DNA of 64,000 nucleotides from Thermodesulfobacteriota bacterium. Lineage in GTDB: Bacteria; Desulfobacterota_D; UBA1144; Nemesobacterales; UBA2774. Positions 1 through 64,000 of this stretch are shown in pieces. Position 1 is the first letter of the stretch, and every line of letters starts with the position of its first letter. The position numbers and the translations under genes are program-made. Location: positions 544,001 through 608,000 of the forward strand of contig OY729416.1 of NCBI GenBank assembly GCA_963422265.1, written 5' to 3'. The notes beneath the pieces are model-generated. The model made no database searches. It was not told where the DNA came from and saw nothing but the letters and a program-made list of their open reading frames with translations.

Positions 1-797
1 ATATAGACTGTATTGTCACTGTTGGCATAGACCGAAAAATCGGCGATGGAGATGGTGTCTTCAATTATCTTCGCAATCATATGCGATTCGGGTACTTCTA
101 TATTTTCATCGCTTGAGGTGGGCTCGTAGATTGGCAGATCAATTTCAATATTATCCATCCCTGGGCTGAAAACCATCTTATCCGTTGAGTACCGCGCTCC
201 GCCGTATTCAAGCGTTATAGAGTAGCTTCTATCCCACGGCAGATCGTCGAACATAAAATTTCCATTCTTATCTGTTTTTACGCTTCTCTGAGCAGTGGGT
301 TTATCGCCCATGAAGAAATTAAGAAATACTTCAACATCGGGTGCTTTCTCGCCGAGTGTTTTATTTATGGCGGTTCCTTTAATTATTCCTTTTGACGTAG
401 CTTCCCGAGAAGTTTTTACGGACAAAAGGTAGTCAGCTATCTTTTCTGCTACGGCAGGGGCTACGTTAAGTGGAGGCATTTGAGGGTATCCTTCGTTTAT
501 GGGCACTTTACCCCTCGATTGATAGATTAACTGCGGGTTTTCAATCCATTTTACTATCTCTTCTCTTGAATATCTGTTTTCTACTCCGAATAAGTCTGGC
601 CCCACAAACCTTCCCCTTCCTATCGTATGACACCTAACGCACTTATGCTGTATGAAAAGTTCTTTTCCCGACGGAGAAGCGTGTTTTTTTTCCTCCTCAG
701 CCACAAGAGGTTGTATGGCAAAGAGGTTTAAGCACAATGCCAACAATAAGATTAAAACAGAGGTTTGTTGCCTAAGCGTGTTTGTAATTCTAGTCAT
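1..797 (-). CDS. Secreted monoheme cytochrome c fused to a beta-rich (carboxypeptidase-regulatory-like) domain; 3' end lies outside the window
   Basis: Not in the ORF track because it is partial. Manual translation from ATG 797 gives a signal peptide, CVRCH heme motif at 641-627, GPDL, a putative Met ligand (PQMPP), then GIIKGTAINKT...TDKNGNFMFDDLP. Confidence 0.8.
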   Translation of the reverse strand, partial: MTRITNTLRQQTSVLILLLALCLNLFAIQPLVAEEEKKHASPSGKELFIQHKCVRCHTIGRGRFVGPDLFGVENRYSREEIVKWIENPQLIYQSRGKVPINEGYPQMPPLNVAPAVAEKIADYLLSVKTSREATSKGIIKGTAINKTLGEKAPDVEVFLNFFMGDKPTAQRSVKTDKNGNFMFDDLPWDRSYSITLEYGGARYSTDKMVFSPGMDNIEIDLPIYEPTSSDENIEVPESHMIAKIIEDTISIADFSVYANSDNTVY

Positions 798-892
798 CTT
801 CTAGATCAATCTGGCATTGTGAACCAAATATCCTCTTGTCTATGCGAGGCGCTAAGCTACAGCTAAGACACGTGTTTTGTATTGAAGCATGC

Positions 893-1222
893 CTAGCTTT
901 CTCTATAGTCCCGCCCTTTATTTATATTGTCAATTTCCTTTAGCGTCTTCGATGCTTCGAGCTTATATTGTTCTGCTAACTCCTTGTAATCTTTAAGGGA
1001 TAGCTTTCCTAAGCTATAATCAAACTCTATATCTTTTATTGCGGTATAGAGAGACTCTTTACGGTCTTTAAGTATTCTCAATTTATTAGAAATAGGGCTA
1101 TCTTGAACTTCTTGAGCACTTTTGTCCGTTTTGTCCTCACGTTTATGACCAACTGATAGGAAGGGTAGTGATATAAAAAGAGCTACTCCTCCTGCTATAA
1201 TGAAGATTAGTATTGTTTCCAC
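893..1222 (-). CDS. Small membrane-anchored protein, CcmI N-terminal-like
   Basis: Likely GTG start at 1222 behind AAGGGA. TM helix followed by KESLYTAIKDIEFDYSLGKLSLKDYKELAEQYK, typical of CcmI-like proteins in ccm clusters. Confidence 0.65.
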   Translation of the reverse strand: METILIFIIAGGVALFISLPFLSVGHKREDKTDKSAQEVQDSPISNKLRILKDRKESLYTAIKDIEFDYSLGKLSLKDYKELAEQYKLEASKTLKEIDNINKGRDYRES

Positions 1223-1322
1223 AAGCTTATATCCCTTTAATCTAAATAAAGAACCCGTCAGTTGAGAAGTTACTACACACTTCTCTCTTTGCCAATCGCG
1301 TGTGACTGTGGCGTGCCTCTTT

Positions 1323-3272
1323 CTATTCTCTTCTTGAGCTAGGATATATTGTAACAATTGCTCCTAGAAGGATTACAATACCACCTGCCCATATCCAACT
1401 TACCATTGGGTTTATAAACACCCTGAATGTAGCTTTATCATCGTGTGTGAAATTAGTTAGTATTATGTAAACGTCGTCCGTTAACGTAGATAGTAACGCG
1501 ACCTCAGTTTCCTGGTTTATTTCACGATTACCTTCGTATTTATATATGTTCTTCTCGGCAGTGAGGGTCGTCATCTCTTTTCCCTGTTTATAAGCTACAA
1601 GTTCCGCCGCTGTTGCGTCTTTGGCCCCCGTGGAGTAGCGTTTAAGGTTCTCATATTTAATCGTATAGTCCCTTATTTGGAGCGCCTCGCCTCGCCCAAG
1701 AGTCGCTTTTCTTTCAGTTGCAAACACCGAAGAGGCTGTTATGCCAATTACGATAAGCACAACGCCTATATGGACTATGTATCCTCCGTATCTCCTCTTA
1801 TTTCTTGATACTAGGCGAACGAGTGCTAGTAATGCATTCTCTCCCCTTTTGCTTCTTACCCTAACCCCTCTATAGAATTCAATAAATACCGTTGTAGTTA
1901 CAAAGGTGCACAATGTAAAGGCTAGTATCGCCTTAACCTCTCTTATCCCTATAGCTGTAAGTATAACCACGGTAATCAATCCCATTAAAATAGGATAAAG
2001 GAAGTTCTTAAAAAGATTTTCCTTTGACGCTTTTCTCCACGAGATTAAGGGTGCTACACCCATAAGTAATATAAGTAAGAGACCTATTGGAACGTTTACG
2101 TGATTAAAGTAAGGAGAGCCTACTAGTATTTTATTGCCTGTTAAAGCCTCTGAAACTATAGGAAAAATAGTTCCTAGAAGCACAGCGAACGCCGCGCCTA
2201 AGAATAACAGGTTATTTAATATAAAAGCGCTCTCGCGCGATAGTATTGAATCGAAGCGGTTTTCTGACTCGATGTCTTTTAACCTATAAATAAACATGCC
2301 AAAGGAGAAGAGAAGTATAAACGCTATAAATCCAAGGAATAAAGGTCCTATATCGGATTGAGCGAATGAATGGACTGATGAGACAATTCCGCTTCTAGTA
2401 AGGAACGTGCCGAATATAGAAAGAAAGAAAGTGATTATTATAAGGCTCATATTCCATTTCTTGAGCATGCCTCTTTTCTCTTGGATCATAACGGAGTGAA
2501 GAAAAGCCGTTCCCGTAAGCCAGGGCATAAAGGCGGCGTTTTCAACAGGGTCCCATGCCCAATACCCCCCCCAGCCGAGCTCAAGATAAGCCCATCTAGC
2601 CCCTAGGAGAAGACCGATACTGAGAAACGTCCATGTTAGCATCGTCCATTTTCTCGAATATGTGACCCATTCATCTCCTAATTTTCCGCTCAGAAGCGCT
2701 CCCATTCCGAAGGCGAAGGGAACTGTAACACCTACATAGCCCAGATAAAGGGCAACGGGATGAATAGCCATGTAAGCGTTCTGGAGAATAGGATTAAGCC
2801 CCCTTCCTTCTTGTGGGGTAAAGGGGAGTTTCTGAAACGGGTTTTCTACAAAAGCTATTATAAAAATGAAGAAGATAGATACTGCCGTGAGCGTTGCGAG
2901 CACGTAGGGCATTAGTTGTCTTGATCTGTTTCTATTTTGGATAACGACTACAGACGTATATATTGAAAGTACTAGACACCAAAGTAGAAGGGAGCCTGCC
3001 TGTCCAGCCCAGAGGGATGTAAAACGGTAGATTTTCGAAAGGTCAGTGCTGGTATTCAGCGCTACGTATTTTAGGCTAAAGTCTAGGCTGATTAAGGAAT
3101 TAAGGAGGGCTATCGTAGCTATAAGCAATAGAGCGCATACCGCTATTGCCCCATTCTCTGCACTCTTTATGAAGTCTTTTCTTTGAGACTTTGCGCCGTA
3201 TAAAGAAGCGAAAAGCACGTAAGTGGAAATTGCAAACGCAAGTAGTATAGAGATACTGCCGGTCTCAACCAT
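1323..3272 (-). CDS. ccmF: Cytochrome c heme lyase CcmF
   Basis: WGGYWAWDPVEN (WWD) motif, IHP and SVHSF motifs, multiple TM helices. Confidence 0.97.
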   Translation of the reverse strand: MVETGSISILLAFAISTYVLFASLYGAKSQRKDFIKSAENGAIAVCALLLIATIALLNSLISLDFSLKYVALNTSTDLSKIYRFTSLWAGQAGSLLLWCLVLSIYTSVVVIQNRNRSRQLMPYVLATLTAVSIFFIFIIAFVENPFQKLPFTPQEGRGLNPILQNAYMAIHPVALYLGYVGVTVPFAFGMGALLSGKLGDEWVTYSRKWTMLTWTFLSIGLLLGARWAYLELGWGGYWAWDPVENAAFMPWLTGTAFLHSVMIQEKRGMLKKWNMSLIIITFFLSIFGTFLTRSGIVSSVHSFAQSDIGPLFLGFIAFILLFSFGMFIYRLKDIESENRFDSILSRESAFILNNLLFLGAAFAVLLGTIFPIVSEALTGNKILVGSPYFNHVNVPIGLLLILLMGVAPLISWRKASKENLFKNFLYPILMGLITVVILTAIGIREVKAILAFTLCTFVTTTVFIEFYRGVRVRSKRGENALLALVRLVSRNKRRYGGYIVHIGVVLIVIGITASSVFATERKATLGRGEALQIRDYTIKYENLKRYSTGAKDATAAELVAYKQGKEMTTLTAEKNIYKYEGNREINQETEVALLSTLTDDVYIILTNFTHDDKATFRVFINPMVSWIWAGGIVILLGAIVTIYPSSRRE

Positions 3273-3688
3273 TAATAAGAATCTTCCTTTTCATAGAGAG
3301 CACTTGCGTCTTCATACTTTGTAGGACACTTAGCTAAAAGCGTATCTGCCTCAAACATTTTCTCTTTCGTGTATATACCTTCAACTACCGCCTCGACTTC
3401 GTCCGCGAATATATCAGGAACAATACCGTTATACGCTACGTTAATCGTTTCAATGGAATCCGTGATTTGAAACCGAATTGAGCCGACGTCATCCTCAACT
3501 ATGGTATCGGGAACAACTACTCCCGATACCCTTACCCTTGCCTTGTGAACCTGAGGCACCCTTTCTACAAGCTCTTCAATACTTAGATAATAAACCATTG
3601 CTTCTTTAGCTCCACTATAAACTAAATAGCTTATCGTTAGCGTTATCACGCATATCGCTATAGCAAATTTTAGTTTTCCCTTTAGCAT
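3272..3688 (-). CDS. ccmE: Heme chaperone CcmE, CxxxY variant
   Basis: N-terminal TM, RVSGVV, YNGIVPDIF, LLAKCPTKY. Confidence 0.93.
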   Translation of the reverse strand: MLKGKLKFAIAICVITLTISYLVYSGAKEAMVYYLSIEELVERVPQVHKARVRVSGVVVPDTIVEDDVGSIRFQITDSIETINVAYNGIVPDIFADEVEAVVEGIYTKEKMFEADTLLAKCPTKYEDASALYEKEDSY

Positions 3689-3737
3689 AGCTTAAATTCT
3701 CTTCGTGTCCCTTTTTCTGCAACGAACGCCAAAAATG

Positions 3738-4385
3738 TTATTTTAGCAAGTCAAGTTCTTTGTTAAGCTTTCTATTTTTTCTTAGTAGATCATAAATATA
3801 GATTAACAGTACTATCCAAACAACCGAATGTCCCCAGAATAAATAGTCTAGCCTTAGTGGGTGAGTATGCAATACGATATCATCAATCCACACTCTACCC
3901 TTGCCGTCCACAACCATATTAAGATTTATACTCTCTGGATTCATCCCTTTATCGATATAAAGTAGAGTGTCCACTGATTTCCAATCAGTTGTTCCTGTGA
4001 GGGGGACTCTAGGACCCCGAGCTATGAGTTCCTCCCCATCTGCAAAACGCACTACCATTTCAATGTATGCAATCCCTTTGTTATTGTGACCACTTATAAG
4101 GTTTTGCACTCGCATCTTGGCTTTGTATTTAACTCTAGTGTTACCAACGTCTATGTCAGTCAGCTTATAAAGCTCAACCCTTGTAAAACCTTGGGATTCG
4201 AGCGATAGAGAGCCATTACCATCGGTTGTGTTTTCGGTGTCCAAAGACACTACGGACTTTGCTACTAATTCGTAGCGAGAGGAAATCGGCAATTCCCAGT
4301 ATCCCTCTTGAACCGCGGAGCTATAACCACATCCTATCAACGTGATCAGAATAGATACGGATAATACTGTTAAGCTTATTTGCAT
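3738..4385 (-). CDS. Putative lipoprotein with beta-sandwich domain and C-terminal CcmD-like helix
   Basis: Lipobox-like LIGC; beta-rich middle (GTTDWK, GRVWIDDI); C-terminal YLFWGHSVVWIVLLIYIYDLLRKNRKLNKEL; occupies the ccmD position between ccmC and ccmE. Confidence 0.6.
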   Translation of the reverse strand: MQISLTVLSVSILITLIGCGYSSAVQEGYWELPISSRYELVAKSVVSLDTENTTDGNGSLSLESQGFTRVELYKLTDIDVGNTRVKYKAKMRVQNLISGHNNKGIAYIEMVVRFADGEELIARGPRVPLTGTTDWKSVDTLLYIDKGMNPESINLNMVVDGKGRVWIDDIVLHTHPLRLDYLFWGHSVVWIVLLIYIYDLLRKNRKLNKELDLLK

Positions 4386-4421
4386 GTTTAGGGCAACAAT
4401 CCGAGTCTAATTATAAGATAT

Positions 4422-5087
4422 TTAACGTTCGCTTAGCTTTAGCTTCTCCAGCTTATCGCTCATTCGCATAAGGTCTAATCGCTCTATAAGCAATAGAAGA
4501 AACAAAAGGGAAAACGCTAGCATACTTACAAGCAGCGCGTTCATCATCTCAGGAGCAATACCTCCCCCGCCTGGACCGAATACTACCGGCGATATACCTC
4601 TCATCACCCTAACGGACATATATACTAAGGGAAGATCAATAAAAGCTATTATTGCGAATATAGCTGCGTATTTTGACTTTTTGGCATCATTCCCTGCCGA
4701 GGAGTGCAAAATGAGATAAACTATATAGAGAATCCAAAGTATAAAGGTCGTTGTCAACTGAGGATCCCACGTCCACCACGTGCCCCAGATGGGTTTAGCC
4801 CATATACTACCTGTTATTATTGTGATAGTGAGGAATAATACGCCGAGTTCGGCTGAACAGTAGGCAAGCGTATCCCACTTGCGCGACGATTTCCAAAGGT
4901 GCATAATGCTTGAAACAAAAACAATTATGAATCCTATGGTGGCGACCCATACCGAGCCTATATGAAAGTAAAAGATCCTTTGTATATGTCCCATTTTAGT
5001 TTCTGTAGGGGCATATATAAAAGCCATATACATTGCAGCCAGCATCGCTACGAAAGTTGAGATAACCAGTATTGCTCTGTTTCTAAT
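4422..5087 (-). CDS. ccmC: Heme exporter CcmC
   Basis: RIFYFH and WAKPIWGTWWTWDP motifs. The ORF-track ATG is at 5045; an in-frame ATT at 5087 sits 7 nt after AGGAG and is proposed as the start. Confidence 0.93.
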   Translation of the reverse strand: MRNRAILVISTFVAMLAAMYMAFIYAPTETKMGHIQRIFYFHIGSVWVATIGFIIVFVSSIMHLWKSSRKWDTLAYCSAELGVLFLTITIITGSIWAKPIWGTWWTWDPQLTTTFILWILYIVYLILHSSAGNDAKKSKYAAIFAIIAFIDLPLVYMSVRVMRGISPVVFGPGGGGIAPEMMNALLVSMLAFSLLFLLLLIERLDLMRMSDKLEKLKLSER

Positions 5088-5106
5088 TAGCGTTCTCCTA
5101 TATTTA

Positions 5107-5775
5107 TTATTCTTCCACTACGTATTCGAATGCCACTGCGCACACTGTAATAAAAATTATATCAAATGCTATAAGGAGCTTTAAGGCGGAGGGAGCTGAG
5201 AATATTGACTCCCCCTTCAATATGGTGCTGCTTAGCTTAACTGCACTAACGATAAGTGGAATTACTATTGGAAAGGTGAGTATGGGAAGCAGCACTTCTC
5301 TTAGTTTTGTATTTAGTGCTATAGCGGAGAAAAGGGTACCCACGGCGACGAAACCTAGCGAGCCCAGGAATATGATGGGCATCAAAGGCAATAGAGATTG
5401 CGCGAAGCTAAAGTTAAAAAATAAAATAAACATCGGTATCATAATTACGCCTACGATAAAAACGAAAATCGTGTTGCTGATCAGTTTCCCAAAGTATATA
5501 AGGCTTCTATCTGTAGGCGTAAGCAAAATCCCTAGTATAGCACCACCCTCCTTTTCAAGAGCAAAAGAACGACTCAGACCAAGTATGCCTGCAAATGTAA
5601 ATGCTATCCATAACATTGCCGGGGCAGCTAGATTGATTATTTCTACGGAAAACCCGAAAGCAAAACTAAATATTACTATCACGAGCAGGGTAAAGGTAAG
5701 CATAGAAGTAAATAACTCCTTGGTTCTCAGCTCGGTTACAACGTCCTTAGATACAATCGCCCACAGTTTTTTCAT
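5107..5775 (-). CDS. ccmB: Heme exporter permease CcmB
   Basis: KDVVTELR, RSFALEKEGG, REVLLPILTFP; about 6 TM helices. Confidence 0.93.
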   Translation of the reverse strand: MKKLWAIVSKDVVTELRTKELFTSMLTFTLLVIVIFSFAFGFSVEIINLAAPAMLWIAFTFAGILGLSRSFALEKEGGAILGILLTPTDRSLIYFGKLISNTIFVFIVGVIMIPMFILFFNFSFAQSLLPLMPIIFLGSLGFVAVGTLFSAIALNTKLREVLLPILTFPIVIPLIVSAVKLSSTILKGESIFSAPSALKLLIAFDIIFITVCAVAFEYVVEE

Positions 5776-5974
5776 GGCTTATATGCGGCAAAAAGATTTA
5801 TTATAACAGATTGAGATTAGGTGGTATTGAAATCAGCACAAAGGGCGGTAATCAAAAAGCTTAGCAACGCCTATTATGTCCAAAGAAATTGGTATGACTT
5901 GCTGAGATGTAACTTTTATAGATCATCTTCAAACCTCACGTTTTTTTAATCTTTTAATTGTCAATGTATTTCTC

Positions 5975-6742
5975 CTAATCAACTATTTTGCAACGGGCTG
6001 AAGTAATTAAGCAAATACTGTTATAGTTATCAGCAGTCTCAAAACCGAATAGCCATATGAGGTAATTCTCATCCCTTTTCTCGAAAAAGATCAAATCAAC
6101 CGGTTTATCCGTGTGCCGTTGCCACTGGCGGAATGGGTAATACATCTGCCGGATTATCACGTTGTCAGTTGAAGAATTCTTTGCTTCAACTAACAAAATT
6201 CTATTTCTACCTTCATATCCAGCATCAACCTCTGTCTGAACGCTCCTTACATTAAGAGTTTGCCTATATTTGCCAACCGAGAATGAAAATTCAGGAGTGT
6301 ATTTGCGCCCACGTATAGTCAAGATGAGCGTGTCATCATCCATAAAACTACGAATTAAACTTGTGGCATAAGCATAGTCCAAGTGCTGCATCTCAGAATT
6401 GCCAATATTCGTAGTATCGGGAGAAAAGGAGAGTTTTGATTTATAAATGATAAATTCGCTCTTTATATCTGGAATCTCAACGTAGCCTTCCCCTTCAATA
6501 ATAACGTACTCACCATTTTTGATTGGAAGTATAAAAAGACCATTTTCTCTAAAAACTTCAGGACGATCCTCACGAGAATCCTGCTTGCATAAAATACGGA
6601 CTTCCTTGTCTGAGGTTTGAGTGAACCCCTGACAGGACTTTTTTATTTGAGCACTGGTGATACTGAAAGGAGAATGCGAGAAGTCATGGTTTGTAATATC
6701 ATAATCTCTAAAAATTTTCCGCCATGATCTATCCGAAGTCAT
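5975..6742 (-). CDS. Putative type II restriction endonuclease (PD-(D/E)xK fold)
   Basis: QTEVDAGYE...LVEAK...RQMYYP motif; directly downstream of a DNA methyltransferase. Confidence 0.75.
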   Translation of the reverse strand: MTSDRSWRKIFRDYDITNHDFSHSPFSITSAQIKKSCQGFTQTSDKEVRILCKQDSREDRPEVFRENGLFILPIKNGEYVIIEGEGYVEIPDIKSEFIIYKSKLSFSPDTTNIGNSEMQHLDYAYATSLIRSFMDDDTLILTIRGRKYTPEFSFSVGKYRQTLNVRSVQTEVDAGYEGRNRILLVEAKNSSTDNVIIRQMYYPFRQWQRHTDKPVDLIFFEKRDENYLIWLFGFETADNYNSICLITSARCKIVD

Positions 6743-6754
6743 AGGAGTGATCTC

Positions 6755-7639
6755 TTACAGATCTGCGAACATACTATCAAAATAGGTTTCTTTCTCTTCC
6801 TTTAAGATAAACTTGCCCGTGTTTAGTTTTCCCTGGTCTAAAACATCCTCAATCCTCTTGACCGCCATACTACATAAGTAATCCTTCTCAGAATCAATTC
6901 CAACAAATCTCCTGTTGTGTTGTAAAGCTGCCACCCCAGTAGTAGCGCTCCCACAGAAAGGATCAAGAACTATATCTCCCTCATCACTGCAAGCCAGTAT
7001 GATTCTTTCTAAAAGTGCCTCCGGCTTTTGGGTTGGATGTTTTCCATATTTCTTTTCACTCGTTTTAGGGGTGTTGATAGCCCATAGGCTACGCATCTGT
7101 TTCCCAGGTTTCTTTATAAAATCTCCTTCCCATTTTGCCTTCTTTACAAATTCATAATTAAACTTATGCCTTGCCTTCTTTGTCTTACGTGCCCAGAGTA
7201 AAGTCTCATGACTTGCGGCAAACATTCGACAGGCAAGATTAGGAGCTGCATTCGGCTTATACCAGCATATCTCGTTAAGCAAATGCCAACCTTGACTCTG
7301 CAATGCAAAACCGCAAGCGTATATGGAGTGATACGTTCCAGAAACCCACAAAGTGCCATTAGGCTTTAAAGCTCTGTAACATGCTTCGATCCAATTGTAA
7401 TGAAATTTATAGTCCTCGTCTATTCCCCTGCTTTTATCCCATTCTCCCTTATCTACGCTGACCCGTTTTCCCGCATGACAGGTAAAGCCGCCATTTGAAA
7501 GATTGTATGGGGGGTCCGCAAAAACTAAATCAATACTCTCATCAGGAAGCTCATTGATAATATCTATCGCGTCGCCATTAAATAACCTGACGTTTTCCGC
7601 TTTATAATAAGCCTTTGTATTCTTACGAGAGAGCTGCAC
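6755..7639 (-). CDS. Beta-class N6-adenine DNA methyltransferase, DpnA-like
   Basis: DPPY precedes HPTQKP and DPFCGSATT; LSNGGFTCHAGKRVSVDKGEWD segment resembles DpnA/M2.MboI-type GATC methylases. Confidence 0.9.
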   Translation of the reverse strand: MQLSRKNTKAYYKAENVRLFNGDAIDIINELPDESIDLVFADPPYNLSNGGFTCHAGKRVSVDKGEWDKSRGIDEDYKFHYNWIEACYRALKPNGTLWVSGTYHSIYACGFALQSQGWHLLNEICWYKPNAAPNLACRMFAASHETLLWARKTKKARHKFNYEFVKKAKWEGDFIKKPGKQMRSLWAINTPKTSEKKYGKHPTQKPEALLERIILACSDEGDIVLDPFCGSATTGVAALQHNRRFVGIDSEKDYLCSMAVKRIEDVLDQGKLNTGKFILKEEKETYFDSMFADL

Positions 7640-7950
7640 TTTTTAACCAGCTTTTATTTAGGTTATTTATCTCAATTCTTTCTCTATCTATATTCATTGT
7701 AACTAACTTAGGGTCAAGCGATCGTAATGGATTCTCTACAATGAATCAACTATTGACTCTTTAACTTTCAAACTCAACAATACCAAAAGCCAGTGTGCTC
7801 AAGCTCGTTATTATTATTCATAAGATGCTACACCACCTTGTGATATAATGTGTTAGAAACATACGTAATCTTGTAGTCTCGCTTTGCCTCAATATCTTTG
7901 TGTCTCTTTTCATAGCTTATCACTATCCTATTGTGCATACGACTTAACTC

Positions 7951-8691
7951 TTACAAGGCATTTGAGTACCCTACCTTCAAAGCATAGATTTCCTTAAAAC
8001 CCTTCTTATCTATCTTATCGTTTGCGGCATCATATATAATTCGTCCATTGGCAAGTATCCCTACCCTGTTACTCAGTTCAATTCCCTCCTCAATTCTATG
8101 AGTTGTCATTAAAATTGTCTTCCCCTCATACTTTAGCCGCTCCAGCATACCTCTAAATACTTCGGCTCCATGATGATCCAGACCAGCGTAAGGTTCGTCT
8201 AAAAGTAATACCGATGGGTTATTAACCATCGCACGTGCTACTGCTAGGCGCTGCTTCATGCCGCGGGAAAAAGTGCGCACAAGATCATATCGCCTATTTT
8301 CAAGACCCACTTGCCCGATTAGGCTAACAGCTCTTTCCTCTGAACAAGCAATTCCATACATGGACAGGAAGAATTTTATATTCTCATACGCGTTTAAGTT
8401 ATCGTATAAGTAAGGGTCATGTGATATGAAGCCTATAGATCTCCTCACATCATCCGCCCTTTTTTTTGCGTTAAAGCCATTTATTTCAAGCACTCCCGAG
8501 GAGGGTTTTGTAAGGGTAGATAGTATTTTGACCAAAGTGGTTTTTCCAGCCCCGTTAGGTCCAAACAAGGTAAAAAATTCGCCCTTCTTTATCTCTAAAT
8601 TAACGTTACGAAGAACCTCAAAATTACCAAAGGATTTTCTAACCCCACGGGCAACTATAGCCAATTCTCCTATTTCTATGGAATCACGCAT
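7951..8691 (-). CDS. ccmA: Heme exporter ATP-binding protein CcmA
   Basis: Walker A GPNGAGKT, FSRGMKQR signature, LLLDEP; upstream of ccmB on the same strand. Confidence 0.85.
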   Translation of the reverse strand: MRDSIEIGELAIVARGVRKSFGNFEVLRNVNLEIKKGEFFTLFGPNGAGKTTLVKILSTLTKPSSGVLEINGFNAKKRADDVRRSIGFISHDPYLYDNLNAYENIKFFLSMYGIACSEERAVSLIGQVGLENRRYDLVRTFSRGMKQRLAVARAMVNNPSVLLLDEPYAGLDHHGAEVFRGMLERLKYEGKTILMTTHRIEEGIELSNRVGILANGRIIYDAANDKIDKKGFKEIYALKVGYSNAL

Positions 8692-8692
8692 A

Positions 8693-9730
8693 TTACTGAA
8701 GGAGATTTAAGAGAGCTTTGGTGCCGCCTATATTTCTGACCCAATCACCAAGTTTTTCCATTCCCTTGCCCATATCTATGTCTGGAGCATAACCTAGCTC
8801 CTTTTTAGCTTTCTCAATGCTGTAGCTTCTACTCCCTGCAAGGACGGCTACCGCCATTCTGGTCAACACAGGAGGGTGATTTACGTTTAGCGTTTTATAT
8901 ATAAGTTCCAATACAGCAGCTACCGTATATGCCAATCTATAAGGAATAGAGAAACCCGGCGACCATTCGATTCCCGAAGCGTGGAGCTGTTTCTTAATAA
9001 AGTCCATGTAAGAGATTTTAACGCCGTCGTTTATGAAGTAGATGTTACCGGGTGCGTTCTTACTTATGGAACATAACAACAGCGCCTGAACTAAATTTTC
9101 CACGAGACACGGCGTGACCGTCCTAGAGCTCGATCCCATTGGATGTAAGAAACCTTTATTAGCAGCCTTCACTATGCGCGGTAAGATTACTGTATCACCT
9201 GCTCCCCAGACGTTTGAGGGTCTTACTACAACCGTCTCAAGCCCCTTTTGTTTATAGAACTCGAGCACTGATCTTTCGGCGTCGGCTTTAGAAGCGTTAT
9301 AAAAATCGTTATATTCCTCGCAGTATGGAAACGTTTCATCAACGTCAACTAGGTTGTGGACTCCCCACAAATCTGATTTCCATATAACAGTGGAAGAGCT
9401 CATGTGAACGAATCTCTTGAGTCCTAACCTAAGAGATGCCTCCAAGAGCGTTTGGGTTGCTTTAACGTTATATTTATGGAAGTCCTCTTTCGAACCCCAG
9501 TCGCTAACTAAAGCGGCCAGGTGGAACAAAACGTCTCCTCCATCAGGTATTTTCTTTAAAACCTCCGTATCGCCTAAATCCCCCTCGCACAGCTCGACGC
9601 CGAGCGATAACAGCTTTCTAGTATCGCTCGTGCTTCTTACTAGACACCTAACTTGATAGCCGCTTGCGACAAGTGCTTCTACCAGTTTTCCCCCTATAAA
9701 TCCTGTCCCACCAGTAACGATTGCTACCAT
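8693..9730 (-). CDS. NAD-dependent epimerase/dehydratase (3-beta-HSD-like extended SDR)
   Basis: TGGTGFIG, HLAA, YNASK catalytic motif. Confidence 0.88.
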   Translation of the reverse strand: MVAIVTGGTGFIGGKLVEALVASGYQVRCLVRSTSDTRKLLSLGVELCEGDLGDTEVLKKIPDGGDVLFHLAALVSDWGSKEDFHKYNVKATQTLLEASLRLGLKRFVHMSSSTVIWKSDLWGVHNLVDVDETFPYCEEYNDFYNASKADAERSVLEFYKQKGLETVVVRPSNVWGAGDTVILPRIVKAANKGFLHPMGSSSRTVTPCLVENLVQALLLCSISKNAPGNIYFINDGVKISYMDFIKKQLHASGIEWSPGFSIPYRLAYTVAAVLELIYKTLNVNHPPVLTRMAVAVLAGSRSYSIEKAKKELGYAPDIDMGKGMEKLGDWVRNIGGTKALLNLLQ

Positions 9731-9777
9731 TATTTGCTTTAATATATACCTTATAGTTAGTGATTACTACTATCAGA

Positions 9778-9806
9778 TTGACAAGTAAATATACTTGATA
9801 GAAAAT
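9778..9806 (+). promoter_or_regulatory. Putative sigma70 promoter for pdaD
   Basis: TTGACA-17 bp-GAAAAT upstream of the AAGGAG RBS. Confidence 0.45.
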
Positions 9807-9841
9807 GTTGCGAATTATTCACGCAGCCAAGGAGTAATTAG

Positions 9842-10396
9842 TTGATACCTAAGACCGCTTTTATTACCAAGGGGGTAGGAAAACATAAAGAAAAACTGAC
9901 CAGCTTTGAGATGGCGCTTCGCAATGCGAAAATAGCACAATTCAACCTAGTAAAAGTATCCAGCATTTTCCCCCCTGACTGCATTCTCACGTCGAGAAGC
10001 AGGGGACTAAAAAACCTTACCCCCGGACAGATTATTCACGTTGTTATGAGTGAAAACGCAACGAATGAACCCAACAGGCTTGTTGCAGCTTCAGCCGGAA
10101 TAGCAATACCCAAGGAGCCGGAAAGACACGGTTACATATCAGAGCATCACAGCTACGGACAGAACGATACAATTGCTGGAGAATATGCTGAGGACCTTGC
10201 CGCTTACATGTTGGCTACAACTATCGGGGTATCTTTTAACCCTGACAAAAGCTACGATGAACAAAAGGATATATGGGAGATCAGCGGCCACATAATAAAG
10301 ACGAGAAACGTTACTCAAACCGCAGTTGGAGATAAAAATGGTCTCTGGACAACAGTCATAGCAGCGGTTGTATTCTCGTCATATCGCATGGGCTAA
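9842..10396 (+). CDS. pdaD: Pyruvoyl-dependent arginine decarboxylase
   Basis: SFEMALRNAKIAQFNLVKVSSIFPP with the SS self-cleavage site; GYISEH. Confidence 0.92.
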   Translation: MIPKTAFITKGVGKHKEKLTSFEMALRNAKIAQFNLVKVSSIFPPDCILTSRSRGLKNLTPGQIIHVVMSENATNEPNRLVAASAGIAIPKEPERHGYISEHHSYGQNDTIAGEYAEDLAAYMLATTIGVSFNPDKSYDEQKDIWEISGHIIKTRNVTQTAVGDKNGLWTTVIAAVVFSSYRMG

Positions 10397-10484
10397 TATG
10401 TGAAATCTTGGCACTGATATGTATAATTGCCTAAATAAGTTCTTATTGACCCTCAGCTTTATTTAAGTTATATAGATAATCTTA

Positions 10485-11573
10485 ATGAGACCTACCTGGG
10501 CAGAGATAAGCCTCGACTCTCTTAAACACAACTTCATACAGGTTAAAAAGCTTGTTGGAGAAAATGTATCGATACTTTCAGTTGTAAAGGCAAACGCCTA
10601 CGGTCACGGCGCGCTTGAAGCAAGCAAGGCGTTCATAGAATCTGGAACCGATATGCTAGGGGTTGCCACGCTAGAGGAAGCGCTTGAGCTTAGAGACGGC
10701 GGTTTAGGAGCTCCGATAGCCGTTATGGGTGGCATTAGAGCGCATGAAGCTAAACTCATTGTAGAGCAAGGCTTGACGCCGTTTTTATTCTCAATTGATG
10801 CAGCCCGTTCGCTTAATGATGCGTCTAAAAAAGCTCAGAAGAAGACAGGGTATCACCTAAAGTTTGATACAGGCATGACTAGGTTAGGCATACAGTCCGA
10901 CGAGGCGCATAGATTTCTAGCAGAATTACGCACACTCAATAATATAAAAATGGATGGGACGCTTACTCATTTAGGATACGCTTTTACTGAGTTTGAGGAG
11001 AGAACGCAAACTCAAGTAGATACCTTCTTAAAGCTTGTGCACTTATTGCGGAAAAGTGGCTTCAGCCCATCCTACGTGCACTCAGCGAACAGCGCGTCTC
11101 TCCAAAAGTATCCTTATACGCACATGGATATTGTCCGTCCGGGGATAATGCTTTACGGTTACGGAAATCATACTGGCGTTGATCTTAAATTCGCTATGAA
11201 GCTAAAATCAAAAATCATACAATTAAATCGGGTTCCCACGGAAACCCCTGTGAGTTATGGAGGGGGATTTGTAACTAAAAGGTCATCCTTAATCGCAACA
11301 ATACCTATCGGCTATGCAGATGGTTATATGAGGAGCTTGTCTAACAGAGCAAGCGTATCTATCAGGGGCTCGCTTGCGCCCGTAGTTGGTCAAATATGTA
11401 TGGATTATATAATGATTGACGTTACTGACGTCCCTGAAGTGAGGGTAGATGATGAAGCTATCCTCTTTGGGGATGAGTTCTTATCAGCTAATGAATTGGC
11501 AAAATGGGCTGATACGATTTCCTATGAAGTGCTTTCTACAGTCGGAAAAAGAGTGCCACGCATATATATCTAG
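10485..11573 (+). CDS. alr: Alanine racemase
   Basis: VVKANAYGHG (PLP Lys), DTGMTRLG, IGYADG, GQICMD. Confidence 0.97.
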   Translation: MRPTWAEISLDSLKHNFIQVKKLVGENVSILSVVKANAYGHGALEASKAFIESGTDMLGVATLEEALELRDGGLGAPIAVMGGIRAHEAKLIVEQGLTPFLFSIDAARSLNDASKKAQKKTGYHLKFDTGMTRLGIQSDEAHRFLAELRTLNNIKMDGTLTHLGYAFTEFEERTQTQVDTFLKLVHLLRKSGFSPSYVHSANSASLQKYPYTHMDIVRPGIMLYGYGNHTGVDLKFAMKLKSKIIQLNRVPTETPVSYGGGFVTKRSSLIATIPIGYADGYMRSLSNRASVSIRGSLAPVVGQICMDYIMIDVTDVPEVRVDDEAILFGDEFLSANELAKWADTISYEVLSTVGKRVPRIYI

Positions 11574-11860
11574 AGAACTTCTCGATTGGCTTTGCTACTC
11601 CATACTTTTATTAGATTAATAGAATCCTATTAGCACCGTTAGCACATACTTATAAAAACTAGCAGTTGCACACAAACTTATTGACAATTTCCTAAATTCT
11701 GGCTTAATTACACTGCTTGGAAGGTATTCTGAAAAGCAACTTTGTTTTTTAACTGCTTTTATTAGCTTGAATCTTAGCGTAGAAATGTTTGGTATATTTC
11801 TACTCTGCGTATTATTAAAAAATGTAAGCTAGTGCAATCAAAAAACCAATAATAAGGAGA

Positions 11861-12781
11861 ATGAACGTGGGACTTAATAGAGATTTTATAGGTCGTGAGT
11901 TTGAGCCTCTTGTTCACGTTGTTAGCACTGAGGAAGTTATAGATTATGCTTGGGCGATTGGTGCGCGGAATTTAAGCTACTTTAACTATAACGGTGCATT
12001 TGCTTTTAATCACGAATCCGTAGTGGGCATGGCACCTCCGAGCTACGCCGTAACGTATGAGCTTCCTATGCTTGAGAAAATATGGTCGGATCCTCAACTT
12101 CACGGGGGGGAAGAAGAGGCGGAAAAGAACGTTCTTATGCTAGTTCATGGCGATCAACGGATGAAGTTTTATAGAGCTATAAGACCTGGAGATAAACTTA
12201 CGTATAGGATAAAAATTACAGATATACAGGATAAGGGGAGCGGTGAACTTCTTAATATTAACGTGCTAACTACTAATAAAGAAGGTGCTAGGGTTGTGGA
12301 GTCTGATTGGGGACTTTTTATAAGGGGCATTGGAAGTGGCAAGAAGCCTGAAAAAGTATCAGGAAACGGTAAATCGAAAGAGGTGAATGAAAAACCGCAT
12401 ATTGCATTCAGAAAAATAATCAGGGTTCCAGATGACATTACATACAGATATTCAAAAGCTTCAAACGACATGAACCCAATTCATATAGATAATGAGATAG
12501 CTAAAGAAGCGGGACTTAGGGGAATAATCGTCCATGGACTCTGCACAATGTCTATGACTATGAGGGCTATAATTGAAAGCTATCTCGATAGCGACCCGTC
12601 AGGTTTGAAGTCGCTCGGCGTGCGTTTTACAGCTCCCGTCTATCCAGGCGATGAAATTGTGGTAGATGGATGGGAGCTAGAGAAGCTAAATGGAAACACT
12701 ATGCTAGGGTTCGACGTCAGCAGAAAAAGCGATAAAGTTAAGGTCATTAAAAACGGAACGGCTGAGGTTATAATAAAATAA
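11861..12781 (+). CDS. Double hot-dog MaoC-family (R)-enoyl-CoA hydratase
   Basis: N-terminal VHGDQ hot-dog domain; C-terminal YSKASNDMNPIH...IVHGL hydratase-2 motif. Confidence 0.85.
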   Translation: MNVGLNRDFIGREFEPLVHVVSTEEVIDYAWAIGARNLSYFNYNGAFAFNHESVVGMAPPSYAVTYELPMLEKIWSDPQLHGGEEEAEKNVLMLVHGDQRMKFYRAIRPGDKLTYRIKITDIQDKGSGELLNINVLTTNKEGARVVESDWGLFIRGIGSGKKPEKVSGNGKSKEVNEKPHIAFRKIIRVPDDITYRYSKASNDMNPIHIDNEIAKEAGLRGIIVHGLCTMSMTMRAIIESYLDSDPSGLKSLGVRFTAPVYPGDEIVVDGWELEKLNGNTMLGFDVSRKSDKVKVIKNGTAEVIIK

Positions 12782-12851
12782 CAAGATTTTATCTGAATAG
12801 TAGCACGCTGATAAGAAAACAGGAAATATCTTTAATAGATATTCCTGTTTC

Positions 12852-14552
12852 TTACGTTTGCACTGTGTTTAACTCAAATGTAGTTTCCCCGTTATAATCT
12901 GCTGCTGGTGAACAGTTAAGGTTAAATATTGTTTCATCAATAATATCAAGGATATTGGGAAGAGTGTCCTTGTCACAAGCTGAAATAAGTGGAGTTTTAT
13001 ATATCCTGCTTAATCTTATACCAATATCCTTAGGGGTGTTATCCGCTTTGTTAAGAAGAATAATCCTCGGAACACTACTATGACCCTTTGACTCAAGAAT
13101 TTTTTCAACCGCCTCTATTTTTTCTTCAACCATTGGGTCGCTTGCATCTGAAACGTGAAGGAACAATGATGATGCTCCAAGCTCCTCAAGAGTGGCTCTA
13201 AAGGCGTTTACAAGCTCTTTCGGAAGATCATTTATAAATCCTACGGTGTCTGTAACTAGAATATTCCTTCCACTCGGAAGTTTAAGTTTCCTCGTAGTAG
13301 GAATGAGAGTCGAAAACAATTTGTTTTTTACTACTACGCCCGAATTGGTTAGCGTGTTGAATAAGGTTGATTTGCCTGCGTTAGTGTAGCCTATAAGGGT
13401 AACTGTCGGAATACCGGTGTCCCTTCTTCTCTTTCTGGTAAGCTCTCGTCTTCTGCTAAGACTCGTAATTTGTTTTTCAAGTTGCTCAATCTGTTTTTTT
13501 ATTTTTCTTCTCTCTTCCTCTAGTTTTTTCTCGCCCGGGCCCCTTGTGCCTATGCCACCCCCAAGCTGTGATAGATCAGCTCCCCGCCCAACAAGCCTAG
13601 GAAGATTGTAGCGGAGCTGCGCAAGCCTTACCTGTAGCTTTCCTTCACTCGTTGTGGCGTGTCTTGCGAATATCTCTAATATAAGCTGAGCCCTGTCCAT
13701 AACGTCCAAATCTGTCTCATCCACAATTGCTTTTACCTGCGCAGGAGAAAGCTCAACATCAAATATAATTTTTTCAGCCCCAACGTGCTTTGCACTTAAG
13801 ATCACTTCGTTTAACTTTCCTTTACCTATAAGGTATCTAGGATCAATATTTTTCCTTGTCTGAATAGTGGTGTGCAGCACGACTTTATTTGCTGATATTG
13901 CGAGCGATCTGAGCTCTTTTAATGACTCTTCGGCCTCGGACCGGAATCGGACCGAAAACCCAACTAATACTACTCCTTCCTTTTCGTGCTCTCCTCCGTG
14001 TTCATAATAGCTCCTTTCAAGCCTATGCTCTACCTCACGTATAAGCTCATCGCAATTGACGTCGATCCTGCCTAGATCTCTATATTTATTAATTTCCCAT
14101 TTTTTGCCCTCACTGTTCTTCGGGAGGATGTATGCTAAATGAAACTTGCCGGGCGTGCCGTTATCGCTTACTTCAAGTAACGCCATCATATCAAGCCTTT
14201 CGTTTAATAACGTAACAAGTTTATACTGGTTGAACCCAACACCATTTTTCGGATCTGCGTAGATAAGTCTAAACCCCCTGAGCCTATATTTAGATTCCCT
14301 CGAACGGCCCAGCAACTCGTCAAATGGGAGCTCGTGAGAATCTCCTAGAAAGACGATTCTTACTCTTCCTTTTCTGTCTATTAGTATGGAAACTTCCTTT
14401 TTAATCTGGTGAGAGATTCTTGATAAAGCTCGGGCGAACTCCAAAGTGATTATCTCTCTAACTGGGATTTTTCTTCTGTAAAGCTTTTCTAATCCACCGA
14501 TTTCATTTCTGGCTAAGCCTGAAGTTTTTCCGTATAATCTTGGTATACCCAA
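12852..14552 (-). CDS. hflX: GTPase HflX, long form with N-terminal extension
   Basis: GGGIGTRGPGE, GYTNAGKS, DTVGF, NKAD. Confidence 0.95.
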   Translation of the reverse strand: MGIPRLYGKTSGLARNEIGGLEKLYRRKIPVREIITLEFARALSRISHQIKKEVSILIDRKGRVRIVFLGDSHELPFDELLGRSRESKYRLRGFRLIYADPKNGVGFNQYKLVTLLNERLDMMALLEVSDNGTPGKFHLAYILPKNSEGKKWEINKYRDLGRIDVNCDELIREVEHRLERSYYEHGGEHEKEGVVLVGFSVRFRSEAEESLKELRSLAISANKVVLHTTIQTRKNIDPRYLIGKGKLNEVILSAKHVGAEKIIFDVELSPAQVKAIVDETDLDVMDRAQLILEIFARHATTSEGKLQVRLAQLRYNLPRLVGRGADLSQLGGGIGTRGPGEKKLEEERRKIKKQIEQLEKQITSLSRRRELTRKRRRDTGIPTVTLIGYTNAGKSTLFNTLTNSGVVVKNKLFSTLIPTTRKLKLPSGRNILVTDTVGFINDLPKELVNAFRATLEELGASSLFLHVSDASDPMVEEKIEAVEKILESKGHSSVPRIILLNKADNTPKDIGIRLSRIYKTPLISACDKDTLPNILDIIDETIFNLNCSPAADYNGETTFELNTVQT

Positions 14553-14581
14553 GCCTCCTTATAGATGCTTTAACATAATCT

Positions 14582-14609
14582 ATTGTAGCGATTTTAATAT
14601 ACGAGTCAA
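14582..14609 (-). promoter_or_regulatory. Putative sigma70 promoter for hflX
   Basis: TTGACT-16 bp-TACAAT on the minus strand, upstream of AGGAGG. Confidence 0.5.
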
Positions 14610-14742
14610 GGAGGTTAACATCAGCTTAACGTCACGAGCTTTATAGAGAATTCTAAACGTTCTGGCTTAGTTGTCTTATTAATGTCAAACCTGCGAGAGC
14701 ACTTGTTTTACTATATAGTAGTTAGGTATTTTAACTATTCTC

Positions 14743-15579
14743 ATGTTCTTCCCCAAGATTACACTTTTCCTTTTTATTACCGCGGCGTCGCTCATTCTTC
14801 TTGGTTCTTGCACGGTAAAGAAGGAGACGAGGATTGATTTAGAGACTGTTGACAAAGAGTCCGTAATTAAAAAGGTCAAACTGTTTCAGTCAAGCATAAA
14901 ATCCCTAAAGAGTCTCGCTAAAGTAAGGATCAAAACTCCTGACCACAAGATATCTTACTCACAGGTAACTATCGCGCAGGTCCCAGACTTGTTCCGTTTA
15001 GAAGCTCTTAACCCTTTTGGTAAGACCGTAGGATTTATCTCCTCAGACGGTTCAAATATCTACGTAATATCCAAGTCTGGGCAGAGAGTTTATGACGCCT
15101 CCCAAGGGTTTCATCTTTCATACCTTGACCCTAAGTTTAACCTTGAGATTACACCACAAGAACTCGTAAAACTGGTTTTAGGACGCCTGCCTTATAATGT
15201 CTTTAATAAAGATGGAAAACTCGAAATAAGCGTGGATGGCGAGTTCCTAAAGCTAGTTGTCAGGGACAATGAGCAGTTACGAGATAATACGTTATGGGTT
15301 GACCGTTATAGTAATCGTATAGAAAAAGCAGTAATCTTTCCCGACGGTAGAAGCAAGGTGGAAATAAAATACCGATACTTCAAAGGGCTCAAGGACGGTT
15401 ATTATTTCCCAAGGGTTATATATTTCAAGACAGAAGAGCTATCCATAGCGATTACTTATGACGAAGACGTGAAATTAAATGCGGTTGTTGATAATAGTCT
15501 TTTCAGACTGCCCCATATCTTAAATAATAAGACTCAAATGGGTTGTAGAAATTGTAACTCCCTAGTGTCTAGAAATTAA
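14743..15579 (+). CDS. Lipoprotein, LolB/DUF4292-like
   Basis: Lipobox LGSC; FRLEALNPFG segment and beta-rich body. Confidence 0.55.
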   Translation: MFFPKITLFLFITAASLILLGSCTVKKETRIDLETVDKESVIKKVKLFQSSIKSLKSLAKVRIKTPDHKISYSQVTIAQVPDLFRLEALNPFGKTVGFISSDGSNIYVISKSGQRVYDASQGFHLSYLDPKFNLEITPQELVKLVLGRLPYNVFNKDGKLEISVDGEFLKLVVRDNEQLRDNTLWVDRYSNRIEKAVIFPDGRSKVEIKYRYFKGLKDGYYFPRVIYFKTEELSIAITYDEDVKLNAVVDNSLFRLPHILNNKTQMGCRNCNSLVSRN

Positions 15580-15649
15580 CGCTTCTAATTATCTTCTTCT
15601 TTTAGATGAGGTTGGGTTTGTCTGTAGCTTATAAAGGAGAACCCGATAG

Positions 15650-15931
15650 GTGTTAGATACAGAGTTTAGTAAGGTATTCATTGTAAGAAACAAGCTTGGT
15701 CTCCACGCCCGCGCCTCCGCGGTTTTTGTAAGGTTGTCGAGCAAGTTCTCATCCGATATAACGCTTGTAAAAGACGGCTACGAAGTTGATGGCAAAAGTA
15801 TACTCGGAGTGTTATCTCTGGCGGCAATAAAGGGGAGCGAGATTAAAGTTTTTACGCGCGGTCAGGACGCTAAACAAGCGCTTGAAAAAATAGGCGAACT
15901 AATAGACGGGGGTTTCGGAGAAGAAGAATGA
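15650..15931 (+). CDS. ptsH: Phosphocarrier protein HPr
   Basis: GLHAR (His15) and DGKSILG (Ser46). Confidence 0.95.
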   Translation: MLDTEFSKVFIVRNKLGLHARASAVFVRLSSKFSSDITLVKDGYEVDGKSILGVLSLAAIKGSEIKVFTRGQDAKQALEKIGELIDGGFGEEE

Positions 15932-17685
15932 GGGTTGAAAGAATTGGCATACCCATATCCCCAGGCGTCGCGCTCGGCAAAGTAGTTCTACTAGACCGTT
16001 CTAAGACAATAGTAGAGGGTAGAACAGTTGCGGAGGAAGATATAGTCCACGAGAAAGAGCGCTTTTTAGCCGCCGTTCTCCAATCTAAACAAGAACTCGT
16101 CTCGCTAAAAGAGAAAATAGATTCAAACGACGCAGGAGATCACCTGCAAATCATCAACTTCAATATTATGATGCTCGAAGATGATCTGCTATCCGAGGAA
16201 GTAACTAGTCTTATTGAAAGCGAGAGATTCAATGCTGAATGGGCGATAAATACACTCCTATCTAAGAAAAGTGATGCCTTTAAGAATGTAGAAGATTTAT
16301 ATATGAAAGAGAGACTTGCAGACATCTATTATCTATCGGAGCGTATATTACGCAATCTCCGCGGCAAAAATAACGCTATTCCTTATCTAGCGGCGGATTC
16401 AATACTGATTGCTCACGATATTTCAGCCCTAGACGTAGTCGGCTACGTCAAATACCATGCTATAGGCATAGCCACGGACATAGGAGCGCTGACTTCTCAT
16501 AGTGGAATTGTAGCCAAATCACTTGGGATACCTACTGTTATGGGACTTGAAGATATTACTTTAAGGGCATCTCCGGGAGATTCAATATTTGTAGATGGCT
16601 TCAGAGGGATAGTGATTCTAAATCCTGAAAAAGAGGAATATGAGGAATTTAAGGTAAGAAAGAAAGATTATAAAACGCTTGAGAAAAAGCTAATAGAATA
16701 CGCTAGGCTTCCAGGTAGAACGGCGGACGGGGTTCAGGTAAGCGTTCAAGCAAACGTAGAAATTTTGGAAGAACTCGACCTAGTGTTGTCTTACGGAGCT
16801 GAAGGAATAGGGATGTATAGGACGGAGTTTTTGTTCACGAAATCCGTCTATTTCCCTGATGAAGACGAGCAGGTTGAAAACTATTCGCAAATAGTCGCCG
16901 CTATGAATTCAGCAACTGTCACCATACGCACTCTTGACATAGGAGGTGATAAGTTTCCAGATGGTTTGGAGCCTTCCAAAAAGTTAAATCCAGCACTCGG
17001 GTTAAGAGGTATAAGGTTTTCATTAAAGGATAAAGATACATTTAAGACTCAGATTAGGTCCATTCTCAGATCAGATGGGGGTCAAAAGATAAGAATACTT
17101 ATCCCAATGGTATCTAAGCTTTCTGAGATTATAGAGACTAAAATAATCATTATGGATACGGCGAGAGAGTTAGATACTAAGACTCCTTGGGAAATAGGCG
17201 TTATGATTGAGACCCCGTCCGCTGCGCTCATAGCCTCTGAAATATCGGAAGAAGTGGATTTCTTAAGCATAGGAACCAATGATCTCATACAATACACTCT
17301 TGCGGTTGATAGAATAAACGAGCACGTCTCGTATCTATACACGCCCTTTCACCCAGCTATACTGCGCTTGATATCAAGCGTTGTAAAGTCCGCCCACGAC
17401 AAAAATATTCCGGTAGGCGTTTGCGGCGAAATGGCAAGCCAACTCTCATGTATTCCTCTCCTTGTGGGCATGGGTGTGGATGAGCTTAGCGTGAATGCTC
17501 ATTCTATTCCCAAAGTTAAGAAACTCCTAAACGCTATTTCGCATAAAGAAGCTAAGAGAATACTTAGAAAGTCTCTATCTTTAAGAACTGAACTTGATAT
17601 CAGAGACTTTGTCAGACGCTCTATAGTGAAAAGATGGGGCGATAAACTGCCTCCCGAATTTATCGTGGAGATCAAATCAAATTAG
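15928..17685 (+). CDS. ptsI: PTS enzyme I
   Basis: TSH phospho-His, GMYRTEF, IRTLDIGGDK, SIGTNDLIQY, CGEMA. Confidence 0.95.
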   Translation: MRVERIGIPISPGVALGKVVLLDRSKTIVEGRTVAEEDIVHEKERFLAAVLQSKQELVSLKEKIDSNDAGDHLQIINFNIMMLEDDLLSEEVTSLIESERFNAEWAINTLLSKKSDAFKNVEDLYMKERLADIYYLSERILRNLRGKNNAIPYLAADSILIAHDISALDVVGYVKYHAIGIATDIGALTSHSGIVAKSLGIPTVMGLEDITLRASPGDSIFVDGFRGIVILNPEKEEYEEFKVRKKDYKTLEKKLIEYARLPGRTADGVQVSVQANVEILEELDLVLSYGAEGIGMYRTEFLFTKSVYFPDEDEQVENYSQIVAAMNSATVTIRTLDIGGDKFPDGLEPSKKLNPALGLRGIRFSLKDKDTFKTQIRSILRSDGGQKIRILIPMVSKLSEIIETKIIIMDTARELDTKTPWEIGVMIETPSAALIASEISEEVDFLSIGTNDLIQYTLAVDRINEHVSYLYTPFHPAILRLISSVVKSAHDKNIPVGVCGEMASQLSCIPLLVGMGVDELSVNAHSIPKVKKLLNAISHKEAKRILRKSLSLRTELDIRDFVRRSIVKRWGDKLPPEFIVEIKSN

Positions 17686-17704
17686 GAAAGGGAAGGAGTA
17701 GAAA

Positions 17705-18496
17705 ATGGCTATAAGCGTACTAATGATTTACGAACCCATTGATTCAACTAGGGATAAACAGAATTATTGGAAAAGCTACGTAAGTTTTTATGAAAAGTAT
17801 TGGGATGGTCCCGCAACGCCCCAATCAAGCTGGTTTGGACAGGAATATGAAAACTTTAGAAAATCGCTGTCTGAACAACTCGGCATCGATAAGAAAGAGA
17901 TACAAGACTGCTTTTTTATGAAGGATGAAGAAGAGAATTGCTACGTCACCCCTATAGCTGCTTCTCAGACAAACGTTAATATCTTTAGCTCAGCAAATTT
18001 CATACCCTTTGAATGGTTTCTAATGTATGAAGGGAATCAGAAGAAATACTTTTATACTCATACGGGGTTCGGGGCTATTCAACATGACGCTATCTACTAT
18101 AATGCAAGGATTGAGCAAGCTATAAGAAACCTCAAAGATTCTCTGGAACTTATAGAAAAGTCTCTTAAAAAATCAGATGGAGTTAGCACAAATAGTGTTC
18201 TAAAGCATACCTTTTCTAAGATCAGCGAAGGAATAGAAGTTCTTTTAGGTTGGCTTTCCGGATTTGATCTGAGGAGTTTTATACTGCTTAACTATGGTGA
18301 GATATGCGCTCATATCGAGCCAGAATCAATGAAAAACGAAGACTCCGTATCGGAGATAAAACAGGCACTTATGATGTCTGCGGAAGGAAACGCAGAATAT
18401 GCGCACAGGTCGCTTAAGATACTTATAAGTAAGTGGGAAGAGATAAAAATGGCTGCAACAAGTAACGCAACGAAAACGCCTTCAACGGTTCAATAG
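17705..18496 (+). CDS. Hypothetical protein, apparently co-transcribed with ptsHI
   Basis: 263-aa ORF with AAGGAG RBS; no recognised motif. Confidence 0.75.
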   Translation: MAISVLMIYEPIDSTRDKQNYWKSYVSFYEKYWDGPATPQSSWFGQEYENFRKSLSEQLGIDKKEIQDCFFMKDEEENCYVTPIAASQTNVNIFSSANFIPFEWFLMYEGNQKKYFYTHTGFGAIQHDAIYYNARIEQAIRNLKDSLELIEKSLKKSDGVSTNSVLKHTFSKISEGIEVLLGWLSGFDLRSFILLNYGEICAHIEPESMKNEDSVSEIKQALMMSAEGNAEYAHRSLKILISKWEEIKMAATSNATKTPSTVQ

Positions 18497-18521
18497 CGCG
18501 GATATCCATGGCTTTTCCGTC

Positions 18522-19526
18522 TTACAACCTAAAAAGACCCATGCGGGATATAATTTCATCTAAGTTCTTATGCGCTACTTCGTTCGCGTGTTTTGTGCCT
18601 TCACGAAGAATGTCACGAACGTCATCCGGTCTCTTTTCATATTCACTGCGCCTTTCTCTAATCGGGTCAAGTAGCTGGTTGATTGCTTTTGAGAGTTTCT
18701 TTTTAACCTCGACGTCGCCCACGTTTCCACTACGATAGCGCTCTTTTAGATTTTCTATCTCTTCTAAGTCAGTGTTGAAAGCATCGTGATATATAAAAAC
18801 TGGATTTCCCTCAACTGTTCCAGGTATATCAGCCCTTATACGCTTAGGATCGGTGTACATACTACGCACTCTTTTTTCAATTTCCTTGTAACTATCGGAA
18901 AGATATATGCAGTTATCAAGGCTCTTGCTCATTTTCCTGCTGCCGTCTGTCCCCACAAGCCTAGACGTTTTACTGATAACTGGATCAGGCTCCGTGAAGT
19001 AGTCTCCATAGAGAAAGTTAAATCTACGGGTAAGCTCGCGAGCAAGTTCTATATGGCTTAATTGATCTTCACCAACAGGGACCTTTGTAGCTTTGAACAT
19101 TAGTATGTCCGCCGCCATTAAAACGGGATAACCGAGCAAGCCAACCGAGTAATTTTCCCCTACCCCCATATCCTGTATTTTTTCCTTTAACGTCGGGATG
19201 CGCTCTGCCCTGGGCACGCTGCACAGCATAGCGAGCATGGAATAAAGTTCCGTTATGTAGGGAACGCGCGACTGTATATAAAATGTTGATTTTGTCGGAT
19301 CCATGCCCACGCTGAGCCAATCCATAACCATCTCAAGTGTATTCCGCTCTACTTCCTTAATTCTATCGTAATGGGTTGTAAGCATGTGAAGATCGGCGAT
19401 AAGGAAGTAGCAGTCATAGCTATCCTGAAATGCTATCCTGTTGTTAAGCGAGCCTACGAGGTGTCCGAGATGAAGCCTACCAGTGGGTCTGTCTCCAGTT
19501 ACTAGAACATGCTTGCCGTTAGTCAT
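18522..19526 (-). CDS. trpS: Tryptophan--tRNA ligase
   Basis: GDRPTGRLHLGH, VPVGEDQ, KMSKS. Confidence 0.97.
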   Translation of the reverse strand: MTNGKHVLVTGDRPTGRLHLGHLVGSLNNRIAFQDSYDCYFLIADLHMLTTHYDRIKEVERNTLEMVMDWLSVGMDPTKSTFYIQSRVPYITELYSMLAMLCSVPRAERIPTLKEKIQDMGVGENYSVGLLGYPVLMAADILMFKATKVPVGEDQLSHIELARELTRRFNFLYGDYFTEPDPVISKTSRLVGTDGSRKMSKSLDNCIYLSDSYKEIEKRVRSMYTDPKRIRADIPGTVEGNPVFIYHDAFNTDLEEIENLKERYRSGNVGDVEVKKKLSKAINQLLDPIRERRSEYEKRPDDVRDILREGTKHANEVAHKNLDEIISRMGLFRL

Positions 19527-19540
19527 TTTTATCGTAGAGC

Positions 19541-19942
19541 CTAAAATACTCCGTCTCCTGAGACGCCCTCGGAGGTTACGTTGTCTTCAAGCTCAAGTGC
19601 TTCAAGCAGCCTCTTTCGAAGCTCAAACGCTTCGTTAGCCCTGCTTGCGGGGAACTTATCCGCTGGATACGTCTCCACAGCCTCCTCGAGACCAAAGAGA
19701 CTGTGATCGGATGCTGCGAATACAACCCTTACAAAAGTTGGATCAACGTCAATCTCTAACTCATAAAAATCAAGATATACATGCACAGGTGGATTACACA
19801 TAACAGTCAAAGGGTTGCATAACACACCCTTTCCCCTGATTTGCGTGTGATCCGCAAAAGGCGTAGGCGCGTGCAGATACCATTCAACCTTGTTCTTGTG
19901 CTTTATAAACTCCTCCATAAAATCGTCAACCGTGTTAATCAT
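19541..19942 (-). CDS. Hypothetical protein
   Basis: Start moved to ATG 19942 behind AAGGGGGA; acidic, no recognised motif. Confidence 0.65.
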   Translation of the reverse strand: MINTVDDFMEEFIKHKNKVEWYLHAPTPFADHTQIRGKGVLCNPLTVMCNPPVHVYLDFYELEIDVDPTFVRVVFAASDHSLFGLEEAVETYPADKFPASRANEAFELRKRLLEALELEDNVTSEGVSGDGVF

Positions 19943-20050
19943 AAAACTTTCCCCTTTTATAAACTGAAGTGGCAAAAAACTAGATTTTGAAACGATCTCA
20001 GGTCAAGCCTGCTCTCAACTGCGATTGGGGATTAGGAGCGACTCCAGTTC

Positions 20051-20076
20051 GTCACCCTGAATTTGTTTCAGGGTCT
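20051..20076. repeat. REP-like palindrome GTCACCCTGAATTTGTTTCAGGGTCT
   Basis: 8-bp stem ACCCTGAA/TTCAGGGT with 5-nt loop and GTCA head; a degenerate related copy may lie at about 19982-20006. Confidence 0.45.
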
Positions 20077-20128
20077 ATTGTTTAGTAGGTTACCCTCACT
20101 GGTCTCGTATCTGCTTTAACTATCCTAT

Positions 20129-20389
20129 TTAATCCTTCTTTTCTTTATCTGGATTATCAATAACGGTTCCATTATGGAGAAGGTATATAACCCTATTAAT
20201 CGTATGATGAACGTTCACGTATTTATCCTCCAACTGAGATTGCGCCAACTCGAGCCAATCTATCAATATATCCGTAATAGGAACGTTTCTATTCTCGGCT
20301 TTAGTCCTAACCATCTTCTCCAAATCCTCAAGAGCGATTCCGAAAAGCTCCCATTCTTTTTCTCTCTGGCTCTGCCCGTCTTCAGACAT
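20129..20389 (-). CDS. Small hypothetical helical protein
   Basis: ATG 20389 behind AGGAG; 86 aa. Confidence 0.6.
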   Translation of the reverse strand: MSEDGQSQREKEWELFGIALEDLEKMVRTKAENRNVPITDILIDWLELAQSQLEDKYVNVHHTINRVIYLLHNGTVIDNPDKEKKD

Positions 20390-20569
20390 CTTCACTCTCC
20401 TATAACAGTTTATGTAAGGCATTTTATATTACAGGATGGAGAGAATATGACAATCCTACCGCACGCTACGGATGAAAAAGTTGGGATAGGCGAGCAAGAC
20501 CAAAGATTGACGAACAAGCCTTACAATGGGTAAATTCCTAGCTGTATTCTTCAAGGAAATGAATAAAAC

Positions 20570-22240
20570 ATGGCAAATAAACTAAAGTTAAGCACGAAGG
20601 ACGAATCCTTTAACGAAATACTTGCCAATGGAAAAAAATACTTTGTTCCCAGATTTCAACGCGATTACTCTTGGGAAGAGGAGCATTGGCAGGAATTATG
20701 GGAAGATATTAAAATCCTTTCCGAAAATCCTGAAGAACATCACTATATGGGTTACCTAGTGTTGCAAGAATCCGAGCGAATTATGCAGTTTAAGATCATT
20801 GATGGACAACAGCGTTTGACGACTTTTTCCCTGTTAGTGCTCGCCGCGGTGAAAAGATTAAAGGAAATATCAGATGAATCTAAGCGTGTAGAAGGGCTTC
20901 TGAACAATTTTATCGGTAGCGAGGATTTAGTGCATTTAAGAAGAGAAAACAAACTAAAGCTAAACCGAAATAATGACTTTTACTATAGGAGGGCGGTTAG
21001 TGGATACGAATTGCCGAGGCGAGGCGGGAAAAAGACGATAAATTTAATGAGAAAAGCGCTTGATTACTTTTATGAGCGCTTTGCCGAATACCCTACCGGC
21101 GTCGAGATAAGTATGGTAATACAGCAAATGGCTCAGCGTATGCTGTTCACCACTATTTACATAGGGGATGAGTTAAACGCCTACAAAGTGTTCGAAACCT
21201 TAAACGCTCGCGGGGTCAAACTCTCTTCTGCTGATTTGCTAAAAAACTATCTATTCTCATTGACTGACCCCTTGAATGACACCCCTAGTGAAGTGCTGGA
21301 TGAGTTAGATGAAAAATGGGAGAAAATAGGCGAAGACGTGGGAAATAAAAGTTACACCGATTACATCTTAACTGAGTGGAATAGCAATCATTTGTTAGTT
21401 CGTCAATCAGAGCTTTTCAAGAAAATTAGAATAGAGATCAATGATGGAGAAAAAGCGAGCTATTACCTAGACAAACTAGTGCAAAACAGCCAATTGTATA
21501 GCGCTTTATTAAAAGGTGAAGATGAATTTTGGAAGGATAGCCAGGAACACATTGATATTAAGAAGAATTTGAATTGTTTGTCGTTATTTTCTATCAGTCA
21601 ACCCCATAGCTTGCTTATGGTGTCTTATCTAAACTTCAAAGACAATTTTCATAAAGTATTAAATTGGATTAAAGTTTTTTCTTTGCGATACAATGTCATT
21701 TGCAGAGAACACACTGGAGAGCAAGAGAGATTGTATAGCAATATTTGCGTGGATATTTCAAGAGGTTGTAAGCTCTTTGACGTAAAGGAGAAATTGCTGA
21801 AATTGTATCCTAAGGATGAAACTTTCAAGCAGCATTTTGTGGACAAAACAATTCCTACAAAGCGATCCAATAAAAAGGCTCGTTATCTGTTAGCCAGATT
21901 AGAGGGATATAATGACACAGGAAAGCCTATTGATGAGGAACAAGATTTAACAGTGGAGCATATCCTGCCCTTAAACCCCAATGAGGCTTGGTGTGATAGT
22001 TTTGGAGATAACTGGAACTTATTTAATCAACGACTGGGGAATATGGCGTTAGTTAGCTCTACGAAAAACAAAGAGCTAGATCAAAAGACATTTGACGAGA
22101 AGAAAGAGATTTTATTTGATACTCCTTATAATATTAACAAAAACGTAAGTCAATATTCTGAATGGAATCCCGGCGCAATTGAATCAAGGCAAAGAAAACT
22201 AGCTGAGATAGCAGTGAAGTTATGGAGGATAGATTTATAG
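20570..22240 (+). CDS. GmrSD-type (DUF262 + DUF1524/HNH) putative type IV restriction enzyme
   Basis: VPRFQRDYSW, IIDGQQRLTT, FETLNARG (DUF262); VEHILP...LGNMAL...N (HNH). Confidence 0.9.
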   Translation: MANKLKLSTKDESFNEILANGKKYFVPRFQRDYSWEEEHWQELWEDIKILSENPEEHHYMGYLVLQESERIMQFKIIDGQQRLTTFSLLVLAAVKRLKEISDESKRVEGLLNNFIGSEDLVHLRRENKLKLNRNNDFYYRRAVSGYELPRRGGKKTINLMRKALDYFYERFAEYPTGVEISMVIQQMAQRMLFTTIYIGDELNAYKVFETLNARGVKLSSADLLKNYLFSLTDPLNDTPSEVLDELDEKWEKIGEDVGNKSYTDYILTEWNSNHLLVRQSELFKKIRIEINDGEKASYYLDKLVQNSQLYSALLKGEDEFWKDSQEHIDIKKNLNCLSLFSISQPHSLLMVSYLNFKDNFHKVLNWIKVFSLRYNVICREHTGEQERLYSNICVDISRGCKLFDVKEKLLKLYPKDETFKQHFVDKTIPTKRSNKKARYLLARLEGYNDTGKPIDEEQDLTVEHILPLNPNEAWCDSFGDNWNLFNQRLGNMALVSSTKNKELDQKTFDEKKEILFDTPYNINKNVSQYSEWNPGAIESRQRKLAEIAVKLWRIDL

Positions 22241-22320
22241 TTTTGGTTTTAGGAAATGCGGAATCTAATTGTTGGATAGGAAGTTCGAACGAATAAAAAA
22301 GGCTACATAATGGAGAAAAT

Positions 22321-23703
22321 ATGACAAAATTGTTTAAAATTCAACCTCTCAGATTATCTTTGTTGATAACTGTTGCTGCGTGCCTGATGTTTCTGTTTTT
22401 TGCTTTTGACTCTACAGGAGACGACGATACCCGTCTAAACTTTGTCAATAGATTACAAGTCCTCGCCCTAAGTGATGGAAACCTCGGCGAGGTGCGCAAG
22501 CAGCTTAATCAAGGCGCCGATCCTAACTTTGGTAGTTCTTCCACAGAGAGGAGAACACCCGTTCACGTCGCTGCTGAACATGGCTCGGTCAAAGTACTAA
22601 GCGTGCTCCTACAAGCGGGGGGGAACTGCTGCATCCAGGTAGCAAGCATTGTCTTTGATGCCGGTAGCGCTCCGCTCCACTTCGCGGCCAAACGCATTCC
22701 CGGGAAGTCAGAGGCAAAATCCATAGCTAGTATTCAAACGCTTCTGAAACACGGTGCAAAACCAAATGTGACTAATACGGATGGAAATACTCCTTTACAT
22801 CTTGTTGCTGAGTGGCATTCATCGCCTAGCGGCGTCCGGGCATTGTTGGAGTCCGGTGCAAATCCTAACGAGACTAATGAGGACGAAGATACTCCCCTGC
22901 ACCGTAGCGTCGCCAGTATTAGCGGAGGAAGCCCAAACATCATCAAAGCATTGCTAGATGGCGGAGCAAAGCCGAACGTGCTCAATGCTGCAAAAATGAC
23001 ACCTCTATTGCTTGGAGTTACAAACCTTAGCAACGATAGTAAAGCTATCACTGTTCTGCTCCAATCCGGAGCCGAACCCAATCGGAAGGATCCTCAGGGT
23101 AACACACCATTGCACATCGCGGTTAAAGGAAGGAAAGAAGAAGTAATAAAAGCCCTACTAGCTGGAGGCGCTGATCCCTGTATCAAGGACGCTAAGAGCT
23201 ACCTTCCCATACAACATGCTCACGAACCTCATATTAAACAGATACTTGATAGAGCAAAGGGGTCTGAGTCTGCTTGCAACCCACAGGAAATAGACCTTTC
23301 TTTTTCAGATGACGCGATAGAAGGGGCAACGGGAAATAAGGCTGACGCTGGAAAAAGTGGTAGCAATGGGGCAGACACTCAAAAATCAGGGCAGAATCCA
23401 AGTATTATATTACAACCCAGGTCAAATGACTGCACAAAAGACCTTACACCACAATGCCTTCAGGTAGATCAGTTACAGCAAAATGTCGTTGCACTTGTAG
23501 ATGCACTTCTCCCCCTAACCGAAGCACATTGTGCGAAATTCCAAAAAGCTGCAAAAGCACAACAGGCTGTTGTCAACAAACTCAGAGCCTGCTATGAATC
23601 AGAAACTCGTCAGCACTGTAAGAATATATTATGGTCTTCTATTCAAGAAGAAGAAAAACTAAGCCAATTACTTTGGGACAATGTTCCTAGTTGCCGCTAC
23701 TAA
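22321..23703 (+). CDS. Secreted/membrane-anchored ankyrin-repeat protein with Cys-rich C-terminal domain
   Basis: Hydrophobic N-terminus; about 7 TPLH-type repeats with LLxxGAxPN; G/S/N-rich linker; 6-Cys helical tail. Confidence 0.9.
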   Translation: MTKLFKIQPLRLSLLITVAACLMFLFFAFDSTGDDDTRLNFVNRLQVLALSDGNLGEVRKQLNQGADPNFGSSSTERRTPVHVAAEHGSVKVLSVLLQAGGNCCIQVASIVFDAGSAPLHFAAKRIPGKSEAKSIASIQTLLKHGAKPNVTNTDGNTPLHLVAEWHSSPSGVRALLESGANPNETNEDEDTPLHRSVASISGGSPNIIKALLDGGAKPNVLNAAKMTPLLLGVTNLSNDSKAITVLLQSGAEPNRKDPQGNTPLHIAVKGRKEEVIKALLAGGADPCIKDAKSYLPIQHAHEPHIKQILDRAKGSESACNPQEIDLSFSDDAIEGATGNKADAGKSGSNGADTQKSGQNPSIILQPRSNDCTKDLTPQCLQVDQLQQNVVALVDALLPLTEAHCAKFQKAAKAQQAVVNKLRACYESETRQHCKNILWSSIQEEEKLSQLLWDNVPSCRY

Positions 23704-23729
23704 AATATAATTAATACTTGACAAACGGC

Positions 23730-24329
23730 TTAAATTTCAAATACGCCTATTTCTTCCAAATAACTCAATATCTCTTTTACTCCCTGATCTATAGCCGTTT
23801 CGTGCGTTCGTATAACCACTTCGGGATTAAGAGGTTCTTCGTAAGGGTCGTCTATTCCAGTGAACCCTTTGATAACCCCTTCCCTAGCCTTCTTATAAAG
23901 TCCCTTTACGTCTCTTTCTTCACATACCTCAACGGGCGCATCTACAAAAATTTCAACAAATTCACCCTCTTCTACAAGTTCTCTAACCGCGTCGCGATCC
24001 CTTCTGTAGGGAGAGACGAAGGCAGACAGCACAATGTGCCCTGAATCTACGAACAGTTTTGAGACCTCTCCAATGCGTCTTATGTTTTCGGCACGGTCTT
24101 CTTCGGAGAATCCCAGATCCTTACAAAGCCCCATTCGGACGTTATCACCGTCAAGGATATAGGTTCTCTTAGATAATTGAATTAATTTCTTCTCGAGCTC
24201 GTTCGCCAGAGTGGATTTACCAGAGCTCGGAAGCCCTGTAAACCAAAGTATCAACGACCCATGGCCGTTGAGCCTTCTTCTATCCTCTTTCGTAATCTCA
24301 TGCTCGTGTGGAATAATAAATTTTTCCAT
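23730..24329 (-). CDS. cysC: Adenylyl-sulfate kinase
   Basis: WFTGLPSSGKST, LDGDNVR, RDVKGLY, FTGIDDPYE. Confidence 0.97.
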   Translation of the reverse strand: MEKFIIPHEHEITKEDRRRLNGHGSLILWFTGLPSSGKSTLANELEKKLIQLSKRTYILDGDNVRMGLCKDLGFSEEDRAENIRRIGEVSKLFVDSGHIVLSAFVSPYRRDRDAVRELVEEGEFVEIFVDAPVEVCEERDVKGLYKKAREGVIKGFTGIDDPYEEPLNPEVVIRTHETAIDQGVKEILSYLEEIGVFEI

Positions 24330-24413
24330 CAGATTCCTCCTATATGATGTTTTGATTATGATTGAATTATTTACGTCTAGGGAGTTTAGATTGTAAGGGA
24401 TATTGGAAAAAGG

Positions 24414-25556
24414 TCAAAGAATTTTATAAACTAGCTTCTCAAAACCATGACAGATGTCTATACACGCCTTATAGTAAAAGGGCAGCATCTGCATCATTAT
24501 AACGGCGGCTATTTTCCTTTTATAATCGAACCAGAAAAAGGTGTTTCTTATACCGCCCCAAGAGCAGCTACCGGGCGAGCGCAGATATTGATTGTCTTGC
24601 GTGGGCGAGGTTATTTGAAAACCGAGTCCAAACTTGTCGCTTTGCCCACCTGGAGGGAAATACTTGAATGAATCTGATACTGCGTCCTGTCTCATCCGAG
24701 CGACTAGGTTGCCGATTTGATTACTTGTCATAAGCCCAATAGACGCATCGCTGAGTATGCGAACGCCATCAAGCTCCCCTCGGTTAAGAAACATCATGAG
24801 AAACCTTATATAATCTCTCGAAGTAGAATATAATCCAGAATCTCCCATAATTTTATCTTCGTGTCCTTCCGGTCGTTCCACTTCAATAAAATCCCCTCCT
24901 CTCTTCCTATACGTTTTGACAAGGCGACTGCACTTTTCCCTCGGAACGGTAAAAAAAGTATCATTCATACAAAGGGGATCAAAAATTTTCTCTATGAAAA
25001 ACTCTTCAAGCCCCTTACCTGATAGCTCTTCCACTAGCTTGCCCAAAATACTTGTGCTGGGTCCATACATCCATGCTGAACCGGGGTCAACAACAAGCGG
25101 AAGCTCGATTGGATTCTTACCCGTTTTTCTCATAATTAGATTAACGGTGCGGTTGAAGTACTGGTATGCAAACCCTGACGTGTGCGTAAGCAAATGCCTT
25201 ACTGTTATCTCTTTTTTGGCGGGTCTTGCTTTATATCTGCCGCTATCCTCATCAAATTTCGTTACAACTTCTGCGTTCTTGAAAGAAGGAAGAAATCTTG
25301 AAATCGGATCGTCCAGCGTTAATACCCCCTCTTCAGCTAGCATCATTACCGCAACCGACGTTACTGGCTTAGTCATGGAATATACGGCGAATATAGAGTC
25401 CTTTCTCATTTTAGCGTTCTGAGAGAAATCCATAGTGCCAAATGCGCCTTCATAAAGTATTTTATCCTCACTTGCAACGGAAGCGCTCATGCCCGGAACG
25501 GTGCAATTTTTTGTTGCAATTCTAAGGAATTCGTCAATTTTAGCGGTGTCTCTCAC
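24414..25556 (-). CDS. Serine hydrolase, beta-lactamase family
   Basis: SMTK (SxxK), LLTHTSG, WGG. Confidence 0.9.
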   Translation of the reverse strand: MRDTAKIDEFLRIATKNCTVPGMSASVASEDKILYEGAFGTMDFSQNAKMRKDSIFAVYSMTKPVTSVAVMMLAEEGVLTLDDPISRFLPSFKNAEVVTKFDEDSGRYKARPAKKEITVRHLLTHTSGFAYQYFNRTVNLIMRKTGKNPIELPLVVDPGSAWMYGPSTSILGKLVEELSGKGLEEFFIEKIFDPLCMNDTFFTVPREKCSRLVKTYRKRGGDFIEVERPEGHEDKIMGDSGLYSTSRDYIRFLMMFLNRGELDGVRILSDASIGLMTSNQIGNLVARMRQDAVSDSFKYFPPGGQSDKFGLGFQITSPTQDNQYLRSPGSCSWGGIRNTFFWFDYKRKIAAVIMMQMLPFYYKACIDICHGFEKLVYKIL

Positions 25557-25712
25557 AGATGCATCCTGTTAGGAAATCCGCGAAATTATACTGATGGCAA
25601 ACGAAATTGTAAAACAAGGTAATAACGGAAAAGGGAGATTTTGAAATGATCCCGAGGTTATTTCAGTGCAGAATGAGCCTTAGGGAACTTTTGGCATTTT
25701 TAGCAAAGAAAC

Positions 25713-25744
25713 TTATTGACATCATTACGTAATGATGTTAATAA
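25713..25744 (+). promoter_or_regulatory. 32-bp palindromic operator overlapping a sigma70 promoter
   Basis: TTATTGACATCATTAC|GTAATGATGTTAATAA (1 mismatch); contains TTGACA at 25716 and a -10-like TAATAA at 17-bp spacing. Confidence 0.75.
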
Positions 25745-25751
25745 TAGGTAT

Positions 25752-25973
25752 GTGACTGCTGAAACAATAAAACAGAGGGCAAACCCAAACAAGATGCACA
25801 GGGGTTCGCTTTATATACCGACTTTGCTTTATGAGAAGCTAAGGCTCCATTCATTTGTATCCAGAAAAAGTCAGTCAAAAATCATTGAGGAGGCAATTTC
25901 AGAATACCTTGATAGAGCTATGGCGAGCGAAGAACTCAACAATGTAACGATTATGCACCGAAAAGGTGATTAA
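25752..25973 (+). CDS. Ribbon-helix-helix DNA-binding protein
   Basis: HRGSLYIP (beta strand) + TLLYEKLRLHS + KSQSKIIEEAISEYL. The ORF-track TTG at 25716 is the -35 box, so the start is more likely GTG 25752 or ATG 25794. Confidence 0.75.
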   Translation: MTAETIKQRANPNKMHRGSLYIPTLLYEKLRLHSFVSRKSQSKIIEEAISEYLDRAMASEELNNVTIMHRKGD

Positions 25974-26012
25974 AAAATTCCTTGACGAATAATTTAATTG
26001 GGAGAATAGTCA

Positions 26013-26492
26013 ATGACGGTAAAAGATATAATTAAACTTTTAGTTGAGAACAAGGGATGGTACCTGGTAAGACTTCGCGGGAGCCATCGTCAGTTTAAGC
26101 TAAGAAATCATAAAAAAAGAGTTACGATAAACTGTAAAATGGAAAAGGTGATACATGAGAGTACTGTTGATCACATACTTAAACATTGCTTTGACACAGA
26201 TAGTATCGTTGTAAAGAATAATTATAAAATTACGATAGAAAAGTCTCCAAATTGCTACTCCATCCGCTGCGACGATCTACCAGGATGCGTTGCCGTAGGT
26301 GATACGATTAAAGAAACGAAAGAGCTTATGATGGATTCTGTCCGTCTTCATTTAGAAGGATTGAAGCAGGACGGGATTATATGTCCTGACCCTTCCGAAG
26401 CTTCGGCGCTCTTCAAGCTGGAAGAAGAGGATACCGTTACGACAAAAGACCTTTCTCCAGAATGGCTACTATGTGAAAACCAAGTGTTTTAG
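26013..26492 (+). CDS. Single-chain HicA toxin-HicB antitoxin fusion
   Basis: aa 1-58 HicA-like (GWYLVRLRGSHRQFK...RVTI...TVDHILK); aa 71-128 HicB N-domain (YKITIEK...YSIRCDDLPGCVAVGDTIKETKELMMDSVRLHLEGLKQDGIICPDP); GGAG RBS. Confidence 0.85.
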   Translation: MTVKDIIKLLVENKGWYLVRLRGSHRQFKLRNHKKRVTINCKMEKVIHESTVDHILKHCFDTDSIVVKNNYKITIEKSPNCYSIRCDDLPGCVAVGDTIKETKELMMDSVRLHLEGLKQDGIICPDPSEASALFKLEEEDTVTTKDLSPEWLLCENQVF

Positions 26493-26525
26493 CATGTTAA
26501 GCTTACAGAGTCGAGGCTAAACGCC

Positions 26526-27995
26526 TTATTTGTTCATTATATATTCCACAAGCGTCCTTACGCCAAAACCCGTTCCACCTTTAGGGCTCCAGTTGCTGCT
26601 TTTTTCAAGGAATGCGGGTCCTGCTATATCTAAATGCGCCCATGGCACGTCCCCTACAAAATTCTCAAGAAACATAGCGGCAGTTATAGCCCCACCCCAT
26701 CTGTTGCCTACGTGCTTGACATCAGCTACGCTGCTCTCTAACTCAGCTCTAAGCTCGTCATCCATAGGTAACTCCCACGTTTTCTCTCCAACTTTATCGG
26801 AAGCTTCTCTAAGCTTATCAATTAGCGTATGGTCATTGCCCATTATTCCAGCAGTGTAGTTACCTAGTCCTACGATGCAAGCTCCTGTAAGGGTTGCCAA
26901 GTCAACAATTTCATCCGCCCCGAGCTCGACTGCGTATGAAAGAGCATCTGAGAGAACCAGCCTCCCTTCTGCATCGGTATTAACTATTTCAATGGACTTT
27001 CCATTGTAAGCCCTTATCACGTCGTCCGGTTTATAGGCTTTTCCACCCGTCATATTCTCGCTTGCGGCAATCAAGCCATGCACCTTTACAGAAGGCTTCA
27101 ATATAGCGATAGCCCTCATTATGCCTATCACGGTTGCGGAGCCTGCCATATCCATCTTCATCGTGCGCATACTATCAGGCGGCTTTAAGCAGAGCCCCCC
27201 GGAATCAAACGTGATTCCCTTTCCTACAACTGCTATACTCTTTCTAGTCTTTTTTGGAGGCTCATATTCAAGATGTATAAATCTGGGTTCTTGATCACTA
27301 CCGCTGGATACTGCCATTAGCCCTCCCATAGCCTTCTTTATAATCTCTTTGAGATCAAAAATTTCGCACTTCAAATTAACCTCTTCCGCAACTTCCAACG
27401 CAATATCGCTAAGTTTAGTAGGGGTTAGATATATTGGAGGCTCATTAACTAAATCTCTAGCGAGGTTGGTTGAATCAGAGACAGTTCTTGCTAAGTCAGC
27501 TTCTCTATCAAAAGCATCTCCTTTTACGCTGCTTGATATACAGATTACTTTCTTAGTTTTATTATTGGATTTATGCGTTTTATATTTGTTAAACTCATAA
27601 CTGCCGAGTAGTAAGCCTTCAAAAAGCGCAGAAATATACCCACTCTTGCTGCAAAACAAGGAATCAAAAGCGATGATTGAACAGTAATTTTTAACCTTTT
27701 TTGAGGCAAGTGCAGCGACCTTCCTCAGATTCACAGACGAGAATTCTTGCTTATTACCAAGCCCGAGTAGTAGAACCCGTTCGGAACCGATTTTTCCAAA
27801 GGTGCTGTTTAACATAAGGCTCTTGCCAAGCTCACCATCAAATTTTTCATCTTTCGTGATAGCTTTAAGTTTGCCTTCTAACGCTTCGTCAATCTTTTTA
27901 ATTGTTCCTGTTAACTTTGCACCCTTGAATATCCCGACGACTAAAACGTCAGCCTCTATCTTTAGGATATTCTCTTTGCTCTGAAAAATGTCCAC
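26526..27995 (-). CDS. pepA: Leucyl aminopeptidase (M17)
   Basis: GKGITFDSGG, MKMDMAG, NTDAEGRL, WAHLDIAG. Confidence 0.96.
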   Translation of the reverse strand: MDIFQSKENILKIEADVLVVGIFKGAKLTGTIKKIDEALEGKLKAITKDEKFDGELGKSLMLNSTFGKIGSERVLLLGLGNKQEFSSVNLRKVAALASKKVKNYCSIIAFDSLFCSKSGYISALFEGLLLGSYEFNKYKTHKSNNKTKKVICISSSVKGDAFDREADLARTVSDSTNLARDLVNEPPIYLTPTKLSDIALEVAEEVNLKCEIFDLKEIIKKAMGGLMAVSSGSDQEPRFIHLEYEPPKKTRKSIAVVGKGITFDSGGLCLKPPDSMRTMKMDMAGSATVIGIMRAIAILKPSVKVHGLIAASENMTGGKAYKPDDVIRAYNGKSIEIVNTDAEGRLVLSDALSYAVELGADEIVDLATLTGACIVGLGNYTAGIMGNDHTLIDKLREASDKVGEKTWELPMDDELRAELESSVADVKHVGNRWGGAITAAMFLENFVGDVPWAHLDIAGPAFLEKSSNWSPKGGTGFGVRTLVEYIMNK

Positions 27996-28191
27996 TAGTC
28001 AATCCCCCTCCTTAAGAGTCAGTTTAATTCCATCAATTATGATACATTATTTATACGTTAACCGATATTATTCTACTTGTCGGCTTCTTACTAATTAGCT
28101 TTGTATCAATTATTACACCGCTTCAAGGTTTGCCTATACACGCATATTTAATATATAATAAAATAGATTACTACAAAGAAGGAGGCAGCAT

Positions 28192-28644
28192 ATGCTTAGC
28201 AAACAGCTTAATACCGATCAGAATATTAGCTCTTTTATAGCTAGAGTTATGCTTGGTATCGTAATCTTGCCTCATGGCTTGCAGAAACTTTTAGGTATAT
28301 TCGGAGGGGCGGGATTCTCTGCAACTGTTGAGGGATTTGTCGGTAACGGCATACCTGCTACAGTTGCAGTATTAGTGATTATAGGTGAATCATTTGGAGC
28401 TTTAGGACTGATTCTCGGCTTTCTAACCAGAATAGCGGCCTTTGGGATTACTTTGATAATGTTGGGAGCCATGTTTATGATTCACCTTCCACACGGCTTC
28501 TTTATGAACTGGTTTGGAAACAAGGCGAGTGAAGGATTTGAATATCACATACTTGCAATTGGGCTCGGACTAGTCGTACTGATCAAAGGTGGAGGTAAGT
28601 GGTCAGTTGATAGAGCTATGACTAGAATTTTTCACATTCATTAA
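28192..28644 (+). CDS. DoxX family membrane protein
   Basis: R...PHGLQKL, GFFMNWFG, GFEYH, GGGKWSVD. Confidence 0.9.
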   Translation: MLSKQLNTDQNISSFIARVMLGIVILPHGLQKLLGIFGGAGFSATVEGFVGNGIPATVAVLVIIGESFGALGLILGFLTRIAAFGITLIMLGAMFMIHLPHGFFMNWFGNKASEGFEYHILAIGLGLVVLIKGGGKWSVDRAMTRIFHIH

Positions 28645-28683
28645 GATTAATTAGTATCTACCACATTTATAAGCTGGAGATCG

Positions 28684-29853
28684 TTGATGATTGAAACAGA
28701 GAGAATGACAGAACACGTTATGGACCTAATCAGAATTGACAGTCCATCGAAGAAAGAAAGGGAAGTTGCATTGAAGCTACGTAAAGATATGGAAGAAATT
28801 GGGGCTGAGTGTTTTTTTGACGACGTGGGGCAAAAGGTAAAAGGCAACGTAGGAAATCTAATTATAAAACTCAAGAGTAATACGTATAATGTCCCCCCGT
28901 TTTTCCTATCCGCCCACATGGATACCGTAGCTCCTGGTGAGGGAATTAAACCGAGAATAGAAAACGGCGTTATGAAAAGTGACGGTACCACTATCCTAGG
29001 AAGTGATGATAAAAGTGGCATTGCCGTGATAGTCGAAGTTTTAAGGACCCTAAAAGAGAGACAAATTCCACACGGTGATATAGAAATTGCGTTTACTATA
29101 TGTGAAGAGATAGGGTTGTTGGGAGCAAGATACATAGACAACTCAAAATTCGACGCTAAAAGTGGCATTGTTTTAGACAGCAGTACCCCTGACCGTCTTG
29201 TTCTTAGATGTCCCTCGGCTGAAAAGCTCGAGTTCACTATACACGGGCTAGAAGCACACGCAGGGCTTTGCCCTGAGGAGGGAATTAGCGCGATACAAAT
29301 TGTGAGTGAGGCAATATCTAATATGAGACTGGGTAGAATAGACGATATTACCACTGCTAATATGGGTATTATACAAGGAGGAAGAGCAACGAACATTGTC
29401 CCCAAGTTAGTTCACGTTGTAGGAGAAGCGAGGAGTCACGGCGAGGATAGTTTGAAATCTCAGGTGGATCACATGAGGAAGTGCTTTTGCGACGCCGTTT
29501 CTAACTATAGGCTAACTTTGAAGGATAGCAACGGTTTAGAAAACACAACCTATGTAGCTAGATTAGATGAAACAATAGAGAGAAGTTATGACAAGATGGA
29601 CGTTGACTCAGGGTCTTTGCCAGCCAGACTTGTTGAAATAGCTGTAGAAAATCTTGGTCATAAAATACAGCACCATACAAGTGGGGGCGGATGTGACGCA
29701 AATTACTTTAATAAGATGGGTATAGAATGCGTTAATTTAGGTACTGGAATGTACGAATTGCACACGGTAAACGAATATCTTGTGATGGAAGAATTTTTTC
29801 GCTGCGCTTCTATTGTGTTAGAAGCTATTAAGTTGAATGCGTCTATGCACTGA
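28684..29853 (+). CDS. M20 metallopeptidase, peptidase T-like
   Basis: SAHMDTV, LGSDDKSG, CEEIGL, GGGCDAN, HTVNE. Confidence 0.9.
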   Translation: MMIETERMTEHVMDLIRIDSPSKKEREVALKLRKDMEEIGAECFFDDVGQKVKGNVGNLIIKLKSNTYNVPPFFLSAHMDTVAPGEGIKPRIENGVMKSDGTTILGSDDKSGIAVIVEVLRTLKERQIPHGDIEIAFTICEEIGLLGARYIDNSKFDAKSGIVLDSSTPDRLVLRCPSAEKLEFTIHGLEAHAGLCPEEGISAIQIVSEAISNMRLGRIDDITTANMGIIQGGRATNIVPKLVHVVGEARSHGEDSLKSQVDHMRKCFCDAVSNYRLTLKDSNGLENTTYVARLDETIERSYDKMDVDSGSLPARLVEIAVENLGHKIQHHTSGGGCDANYFNKMGIECVNLGTGMYELHTVNEYLVMEEFFRCASIVLEAIKLNASMH

Positions 29854-29910
29854 GGGTAGCGCACTTGATAGAGGTTCTAACCTTTTTCCTCTTAGAACAT
29901 TAAAAGAGAC

Positions 29911-30285
29911 ATGAAGAAAAAGGCGCTCATACTTGTAGATCACGGAAGCGTCGTGCAGGAGGCTAACGACGCTCTTGTAGAAGTCGCAGATATCGTAACG
30001 AAAAAAAACAAACTTGATTTTGATATAATACGTTACTGTCACATGGAGCTTGCCAAACCCACTATATCCCAAGCGTTTGACGATTGCGTGTCACAGGGAG
30101 CTTGCCAGATTATAGTGCATCCGTATTTTCTGGCTCCAGGTAGGCATTCGAAACAGGATATACCCAATATGGTAAAACAGGCTGCTGATGGACACCCTGG
30201 GGTGTCATATAAAGTTACAGAGCCTTTAGGAATACATGAGAAGATTGTTGAAGTAATACTCGAAAGGGTGAAGGATAAACAATAA
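29911..30285 (+). CDS. Small CbiX/SirB sirohydrochlorin chelatase
   Basis: LVDHGS, HMELAKP, PYFLAPGRH, EPLG. Confidence 0.9.
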   Translation: MKKKALILVDHGSVVQEANDALVEVADIVTKKNKLDFDIIRYCHMELAKPTISQAFDDCVSQGACQIIVHPYFLAPGRHSKQDIPNMVKQAADGHPGVSYKVTEPLGIHEKIVEVILERVKDKQ

Positions 30286-30304
30286 AAAGTATGGACAAGC
30301 GTAT

Positions 30305-31993
30305 ATGAAAAAGCTTACTGCCCCCTTGCGTAAGATTCCGACTTGGCGAGATGTCCTTAATATAAGCACGATCCCAGAGATGCTTGAATATAGCGTAAAT
30401 AAATACGGAAATAATACGGCGTATTCTACGCCGAAAAACAAAGCAGTTTATAAAATCAGCTACAGTCAAGTTCTTGATACAATAAAAAGATTTGCAAGAT
30501 ACCTAAGGGAGTCGGGCTTTGAAAAAGGGGATCACATAGCTATTCTTGGACAAAATAGGCCTGAGTGGGGAGTATCATTCTTTACTGTTTCTTGGATTGG
30601 AGCAGTTTGTATCCCACTCGACGCTAGAGCCTCACTAGCAGACTACAAATTTATTCTAAATTTTTCATCCGTTAAAGCAATAATTGTTTCAAGCTCTCAT
30701 TATGAGGCAATAAAATCCATCGCTCACGAGCTCTCAGGATTAAAAGAGATAATCCTGATGGATAGTATTGAAGAGATAAGCAATACGTATTCATCAGGGG
30801 TAGAAATGGCAAGGATTGAGTCTGACGACCTTTTAGAGATTCTCTTCACGTCAGGGACGACAGGTGATCCGAAAGGGGTAATGCTGAGCCACGGAAATAT
30901 TATGTCAAATGTCTCGGATATACACAGAATCATAGGCTATGGAGAACAAGACACGGCATTCTCAATCTTACCTATACATCACTCATACGAGTGCACTGGG
31001 GGGCTTATAGCTATGTTTTCAGGTGGTGTGAAGGTATTTTACGCAAGAAGCCTGAAACCAAGAGAGATGTTACAAGACCTAAAAACCGCTAAGCCCACAA
31101 TGTGGCTCAATACGCCGCTCATACTTGAAAGGCTATACTTGAGAATTGAGAAGGAATTGTCCTCTCAAAAAGGACTAAAGCGTTTGGTAGCTAACGTTCT
31201 GCCCAAAAAAGTGCTGGGGAAGAGAATTAAACAAAGACTTGGGCTTGAAAACACTAGGTTAATTATATCAGGTGGAGCTGCCCTACCCGCTTGGGTTTCA
31301 TCGGGGTTTAAGAGCTATGGACTGAACGTTGTTCAAGGATACGGGCTTTCAGAAACATCGCCCTTGGTATCCGTGAACCCGCCGGATAACCCCAAATTTG
31401 ACAGCGTGGGAATGATAATACCAAGTGATGAAGTTGAGATCAGGGACATTGACCATGAAGGCAACGGTGAAATAGTAGTTAGAGGACCTAACGTTATGAA
31501 AGGATACTATAAAAACAAAACCGCAACGGATGATACATTCACTAGTGATGGGTGGTTTCTTACAGGAGACATCGGCTACTTTGATGAAGACAGCTATTTG
31601 TATATTACGGGCAGAAAAAAGCACGTAATAGTTACTAAAGGCGGGAAAAATATCCATCCCGAAGAAATTGAGGAAAAACTTACCAAATCTATATATATAG
31701 AAGAAGCCCTTGTATTTAGTCCCGACGATGTCAATATCCAAGCCTTAATATGCCCTAACACTGATGAAGTCAACGCCAAGTTGGACGGTATGGATATAGA
31801 TCATAAACCAGAAGAGGTTTGGGAAATAATTAAGCTTGAAGTTAGAAAAACTAATCAATTGCTTGAACATTATAAGAGGATAAGACACTTTGCTATAAGG
31901 TTTCAGGAGCTTCCAAAAACGACAACTAATAAGACCAAGCGCTACCTCTTTAAGGACTTAAACTTGACCACTGATATTAAATTCCATAATTGA
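30305..31993 (+). CDS. Long-chain acyl-CoA synthetase (AMP-binding)
   Basis: FTSGTTGDPKG, QGYGLSET, TGDIG, TGRKK. Confidence 0.92.
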   Translation: MKKLTAPLRKIPTWRDVLNISTIPEMLEYSVNKYGNNTAYSTPKNKAVYKISYSQVLDTIKRFARYLRESGFEKGDHIAILGQNRPEWGVSFFTVSWIGAVCIPLDARASLADYKFILNFSSVKAIIVSSSHYEAIKSIAHELSGLKEIILMDSIEEISNTYSSGVEMARIESDDLLEILFTSGTTGDPKGVMLSHGNIMSNVSDIHRIIGYGEQDTAFSILPIHHSYECTGGLIAMFSGGVKVFYARSLKPREMLQDLKTAKPTMWLNTPLILERLYLRIEKELSSQKGLKRLVANVLPKKVLGKRIKQRLGLENTRLIISGGAALPAWVSSGFKSYGLNVVQGYGLSETSPLVSVNPPDNPKFDSVGMIIPSDEVEIRDIDHEGNGEIVVRGPNVMKGYYKNKTATDDTFTSDGWFLTGDIGYFDEDSYLYITGRKKHVIVTKGGKNIHPEEIEEKLTKSIYIEEALVFSPDDVNIQALICPNTDEVNAKLDGMDIDHKPEEVWEIIKLEVRKTNQLLEHYKRIRHFAIRFQELPKTTTNKTKRYLFKDLNLTTDIKFHN

Positions 31994-31994
31994 A

Positions 31995-32207
31995 TTAGCG
32001 CCCAAGCGTTACGATAACTGCCTCGCGTTCCCAAAACAATAAAAAACGTCTCCGCTCAATCGTTTGAAAAATTAGCTGCCATCCGTCCCTGGCGTATTCA
32101 TTTAACTCGGCTTCTAGTTTCTTAATTGGCACTCTTGATGACCCTAAAAATAAAGTCCCTAAAAAACCTTCTGTTATGTGTATAACTTTGTATTCCTTAT
32201 ATGCCAT
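31995..32207 (-). CDS. DUF4177-like small protein
   Basis: YKEYKV...LNEYARDGWQL...RRFLLF. Confidence 0.75.
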   Translation of the reverse strand: MAYKEYKVIHITEGFLGTLFLGSSRVPIKKLEAELNEYARDGWQLIFQTIERRRFLLFWEREAVIVTLGR

Positions 32208-32248
32208 TTTTTATAGTAACCTCTTTGTGATTCCACTATACTCTTTCT

Positions 32249-33448
32249 TCAGCACAGATTCTTAAAATCAGTGCCCGTAGGATTCTGGAATACCCGGAGC
32301 TCGAACCCGCGCATCGCCGCTAGCACATGATCAAATATATCAGCCTGTATTTGTTCATAATTCTCCCAAACCTGGTCTTTACTGAAAATATAAATCTCGA
32401 TAGGGAGACCGTTGGGTCCTGGGTCAAGCTGTCTGATCAGGAAAGTTAAATCTTTACTAATTTTAGGATTATCCTTTAAGTAAGATATCAAGTAAGCTCT
32501 GAACGTCCCTATATTCGTTAACCTACGGCCGTTAATAAGCTCCGAATCGTCTATTTGTTTCTGTTGATTATAATCAGCAAGTTCTTTCTTTTTCAATTTA
32601 ATATAATCGCTTATATATCGGTACTTTCTAAATTTCTCGAGCATCTTTTCATCGCAGAACTTGACGCTGGTCATATCAATGTTGATAGCCCGTTTTATTC
32701 TCCTTCCTCCTGACTCTGACATTCCGCGCCAGTTTTTAACCCCTTCGCTGACTAAAGCAAACGTGGGTATGGTTGTAATGGTCTTATCCCAGTTTTGAAC
32801 TTTTACGGTCGTTAGGGAAATATCTGTTACGTCCCCATCAGCGCCGTATTTCGGCATTTCAATCCAGTCTCCTACTTTTACCATATTATTGACAGAGAGC
32901 TGTATTCCAGCGGCAAAACCGAGTATCGGATCCTTGAATATAAGTATAAGAACTGCGGTCATAGCCCCAAGTCCACCTATGAGGAAAGCAGGTGATTTCC
33001 CTATTATTAGGGAAATTATTACAACCCCGATCAACGTGTAGATAACAATTTTAATTACTTGGCTAATGCTTCTGACGGGTATATTGTGAGACTCGTCATA
33101 CTTGCCATAAATATCTACTACCGAGCCAATAAAAGCATCAACTGTAAGTACCACCATAAATAGCATGTAAATCTCAATTACTCTGCGTATTATGAAAATA
33201 ATTGTCTCATTAGTGAACGCTAAGTCCACCATTAAATAAATAACGATAGCTGGTGCTATATGGGAAAGCCTTCTGAAAAATTTTCTTTTTACTAATATAT
33301 CATCCCACTCAGATGCGGTTTTAGAGGCGAACTGTTCGACGATTTTTAGAACAAATCTCTTTGCCGCGTGATTTACTATAAAAGCTAAAACCAGCAGCCC
33401 AAGAAACATCAGCAGGTCTATCCCTATAGGAATTAGCGTCTCGCTCAC
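32249..33448 (-). CDS. Mechanosensitive channel, MscS family (YbdG/MscM-like)
   Basis: GDWIEMPKYGADG, VQNWDKT, NWRGMSESGGRRIKR, TNIGTFRAY. Confidence 0.93.
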   Translation of the reverse strand: MSETLIPIGIDLLMFLGLLVLAFIVNHAAKRFVLKIVEQFASKTASEWDDILVKRKFFRRLSHIAPAIVIYLMVDLAFTNETIIFIIRRVIEIYMLFMVVLTVDAFIGSVVDIYGKYDESHNIPVRSISQVIKIVIYTLIGVVIISLIIGKSPAFLIGGLGAMTAVLILIFKDPILGFAAGIQLSVNNMVKVGDWIEMPKYGADGDVTDISLTTVKVQNWDKTITTIPTFALVSEGVKNWRGMSESGGRRIKRAINIDMTSVKFCDEKMLEKFRKYRYISDYIKLKKKELADYNQQKQIDDSELINGRRLTNIGTFRAYLISYLKDNPKISKDLTFLIRQLDPGPNGLPIEIYIFSKDQVWENYEQIQADIFDHVLAAMRGFELRVFQNPTGTDFKNLC

Positions 33449-33529
33449 AAATTAAAATCCTCTACTATTGTGACTAGAATGACTTCTCGAAGGTATGTCA
33501 AGGTAAACTGCGATCTATACCTATTCCAC

Positions 33530-33736
33530 TCAATGGTTGGTAATTACTTCAGTTTGATTATTCATAATAACTATATGGATTGATGCTAAGCGTCCGTCTT
33601 CAAACTTTACTTTGTAGGCTTTGCCGACCATCTTCTTAACCCCGCCTATAATTTCTCCTATAAGTCCCGGCTCAAAGATCTCATCGCCCAGATTTATCGT
33701 GAGAATAACCTTAAACTTTGTACCCGGTAAGTACAT
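33530..33736 (-). CDS. Small hypothetical protein, possibly SH3-like beta-barrel
   Basis: 68 aa, AGGA RBS; PGTKFKV...PGLIGEI...YKVKFEDGR pattern. Confidence 0.55.
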   Translation of the reverse strand: MYLPGTKFKVILTINLGDEIFEPGLIGEIIGGVKKMVGKAYKVKFEDGRLASIHIVIMNNQTEVITNH

Positions 33737-33833
33737 ATACGTCCTATACCTAATATATTAACTTCTCAAAATATTTAATGCCGTCAATGTTATCCATTAG
33801 AGAGTTAGGTAAAGGAAGATAGCCCCACACAAA

Positions 33834-36002
33834 CTATATTCTTTTAGCAGGAGCCGAAGCTAGGTGTTCCTGTAAGCGTTCACACTCAGCATATAGCTCC
33901 TTGGCTAAGTCCAACATCTCAACTGAAAGCTCCTCCGTGTAATCCTGGTCAAGCATATCGATCAGCACGCTTGATATATCCATCCATTTTTCATCAGCAT
34001 CTCCTGTTCTTACAAGAAGATTCTCAAATTCCCACATAGTCTGAGAAGGCGTGAACGGATCAATAAGTTTTGTGTATAAGGGCACGTGTGCACTTGCCGC
34101 GCATGAATGATAAGATTCCATCACGGAGGCGCTATATTCACCGTGTTTGAGCAGCGCCTCAGCTTGTTCTATGCGCTTTTGGGCATCAGCAAAAGTCGGC
34201 ACCTTTTCCTCAACCGTAGCCCCTGCACATTCACCTTTCACTCCTTTTTGGAGTTCAAACTTCTCTTCTTCATGTCCCCAGTCCTGATAGAACGCAGGGT
34301 CTTGCTCAAAGGTCGGTATCTTTGTAAATTCGGATATTTCTTCTTTGATACGATCCCTGCCTAGCCTTTTCATTACCCTGTCAAAGTGCTCGTTGCCGCT
34401 TCCCTCGTCCCTATATAGCTCAAGCAATCTCCTAACAACTTTTGGGGCGTTTCTAGTCGGAACTTTAATAATAGAGGTAGCGAGCCTTGTATTATCCCCA
34501 TATAGTCCACCACCTACGAAGACCTGTTCTGCTGGGACGTTTCTACCACCTTTGGCAAGCGAAGCCCCCTGGAAGCCTATACTTGCCGTAACGTGCTGTG
34601 CGCAGGAGTTTGGGCATCCAGATATTTTGATTTTTAAGTTTTTTGACAGCTCTTTAAATTCACCTAGTCCGTTCTTCATGCCCACGCTAAGAGTATCGGC
34701 TAATCCCTTTGCGGACGTTATGCCCAAGCGGCACGTATCAGCTCCGGGGCAGGCAGTTATATCATCAAACGTCTCTGGTGCTAAACTTACAAGGTCTATT
34801 TCTTTAAGGGAGGAGTACAAGGCGGGGAGTGCGTTTGTGGGAACCCATCGAAGTATAAAGTTTTGGCTTATACTTATTCTAATCTCTCCCGAAGAAAACA
34901 TCTCTGCAATATCTGCCAGCTTTCTGGCTTTATCAGAGTCAACGTCGCCGTTATGGACTCTGATATTTACCATCCTAAAACCCTCTTCGGCGTGAGATAA
35001 AACGCATGAGTCATACCATACTCGGTAGTCGTGATTATTCTCTATATCTTCAGAGAATTGTGGGATGTTAGAATTAGCCTCAGGTGGTTTTTCATCTATA
35101 TTACTCAAAAAATCGTTCCACGAAGGCTCGACTCTCAACAACTTCCTCTCAGCCTCTACGCGCTTGCAGAACTCATCAAATCCAAGCTTTCTTATTAAGA
35201 ACTTCATACGGGCTTTCATGCGCACTTTACGTTCTCCAAAGCGATCAAATACCCGAACTACGGCGGCTGAGAATGGTATCATCTCCTCTACGGGCATAAA
35301 ATCAGCCCATAGATGCCCTAACGAAGGTGATGCTCCTAAGCCTCCTCCCACGTAAACCTGAAATCCGCGTTTTAACCCCCCGTTAACTTCCCTAACGCGG
35401 GCGCGGAAACCTAAATCGTGGATCCTGATCCCGGCGTGATCTTGATCTGGGCAACCTTCAAAGCACACCTTGAACTTTCTACCCATATTTTGGCAAATCG
35501 GGTTTCTAAGCATAAAATTCTTAAAAGCCTCGGCGTAAGGCGTTACGTCAAACGTCTCGGTAGGAGAAGCCCCTGACTGGTGACACGCCGTAACGTTTCT
35601 TACTGTATTTCCACAAGCCTCACGCGTAGTTATACCAACGTCCGCAAGCTCTCGCATCATATCGGGCACGGTTTTCAACTGTAGATAGTAAATCTGAACG
35701 TCCTGTCTTGTGGTAAGGTGTATAAAACCGCTGGCGTATTTATCCGAAATGCTAGCTAAGCGTCTTAGTTGCTGTGAGTTAAGGCCACCGAAGGGAATCT
35801 TTATGCGCTGCATCTGCACCCCAGCCTGACGCTGAGCATAAGTGCCTAATTGAAGGCGTATCTTCTGGAATTTAATCTCACCTGTCATACCTGCGAGATA
35901 GTCCTCTATCTGACGCTCATAAAGGTCAAGCTCCTCTCGGACTTCATCAGGTAAACCAGTTTTGATCTCCTCAATTGTTTTTTGTTTGACTTGCTCTTCC
36001 AT
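33834..36002 (-). CDS. Siroheme nitrite/sulfite reductase with C-terminal HEPN-like helical domain
   Basis: HLTTRQD, EACGNTVRN, GRKFK; [4Fe-4S]/siroheme Cys motifs CPGADTC and GCPNSC. Confidence 0.92.
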   Translation of the reverse strand: MEEQVKQKTIEEIKTGLPDEVREELDLYERQIEDYLAGMTGEIKFQKIRLQLGTYAQRQAGVQMQRIKIPFGGLNSQQLRRLASISDKYASGFIHLTTRQDVQIYYLQLKTVPDMMRELADVGITTREACGNTVRNVTACHQSGASPTETFDVTPYAEAFKNFMLRNPICQNMGRKFKVCFEGCPDQDHAGIRIHDLGFRARVREVNGGLKRGFQVYVGGGLGASPSLGHLWADFMPVEEMIPFSAAVVRVFDRFGERKVRMKARMKFLIRKLGFDEFCKRVEAERKLLRVEPSWNDFLSNIDEKPPEANSNIPQFSEDIENNHDYRVWYDSCVLSHAEEGFRMVNIRVHNGDVDSDKARKLADIAEMFSSGEIRISISQNFILRWVPTNALPALYSSLKEIDLVSLAPETFDDITACPGADTCRLGITSAKGLADTLSVGMKNGLGEFKELSKNLKIKISGCPNSCAQHVTASIGFQGASLAKGGRNVPAEQVFVGGGLYGDNTRLATSIIKVPTRNAPKVVRRLLELYRDEGSGNEHFDRVMKRLGRDRIKEEISEFTKIPTFEQDPAFYQDWGHEEEKFELQKGVKGECAGATVEEKVPTFADAQKRIEQAEALLKHGEYSASVMESYHSCAASAHVPLYTKLIDPFTPSQTMWEFENLLVRTGDADEKWMDISSVLIDMLDQDYTEELSVEMLDLAKELYAECERLQEHLASAPAKRI

Positions 36003-36136
36003 TGTTATCCCTTCTATAATTAAAAATTAGGAATTTATGTTGTTAGAATTATTAGTCTATATATAAAAAGACGTATTATCAAACAGAACTTATATGAAAA
36101 ATTTGTTGAATTCACGAGAACGCTCTTTATATTATT

Positions 36137-37432
36137 TTATATGTCAACGGGCGTAGCATAAGCTAGTCCCCCTTCTACTTTGTTAATACTAACTATTACT
36201 TCTTCTCCTATTTCAAAATCGCCGCCGCCTTCCAGCCTTACCGATAAGTAGTTTGTGGTTGTACCCTTTAGGTTAGATTCTACCAATATCGGGAAATTTC
36301 TCCCCACAAAGCTCTTGTAAAACCTATCTTTTTTCTCTATACCAAGCTCTCTTAATTTTTTGCTTCTATGTTTAACGGTATTCGGATGAACCTGATTAGG
36401 CATATTAGAGGCGGGGGTCATTTTTCTTTTTGAGTAGGGAAAAACATGAAAATAAGTAAGCGCCGATCTTTCTGCCACGTCATAAGTATTCTGGAATTGC
36501 TCCTCCGTCTCACCTGGGAACCCCACCATAATGTCAGAACCTATAGAGGCATCCGGCATAGTTTTTCTGATTGATCGCGTCAGCTTGAGAAATTTATCGT
36601 GTCTATACCTCCTTCTCATTTGTTTGAGCACCTTGTCATCACCGCTCTGGAGCGCTATGTGAAACTGTGGACAGATAGTTTTGCTACCCGCTATGAAATC
36701 TATTAAAGAGACATCCACGTCTGCCGGGTCCAGAGACGTAAGCCTCACGCGGTTAACTATTTTTTCTTTTTCTATTTCACGTATGAGCTCAAAAAAACTC
36801 GTTCCTATATCTCTACCATAGCTCGCTATATGTATGCCCGTTAATACGATTTCCTTATACCCAAAGGTAGCTAACTTCTCCATACGCTCTAGGACCTCCC
36901 GAATCGGAAGACTCCTTGAACGTCCTCTAGCCCTTGGAATGATACAGAAAGTACAGGCAAAGTTACATCCGTCCTGGACTTTTAAGTATGCCCTTGTCCT
37001 CCCAGGAAAGCTCTCTATATCAGGGGTTTCAAAATCCTTTCTCTTTTCCTTAAAAACGTCTGAGATAAAAACTTTTGGTTCCTGCTGACACTCTCCTTCC
37101 ATTATAACTTTGATTAAGGACGAGAATTTATGTGAATTGCCGATTATATAATCAACCCCTCGCACTTGCTTCAGTTCGTCTGGCGATACCTGACCATAAC
37201 AACCTGTTACAATTACAACCCCTTTGGGATTAGCCCTTTTTGCACGGTAAATATAGTTTCTGGCTTCAGCATCCGCCTTGTGGGTGACAGTGCAGGTATC
37301 TATAAGGTAAACGTCTGCTTTGTTTCCAAAACCCACCCTCTTATATTTGCTCTCAGGAAGCCTGTTGAGGATTGCGGCTGTATCATATTGATTCGCCTTG
37401 CATCCTAGCGTAACGACGGAAATACTCTTCAC
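36137..37432 (-). CDS. mtaB: tRNA t6A37 methylthiotransferase MtaB
   Basis: TLGCKANQYD, CTVT, radical SAM CNFACTFC, HVFPYSKR. Confidence 0.93.
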   Translation of the reverse strand: MKSISVVTLGCKANQYDTAAILNRLPESKYKRVGFGNKADVYLIDTCTVTHKADAEARNYIYRAKRANPKGVVIVTGCYGQVSPDELKQVRGVDYIIGNSHKFSSLIKVIMEGECQQEPKVFISDVFKEKRKDFETPDIESFPGRTRAYLKVQDGCNFACTFCIIPRARGRSRSLPIREVLERMEKLATFGYKEIVLTGIHIASYGRDIGTSFFELIREIEKEKIVNRVRLTSLDPADVDVSLIDFIAGSKTICPQFHIALQSGDDKVLKQMRRRYRHDKFLKLTRSIRKTMPDASIGSDIMVGFPGETEEQFQNTYDVAERSALTYFHVFPYSKRKMTPASNMPNQVHPNTVKHRSKKLRELGIEKKDRFYKSFVGRNFPILVESNLKGTTTNYLSVRLEGGGDFEIGEEVIVSINKVEGGLAYATPVDI

Positions 37433-38517
37433 GATTGCAGCAGCACCCTATCTATCCAGCCGCCTCCTAGGACCTTATTTCCTTTATAGAATACTACTGC
37501 CTGTCCCGGAGTAATTGAACGCTGCGGCTTTTTGAACTCGACCAAGGCATCAGTTTCAGATGTCATTGATACTGAGGCGTCGCTTTCTTTATGCCTATAT
37601 CTAACTTTAGCCCTTACTTCAGCACTTCCACCATTGATTTTATCCAAGTGATTTATCCATGAAATGTTTTTGGCAATCAGCTTTGTGCTATAAATCTCGG
37701 ACTCCTCACCCACTATTACCCTATTTGTAGAAGGATCTATTTTAATTACGTACATTGGCTTGCCTGTTGTTATGCCGAGCCTCCTTCTCTGGCCCACCGT
37801 GAATGAATAAATCCCTTTATGTTTGCCGAGCAACTCTCCTTTCATATTGATAATTTCTCCCTCACAACTCTCGAATTCATGACGCTGTTCCAGATAATCC
37901 CTGTAGTTACCACCGGGCACAAAACATACCCCTGTGCTATCAGGCTTATCAGAAGATTTCAGGTTCATATCTTTCGCTATAGACCTAACCTCTTTCTTGC
38001 TCATTGATCCGAGGGGAAACGCTAGGTGTGAGAGTTCTTTTTGCTTTAGGCTATAAAGGAAATACGTCTGATCTTTTGTGCTGTCGAGAGCTTTGTTCAA
38101 AGTGAACGTGCCATTTTCACAATCCCTTTCAACCCTTGCATAGTGCCCCGTCGCTAAGCAGTCAGCACCTAGCTCTAACGCTCGCTTTAAGAGTAAGTTA
38201 AACTTTATATGCTGGTTACAGAGAATGCACGGTATTGGGGTTTTTCCAGACCTGTATTTATTTATATAGTCGCTCAGGACGTAGCTCTTAAAATCTTCAA
38301 TCAGGCTAACTACGTAATGAGGTATGTCTATCTTCTGAGCGGCGCGACGTGCGTCGATGACGTGATCAAAAGAACAGCACCCTCCTTCCGCGTCTTTATA
38401 GTCCAAGAGTTGCATAGTTACGCCTATAATTTCGTGACCTTGCCCTTTTAGAATTGCGGCTACGGTGGTACTATCTACGCCCCCGCTCATTGCGACTACT
38501 ATTTTCTTCTTATTCAT
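37429..38517 (-). CDS. mnmA: tRNA 2-thiouridylase MnmA
   Basis: SGGVDS, PCILCN, ATGHYAR, KDQTYFL, TPGQ. Confidence 0.96.
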   Translation of the reverse strand: MNKKKIVVAMSGGVDSTTVAAILKGQGHEIIGVTMQLLDYKDAEGGCCSFDHVIDARRAAQKIDIPHYVVSLIEDFKSYVLSDYINKYRSGKTPIPCILCNQHIKFNLLLKRALELGADCLATGHYARVERDCENGTFTLNKALDSTKDQTYFLYSLKQKELSHLAFPLGSMSKKEVRSIAKDMNLKSSDKPDSTGVCFVPGGNYRDYLEQRHEFESCEGEIINMKGELLGKHKGIYSFTVGQRRRLGITTGKPMYVIKIDPSTNRVIVGEESEIYSTKLIAKNISWINHLDKINGGSAEVRAKVRYRHKESDASVSMTSETDALVEFKKPQRSITPGQAVVFYKGNKVLGGGWIDRVLLQS

Positions 38518-38579
38518 AATCAGGTGGAAAGATTACCTAAGGTTCAAGATTCAAACAAACGCAAAGGAGTTCGGCAGGC

Positions 38580-39791
38580 TTAAACTATCCCTGATTCTAC
38601 TTTGGTAATTGAATAATAGAGTCCTTCCGCGAATTTAAGCTCTTTTGCTTCTACGTGCTGATGGACAGCGTTAAATACATCTTGTGAGACTATGATTTTC
38701 CAGACTGGGGCTACTTTACTAATACTTCTTGCGATTTCAGTAACCTTTTTGATTCCCTGAGGCATACCGGTATAACTACTTGCTTCGAGGCGCCTTAAAC
38801 ATATACCTACTTTTCCACCTATTACTCTTTTGCCTCCTATATTTTTCTCTCTGGTAACACTGGCCAGGTATTGAAGCATCTCTACGGCTGAGCATACCGC
38901 CCTTAATTCTAGTTTGTCTAACTCTTTGGATGCGTTAAAAAACGCGATAATTTCATTTTTCAAAAAAGTCTCAACGAAACCACCGTAATCGGATATGATT
39001 CTCGACACCTCTTTTCTGTAGCTGATTAAGAACGAATTGAATTCTAATGGGCTAAGGTCTGAAGAGAATTCGTTGAAATCGGTGATGCTAGCGACTAATA
39101 CTGTGAAGTTTTTTAAGTGATGAGGATGATCTTGAGGCTCTTCTTCTACCTCAAGTAACACAGATTCAGATATTCGTTCTCCAGTTTCTTGTTTTTTCTC
39201 TATTTCTTCACGACTTCTTGGTATTTCATTTGACGTGCCATTCTCGTCAAGCTCAATTAAAATGTTCTCCTTTGATACTTTATCTATATTTGGTATTCGA
39301 GCTTCAGAGGCATCATTTTCACTATCGAGTGAGGGGACGTGCTTGGTAAGAAAGGAAAAGACAAATAAGAGTATTGTGGAAGCAGCAATCCCTATTAAAA
39401 CACCATAAAACGCTGAATACAGAATCGGGCTTTTGTAGCTACTGGTAACGAGTCCTAGTAGGATAGTGTTACTCTCTGGCGTAGTTATAGGAAACGACTC
39501 GGTGTTGTTCCCTGCTTTACCTCCAAAGCTTTGTAGTAGAAACCCTTGCGGGTCTAAAAGCTGCACGTAAACAACGTCTTGTCTTGAGTTGAGTACTTCT
39601 ATAGCCGTTTCCGAGAAGTTCTTCTCCGAAGAGTTAAAAAGATGCGTATATTCAAGAATATTTTGGTTTTTGAACGCAGAAGAAAAGTAATAGGAATTAA
39701 ATACTGAAATCAGAACCGATATCAAAATAGATATAAAAATTAGTGCTGGCAAGCTTCTTGACATTTTACTTAATGCCGCTGCGCGTTTCAC
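38580..39791 (-). CDS. Membrane protein with a degenerate class III nucleotide cyclase domain
   Basis: 2 TM helices, acidic linker, then FTVLVASITDF...GGFVETFLKNEIIAFF...KVGI...IIVSQDV, which lacks the catalytic Asp residues. Confidence 0.7.
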   Translation of the reverse strand: MKRAAALSKMSRSLPALIFISILISVLISVFNSYYFSSAFKNQNILEYTHLFNSSEKNFSETAIEVLNSRQDVVYVQLLDPQGFLLQSFGGKAGNNTESFPITTPESNTILLGLVTSSYKSPILYSAFYGVLIGIAASTILLFVFSFLTKHVPSLDSENDASEARIPNIDKVSKENILIELDENGTSNEIPRSREEIEKKQETGERISESVLLEVEEEPQDHPHHLKNFTVLVASITDFNEFSSDLSPLEFNSFLISYRKEVSRIISDYGGFVETFLKNEIIAFFNASKELDKLELRAVCSAVEMLQYLASVTREKNIGGKRVIGGKVGICLRRLEASSYTGMPQGIKKVTEIARSISKVAPVWKIIVSQDVFNAVHQHVEAKELKFAEGLYYSITKVESGIV

Positions 39792-39965
39792 TTCTTGAGT
39801 CTTTAATTAAACTCTGTCCACTTAAACTAGATAGATTTTGAATTAACTCTTGTCCGCAATGCTGAATTAGTAAAATTGTGAGAACTATGGAGTGTAACAA
39901 GGCTATAATTCTCCTTATACAAGCATGTGTACACAAGGATAGCTAATAGTTAGTAATACTGCCAT

Positions 39966-40229
39966 TTACTGAGTAAGTACTGGTTGTATATTTACCTTAG
40001 TTTTATTCTTCTTAAACTTCTTAAACTCCACCACTCCATCTATTAAAGCGAATAAAGTGTGATCCCTCCCCATTCCCACGTTGTTGCCGGGATGAAATTT
40101 AGTTCCTCTCTGTCTGGCAATAATGTTGCCGGCTCTTACAGCTTCGCCACCAAAGTGTTTGATTCCCAGCCTTTTTCCTGCTGTATCCCTACCGTTTCTT
40201 GTGCTTCCCCCACCTTTTTTAGTTGACAA
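39966..40229 (-). CDS. rpmA: 50S ribosomal protein L27
   Basis: [22 protein letters not shown]. Confidence 0.98.
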
Positions 40230-40241
40230 TGGTTTTACCTC

Positions 40242-40556
40242 CTAATTCAGAATATCAGTTATTTTAATGGAAGTGTAGGTTTGGCGGTGTCCGTTTTTAT
40301 TTCTATATTTTTTTCTTCTTTTAAACTTAAAAACGGTAATTTTTTTGCCCTTTTTTTCGCTCAGTATCTTAGCCTTTACAACTGCATTCTCCACAGTAGG
40401 AGAACCTAAGCTCATTTTTCCGTCGTTGCCAGATACCATCAGCACTTCCTTGAATTGTATTTCGTCACCTAGATTGCCTGTCAGTTTTTCAACGTCAATA
40501 ACGTCTCCAGCTCTTACGCTATATTGTTTCCCGCCAGTTCTGATTACAGCCTGCAT
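40242..40556 (-). CDS. rplU: 50S ribosomal protein L21
   Basis: TGGKQY, GHRQ. Confidence 0.98.
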   Translation of the reverse strand: MQAVIRTGGKQYSVRAGDVIDVEKLTGNLGDEIQFKEVLMVSGNDGKMSLGSPTVENAVVKAKILSEKKGKKITVFKFKRRKKYRNKNGHRQTYTSIKITDILN

Positions 40557-40668
40557 TGTATAATGCCCCCCTTTTGTTCACTTAAGGATTAGTATTATTT
40601 CTTTACTTATATTGTCAAGCACCTCTCTAATCTTTATCTTCTGAGTGTTGGCTAGGTCTATTCTTAAG

Positions 40669-41157
40669 TCACAAAGAAATACTCAAATGCTCTGAGGAAA
40701 CTACAATTCCTGTGTGATCAGCGTATGCAAACTCGCCGGGTACAAACATAACTCCACCAAACTTGACGGGAACGTTTAGCTCTCCCAAGCCCTTTCGTTT
40801 TGTTTTAAGAGGTATTGATCCTAGTGCTTTTACTCCTATATTCATTTCATTTATCATCTCAATGTCCCTAATGGCACCGTAAATAATGATTCCTTCCCAA
40901 CCATTTTTTGACGCGTCTTCAGCAATCATATCTCCTAAAAGGGCACATCTCATTGAACCACCCCCATCTATAACCATTACCATGCCTTTTCCATCCTGTT
41001 TAGCAGTCTCTTTAACAAACGAATTGTCTTCAAAGCACTTTATTGTAATTATCTCACCACCAAAAAATCCCTTTTTGCCGTAATGTTTAAATAATGGATC
41101 TACAACCCTTACAAGCTCTGGATATGAGTCGCAAAGATCGGACGTTGAGTATGCCAT
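40669..41157 (-). CDS. rraA: RraA family protein (RNase E regulator / HMG aldolase)
   Basis: KCFEDNS, DGGGSMRCALLGD, GAIRD. Confidence 0.92.
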   Translation of the reverse strand: MAYSTSDLCDSYPELVRVVDPLFKHYGKKGFFGGEIITIKCFEDNSFVKETAKQDGKGMVMVIDGGGSMRCALLGDMIAEDASKNGWEGIIIYGAIRDIEMINEMNIGVKALGSIPLKTKRKGLGELNVPVKFGGVMFVPGEFAYADHTGIVVSSEHLSISL

Positions 41158-41161
41158 AACG

Positions 41162-41662
41162 TTACAGGCTCTTTGGGGTGAAATAGTCTAATAATTTCCC
41201 TGTCTTGATTCCAATTTGAGACCAAGAGCCACTATTGAACTTTATAATTGCAACTCCACACGTAGGGATGTTTTCAAAGCCAGAGTTGCTCAGATTGTTT
41301 ACAAGTTGTGTTATCGATGGGTTGTGGCCTACGAGCATAGCGTTTTGGAATGAGTTGCCAATGCTTTTAATCAAGTTAAAGAGACTGATTGCACCTGACG
41401 TGTATATGTAGTCATCAACTAAAATGTCTGATTTTTTGTAGCTCAACTCCTTGGAGATTTTTTCAGCCGTTCTCAAGGCTCTAACTGCCGGGCTTGATAT
41501 GATAATTTCAGGCTTGACCTTGCATTTAGATAGGCACTTTCCAACTTTAGGTGCATCCCTTTTTCCACGCTCATTCAGTTGCCGTTCAAGATCGCTAACT
41601 CTGGGCTCTGACCAAGTAGATTTAGCGTGTCGGACTAGAAAAAGCGTTTTATTCTTATGCAT
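41162..41662 (-). CDS. sixA: SixA-like histidine phosphatase
   Basis: LVRHAKS, SSPAVRALRTA, VGHNP. Confidence 0.85.
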   Translation of the reverse strand: MHKNKTLFLVRHAKSTWSEPRVSDLERQLNERGKRDAPKVGKCLSKCKVKPEIIISSPAVRALRTAEKISKELSYKKSDILVDDYIYTSGAISLFNLIKSIGNSFQNAMLVGHNPSITQLVNNLSNSGFENIPTCGVAIIKFNSGSWSQIGIKTGKLLDYFTPKSL

Positions 41663-41742
41663 TTATCCACTTAGTTAATCTGCTTTCACATCCTGCCAAT
41701 CAATTGTCTAATTGGGAACGCAACATGTTAATAGTTTGAGCG

Positions 41743-42246
41743 TCACGACCAAGGCTCACTGTAATAATAAACAAAATTTGCAACCTTAGGTCTCTCAGTC
41801 CAGCCCATCTTTCTATAAAATCCTCTCTTATAAGAAGGCTTATCCTGTCCGTTCGTAAGCATCAGTCTCATGCAGCCCCTTTCCTCACCCTCCTTTATAA
41901 CGTATTTAATAAGTGAATTGCCTACTCCCCTGCCACTTGCGCTTGGGCTTACAAAAACATCCGACACGTAGCCTTCAAAGTTGCCTAACATTAAAAACGG
42001 CACCCAATGAACGTTGACAAAGCCAAGCACTGCGTCATCTTCATTAACTGCTACTATTATAGTGTGTCCTTTGCTGTTGTCTAAGCAATGCCTTATCAGT
42101 TTCTCTATTGGTGTTGATACCTCTTTGAGCGGTAAAGAGTTCCTTTTTTCTGACCAACCTATTTCCCTGAGTATTGACGCCATGTATTCAGCATCCCCAA
42201 GCGTAGCCCGCCTTATTCTAATATCTTTCAATATATTCTCCTTCAA
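41743..42246 (-). CDS. GNAT family N-acetyltransferase
   Basis: VFVSPSASGRGVG, FYRKMGW. Confidence 0.88.
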   Translation of the reverse strand: MKENILKDIRIRRATLGDAEYMASILREIGWSEKRNSLPLKEVSTPIEKLIRHCLDNSKGHTIIVAVNEDDAVLGFVNVHWVPFLMLGNFEGYVSDVFVSPSASGRGVGNSLIKYVIKEGEERGCMRLMLTNGQDKPSYKRGFYRKMGWTERPKVANFVYYYSEPWS

Positions 42247-42264
42247 GGCATTACCATTCTTTGG

Positions 42265-42921
42265 TTAAAAGTCTATTATTTCAAGAGTGTCGATTTTATT
42301 GCTCACTTCTAAATAGGCATAGCGCCCGGTGCCAAGCGGTCCAGGGTTGACAATTTTTGTCTTTCCAATTTCATCTATGCCTGCCGCTTCATGTATATGC
42401 CCGGTGAAACAGACAAGTGGCTGCACCTTTTGAATAAATTCTCTCACGCTTTTGCTTCCGACATGTGATCCGTTCGTAAGCGTGTCATTTAACGTAAGAT
42501 AGGGGGGTTGATGGCAAACCATAACCTGTGGACAGTGTAAATTAGATGATTCAATCGAGAGCTTTAGAACATTTGCGTAGTCATCTTCTTCATAAACGTT
42601 GGGTGTAGGACTAGGGCATGGGAGAGAGCCGCCAGCCCCGAAAAATAATACCCCGCTTACTTTAACCGATCTTCCATGTAGATTGATATTTTCGCCGTCT
42701 AGGTAGTTATCCACTTCTTTGGTATCACAATTGCCGGTTACAGCTAACACGTTGACGTTATATTTCTTTATAGACTCAATTAATTCAAATGCTTCCTTTT
42801 GCCCTCCAAAGTTGGTCAGATCACCCGCAATGACCACAAGGTCAGAAGAAGATAAGGCGTCCCCTATCTTGTCAACTGGAGCAAAGTTCCCATGAGTATC
42901 CACTATGTTTACTATTTTCAC
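42265..42921 (-). CDS. Calcineurin-like metallophosphoesterase
   Basis: DTH, GD, GNCD, HQPP, GHIHE motifs. Confidence 0.9.
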   Translation of the reverse strand: MKIVNIVDTHGNFAPVDKIGDALSSSDLVVIAGDLTNFGGQKEAFELIESIKKYNVNVLAVTGNCDTKEVDNYLDGENINLHGRSVKVSGVLFFGAGGSLPCPSPTPNVYEEDDYANVLKLSIESSNLHCPQVMVCHQPPYLTLNDTLTNGSHVGSKSVREFIQKVQPLVCFTGHIHEAAGIDEIGKTKIVNPGPLGTGRYAYLEVSNKIDTLEIIDF

Positions 42922-43007
42922 GTAAATCTATCCTCTATTACACTCGATAAACGCTATACCGAGCATTGCATTTAAATATAAATGGTTTCTGGTTATAATC
43001 AAACTCT

Positions 43008-44033
43008 ATGATGAATATAGATCTTCTTAAAATACTATGCGAAACTGCAGCTCTTCCCGGAGTTGAGTATCCTGTCAAAGAAATAATAAAGAACGAATTT
43101 GGCAAACTTACGAGTGAAATAACTGAAGATGCTTTAGGTAACGTCGTCGCTCATATATCGGGTGATGGCCCAAAACTAGTCCTTGACGCCCACATGGATG
43201 AAGTAGGCTTCATGGTAAACTATATAGATTCAAGGGGCTTCTTACGATTGACCCCACTAGGAGGTATGGACCCTAGGGTGTTTTACGGGCAGAGGGTAGT
43301 TATTTGGGGTAAAGAGCGTTTGGTAGGAATGGTGGCAGCTATGCCTCCTCATATAAGTAAGAATACAAATAATAAAGAAGTACCGGAAGTAGAAGATTGC
43401 ATAGTAGATATGGGACTTTCAGAGGATAAGGTTCATAGGCTAATTAGTGTAGGTGACGTGGCATCTTTTTATCCACCATTCGAGGAGACCGAGGATGCCA
43501 TTATATCTAAAGCTATAGATGACAGGGTAGGACTTTTCGTTATCTTAGAAGCACTTAAGAGGAAACCTAAGCTCAAATGCGATCTATACCTTACAGCGAC
43601 TGTGCAAGAAGAGATTGGACTGAGGGGCGCAAGGGTAATAGTTCCCGTTTATGAACCTGATTTTGTAATTGCCCTTGAGGGAACGGTAGCGATGGACTTA
43701 CCAGGCGTTGCCGAGAATAAAACTTTAGCAAACTTAGGCAAGGGACCTGAGATTAGGCTTTCGGACAGGTTTATTGTCGCCCATAGACCTTTTAGCTATT
43801 TTATAATGGATATTGCGGCAAAGAACGATATCCCCTATCAGGTAACTGTAAAAAAGGCAGGTAGTACAAACGCCACGGCAATGCAGGTTACAGGAAAAGG
43901 AAGCCGTGCGGCTATAGTGTCAGTTCCCGTGCGTTACCTACACAGCCCTAGTTGCCTTGCGTATAAAGCAGATATTGAAGAAACAATAAAACTAATTTAT
44001 TATATTCTAGAGGATATAAGGCTTCCCTTGTAA
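43008..44033 (+). CDS. M42 aminopeptidase
   Basis: AHMDEVG, KAIDDRVG, VQEEIGLRGA, RYLHS. Confidence 0.92.
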   Translation: MMNIDLLKILCETAALPGVEYPVKEIIKNEFGKLTSEITEDALGNVVAHISGDGPKLVLDAHMDEVGFMVNYIDSRGFLRLTPLGGMDPRVFYGQRVVIWGKERLVGMVAAMPPHISKNTNNKEVPEVEDCIVDMGLSEDKVHRLISVGDVASFYPPFEETEDAIISKAIDDRVGLFVILEALKRKPKLKCDLYLTATVQEEIGLRGARVIVPVYEPDFVIALEGTVAMDLPGVAENKTLANLGKGPEIRLSDRFIVAHRPFSYFIMDIAAKNDIPYQVTVKKAGSTNATAMQVTGKGSRAAIVSVPVRYLHSPSCLAYKADIEETIKLIYYILEDIRLPL

Positions 44034-44089
44034 GATACGCGGTTGCCAAATATAAGAAGCAGTAGAGAGCCATTTACATTAAGAGAGCG

Positions 44090-44446
44090 ATGTATATAAA
44101 TGATTTATTAAAAGCATTTGAAAAGGCTTTAGCTAATTACGCCGAGCTCAGTACCGATGCAGCACTAAAGGATGAATTTAGACGTTCTATAGAGGGTAGG
44201 AAATACGATCTTCAAGACGAAGCACTAATAGAAGCTATTCTAAGGGATGATGAGAGTGAACTTACAGATTCTTTTACTAGTGCTTTCAATAATTTGCTTG
44301 ATAAGTTAGAAGCAACTAGCAGAGATGAATTCTTAAAAAGTAAAGGTGCTAGAAAGGAGGCGATACGTATTTATTTCGCCTCCTTAGAAAATCTGATTAC
44401 TTTGTATTATAACGGCCTCATTGGTAGACACTTTTCAGCCGCTTAA
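44090..44446 (+). CDS. Hypothetical helical protein
   Basis: 118-aa ORF filling the gap between genes; no recognised motif. Confidence 0.65.
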   Translation: MYINDLLKAFEKALANYAELSTDAALKDEFRRSIEGRKYDLQDEALIEAILRDDESELTDSFTSAFNNLLDKLEATSRDEFLKSKGARKEAIRIYFASLENLITLYYNGLIGRHFSAA

Positions 44447-44546
44447 ATAAAGATAAAGCATAAAAGTTAGGCGGTTCTAAGCAAATTAGGGCTTTTAGCA
44501 ACTAACTTCCATATGTCCCTTTTAGAGCGCATAATACCTGAGGTTG

Positions 44547-45848
44547 TTACTTTCTATCGTCTATCGTAACGTAATTTCTGTTCTTATATCCAAGGTAAAC
44601 CTGTCTTGGACGAGCTATCCTATTTTCGGGATCGTTCAGAAGCTCTTTCCACTGAGCAAGCCACCCCGATGTGCGGGCTATAGCGAAAAGTACCGTGAAC
44701 ATCTCGACTGGTATGCCCATGCTTTGATAGATGAGACCCGAGTAGAAATCAACGTTTGGGTAAAGTCTCCTCTTAACAAAATAGTCATCTTCAAGGGCAA
44801 TCCTCTCAAGTTCAAGGGCAAGCTCAAGGAGTGGGTTCGTCCCAGTCACTTCAAACACGTCGTGCGCAATCTCTTTGATTATCTTGGCTCTAGGGTCATA
44901 GGACTTATATACCCTATGGCCAAACCCCATGAGTCTAAATTCTCCTTCCTTGGCACGTTTGATGTACTCAGGGATTTTATCTTTTGAGCCAATGGTCTTT
45001 AGCATTTCTAAGACCCCCTCATTAGCACCTCCATGAAGTGGCCCATATAGGGCTGCTATTGCGGCGGCAGTAGCCGAGTAGGGGTCTGGATTAGAGCTCC
45101 CTACGTTACGCATTGCGCTCGCACTACAATTCTGTTCGTGATCCGCATGAAGTATAAGAAGCACGTCTATAGCTTTTTCAATCGCTTTGTTAGGCTTATA
45201 CTTTAGTTCAGTCATTTTGAACATCATATTAAGGAAGTTGCCTGCATAGCTGAGATCGTTATCCGGGTAAACGTAAGGCTGACCCATTGCGTGACGATAA
45301 GCAAAAGCAGCTATTGTAGGCATCTTGGCAATTAAACGATGAACTTGTATATCTCTTACCTCTTTGTTAAAAATATCCTTCGCTTCGGGATAAAAAGTTG
45401 ACAGGGCTCCTACAGTTCCAAGAAGCATGCCCATCGGATGTGCATTGTACCTGAACCCATCCATAAATTTCTTTATATTCTCATGTATTATGGTGTGGTG
45501 CGTTATGTTATATCCAAATCGTTCAAATTCCTCTTTTGTCGGAAGCTCACCATTAAGAAGTAGATAGGCAACCTCTAAATAGTTACTCTCTTCGGCAAGA
45601 ACCTCTATTGGATAGCCCCTGTACATGAGCTGTCCCTTATCGCCGTCAATAAAAGTTACCCTGCTAGTACACGAAGCCGTGTTGCTATAAGCAGGATCGT
45701 AACTCATCATACCAAAGTCGTCATTATTGACTTTTATTTGACGCAGGTCCATAGCCCTTATAGTGTCATTTTGTATAGGAATTTCATATTCTTTCCCCGT
45801 CCTATTATCTGTAATGGTTAAGTTATCTTTAACTTGTGATTTAGCCAC
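44547..45848 (-). CDS. gltA: Citrate synthase
   Basis: LHADHEQN, GPLHGGAN, GFGHRVYK, YPNVDFYSG. Confidence 0.97.
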   Translation of the reverse strand: MAKSQVKDNLTITDNRTGKEYEIPIQNDTIRAMDLRQIKVNNDDFGMMSYDPAYSNTASCTSRVTFIDGDKGQLMYRGYPIEVLAEESNYLEVAYLLLNGELPTKEEFERFGYNITHHTIIHENIKKFMDGFRYNAHPMGMLLGTVGALSTFYPEAKDIFNKEVRDIQVHRLIAKMPTIAAFAYRHAMGQPYVYPDNDLSYAGNFLNMMFKMTELKYKPNKAIEKAIDVLLILHADHEQNCSASAMRNVGSSNPDPYSATAAAIAALYGPLHGGANEGVLEMLKTIGSKDKIPEYIKRAKEGEFRLMGFGHRVYKSYDPRAKIIKEIAHDVFEVTGTNPLLELALELERIALEDDYFVKRRLYPNVDFYSGLIYQSMGIPVEMFTVLFAIARTSGWLAQWKELLNDPENRIARPRQVYLGYKNRNYVTIDDRK

Positions 45849-46002
45849 GATATTTCTCCTCCTTATATCCTTATACGCTATACGCTTTTATCTCTAACTT
45901 AATTTATATTTGCTATTTGGCCTTTAGATTATCAATTTTGTTTAATTACGCGCAGTAAAATATTAGGTTCACTTTTTTACTTTACCCGAACCTTCAATTT
46001 TT

Positions 46003-46908
46003 TCAAATGAGTTTTATCGGAACGGGTGAAAAGCACCCTATGAATATCAACAACGAGGAAAGCCCTATAATTTTTCTCTTGCTGTCAAGCCCGTTCTCTT
46101 CATGTATAGTTGGAGGGTGGCGCGTTCCCATTAGCGTGAGAAGAATTGCCCATACAAACCATCCTGGCCATCCTTCAAAGATCGGAATATACTTTGTGAA
46201 CCAAGGTATTCCACTTATCAAATAATTATTGTGGAACTCAATCAAACGCTCGGTGCCAAGACCTAATATGATTAACAGCCCAATCATTGACATGGAGGTA
46301 TATTTATGAAACTTGCGTGAAAAAAGCGAATAAATTAAATGTCCTCCGTCAAGCTGTCCCGAGGGTATAAGGTTGAGTGCCGTTATAAAAAGCCCTATCC
46401 ACCCTGCAAAAGCTATCGGGTGTAGAAACAGATCATAGCCATCTGGTATTTCACCAAAAAATGATTCAGTTATGAGCGAAAAAACGAGAGAAGCACCCAA
46501 GAAGAGTCCCCCTTCGCTTTGTTGTTCCGATAGATTAACTAATTTAGACATTTTAATGCCTAGAATGAGCACAGGTATAGTAGCCACTAATCCTGCGATG
46601 GGACCAGCTATTCCGATGTCGAATAAAGCCTTTTTTGTAGATATAGGGGATCTTATCTTTATGAAGGCGCCAAAAGTGCCTATTGGCGATATAAAAGGTG
46701 GTGCTGGTATGAAGTAAGGTGGGGTAATGGAAATCCCATATTTTCTTCCATAATAGTAATGCCCCATCTCATGTGAGCCGAGGATGAATAAAAGGGCTAA
46801 CGAAAAGGAAATGGCGTCTGACACGGAACCGCTAAAAGAATAGCCTGTTGTGAACGTTGTAGCAACAGTTAATAAAAAGAGGATTATATGGATTCTTTTA
46901 ACCTGCAT
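46003..46908 (-). CDS. Site-2 protease (M50)
   Basis: HEMGH, GTFGAFI, AGPIAG, NLIPSGQLDGGH. Confidence 0.93.
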   Translation of the reverse strand: MQVKRIHIILFLLTVATTFTTGYSFSGSVSDAISFSLALLFILGSHEMGHYYYGRKYGISITPPYFIPAPPFISPIGTFGAFIKIRSPISTKKALFDIGIAGPIAGLVATIPVLILGIKMSKLVNLSEQQSEGGLFLGASLVFSLITESFFGEIPDGYDLFLHPIAFAGWIGLFITALNLIPSGQLDGGHLIYSLFSRKFHKYTSMSMIGLLIILGLGTERLIEFHNNYLISGIPWFTKYIPIFEGWPGWFVWAILLTLMGTRHPPTIHEENGLDSKRKIIGLSSLLIFIGCFSPVPIKLI

Positions 46909-46966
46909 GCACTACTTAAAATACCCAAATAGCTCATAATTCAAAGTAGGTTTTTAGTTATTCTGG

Positions 46967-49273
46967 TTATCCTATTTCGACAAGTGCAGTATCTATAGAT
47001 TCAAGAATATCTAATAAATATCTCTTGATTTCCGATTCCCTATTCATATTCAATATTGTATGCTTTATTTCGTTAAGCATAAATCTGTCCACGCGCCTGC
47101 ATAAAAATCGAATAACTGGCACGCTAGAAGGCGACACGCTGAGATGATCATAGCCAAGTGAGAGTAGTTCTAACGCCCCAGCCGGCGTGCCAGCCAGCTC
47201 TCCGCAAACCGAGACTTCGATATTAGTAAACTTTGTTTTTGAATATGCGTGATTAAGCACTCTAATTACCGCGGGATGGAACCCCGAATATAGATGCCCT
47301 ATTGTGGTTGAGTTTCTATCAACGGCTAGAATATACTGAATTAAATCGTTTGTTCCGATAGATATAAAGTCGATTACGTCTTTGTAATCATCTAGTTGGT
47401 ACAGAACGGCGGGAACCTCCATCATAATCCCGAGTGGAGGAAGGTCAACTCTTGACATCCCCACCTCATTCCCAAGCTGCTCTATGATCTCTTTTGCCGT
47501 TTCTACCTCCCAAAGATTAGTTATCATAGGAAGAAGTATTCTAAAACGGTATCCTTTCTTCATAGTAAGTAGTATTGCTTTTATCTGGTCCTTGAATAGA
47601 TCAAGGTTCTCCATTGAAAAACGTATAGACCTTAAGCCAAGAAGCGGGTTATCTTCTTTAGGAAAGTCAAAGTAAGGGAGGAGCTTATCGGCTCCTATAT
47701 CAAGAGTTCTTATAGTTATGTAGCCTTCGTTAAAATCCATTGCGATCTCTTTGTAAATTTTGACCTGTTCCCTGACTCTGGGCCACCTATCATAATGAGC
47801 AAAAGAAAACTCAGTGCGAAAGAGTCCAACGTCCTTTACTTTATACTGCTTAGCCATTTGGGAGTCTATAGGAAAGCCTATATTAGCGCTGAGCTTGGTT
47901 TCCAATCCTTTATTAATCCTTTTGTCTTTGTCTCCCTTTTCTATGGCTTCTCTTATGTTAATAGTCTTGTTGTAAGTGCTTTGATACTCTCTGATTAACG
48001 TCTCGTCCGGATTACTGAACACAAAACCCGTCTTGCCGTCAACGATCAGTCTATCGCCAGATTTAAGAGTATTACTAGCGTTTTCAATCCCCACAACGGC
48101 AGGTATGCCAAGAGACTTGGCTATAATTACAGCATGAGAGGTCTCTCCGCCCTTTTCTATGATCACGCCTGAGATCTTGTTCCTAAAGAGCATAGATATA
48201 AATGACGGACCTATATCGTAAGCGACGAGAATCGAGCCTTCCACGGGCTCGACCGTGGACTTGCGTCCTTTGTTAAGCTTGATGAGATGATGGAGAATCC
48301 TCTCTCCAATATCGCGGAAGTCTTGGGCTTTCTCTCTTAAATAATGGTCGTTTAACTGCTCAAATTGAGAGGCTATTGATTCTATCACCTCAACTACTAA
48401 AACTTCTGCCGGCACTTTCTTTTCGTTTAGTTTTTCAAGTATTGTATTTCTTAGGGTAGATCCCTGAATTATTAGTAGGTGCACCCTGAATATATCTATC
48501 TCGGCTTTCGTAAGGATCGCTCCTGTATCAAGGGTCTCAATTAAACCCTTTAGGTCATTTTCCACGCTTGATAGAGCCCTTTCTATTCTTTGCTTCTCAG
48601 CACCGGGTTTCACTACACGGTATTCATCTGCTGTTATTTGTTGGAAAAGCCCTTTGAATAGAAAGGCATTTCCGGTCGCAATACCGCTTGACACCCCTTT
48701 ACCCTGATACGTTTTGGTTTTATGTTTGGTAATAGATGGGGTTTTTAGTCGCTCGAGTCTATCAGCGACTTCTAAAAGACCTGCCAAGCGCGACGCTATA
48801 ATCTGAAATAGGGTTTCTTCAGCCGGGTTAATTAGTATTTTTTCTTTCGTTTGTCCTACAAGGACACCTATGCACCTATTTTGAAGGAGAATTGGAACTC
48901 CTATGTAACTTTCATATTCTTCTTCTCCTATCTCCGGGACATATTTGTACCGTTCGTGTTTTGATGCAGGCATTACCGTAATTGGCCTTGAGGTTTGATA
49001 GACGAGCCCTGTAAGTCCTTCACTGGGATCTAAGTTAATTGGAGTTCTTTGAGGATCTACGTTTAGTCCTTTTGTTGACCTTAACGCCAGCACGTTTCTT
49101 TTCCTATCCAGGATATACACCGAGACAACGTCTAAGCCGAGAGAATCTGCAATTTTACTCACGACCTTTTTGAGAATAGTGTTTAGCCCAGTAGAAGTAT
49201 TAACTAGGTCACTTATCTCCTGAACGATCTTCAGGTGAAAATCCGCTCTGTCGGCTAATTTATTTACCCTCAT
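46967..49273 (-). CDS. ptsP: GAF-domain PTS enzyme I (EI-Ntr)
   Basis: N-terminal GAF domain (EGLTGLV, SYIGVPI), TSH, GLFRTEF, SIGTNDLIQY. Confidence 0.92.
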   Translation of the reverse strand: MRVNKLADRADFHLKIVQEISDLVNTSTGLNTILKKVVSKIADSLGLDVVSVYILDRKRNVLALRSTKGLNVDPQRTPINLDPSEGLTGLVYQTSRPITVMPASKHERYKYVPEIGEEEYESYIGVPILLQNRCIGVLVGQTKEKILINPAEETLFQIIASRLAGLLEVADRLERLKTPSITKHKTKTYQGKGVSSGIATGNAFLFKGLFQQITADEYRVVKPGAEKQRIERALSSVENDLKGLIETLDTGAILTKAEIDIFRVHLLIIQGSTLRNTILEKLNEKKVPAEVLVVEVIESIASQFEQLNDHYLREKAQDFRDIGERILHHLIKLNKGRKSTVEPVEGSILVAYDIGPSFISMLFRNKISGVIIEKGGETSHAVIIAKSLGIPAVVGIENASNTLKSGDRLIVDGKTGFVFSNPDETLIREYQSTYNKTINIREAIEKGDKDKRINKGLETKLSANIGFPIDSQMAKQYKVKDVGLFRTEFSFAHYDRWPRVREQVKIYKEIAMDFNEGYITIRTLDIGADKLLPYFDFPKEDNPLLGLRSIRFSMENLDLFKDQIKAILLTMKKGYRFRILLPMITNLWEVETAKEIIEQLGNEVGMSRVDLPPLGIMMEVPAVLYQLDDYKDVIDFISIGTNDLIQYILAVDRNSTTIGHLYSGFHPAVIRVLNHAYSKTKFTNIEVSVCGELAGTPAGALELLSLGYDHLSVSPSSVPVIRFLCRRVDRFMLNEIKHTILNMNRESEIKRYLLDILESIDTALVEIG

Positions 49274-49324
49274 ATTGGAAAACCGAGACCAGGCTTATAC
49301 AATCTGGACTCATTCTGCCTATAC

Positions 49325-49537
49325 CTAGTTTAGATGACTAGCTCGTATCTTCTTAATACCATAGCGCGGGAAAGAGACCGAAACATTGACCTCGTCTCCC
49401 GTTCCTTCCACCTTCTGCACAGTCCCTTGACCAAATTGTTCATGACTCACCTTTATAATGCTGGACGTTCTTATCGGTGTTTGCACCTCTATGTGATTTC
49501 TTCGGTCTATTAATTTCTCCTTTATTAATGTCCCCAA
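49325..49537 (-). CDS. PcrA/UvrD C-terminal Tudor-like domain ORF overlapping the rmuC 3' end (stand-alone gene, remnant or frameshifted fusion)
   Basis: KVSHEQFGQGTVQKVEGTGDEVNVSVSFPRYGIKKI matches the HxxFGxG/EG/VxF/GxK pattern. Confidence 0.6.
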   Translation of the reverse strand: MGTLIKEKLIDRRNHIEVQTPIRTSSIIKVSHEQFGQGTVQKVEGTGDEVNVSVSFPRYGIKKIRASHLN

Positions 49538-51110
49538 GTCCCATCGGGGATTGGGAGCTGTCCTCTATGTCATCTTTCATATCGGTTACATCTACATCGA
49601 TATAATCAAGCTCTAGCAACTTTGCTGATTTATCCGTCGTTAGCTCCTCCACGGACTGCAGTTTCCTTTTCATTTGCCTTGTCCGCACACTAGTTTGCTC
49701 TATTGTGTTGGAAGCCGTTTCAAGCTGCTTTTTGAGCTTCGACAGAACGTCGCCAAATTTGTTAAACTCAGTCTTCACCGCTGAAAGAATATTCCATACC
49801 TCGCTGGAACGTTTTTCAATAGCCAACGTCCTAAAACCCATTCGTAGACTATTTAAGATAGCAGAAAGCGTGGTAGGACCAGCTACAACAACTCTGTATT
49901 GAATTTGCAGATCCTCTACCATGCCCGGTTGTCTCAGCACCTCTGAATACAGCCCTTCCGTGGGTAAAAACATTATAGCGAAATCAGTTGTATGCGGTGG
50001 GTCTATATACTTATTTGCAATATCTTTAGCAGAACTTTGTATATTGCGCACTAGTGATGCCGTTGACTTCTCAACGGCGTCGGAGTTCGCTGCTTCTGAC
50101 GCGTCTATTAACCTTTGGTAGTCCGCCTGAGGAAATTTGGAATCTATAGGTAGATAGACTCTTGATGAATTATCCTGACCTGGTAGTAGGATTGCATACT
50201 CCACTGTTTCGCTAGACCCCGATTTTGGTTGAATATTTTTCCTAAATTGATCTGGGGTTAACAGTTGTTCTAGGATATCTCCTAGTTGATACTCTCCCCA
50301 CGTGCCACGTGCTTTTACGTTAGTCAACATTCGTTTGAGATCACCAACTCCGGTAGCAAGACTTTGCATATCTCCCAAACCTTGTTGAACGGCTTCAAGC
50401 CTTTCACTAACCAGCTTGAAGGATTCTCCAAGACGTTTTTCCAGTGTGCTTTGTAGTTTTTCATCGACAGTTTGCCTCATTTGCTCCAGCTTCTTTTCAT
50501 TGTGCCCAAGTAACGACTTCATCTGGCTGTCAACAGTCTCTCGCAACTTGTCCAAACGAACCTCATTAGAATCAACCAGAGACCTAACCCTACCCTCTAC
50601 GGCATCTAATCGCTCTGCAGAGCTTTCCATCTGTGATTTACTCGCTTCACCTATTACTTTGACCACAGTATCAGTAGTTTCTTGTAGTTTTTCATCTACA
50701 GTTTGCCTCATTTGCTCTAGTTTCTTCTCGTTATACTCAAGTAACGACTTCATCTGGCTGTCAACAGTCCCTCGTAACTTGTCCAAACGAACCTCATTAG
50801 AATCAACCAGAGACCTAACCCTACCCTCTACGGCATCTAATCGCTCTGCAGAGCTTTCCATCTGTGATTTACTCGCTTCACCTATTACTTTGACCACAGT
50901 ATCAGTAGTTTCTTTCTGTCCCCTCGTTACTTCCTGCCTAAGCCTTTGTACATCTTCTGCAGCTTCTTTTCGGTTGATCTGGAACTCTCCCCTGACAATT
51001 TCACTTATGGTTTGCTTATCAAGTCCATCCCCTGCTCTTTTCTGAATAGCAATTAAAATTATAGTGAGCAAAATAATGTTGATGACTACTAATATGATTA
51101 TAAATATCAT
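49440..51110 (-). CDS. rmuC: DNA recombination protein RmuC with internal 77-aa duplication
   Basis: TM anchor, coiled coil, KARGTWGE, LPIDSKFP, TTDFAIMFLPTEGLY, GPTTL. Confidence 0.95.
   Translation of the reverse strand: MIFIIILVVINIILLTIILIAIQKRAGDGLDKQTISEIVRGEFQINRKEAAEDVQRLRQEVTRGQKETTDTVVKVIGEASKSQMESSAERLDAVEGRVRSLVDSNEVRLDKLRGTVDSQMKSLLEYNEKKLEQMRQTVDEKLQETTDTVVKVIGEASKSQMESSAERLDAVEGRVRSLVDSNEVRLDKLRETVDSQMKSLLGHNEKKLEQMRQTVDEKLQSTLEKRLGESFKLVSERLEAVQQGLGDMQSLATGVGDLKRMLTNVKARGTWGEYQLGDILEQLLTPDQFRKNIQPKSGSSETVEYAILLPGQDNSSRVYLPIDSKFPQADYQRLIDASEAANSDAVEKSTASLVRNIQSSAKDIANKYIDPPHTTDFAIMFLPTEGLYSEVLRQPGMVEDLQIQYRVVVAGPTTLSAILNSLRMGFRTLAIEKRSSEVWNILSAVKTEFNKFGDVLSKLKKQLETASNTIEQTSVRTRQMKRKLQSVEELTTDKSAKLLELDYIDVDVTDMKDDIEDSSQSPMGLGDINKGEINRPKKSHRGANTDKNVQHYKGES
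50451..50912. repeat. 231-bp in-frame tandem duplication inside rmuC
   Basis: Copies 50451-50681 and 50682-50912; 10 mismatches by manual alignment, all in the first 94 nt. Confidence 0.95.
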
Positions 51111-51349
51111 CGCTTTATCCCTTTATCCTCTGTGAACCTGCAGTAAAGCCAATAAACGCAAGGTGGTCAGCCAACATGTATCATGCCTTTATTGGATCAT
51201 ATATATGAGGTTAATTCTGAAACGTGTATAATTCAACCCTTGAAACAATTCATCTTTTCTGATATCAGTTGTCTCTAGTTTTATAAAATATACAACCTTT
51301 TGGATATTAGAGTCCTATAAAGTAAGGAAAGTTGCCAAGAGAATAGAAT

Positions 51350-52792
51350 ATGGTAGAAAGCGCAATTCAGCAAAGACCAATTAGAGTTGCCGTAATAGGT
51401 TCTGGTCCCGCAGGTTTTTACGCGGCTGACCACCTGCTTAAACAGACTGAGTTTGACTGTGAAATAGATATGTTTGATAAGTTGCCGACGCCTCACGGAC
51501 TGGTGCGCTTGGGGGTCGCACCGGATCATCAAAAAATAAAATCTGTAGCTAGAGTCTATGATAAAATCGCTTCAAATCCCAGATTCAGGTTCTTCGGATA
51601 TGTTGAATTCGGCAAACATATAGATATAAGAGACCTGGAACGACACTACCATATAACTATTTTCGCTACGGGTGCGCAAACTGACAGAAAGCTTAATATC
51701 CCCGGTGAGAACTTTAAAGGTAGCCACACAGCTACTGAGTTCGTCGCTTGGTATAATGGCCATCCTGACTATGCGGACATTGAGTTTGACCTATCTCAGG
51801 AAAACGTAGCAATTGTCGGCGTCGGAAACGTAGCCGTTGACGTGGCTAGGATTTTGTGCCGCGGCGAAGAAGAGCTCAAGCAAACGGACATTGCCAATTA
51901 TGCACTTGAGCTTCTTAAGAGAAGTAAAGTTCGCAATGTCTATCTATTGGGTCGCAGGGGACCAGCTCAAGCGGCTTTTACCAATCCAGAAGTGAGGGAA
52001 CTTGGCAAATTAAGCGATGCGCAAGCAATAACCTACGCTGAGGAAATAAAACTTGATGAACATTCACGTAAAGAGATAGAAGAGAACAAACATAACGTGA
52101 CTAGAAAGAAGCTGGACATACTGAAATCTTATTCAGAGTTTCAGAATAAAGGAAGGTCTCGGAGGCTACATATCCGTTTTTTAGTCTCTCCGACGGAGAT
52201 AATTGGCGATGAAGACGGGAACGTAGCTACAATTAGGCTCGTTAAGAATGAACTTCATAAAATGAAGGACGGATCAATCAAACCTAGACCTACAGAAGAA
52301 TATGAGGAGATTAAGGTTGGGTTGGTTTTCAGATCAATTGGCTACCAAGGGGTTTCTCTTCCCGGCGTTCCCTTTGATGTAAAGCGGGGGGTTATTCATA
52401 ATGAAAAAGGGCGCATAGTTGATCCCGATTCAGGCAACGCCGTGCCCGGTTTATATGCGACGGGATGGATTAAGAGAGGTTCTACGGGGGTTATAGGAAC
52501 AAATAAGCAAGATTCACGTGAGACTGTAGATTATATAATCCTAGACGTAAAGAAGGGACTTACTCTAAATCCTGTCCAAGCGGAAAGAAGACGGGTGGAA
52601 GAACTCATTAGTGAAAGGCAGCCTGATTATTTAACTTACGAAGATTGGCTTCGTCTTGACGAAATGGAGAAAGAGAGAGGTAAAGAGCAAGGGCGTCCAC
52701 GCATTAAATACACTAGAATAGACGAAATGCTCGAAGCACTGAGGAATGAAAAGATGGACGTTGATGGCATTGCTGCTAACAATATCAAATAA
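51350..52792 (+). CDS. Ferredoxin--NADP+ reductase, adrenodoxin reductase/FprA type
   Basis: GSGPAG, GLVRLGVAPDH, GVGNVAVDVAR, GRRGP, GWIKRG. Confidence 0.92.
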   Translation: MVESAIQQRPIRVAVIGSGPAGFYAADHLLKQTEFDCEIDMFDKLPTPHGLVRLGVAPDHQKIKSVARVYDKIASNPRFRFFGYVEFGKHIDIRDLERHYHITIFATGAQTDRKLNIPGENFKGSHTATEFVAWYNGHPDYADIEFDLSQENVAIVGVGNVAVDVARILCRGEEELKQTDIANYALELLKRSKVRNVYLLGRRGPAQAAFTNPEVRELGKLSDAQAITYAEEIKLDEHSRKEIEENKHNVTRKKLDILKSYSEFQNKGRSRRLHIRFLVSPTEIIGDEDGNVATIRLVKNELHKMKDGSIKPRPTEEYEEIKVGLVFRSIGYQGVSLPGVPFDVKRGVIHNEKGRIVDPDSGNAVPGLYATGWIKRGSTGVIGTNKQDSRETVDYIILDVKKGLTLNPVQAERRRVEELISERQPDYLTYEDWLRLDEMEKERGKEQGRPRIKYTRIDEMLEALRNEKMDVDGIAANNIK

Positions 52793-52822
52793 GAACTTCC
52801 ATGCCTTGAACCCTTACTAAGT

Positions 52823-54850
52823 CTATTTTGCGACTAGCACGATCTTATTACGAAGTGGATCAACTTTTTTTATAAGTAGTTTTACGCTATCTCCTTCTCT
52901 TAAATTCATTTCAGAACCTAAGGAAAACTGGGTCGCAAAGAGAAAGTCGGGTAGATAGGCGCTTGGTCTCGTATCTGAAGTAGAACTCACAATTCCTTCT
53001 ATCCGCTGTCCTTCTAAGGTTTGTAAGTATTTGTATAGCCAGTATTTTTGCCTACTCTTCTCGATCATCCTTTTGTTCCTTATGCTAATTTCAACGCTAG
53101 GATATAAATTTTCAAGTTCATCTTCAGTATAGCTAACTTCCTTTTCTTGAATTCTAGCTACAATTTGGCGCTGCATTACTAGGTCGGCATACCTTCTGAT
53201 AGGGGACGTTACCTGCGTATAGACGTCCGTCCCTAGAGACAAATGGGGTTCAGGGTTAAGTCCTACTTTGGTTGATCTAAGGTACTTTACAATCTGAAGG
53301 GCATAAAGTGGATCATTTTTATCGCACGACCTGGCATCTTCTGATATGGGCTCGGGCTGAGACCTGTAAACTGCTGGAATTTTATTATCTTTTAAATACC
53401 TTCCCGCCATTCTATTCATAAGAATCATCATCTCAGCAACTACAACATGGGCAATAGAATTCATAAAGTTTCTGTATATTTTTATTCTATTGTTTGACGC
53501 TCCCGAATCATACTCTTCCCCTAACTTAATTTTGAGTTGAGGAAGCTGAACTATAAAAGCTCCTGCTTCTATTCTTTTCTGTTTTAGATTATGTGTAATG
53601 CGTCTCAGTTTTTTGCCAAGTGAGTTGTTTTGGAAGTAATGAGACGCAGCTTCATAGTTTAGATTCTCTCTCACGTTCACTATTGCATTTGTGAATCTAT
53701 AGCTTTTTACTTTGTTATCTCCGTCAAACAAGATGAGTAGGGATAAGGATAACCTAGGAGAATCCTTTATAAGGCTTAGTCTTTCCTTTATTAAAATAGG
53801 AGGGAACATGTGTATATGTTTCTCAGGAATATATATAGTCTCGCCCCTTCTAGCCGCCTCGATGTCAAGCGCGCTCCATTTCTCGACATGGGCAGCTACG
53901 TTTGCGATATGAACACCTACCCGTGTGCCTTCGGCTAGCTCTTCAATTGATATAGCGTCATCTACGTCTTCGGTGCCCTCGTCATCAATTGAGAAAACGT
54001 CAAGGTGCGTGAGATCCTCTATACCTTCTTCGCATGATGATAGTTCTGAAATGAGTCGGCTCGCTTCTTCAATTACATCGTTGAGAAAATCCTCTGTGAC
54101 AGAGAATTTTTTAAGCATTGGATCCTCATCTTCTTCCCATGCCCCTGCCTTGATTAGAAATTCTACTGCGCCTTCAGCGTCTCTAATCCCAATTTCCGAC
54201 AGAAAAGATTTTGCTTCTCTAGCGCCGTTAAATTTATCAAGGTATATCGCATAGCCTTTTATCATCTCTATCCAGCCCGCAGGATCAAAGCCTTGAATCC
54301 TAACGTTGCTATTTTTTATTATTCCTTTTGCCCAGGAAAGCGCATTTTTCCTCTCTTCTTTTGTTCGATCTTCCGCTTCTCTTTGAGCGATAATGCCTTT
54401 TACCTCTTGAGCCGTTCTGGGCTCATAACCGTTTTCCATCCTCTTAAAATAGATTCTGTCCCTGTCTATAGCCCAGAACAGTGTCATCAAATCTTGATCG
54501 TCAACGTTATGTTCTCCAAAATATAACGATGAAACCTCTTCCAATTTAACCTCGTGCTGAACCTCTTCTAAACATTCCCAGATAGTTGTTAAATCTATGG
54601 TTTCTTTTTTTTCTTCCAAATATCTTCTTAAATTTCTTAGCCTTAGCTTCTTTTCTGACTGCGTGTTGCTATCTTCTAACGTCACACCAGTTGGTAAAAC
54701 AATTTTGTTTAGATCCACGTCTATTTCTTTTCCTTCTTCCGCAAATATCTTGGTGCTATTCCCGATCGATCTTAGGAATATACCAAAACAAGGCTCTTTA
54801 CGTTTTCTGAATAAAACCACTTCATTAGGACGTGGAATTCTAGTTGACAT
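52823..54850 (-). CDS. RNB-domain exoribonuclease (RNase II family)
   Basis: SIDDEGTEDVDDA, YTQVTSPIRRYADL. Confidence 0.9.
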   Translation of the reverse strand: MSTRIPRPNEVVLFRKRKEPCFGIFLRSIGNSTKIFAEEGKEIDVDLNKIVLPTGVTLEDSNTQSEKKLRLRNLRRYLEEKKETIDLTTIWECLEEVQHEVKLEEVSSLYFGEHNVDDQDLMTLFWAIDRDRIYFKRMENGYEPRTAQEVKGIIAQREAEDRTKEERKNALSWAKGIIKNSNVRIQGFDPAGWIEMIKGYAIYLDKFNGAREAKSFLSEIGIRDAEGAVEFLIKAGAWEEDEDPMLKKFSVTEDFLNDVIEEASRLISELSSCEEGIEDLTHLDVFSIDDEGTEDVDDAISIEELAEGTRVGVHIANVAAHVEKWSALDIEAARRGETIYIPEKHIHMFPPILIKERLSLIKDSPRLSLSLLILFDGDNKVKSYRFTNAIVNVRENLNYEAASHYFQNNSLGKKLRRITHNLKQKRIEAGAFIVQLPQLKIKLGEEYDSGASNNRIKIYRNFMNSIAHVVVAEMMILMNRMAGRYLKDNKIPAVYRSQPEPISEDARSCDKNDPLYALQIVKYLRSTKVGLNPEPHLSLGTDVYTQVTSPIRRYADLVMQRQIVARIQEKEVSYTEDELENLYPSVEISIRNKRMIEKSRQKYWLYKYLQTLEGQRIEGIVSSTSDTRPSAYLPDFLFATQFSLGSEMNLREGDSVKLLIKKVDPLRNKIVLVAK

Positions 54851-54898
54851 TGCGCAGTTATTTTAAGATAAGCTACCCTTTTTTCAAAGTGTTTAAGT

Positions 54899-56542
<1,644 letters not shown>

Positions 56543-56663
56543 TCAAAGATGGAACTCTGAGCGGGTCTTTATAAAGATATTCAAGTGCTCTGAGTCTTGC
56601 AAGACCAAATAAGAGAAATTTTTAATGAAACTATCTTCTCGGATACAACGAAGGGCGTAGAGT

Positions 56664-57272
56664 TTAAAATTTTTTCCGCAGTTCGTCTATCAGTGAATAT
56701 ACCGCATGCGATCTATGGCTTATCTCGTTCTTTTGCCTATAGGACATCTCCGCCATTGTTTTGCCTATATGGGATAAATAAAAGACCGGATCGTAGCCAA
56801 ATCCCCCCTTTCCTCTTGGTTCATGTAGGATAACGCCGTCGCAAGCCCCGCTTACGACTATTTCCTCACCCGTGGGATATACAAGCGCAAGGTAGCAGAC
56901 AAATCTGGCGTTGCGATTAAGTTTGTCTTTTAACTCACCTAATAATTTTTCAATGTTGCTCTCATCAGTTGCATCTTCACCCGAATATCTTGACGAATAA
57001 ATACCAGGTCGTCCGTTAAGCACTTCTACTTGTAGCCCCGAATCATCTGCTAAAGACACTTCACCCGAATAAGCAGAAATGCCGCGGGCTTTTTTAAGCG
57101 CATTTTCTCTGAATGTATTACCATCCTCAATAACTTCTGGAGGATTGCCAAGATTTTTTAAGGAAATGAAGGTTTTGATTATCCTAGAATCCTGAAATAA
57201 ATCCTCAAACTCCCTTACTTTGCCTACGTTTGCCGTTGCGAGGACAACCCGTTCTATCATTTTGACAGACAT
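56664..57272 (-). CDS. rdgB: XTP/dITP diphosphatase (Ham1)
   Basis: ADDSGL, PGIYSSR, GFGYDPVF, SHR. Confidence 0.95.
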   Translation of the reverse strand: MSVKMIERVVLATANVGKVREFEDLFQDSRIIKTFISLKNLGNPPEVIEDGNTFRENALKKARGISAYSGEVSLADDSGLQVEVLNGRPGIYSSRYSGEDATDESNIEKLLGELKDKLNRNARFVCYLALVYPTGEEIVVSGACDGVILHEPRGKGGFGYDPVFYLSHIGKTMAEMSYRQKNEISHRSHAVYSLIDELRKKF

Positions 57273-57301
57273 CCAATTTTTATAAGAGGACTAAAGATTT
57301 T

Positions 57302-57656
57302 TGGTGGAGGCGCCGGGAATTGAACCCGGGTCCGAGAAAAAGACTCACAAGGCTTCTACATGCTTAGTCTATTTTTAAGTCTTGCAGTGAAGTCACCAAC
57401 AGACAGGGTTTTCACTGCCAGCCCAAGGTGAAATCTCGTCTTCAGATGCCTTAGGCACCATCCTAAGACCAGCCCGCATAGTCGCCGGTTCATTTAAGCC
57501 CACGGGCGAGGATCAAGGAACCGTCGCCGCTCTATTTAGGCAGCGAGTGCATAATCATTTTCGGCACTTGTGTGTGCTCTACCAGTTTTACGAGTTAGCA
57601 GAAGCTCGGCATGCAGCGCAAGCTATCTCATTCCCCGTCGAAGCCAGATCGCCCCC
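57302..57656 (-). ncRNA. ssrA: tmRNA
   Basis: 5' GGGGGCGATCTGGCTTCGAC; 3' GGGTTCAATTCCCGGCGCCTCCACCA; tag ORF 57565-57536 encodes (A)AENDYALAA*; adjacent to smpB. Confidence 0.96.
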
Positions 57657-57706
57657 CCCACTACTAGAATAATACTATACACCAAAGCGCAAAATATTAA
57701 ACAGGT

Positions 57707-58156
57707 TTAATAACGCCTCTTCATAGCTTTTTCCATCTCCCTGTCCGCTTCGCGTTTTTTAATATCCTCGCGCCTGTCGTGAACCTTCTTGCCTTTTGCC
57801 AGCGCAAGCTCAATTTTAGCCTTGCCATTTTTGAAATAAACCTTCAAAGGGATTAAGGTATATCCCCTAATCTGAGTTTTTCCGATAAGGCGCTTAATCT
57901 CGTTCTTGTTAAGAAGAAGCTTTCTATCGCGTCTGCTCTCGTGGTTAAAGACGCTTGCCTGCTCGTATGGCGCAATATAGCTGTTTAGGAGAAATACTTC
58001 GTTGTTTCTTAGCATAGCGAAACTCTCCTTTATGCTTGCCTGGCTTATGCGAAGGGACTTAACCTCAGAGCCTTTAAGCTGAACGCCTGCCTCGTATTTC
58101 TCTTCTATATCATAATCCCTTCTTGCCCTTGGGTGAGTGCATATAACCTTCTCCAT
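57707..58156 (-). CDS. smpB: SsrA-binding protein
   Basis: EAGVQLKGSEVKSLR, RKLLL, GKKVHDRRE; start moved to ATG 58156. Confidence 0.97.
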   Translation of the reverse strand: MEKVICTHPRARRDYDIEEKYEAGVQLKGSEVKSLRISQASIKESFAMLRNNEVFLLNSYIAPYEQASVFNHESRRDRKLLLNKNEIKRLIGKTQIRGYTLIPLKVYFKNGKAKIELALAKGKKVHDRREDIKKREADREMEKAMKRRY

Positions 58157-58209
58157 TATCCTAGTATAGTTATTAAAGGAATGGAAATCAAAATGCACAG
58201 CAAGCTCAA

Positions 58210-58659
58210 CTAAAAATCCCTCTTACTATCCAGCATTAAAGTAACGGGACCCCAATTTACGAGGTGAACATACATAGCCGCTCGGAACCTTCCGCTAGCT
58301 ACCTTAGCGCCCCGTGCTCTTAAGCTATTAATAAATAACTCATATAGGATTTCTGCACGCTCAGGTGGGGCGGCTTTATCAAAAGATGGCCTCCTACCCT
58401 TTCTACAATCGCCGTAAAGCGTAAACTGAGACACGACTAGAATTTCACCATCAATATCAGATATAGAGAGGTTTACTTTTTCAGCGTCGTCCTCGAAAAT
58501 TCTAATACCGAATGTCTTTTCAACTAGATATGCCACGTCTCGCTCGGTATCCTTTTTGCCTACCCCGAGCAATACAAGCATCCCCTTTCCTATCTGCCCA
58601 ATCACTTCGCCGCCAACCTTAACGCTAGCTTCATTAACCCGTTGTATAATTATTCGCAT
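58210..58659 (-). CDS. dtd: D-aminoacyl-tRNA deacylase
   Basis: [26 protein letters not shown]. Confidence 0.96.
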
Positions 58660-58834
58660 GTCCTTTTCCAAATGGCGCGATGCTTAACAGTAAAATACAT
58701 TATAGTACATCGTTAGATGTCAAATTTTAGTTGAGATACTAGGAGAATCTAGTATTTGCTCTTTTAAGGAGTTATAGAATATTGATAGACGCAGAGCAGT
58801 TAGATCATTGTTTTAAATAGATAAAATGGAGAGT

Positions 58835-58862
58835 TAGGAGAGCTGCTCATACAGCTCTCCTA
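58835..58862 (-). terminator. Hairpin downstream of the 58891-59301 gene
   Basis: Perfect 11-bp stem TAGGAGAGCTG/CAGCTCTCCTA; the U-tail is weak. Confidence 0.55.
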
Positions 58863-58890
58863 GACGAACTAGACATATGATCTTAATAGT

Positions 58891-59301
58891 TTAGCTTTTA
58901 GCCAAGTCCAAAGCCCCATCAAATAGGGAAAATGCTTTCTCAACGTTCTTCTTCGCTACAACGTGCGCGTCGGCTACAACATTATCCGAAACGCCGTTTA
59001 CCGAATCAAGAACGCTTTTCTGAAAATTTACAACACGTTCTATACCCTGCTCAAAGGGCTCCGTAGCAACCTTTCCAAAGGGCAGTTCTACGTTATCATA
59101 GAACCCTTTAACATACTTAGAGTAGTCTTTCTCCACTCCATACAGGTATTCAACTTGTTCATTCAGCACTTTCTTGTTTTCTTCTGTAACTGACAAAGAG
59201 AAATCCAAAGCACTGAGATATGTATCCTTTAGGAGCTTTGAAAATTCCTTAACCGGCTCTGTAAAATCCTTAACATCTAAACTTTGCTTCTTGGTAGCCA
59301 T
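58891..59301 (-). CDS. Amphipathic helical protein, possibly phasin-like
   Basis: Strong AGGAGG RBS; heptad-like amphipathic pattern; no catalytic motif. Confidence 0.55.
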   Translation of the reverse strand: MATKKQSLDVKDFTEPVKEFSKLLKDTYLSALDFSLSVTEENKKVLNEQVEYLYGVEKDYSKYVKGFYDNVELPFGKVATEPFEQGIERVVNFQKSVLDSVNGVSDNVVADAHVVAKKNVEKAFSLFDGALDLAKS

Positions 59302-59524
59302 GTTAATGACCTCCTTTATATTATATTTAGTTATAAAATAATCTGCACTGAATGTTTGTCAAGAGGTAAATTTCGCATTTGCGAAGATTGTTATGCAATA
59401 ATAAGCCTTATATTCAATACCTTTATCCATTTTCATTGGATGAATAATACGCATATGCACATTAAACAAAGGGAGCTTATATTCAGTGTTGGAGTGACAA
59501 GAAGTGAATAGAAGAAAGCCTAGA

Positions 59525-59554
59525 TAAACAAAGGGAGCACCTAAGGCACTCCCC
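59525..59554 (-). terminator. Rho-independent terminator of dodecin
   Basis: Minus strand GGGAGTGCC-TTA-GGTGCTCCC followed by TTTGTTTA. Confidence 0.7.
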
Positions 59555-59600
59555 TTAATTTAAAACACTATTGTTATTGTTAGACCGTTCGGAAAGTGAA

Positions 59601-59807
59601 CTAGCCTTCAAGTATAAAAGTAATCTTAATGTGAGTTCTATACTCCGCTATGCTGCCATCCTCGGCAATAGATGCGTTCATCTTCGTCACTTCCAGCCCG
59701 GTAAGCCCGCGAAGAGTTTGTTTCGCTCTCGTAAGAGCGTTTTGCACTGCATCATCCCATGATTTATCTGATGAACCAATGACCTCAGTAATTCTGGCTA
59801 CAGCCAT
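59601..59807 (-). CDS. Dodecin (flavin-binding)
   Basis: EVIGSSDKSWDDAVQNALTRAKQTLR, YRTHIKITF. Confidence 0.93.
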   Translation of the reverse strand: MAVARITEVIGSSDKSWDDAVQNALTRAKQTLRGLTGLEVTKMNASIAEDGSIAEYRTHIKITFILEG

Positions 59808-59822
59808 AACTAATACCTCCTT

Positions 59823-59850
59823 ATGTTTTATACATCATGTTTTATACATC
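59823..59850. repeat. 14-bp tandem repeat ATGTTTTATACATC x2 in the dodecin leader
   Basis: Exact duplication immediately upstream of the RBS. Confidence 0.8.
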
Positions 59851-60003
59851 ACATCCATTATCACTATAATAAAAATGTCAGTAAGAAGTCAAGAGAATTT
59901 TAGCGTATCTTATGTCAATTTCTTACACAAACATAGAGAAACGTGATATAATTAATTGATGCGTTTTATTCAATAACACACGTAATAATTTTCAGGAGGA
60001 TAC

Positions 60004-61149
60004 TTGATGCCAATAGATTTTGAGTTTACGGACGAGCAACAAATGTTCAGAGATACTATACGCGATTTCGGTGAAAATGAGATAGCCCCACTAATTGAGG
60101 ACGCCGAGAAGAATGAGCAATTTCCAATTGAGTTATTCCCAAAGCTGGGAGAAATGGGCTTTTTAGGTATATCGTTTCCAGAAAAATATGGTGGGGTAGA
60201 GCTTGATAAGGTAACAGAATGTATCTTTGCCGAGGAAATGGGACGCATAAACGCGGGGATCGCCATGTGCGTCAACGCTCATACTAGCCTTTCAATGGTG
60301 CCAATAGAAAAGTTTGGGAATGAAGAACAGAAGCAAAGGTATTTAGCACCCGGCATAGAGGGGAAAATTATTGGGGCGCTTGGTCTTACCGAGCCAGACG
60401 CTGGATCAGACGCAAGAAGCATTAGGACGACTGCTGTAAAGAAAGATAGACACTACGTAATTAACGGGACAAAAACGTGGATAACAAATGGAACGATGTG
60501 TGATTACGTCATCATCGCCGCCTATACGGATAAATCTAAGAAAGGAACTGGGATTAGCCTGTTTATAATCGACGCGGACGCCCCAGGCTTTACGGAGAAG
60601 AACAAAATTCACAAATTAGGGCATCGCTCGGCAGACACGGCTGAGCTCGTATTTGAGAACTGTGAGGTACCAGAGGAAAGCCTGCTTGTCGGGGAAGGTG
60701 GGTTCAATGGCGCTATGGCGACCTTACTCGGAGCACGCATCACGCATGCGGCAAAGTCCGTAGGGCTTGCACAGGCGGCATTTGAATTCGCCCTAAACTA
60801 TTCGAAAGAGCGTGAGGCTTTTGGTCGCCAGATTTCAAAGTTTCAGGCAATAAGCTTCAAACTGGCGCAGATGGCTGTAAAGATTGAGACTGCGAGGTTG
60901 ATTGTATATAAAGCGGCATGGCTTTACAGCAATGATAAAAAAGCACTGAAGGAAGCTTCAATGGCTAAACTCTACGCTGCGGAAGTAGTGCAGGATGTTT
61001 GCGCCGAAGCTGTGCAAGTGTTGGGTGGTTATGGCTACGGGGTGGAATTCCCAGTAGAGAGGTATTACAGAGACGCTAAACTTGCCTCTATAACCGAAGG
61101 CACTTCAGAAATTCAGCAGGTAGTTATAGCACGTGAGCTCGGAATATAG
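60004..61149 (+). CDS. Acyl-CoA dehydrogenase
   Basis: LTEPDAGSD, GTKTWITNG, REAFG, LGGYGY, EGTSEIQ. Confidence 0.96.
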   Translation: MMPIDFEFTDEQQMFRDTIRDFGENEIAPLIEDAEKNEQFPIELFPKLGEMGFLGISFPEKYGGVELDKVTECIFAEEMGRINAGIAMCVNAHTSLSMVPIEKFGNEEQKQRYLAPGIEGKIIGALGLTEPDAGSDARSIRTTAVKKDRHYVINGTKTWITNGTMCDYVIIAAYTDKSKKGTGISLFIIDADAPGFTEKNKIHKLGHRSADTAELVFENCEVPEESLLVGEGGFNGAMATLLGARITHAAKSVGLAQAAFEFALNYSKEREAFGRQISKFQAISFKLAQMAVKIETARLIVYKAAWLYSNDKKALKEASMAKLYAAEVVQDVCAEAVQVLGGYGYGVEFPVERYYRDAKLASITEGTSEIQQVVIARELGI

Positions 61150-61272
61150 CTTAGATAAAGGGAGGGAGATTGCTTGTTTTTTTTCCTGACCCTAGTAGAT
61201 ACTAAACAGGTCTATAGATGTAACCCAAATGTAGTTAATGGTAATTATTTAGATTTGGGTTCCTAAGCAGAT

Positions 61273-61314
61273 AAAAAAAGGGTTGCGTCGTTCAAAGAGA
61301 CGCAACCCTTTTTT
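61273..61314. terminator. Bidirectional Rho-independent terminator
   Basis: AAAAAAGGGTTGCGTC/GACGCAACCCTTTTTT between convergent genes. Confidence 0.9.
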
Positions 61315-61336
61315 CTTAGCATCAACAACTCAAAAC

Positions 61337-61534
61337 CTATGACCAAGGGGCGGTCATGTCGGTCGACTCTGGATCTCTAAACTTGAGCCACTTAGACGAA
61401 TCGTAATGCGCTGATACGTAGCAAAGTATAGCGGTTGTAGCTATAAGCTGCTCAGGCGTGGATTTCGTCAGCTCCGCCCTCTTTTTAATTATCTCAAATA
61501 TCGGATCGGGAATTTGAACAGTTACTTCAGCCAT
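61337..61534 (-). CDS. Small protein with RHH-like N-terminus
   Basis: AGGAGG RBS; EVTVQIPDPIFEIIKKRAE...TPEQLI. Confidence 0.65.
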   Translation of the reverse strand: MAEVTVQIPDPIFEIIKKRAELTKSTPEQLIATTAILCYVSAHYDSSKWLKFRDPESTDMTAPWS

Positions 61535-61562
61535 TTTTATAGCCTCCTATTGTTAAAATAAT

Positions 61563-62591
61563 TTAATCGGCGTCGCCTATACCCTTTTGTTTTCTATAAT
61601 TATCAAGAACTTCCCTCTTAACCGTAGGCACCAGCGTATAGTCGCTCTCAGGAGCCCCCTCCGCAGAAGCTGCAACCTCTTCTGGCGAAAGCAGTTCAGG
61701 CTTCGTATCAACGGCGTTTACAGGATCATTAAGCTGCGACTCGCCTAGCTTCCAGTCAGTAAGGGAGTCGTCGCCGAGACCGAATCTCTTTGTGAGCTTG
61801 TTGACTTCTTCAAACCTTCCAGGAGTCGGACCTGGCTCTTGGATTAGATTTAGCTCTTTAAGCAGCTCCACCGTCGCCGCGTCCCTCTCAAAGGGTTGTC
61901 CAACTTTACCCTTGAAGAACATCGTTTCAAATGGAGGCCTTCCTCTCGTCCCTCCACCGTCTAAATTCTCTGATGGATAACCAACCGTCATAAGCCAGCA
62001 GAATACGTAAGATGGCTTAAGATTAAACTTATCTTTAACGTTTCTTCTCGCTCCGCCGCTCGCGCCGTTTAAGCAGGTTCCGAGACCAAGCGAGGTAGCT
62101 GTAAGAATAGAGTTTTGAATGGCGTTACCCAAGTCAATGCAGGCAAGCCTGTGTAGTATGAAATCGGGAAGTATAGCAGGTAGAGGGAAAAGCCTGTTCA
62201 CGCGCTCATACTCCCAACCATGAGCTTTATCCAAAGCGCCCGTTCTCATAAGGTCGTGCAACTGCTGACCTTGAACGTCATAAGCTGATAGATCGTAACA
62301 CCAGAAGATAAGTATAGGAGCCATCTGCGTAGTGATCTGACTCCAGTCAGAAATGAATTCCCAAATCTCTGGGTCTTCATCTCTGTAAACAACTATACCC
62401 CTCTGCCCGTTAAAGTTGCCGGCGGAAGGAGCAACCCTCGCAGCCTCAAGCATAGCCTGAACCTTCCATTTCTCAACAGGCTTGTTTGGCTCGTACCATC
62501 TGATAGATCTTCTCAAACCAATCGAGTCAAATGTATCGCGCACATTCACTTCGCTAGCTTGAGGAAGACCATCTATAACTAATTCACTCAT
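61563..62591 (-). CDS. Nitroreductase-family flavoprotein with long C-terminal extension
   Basis: RRSIR, APSAGN, DLGNAIQN...LGLGTC, VGYP. Confidence 0.88.
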   Translation of the reverse strand: MSELVIDGLPQASEVNVRDTFDSIGLRRSIRWYEPNKPVEKWKVQAMLEAARVAPSAGNFNGQRGIVVYRDEDPEIWEFISDWSQITTQMAPILIFWCYDLSAYDVQGQQLHDLMRTGALDKAHGWEYERVNRLFPLPAILPDFILHRLACIDLGNAIQNSILTATSLGLGTCLNGASGGARRNVKDKFNLKPSYVFCWLMTVGYPSENLDGGGTRGRPPFETMFFKGKVGQPFERDAATVELLKELNLIQEPGPTPGRFEEVNKLTKRFGLGDDSLTDWKLGESQLNDPVNAVDTKPELLSPEEVAASAEGAPESDYTLVPTVKREVLDNYRKQKGIGDAD

Positions 62592-62636
62592 TTTGTCCTC
62601 CTATAATAAAAATTTTTTCTTGCTAGATATTTGACC

Positions 62637-62665
62637 ATATTATTATCTTAGCAAATAGAAGTCAA
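62637..62665 (-). promoter_or_regulatory. Putative sigma70 promoter for the nitroreductase operon
   Basis: TTGACT-17 bp-TAATAT on the minus strand. Confidence 0.55.
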
Positions 62666-62833
62666 GTATTTCATATATTTTAAGGATGATTAGAAGAAGT
62701 TTATCGCCCCAGACCACGTTGGGAACGCCACCCATGTATCTTGAAAGGTTGACCTTGAAATCTAACATTTTGATTACTATTTTAACTTTGTAACAGATTA
62801 GCGGAATGATGATCTATGTAGGGAGATATGAAA

Positions 62834-64000
62834 ATGAAATTTGATAAATTAACAATAAAAGCGCAAGAGTCTCTAGCAGAGGCGCAGTCATTGGCGCAAG
62901 ATGGGCAGAATCAGATAATAGACGTTCCTCATCTGCTCATAGCGCTCCTTGAAGAAAAAGGTATTCCAACGCAGATTATCGGAAAAATCGGGGCTAACTT
63001 AGAAACCATAAGAGAAGCAGCACGGAATCAAATAGATAAACTGCCAAAGGTACAGGCTGAGCGAGAGAATGCCTACATCAGTCAGGAGCTAAGCAAGGCG
63101 CTTAAAACCGCGGAGAAGGAGGCAGTGGCTTTCGGCGACGAATATATAAGCACAGAACACCTTCTACTGGGCATAGTCCAAGACTCGACGGGCGAACTCA
63201 AGAACGAGTTAAAAGAGCATAAAGTCACAAAGGATAGCGTATTAAAGGCCTTAAAAGACATTCGGGGCAATCAAAAAGTCAAAAGCCAGTCTCCTGAAGA
63301 GACCATGCGATCTTTAGAGCAATACGGTAAGGATTTCACCGAGCTTGCGCGACAAGGCAAAATAGACCCTGTTATTGGGCGCGACAACGAGGTGAGACGC
63401 TTAATTCAGGTTCTTTCTCGGCGCACTAAGAATAACCCTGTGTTAATAGGTGAGCCGGGGGTGGGGAAAACCGCAATAGTCGAGGGACTTGCGCAGAGAA
63501 TAGTTAACGGAGACGTTCCCGAAGGGTTAAAGAACAAACGGTTAATCGCCCTTGACCTTAGCGCTCTTGTCGCGGGAGCCAAATACAGGGGACAATTTGA
63601 GGAACGTCTTAAAGCCGTGCTCAAGGAAGTTACTGATTCAGAGGGAGAGGTAATTCTATTTATAGACGAGATGCACACCGTAGTAGGCGCTGGAGCTACT
63701 GAAGGCGCAATGGACGCTTCTAATATGTTAAAGCCTGCCCTCGCCCGCGGAGAGCTTCACTGCATCGGCGCTACGACTCTTGATGAATACAGAAAGTACA
63801 TAGAGAAAGACGCAGCGCTAGAAAGGCGCTTTCAGCAGGTTTTCGTAGAGGAGCCCTCTGTTGAGGAGACAATCTCAATACTACGCGGACTGAAAGAAAA
63901 ATACGAAGTATATCACGGGGTCAAGATAAGGGACGAAGCCCTAATCGCCGCAGGTGCTCTTTCAAACAGATACGTAACTAACCGCTTTCTACCAGACAAA
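62834..64000 (+). CDS. clpB: Chaperone ClpB, 5' part
   Basis: Manual translation: [58 protein letters not shown]; runs off the window. Confidence 0.95.

What the first reader, a model, noticed from the sequence alone, without database searches (positions are those of the whole stretch)
25752..26492. Rewired HicAB system: single-chain HicA-HicB fusion with a separately encoded RHH regulator
Seen: one 159-aa ORF contains a HicA-like dsRBD RNase (G23-S24-H25 retained), a ~12-aa linker and a HicB toxin-binding domain (DLPGC..GDT..E), ending in an acidic tail with no DNA-binding domain. The linker codons contain no stop and no ATG/GTG/TTG, so HicB cannot be initiated separately there. Directly upstream is a stand-alone RHH gene. 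Established: canonical hicAB encodes HicA separately, and HicB carries its own C-terminal RHH or HTH that binds promoter inverted repeats. Inference: the three domains were repartitioned into RHH plus (toxin-antitoxin). This gives a fixed 1:1 auto-inhibited RNase that cannot be switched on by differential antitoxin decay, so it would need cleavage or an allosteric trigger, as in fused CapRel defence proteins. The 7 Cys residues hint at redox or metal control. Domestication into a non-toxic regulator is the alternative. I cannot confirm novelty without a search.
Basis: partly seen in the sequence, partly recalled or inferred. Interest (0 to 1): 0.82.

Follow-up and report, generated by a model that had tools for sequence, protein, structure and literature searches.

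The report
Fused HicA-HicB with separate RHH repressor
One bacterial family carries a conserved two-gene cassette, a small DNA-binding repressor followed by a single protein joining an RNA-cutting toxin domain to its own antidote domain; it is a new wiring of a fused toxin-antitoxin type that is already in print.

Summary
ORF 26013-26492 (159 aa) matches Pfam HicA_toxin (aa 4-58) and HicB_lk_antitox (aa 71-135) in one frame. Gene 25752-25973 directly upstream is an RHH protein. The fusion is not an accident. Intact fused genes occur in 46 loci and in 16 of 24 genomes of the same family. The RHH gene is always upstream where upstream DNA exists. An exact 18-bp core of a 20-bp palindrome sits in the promoter spacer in 45 of 45 loci that include that DNA. 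Both domains are under strong purifying selection (pN/pS 0.08 and 0.12), and G23 and H25 are invariant. The cassette is chromosomal, syntenic and confined to one family of a Dadabacteria-like phylum.

The novelty is overstated. Single-chain HicA/HicB proteins were noted in 2016 (Slr1999). They were classified in 2023 (Gerdes classes 11-13), where the CapRel analogy was already drawn. What the text I read does not describe is this wiring: HicA-HicB without a DNA-binding domain plus a separately encoded RHH. I read it as an RHH-autorepressed, cis-inhibited RNase. The trigger is unknown. Family-specific invariant cysteines near His25 leave a redox or metal gate open.

The parts
25716..25745 (+). 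Sigma-70-type promoter of the cassette: TTGACA, 18-nt spacer, AATAAT (11 of 12). The start codon lies 6 nt after the -10 hexamer, so the RHH mRNA is probably leaderless.
   Evidence: scan; 5 promoter-like sites found against 3.1 +/- 1.9 expected, so the scan alone is weak. One search shows the same -35, spacer and -10 layout in 12 of 12 loci, with the start codon 6-9 nt after the -10.
25719..25738 (.). Putative RHH operator: a perfect 20-bp palindrome ACATCATTAC|GTAATGATGT that fills the promoter spacer. The imperfect inverted repeat extends to 25713-25744.
   Evidence: 1 match in the window at up to 3 mismatches, 0 in 100 shuffles; arms of 16 nt, 94% complementary. The exact 18-bp core is present in 12 of 12 genome loci and in 33 of 33 metagenome loci that include DNA upstream of the RHH gene. 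It is the only exact copy in the 1.78-Mb genome. The diverged cassette L019 carries two copies. Binding by the RHH protein is inferred, not shown.
25752..25973 (+). RHH gene (GTG start, 73 aa): N-terminal arm aa 1-16, RHH core aa 17-58, short C-terminal tail aa 59-73.
   Evidence: RHH_1 21.6 bits against cut-off 20.5; strand-helix-helix model; the weak best PDB matches are nearly all RHH proteins. Homologues are 67-79% identical over residues 1-71/73 in 11 of 11 loci. pN/pS of codons 2-14 is 0.15, so the N-terminal arm is translated.
25974..26012 (+). 39-nt spacer between the genes, with Shine-Dalgarno GGGAG at 26000-26004.
   Evidence: spacers of 36-42 nt with GAGAGGA- or GGGAG-type motifs before the ATG in 12 of 12 loci.
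26013..26186 (+). HicA domain (aa 1-58) of the fused gene. It has the dsRBD alpha-beta-beta-beta-alpha fold. The His25 codon is at 26085-26087.
   Evidence: H3-13, E16-22, E25-30, E36-40, H49-58; 6g26_E, TMt 0.77, rmsd 1.9 A over 59 columns; G23 and H25 in 36 of 36; pN/pS 0.083.
26187..26219 (+). Linker (aa 59-69). It has no in-frame start or stop, and its length is fixed in the family.
   Evidence: codons; pLDDT about 67; pN/pS 0.32; 40 of 43 complete proteins are exactly 140 aa.
26220..26429 (+). HicB N-terminal-type domain (aa 70-139), beta-beta-beta-alpha-beta, with no DNA-binding domain.
   Evidence: E70-77, E82-86, E92-96, H99-119, E135-139; 6g1c, rmsd 1.3 A over 50 columns; pN/pS 0.12 for aa 71-123.
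26430..26492 (+). Acidic tail specific to this genome (aa 140-159) plus the stop codon. It is predicted to be disordered.
   Evidence: pLDDT about 41; relatives end ...[RK]QAS at residue 140; a strain variant has C154Y here.

Best explanation
This is a lineage-specific, chromosomally fixed HicAB-type module whose three usual domains are wired differently. Gene 1 encodes a small RHH repressor, probably translated from a leaderless mRNA. I infer that it binds the 20-bp palindrome in the spacer of its own promoter and so keeps the two-gene operon at a low, steady level. Gene 2 encodes one polypeptide. In it an intact HicA RNase domain (Gly23 and His25 kept) is tethered by a fixed-length linker of about 11 residues to a HicB N-terminal-type domain. 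By analogy with solved HicAB complexes, that domain covers the HicA active site.

Because toxin and antidote are made 1:1 in one chain, and the repressor is a separate protein, the classical switch cannot work as such. That switch depends on a labile antitoxin and on repression tuned by the toxin:antitoxin ratio. The RNase would instead be released by something acting on the fused protein itself: a binding partner, cleavage or unfolding of the HicB part, or chemistry at its cysteines.

Shown: domain content, conservation, selection, operon layout, operator conservation, taxonomic range. Inferred: DNA binding by the RHH, cis-inhibition, RNase activity, and the existence and nature of a trigger.
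For: Both Pfam domains lie in one frame. The folds of both domains were modelled (pLDDT 75.8; pTM 0.71 for the whole chain although 27 residues are disordered). Each domain matches solved HicA or HicB.

Of the 26 proteins with E <= 0.001, 22 clusters other than the window's own carry both domains (55-66% identity). Full-length frames without stops occur in 16 of 24 genomes of the same family. There are 46 loci with the fused gene, giving 36 distinct complete proteins with G23, H25, C41, M43, C81 and C92 invariant.

pN/pS is 0.083 for HicA and 0.12 for HicB, with synonymous sites near saturation (pS 0.69-0.79).

The RHH gene is directly upstream in 11 of 11 genome loci and in 34 of 34 family loci from metagenomes that include upstream DNA. 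In the 24 family genomes searched with both queries, RHH and fusion are present together in 16 and absent together in 8.

The 18-bp palindrome core is exact in 45 of 45 loci that include that DNA, although the proteins differ by up to about 45%. It is unique in the genome. It is duplicated in front of the fused gene in the diverged cassette L019.

The same genome also keeps an ordinary split hicA/hicB pair (65 and 75 aa) with no RHH upstream, so the fused form is a distinct, maintained state.
Against: There is no experimental or RNA evidence. I could not obtain model coordinates, so capping of His25 by the HicB domain is not shown.

The cassette behaves unlike a typical mobile toxin-antitoxin or defence gene. 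It is confined to one family (21 of 32 further family genomes plus the window's own; 0 of 87 genomes of 8 other families of the phylum). It sits in conserved chromosomal synteny with ordinary genes: a beta-lactamase-fold gene, a PEMT/ICMT-like gene, FMN_red and Metal_resist. It is absent from the viral and plasmid collections searched. It has no PADLOC hit.

The Pfam RHH score is only just above the cut-off, and the structural matches of the RHH model have E > 1.
Confidence: 0.6

Rival explanations
1. Domesticated module. The fused protein is no longer a toxin-antitoxin pair. It is a constitutively tamed RNA-binding protein or RNase with a housekeeping or regulatory role in this family, expressed under simple RHH autoregulation.
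For: Inheritance is vertical and syntenic within one family. Purifying selection acts over deep divergence. There are no mobile or defence neighbours and no PADLOC hit. None was found in the viral or plasmid collections. About a third of family genomes lack it, so it is dispensable.
Against: The residues needed for HicA catalysis are invariant (G23 and H25 in 36 of 36), and the HicA domain is the most constrained part. A tight autorepressor with an operator conserved to the base is the usual way to keep a dangerous product low.
Confidence: 0.2
2. Redox- or metal-gated RNase. Family-specific cysteines around the catalytic His25, together with cysteines of the HicB domain, form an interdomain metal site or disulfide. 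This locks the cap, and oxidants or loss of the metal release the RNase.
For: C41, C81 and C92 are present in 36 of 36 distinct proteins, C59 in 33 of 36 and C22 in 31 of 36. C41, C59, C81 and C22 have no counterpart in the split HicA/HicB pair of the same genome, which has one Cys per protein. In the modelled sheet, C22 ends strand 1 and C41 follows strand 3. Both flank the start of strand 2, where His25 sits; this placement is my inference from the strand topology. In alignment A2 the three cluster sequences that lack C59 are the only three with a Cys at position 9; the locus set shows the same swap in two proteins (C:2 at position 9, P:2 at position 59).
Against: There is no CxxC or other known metal motif. 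C92 belongs to the general HicB 'PGC' motif. Two of the seven Cys in this window are not conserved, and one is Tyr in a strain variant. No distances could be measured.
Confidence: 0.1
3. The RHH protein is a physical partner of the fused protein. It would act as a true antitoxin or co-repressor through its conserved N-terminal arm or C-terminal NV(L)MY tail, so the three domains still form one complex as in HicA:HicB-RHH.
For: The segments outside the RHH core are conserved at the protein level (pN/pS 0.15 and 0.24; N64 invariant and V65, L66, M67, Y68 at least 90% conserved). The RHH protein is more conserved than the fused protein (67-79% against 56-62% identity).
Against: The tail after the RHH core is only about 15 residues. 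That is short for a toxin-binding arm (my recall of RHH antitoxins such as ParD and RelB). In this window the tail departs from the family motif. There is a precedent for a regulator that takes no part in neutralisation: omega of omega-epsilon-zeta (PMC4803016, section 11).
Confidence: 0.1
4. Assembly artefact or recent accidental stop-loss fusion of a split hicAB pair.
For: In-frame or overlapping split hicA-hicB pairs are common, so a single change can fuse them: several plasmid pairs are matched in one tblastn piece. Some scattered fused proteins elsewhere look frameshifted: 5 of 10 tested cover only part of the HicA profile.
Against: There are 46 loci with the same fusion and a fixed linker length. 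Selection is strong on both halves. A variant strain's assembly (X6) differs by 18 substitutions but has no indel or stop.
Confidence: 0.01

Closest known systems
Gerdes class 11 fused HicAB (HicA-HicB-DBD in one chain; bioRxiv 10.1101/2023.12.08.570793, passages seen)
   Same: An N-terminal HicA domain is followed by a HicB RNase-H-like domain in one polypeptide, with an RHH-type DNA-binding function attached to the system.
   Different: In class 11 the RHH or HTH is the C-terminal domain of the same chain and the operon is monocistronic. Here the chain ends after the HicB domain, and the RHH is a separate 73-aa protein encoded upstream.
Gerdes class 12 fused HicBA and Synechocystis Slr1999 (PMC4963859, passages seen)
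   Same: A small single-chain HicA plus HicB protein without a DNA-binding domain. An auto-regulated toxin was already proposed for it in print.
   Different: Class 12 has the order HicB-HicA and is described as monocistronic. Slr1999 was reported as having no fused homologue. No separate RHH partner is described in the passages I read. The order here is HicA-HicB.
Class 1 split hicAB (small HicB without DBD), e.g. the pair in this same genome at G000:C1:833906-834288
   Same: The gene order is hicA then hicB and the HicB is short, without a DBD. The HicB part is 44% identical to aa 66-131 of the fused protein. It is the likely ancestral state.
   Different: It has two genes overlapping by 4 nt, no RHH gene upstream, and none of the family-specific cysteines.
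Canonical HicAB with HicB-RHH or HicB-HTH (solved: 6G26, 4P78, 6HPB, 5YRZ)
   Same: The same three domain types are present, with a palindromic operator at the promoter.
   Different: The covalent connectivity differs: HicA is free and HicB is joined to the DBD, against HicA joined to HicB with a free DBD. Feedback by excess HicA on HicB-DNA binding (Gerdes introduction) cannot work the same way.
Three-component type II systems with a separate regulator: omega-epsilon-zeta, paaR-paaA-parE (PMC4803016, section 11 read)
   Same: The first gene of the operon is a dedicated repressor. Omega is also an RHH with an unstructured N-terminal arm. The antidote itself has no DNA-binding role.
   Different: The toxin and antitoxin families are unrelated, toxin and antitoxin are separate proteins, and omega binds heptad arrays rather than one palindrome.
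Fused single-chain toxin-antitoxins CapRelSJ46 and EzeT (as summarised by Gerdes)
   Same: They work alike in principle: a toxin domain is inhibited in cis by an antitoxin domain of the same chain.
   Different: There is no sequence or fold relationship. A phage trigger is shown for CapRel, and nothing is shown here.

Membership tests
HicA toxin (PF07927) | Matches the family profile above the curated cut-off | tested here: met
   41.5 bits against cut-off 27, aa 4-58, profile positions 2-55 of 58.
HicA toxin (PF07927) | dsRBD-like alpha-beta-beta-beta-alpha fold | tested here: met
   AF2 elements H3-13, E16-22, E25-30, E36-40, H49-58. Foldseek 6g26_E/F TMt 0.77-0.79, rmsd 1.9 A, prob 1.00, though E is only 0.02.
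HicA toxin (PF07927) | Catalytic His in the Gly-x-His turn between strands 1 and 2 | tested here: met
   G23 and H25 are present in 36 of 36 distinct family proteins. H25 aligns with the Ala of 'GSAHHFK' in chains 4c26_A and 6g26_E. That this Ala is the mutated catalytic His24 is my recall.
HicA toxin (PF07927) | Ribosome-independent RNase activity and toxicity | not testable with these tools
   Needs expression and an RNase assay.
HicB antitoxin, N-terminal domain (PF15919) | Profile match above the cut-off and a partial RNase-H fold (beta-beta-beta-alpha-beta) | tested here: met
   35.3 bits against cut-off 27, aa 71-135. E70-77, E82-86, E92-96, H99-119, E135-139. 6g1c rmsd 1.3 A over 50 columns.
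HicB antitoxin, N-terminal domain (PF15919) | Binds HicA and covers its active site | not testable with these tools
   No coordinates are returned for the model. The pTM of 0.71 only hints at packed domains.
Canonical two-protein type II HicAB | Toxin and antitoxin are separate polypeptides | tested here: not met
   There is one frame with no stop or start in the linker. It is conserved in 46 loci.
Canonical two-protein type II HicAB | The DNA-binding domain is carried by HicB | tested here: not met
   No Pfam DBD is found on the fused protein. The region after aa 139 is disordered and specific to this genome. This feature is not universal in the family (Gerdes).
Gerdes class 11 fused HicAB | HicA-HicB-DBD in one chain, monocistronic | tested here: not met
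   HicA-HicB is in one chain, but there is no DBD in the chain and the operon has two genes.
Gerdes class 12 fused HicBA | Domain order HicB then HicA | tested here: not met
   The order is HicA (aa 4-58) then HicB (aa 71-135).
RHH (CopG/Arc/MetJ) repressors | Profile match and a strand-helix-helix core | tested here: met
   RHH_1 21.6 bits against cut-off 20.5 (marginal). Extended segment 17-23, H24-37, H41-58 with pLDDT 90-97 over residues 21-50. The best PDB matches are RHH proteins, but with E 0.1-0.16 by sequence and E > 1 by fold.
RHH (CopG/Arc/MetJ) repressors | Binds a repeat operator at the regulated promoter | tested here: inconclusive
   A conserved palindrome lies in the promoter spacer. 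Binding itself is not testable here.
Three-component TA with separate regulator (omega-epsilon-zeta type) | The regulator is the first gene of the operon and takes no part in neutralisation | tested here: inconclusive
   The gene order is met. Whether the RHH touches the fused protein is unknown.
Known anti-phage defence systems (PADLOC-DB 2.0) | Match to a defence-system model | tested here: not met
   0 families for either protein at E <= 0.1.

The most novel reading that the evidence does not exclude
The fused HicA-HicB is a cysteine-gated (redox- or metal-sensing) single-chain RNase. Family-specific invariant Cys41 and near-invariant Cys22 flank the catalytic His25. With Cys81 and Cys92 of the HicB domain they would form an interdomain metal site or disulfide that holds the cap shut. 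The trans-acting RHH only sets a constant sentinel level. This would be a chemically triggered, not proteolytically triggered, toxin-antitoxin switch, fixed in the core genome of one bacterial family.
Probability: 0.1. Interest if true: 0.7.

Novelty: new variant of a known kind. Interest (0 to 1): 0.4.

Why it matters
How single-chain HicA-HicB proteins are switched on is an open question that the 2023 classification raises explicitly. This cassette would suit that question as a model. It is small, deeply conserved (46 loci), has a sharply defined operator, and separates transcriptional control (RHH) from toxin control (the fused chain), so the two can be studied apart. It also shows that a HicAB-type module can become a vertically inherited, syntenic chromosomal gene pair in one lineage. 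That bears on whether such modules are selfish, defensive or domesticated. It does not overturn anything known.

Tried and rejected
- Complex prediction with two RHH chains plus the fused protein gave no answer (score 0.00). It is neither for nor against binding.
- RNA evidence: no RNA holder was listed. Run X8 ('RNA?' is only a guess) gave three short contigs covering parts of the stretch. This says nothing about expression.
- NCBIfam: no family for the fused protein. The RHH has only a weak sub-threshold hit to slr0373_blue (22.3 bits against cut-off 100).
- PADLOC: no hit.
- The search for related loci on genome contigs returned only two distant HicB-only matches. Relatives were found with the genome search instead.
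- Viral contigs: 74 pattern matches, none confirmed. BFVD fold search: no match with E <= 0.001, only single-domain resemblances.
- Plasmids: 49 records, all below 60% identity. The 14 of 15 listed rows that carry annotation lie over two separate genes, and one row has none. Neither of the two neighbourhoods I opened has an annotated RHH.
- RHH alignment against longer proteins (133-2000 aa): nothing at E <= 0.01. This is weak evidence against a fused HicB-RHH ancestor.
- Hits of 147-212 aa with two matched stretches were suspected to be further HicA-HicB fusions. All 10 tested lack HicA, and 9 of them show two HicB stretches, so they look like tandem HicB-HicB proteins.
- A 2-mismatch copy of the palindrome at G000:C1:658861 lies inside a 250-aa ORF, so it is a chance match.
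- Promoter-like sites at 25982-26010 and 26191-26219 are not conserved in relatives' spacers. They are within the number expected by chance.
- My first flank comparison found no shared neighbours (flanks of 1.5 kb). Longer metagenome flanks reversed this.
- The search of earlier findings by sequence found nothing.
- ESM Atlas gave scores of 0.86-0.88, which are leads only. It pointed to the Slr1999 cluster, which I then checked in print.
- Supplementary Table S1 of the Gerdes paper could not be opened. It may list members of this family.
Full report
**Observation.** The window holds an ORF at 26013..26492 (+, ATG, 159 aa) and, in front of it, an ORF in the frame of 25716..25973. Pfam places HicA_toxin on aa 4-58 (E 1.4e-10, 41.5 bits, cut-off 27) and HicB_lk_antitox on aa 71-135 (E 1.5e-8, 35.3 bits, cut-off 27) of the 159-aa protein. 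It places RHH_1 on aa 23-55 of the upstream protein, only just above the cut-off (21.6 against 20.5 bits). Codons 59-70 contain no stop and no ATG, GTG or TTG, and the protein has seven Cys at 41, 59, 81, 86, 92, 124 and 154. The description is therefore correct at the stated coordinates.

**The frame is real.** Contigs of three runs from three studies cover 25600-26600 in one piece without any insertion or deletion. Two of them are near-identical and may be the source of this DNA. The third (X6) is a strain variant with 18 substitutions. Applied to the window, those substitutions give no stop, no change in the RHH protein, seven amino-acid changes in the fused protein (including C154Y), and an intact palindrome.

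**The fusion is conserved.**
- A word-indexed search of 5.8 billion proteins found 26 proteins at E <= 0.001 among 31 candidates. Of these, 22 clusters other than the window's own carry both Pfam domains, are 140-143 aa long and are 55-66% identical.
- In 41 genomes (own plus 40 relatives), full-length frames without stops are present in 16 of 24 genomes of the same family. The tally of 17 of 24 in that call includes G016, whose matches are a split pair.
- A metagenome scan added 38 loci.
- Altogether 46 loci hold a gene matching from residue 1. Of these, 43 are complete, 40 of them exactly 140 aa, and they give 36 distinct complete proteins.
- The exhaustive search of 1.84 billion representatives gave only 2 hits at E <= 1e-30 and 26 at E <= 1e-10, so the family is narrow.

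**Selection.** Over 12 loci, pN/pS is 0.083 for the HicA domain, 0.32 for the linker, 0.12 for the HicB domain and 0.30 for aa 124-138. Synonymous differences are near saturation (pS 0.66-0.79). G23 and H25 are present in 36 of 36 distinct proteins. The toxin half is the most constrained part, so the locus is not decaying.

**The RHH gene and its operator.**
- tblastn finds the RHH protein directly upstream of the fused gene in 11 of 11 related genome loci, at 67-79% identity over residues 1-71/73.
- It finds it in 34 of the 38 metagenome loci. The four without it are two contigs that begin inside the fused gene (L056, L057) and two unrelated HicB-only matches (L059, L060).
- Homologues begin with ATG or GTG at the position of GTG 25752. 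Codons 2-14 have pN/pS 0.15, so the 73-aa reading is right.
- Upstream lies TTGACA, 18 nt, AATAAT (11 of 12). The spacer is filled by the perfect palindrome ACATCATTAC|GTAATGATGT at 25719-25738. It has 1 match in the window at up to 3 mismatches and none in 100 shuffles. The inverted repeat extends imperfectly to 25713-25744.
- The 18-bp core is exact in 12 of 12 genome loci and in 33 of 33 metagenome loci that include DNA upstream of the RHH gene.
- It is the only exact copy in the 1.78-Mb genome. A 2-mismatch copy lies inside a coding region.
- In the most diverged cassette (L019, fused protein 45% identical) there are two copies, one before the RHH gene and one before the fused gene.
- The start codon follows the -10 hexamer by 6-9 nt in all 12 loci, so the RHH mRNA is probably leaderless.
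- The fused gene has its own Shine-Dalgarno motif after a spacer of 36-42 nt.
- That the RHH binds this palindrome and represses the operon is inference from the layout and from what RHH repressors do.

**Structure.**
- AlphaFold2 with a 37-row alignment gives mean pLDDT 75.8 and pTM 0.71. It shows alpha-beta-beta-beta-alpha (aa 3-58), a linker, beta-beta-beta-alpha-beta (aa 70-139) and a disordered tail (aa 140-159, pLDDT about 41).
- Foldseek against the PDB puts HicB N-terminal domains (6g1c, rmsd 1.3 A over 50 columns) and HicA (6g26_E/F, TMt 0.77-0.79) at the top. E-values are only about 0.02 because each match covers one small domain.
- By sequence, H25 aligns with the Ala in 'GSAHHFK' of 4c26 and 6g26. 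I recall these as the H24A catalytic mutant of Burkholderia pseudomallei HicA.
- The RHH model has an extended segment at 17-23 and helices 24-37 and 41-58, with pLDDT 90-97 in the core. Its weak best matches are nearly all RHH proteins.
- No coordinates are returned, so I could not test whether the HicB domain covers His25.

**Distribution and context.**
- The RHH profile finds the gene in 21 of 32 further genomes of the same family plus the window's own. It finds it in 0 of 87 genomes of the eight other families of the phylum.
- In the 24 family genomes searched with both queries, the two genes are present together in 16 and absent together in 8.
- Source names of relatives read Candidatus Dadabacteria or Thermodesulfobacteriota.
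- Among 19 metagenome loci with long flanks, a PEMT/ICMT-like membrane protein lies upstream in 14 and a roughly 207-aa protein lies downstream on the other strand in 14.
- A beta-lactamase-fold gene lies directly upstream in 3 of them, as it does in the window (51% identity).
- Nothing mobile or defence-related was seen among the recurring neighbours I annotated.
- There is no PADLOC hit, no relative in viral contigs, and only split pairs below 60% identity on plasmids.
- The cassette is therefore an old, vertically inherited but dispensable chromosomal resident of one family.

**Origin.**
- The same genome has two other HicA loci. One is an ordinary split pair: HicA 65 aa and HicB 75 aa overlapping by 4 nt, with no RHH gene upstream. 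The other is a hicA frame with an internal TAA behind an 80-aa gene that I read, without a family search, as HicB-like (DUF1902 type).
- The split HicB is 44% identical to aa 66-131 of the fused protein.
- A genome of a neighbouring family has the same split form without an RHH.
- Several plasmid pairs are matched in a single tblastn piece across both genes, so one change can fuse such a pair.
- The likely history is fusion of a small DBD-less hicAB pair plus recruitment of an RHH gene, rather than splitting of a HicB-RHH protein.
- A search for longer proteins containing this RHH found none. That is weak evidence.

**Cysteines.** C41, C81 and C92 are present in 36 of 36 distinct proteins, C59 in 33 of 36, C22 in 31 of 36, C86 in 24 of 36 and C24 in 13 of 36. 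C124 and C154 are peculiar to the window. C92 belongs to the general HicB 'PGC' motif, whereas C22, C41, C59 and C81 are absent from the split paralogues. By the modelled strand order, C22 (end of strand 1) and C41 (after strand 3) flank His25 (start of strand 2); this is my inference. In alignment A2 the three cluster sequences without C59 (P0021-P0023) are the only three with a Cys at position 9. The locus set shows the same swap in two distinct proteins (C:2 at position 9, P:2 at position 59). This keeps a redox or metal gate open, but there is no known motif and no measured distance.

**Comparison with print.**
- Kopfmann et al. 2016 (PMC4963859, passages) describe Slr1999 as HicA and HicB domains in one protein. 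[quoted passage not shown]
- Gerdes 2023 (bioRxiv 10.1101/2023.12.08.570793; abstract and passages) defines 14 HicA contexts. Class 11 is HicA-HicB-DBD in one chain, class 12 is a small HicB-HicA fusion and class 13 is a large one. All are called monocistronic. The paper compares them with CapRelSJ46 and EzeT. It also states that HicB without a DBD is the commonest arrangement and that its regulation is unexplained.
- Searching that text for 'third gene', 'three-gene', 'tricistronic' and 'upstream gene' found nothing.
- A library search for five phrasings of 'fused HicAB' found two papers, of which one was listed, this same work.
- A broader search (HicA, HicB, fusion) returned 78 papers. I saw the listing of 20.
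- I could not open Table S1.
- Separate RHH regulators are known from omega-epsilon-zeta, and separate regulators also from paaR-paaA-parE (PMC4803016, section 11 read in full). Omega likewise has an unstructured N-terminal arm before its RHH.
- Other scattered short HicA-HicB proteins exist. All 10 that I tested carry both domains. Five cover nearly the whole HicA profile and five look frameshifted.
- An Atlas lead points to a 170-member Slr1999-like cluster (score 0.86, a lead only).

**Verdict.** The anatomy is confirmed and the fusion is a fixed, selected state. The wiring (HicA-HicB without a DBD, plus a trans-encoded RHH with a base-perfect operator, fixed in one family's chromosome) is not described in the text I could read. 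It combines two known themes, fused HicAB and three-component systems with a separate regulator, so I rate it a new variant of a known kind. The mechanism (RHH autorepression, cis-inhibited RNase, unknown trigger) is the best-supported reading at about 0.6. A domesticated role is at about 0.2, a cysteine-based gate at about 0.1 and RHH as a physical partner at about 0.1.

Noticed in passing
window 25740-25754 and the corresponding positions in L004-L014: The RHH start codon (GTG or ATG) lies 6-9 nt after the -10 hexamer in 12 of 12 loci, with no consistent Shine-Dalgarno motif. The RHH is therefore probably translated from a leaderless mRNA, while the fused gene has a normal ribosome-binding site.
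   Followed up: partly
L019 1256-1290 and 1500-1525 (G003:C1, about 2546155-2546425): The most diverged cassette carries two copies of the palindrome, one before the RHH gene and one before the fused gene. Its RHH N-terminal arm is out of frame after a run of nine A, which could be a sequencing error or a real loss.
   Followed up: partly
G000:C1:833906-834288 (-) and G000:C1:1716925-1717089 (+), outside the window: The same genome holds two other HicA loci. One is a normal split hicA/hicB pair (65 and 75 aa, 4-nt overlap, no RHH). The other is a hicA frame with an internal TAA behind an 80-aa gene that I read by eye as HicB-like (DUF1902 type).
   Followed up: partly
window 26430-26492: The window's protein replaces the family's conserved C-terminal ...[RK]QAS (41 of 43) with a 19-residue longer acidic tail. 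The conserved QAS end of the relatives might be a degradation signal; this was not tested.
   Followed up: no
proteins P0034, P0036, P0046, P0059, P0063, P0079, P0094, P0103, P0174: Proteins of 147-194 aa made of two HicB-like domains in tandem and no HicA domain.
   Followed up: no
protein P0043: A predicted protein of 7702 aa has six stretches matching the HicB part of the query (E 1.3e-11). This suggests HicB-like modules repeated in a giant protein.
   Followed up: no
window 24414-25556 (-) and loci L027, L029, L033: A beta-lactamase-fold serine hydrolase gene (PF00144, E 3e-62) lies divergently upstream of the cassette, here and in three metagenome loci (51% identity). Other relatives have PEMT/ICMT-like, FMN reductase and Metal_resist genes nearby.
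   Followed up: partly
window 26139-26141 (Met43 of the fused protein): Met43 inside the HicA domain is invariant in 36 of 36 proteins, although HicA proteins outside this clade have other residues there. One database entry (P0025) starts at it. An internal start giving a HicB-only product is conceivable, but no ribosome-binding site was seen.
   Followed up: no
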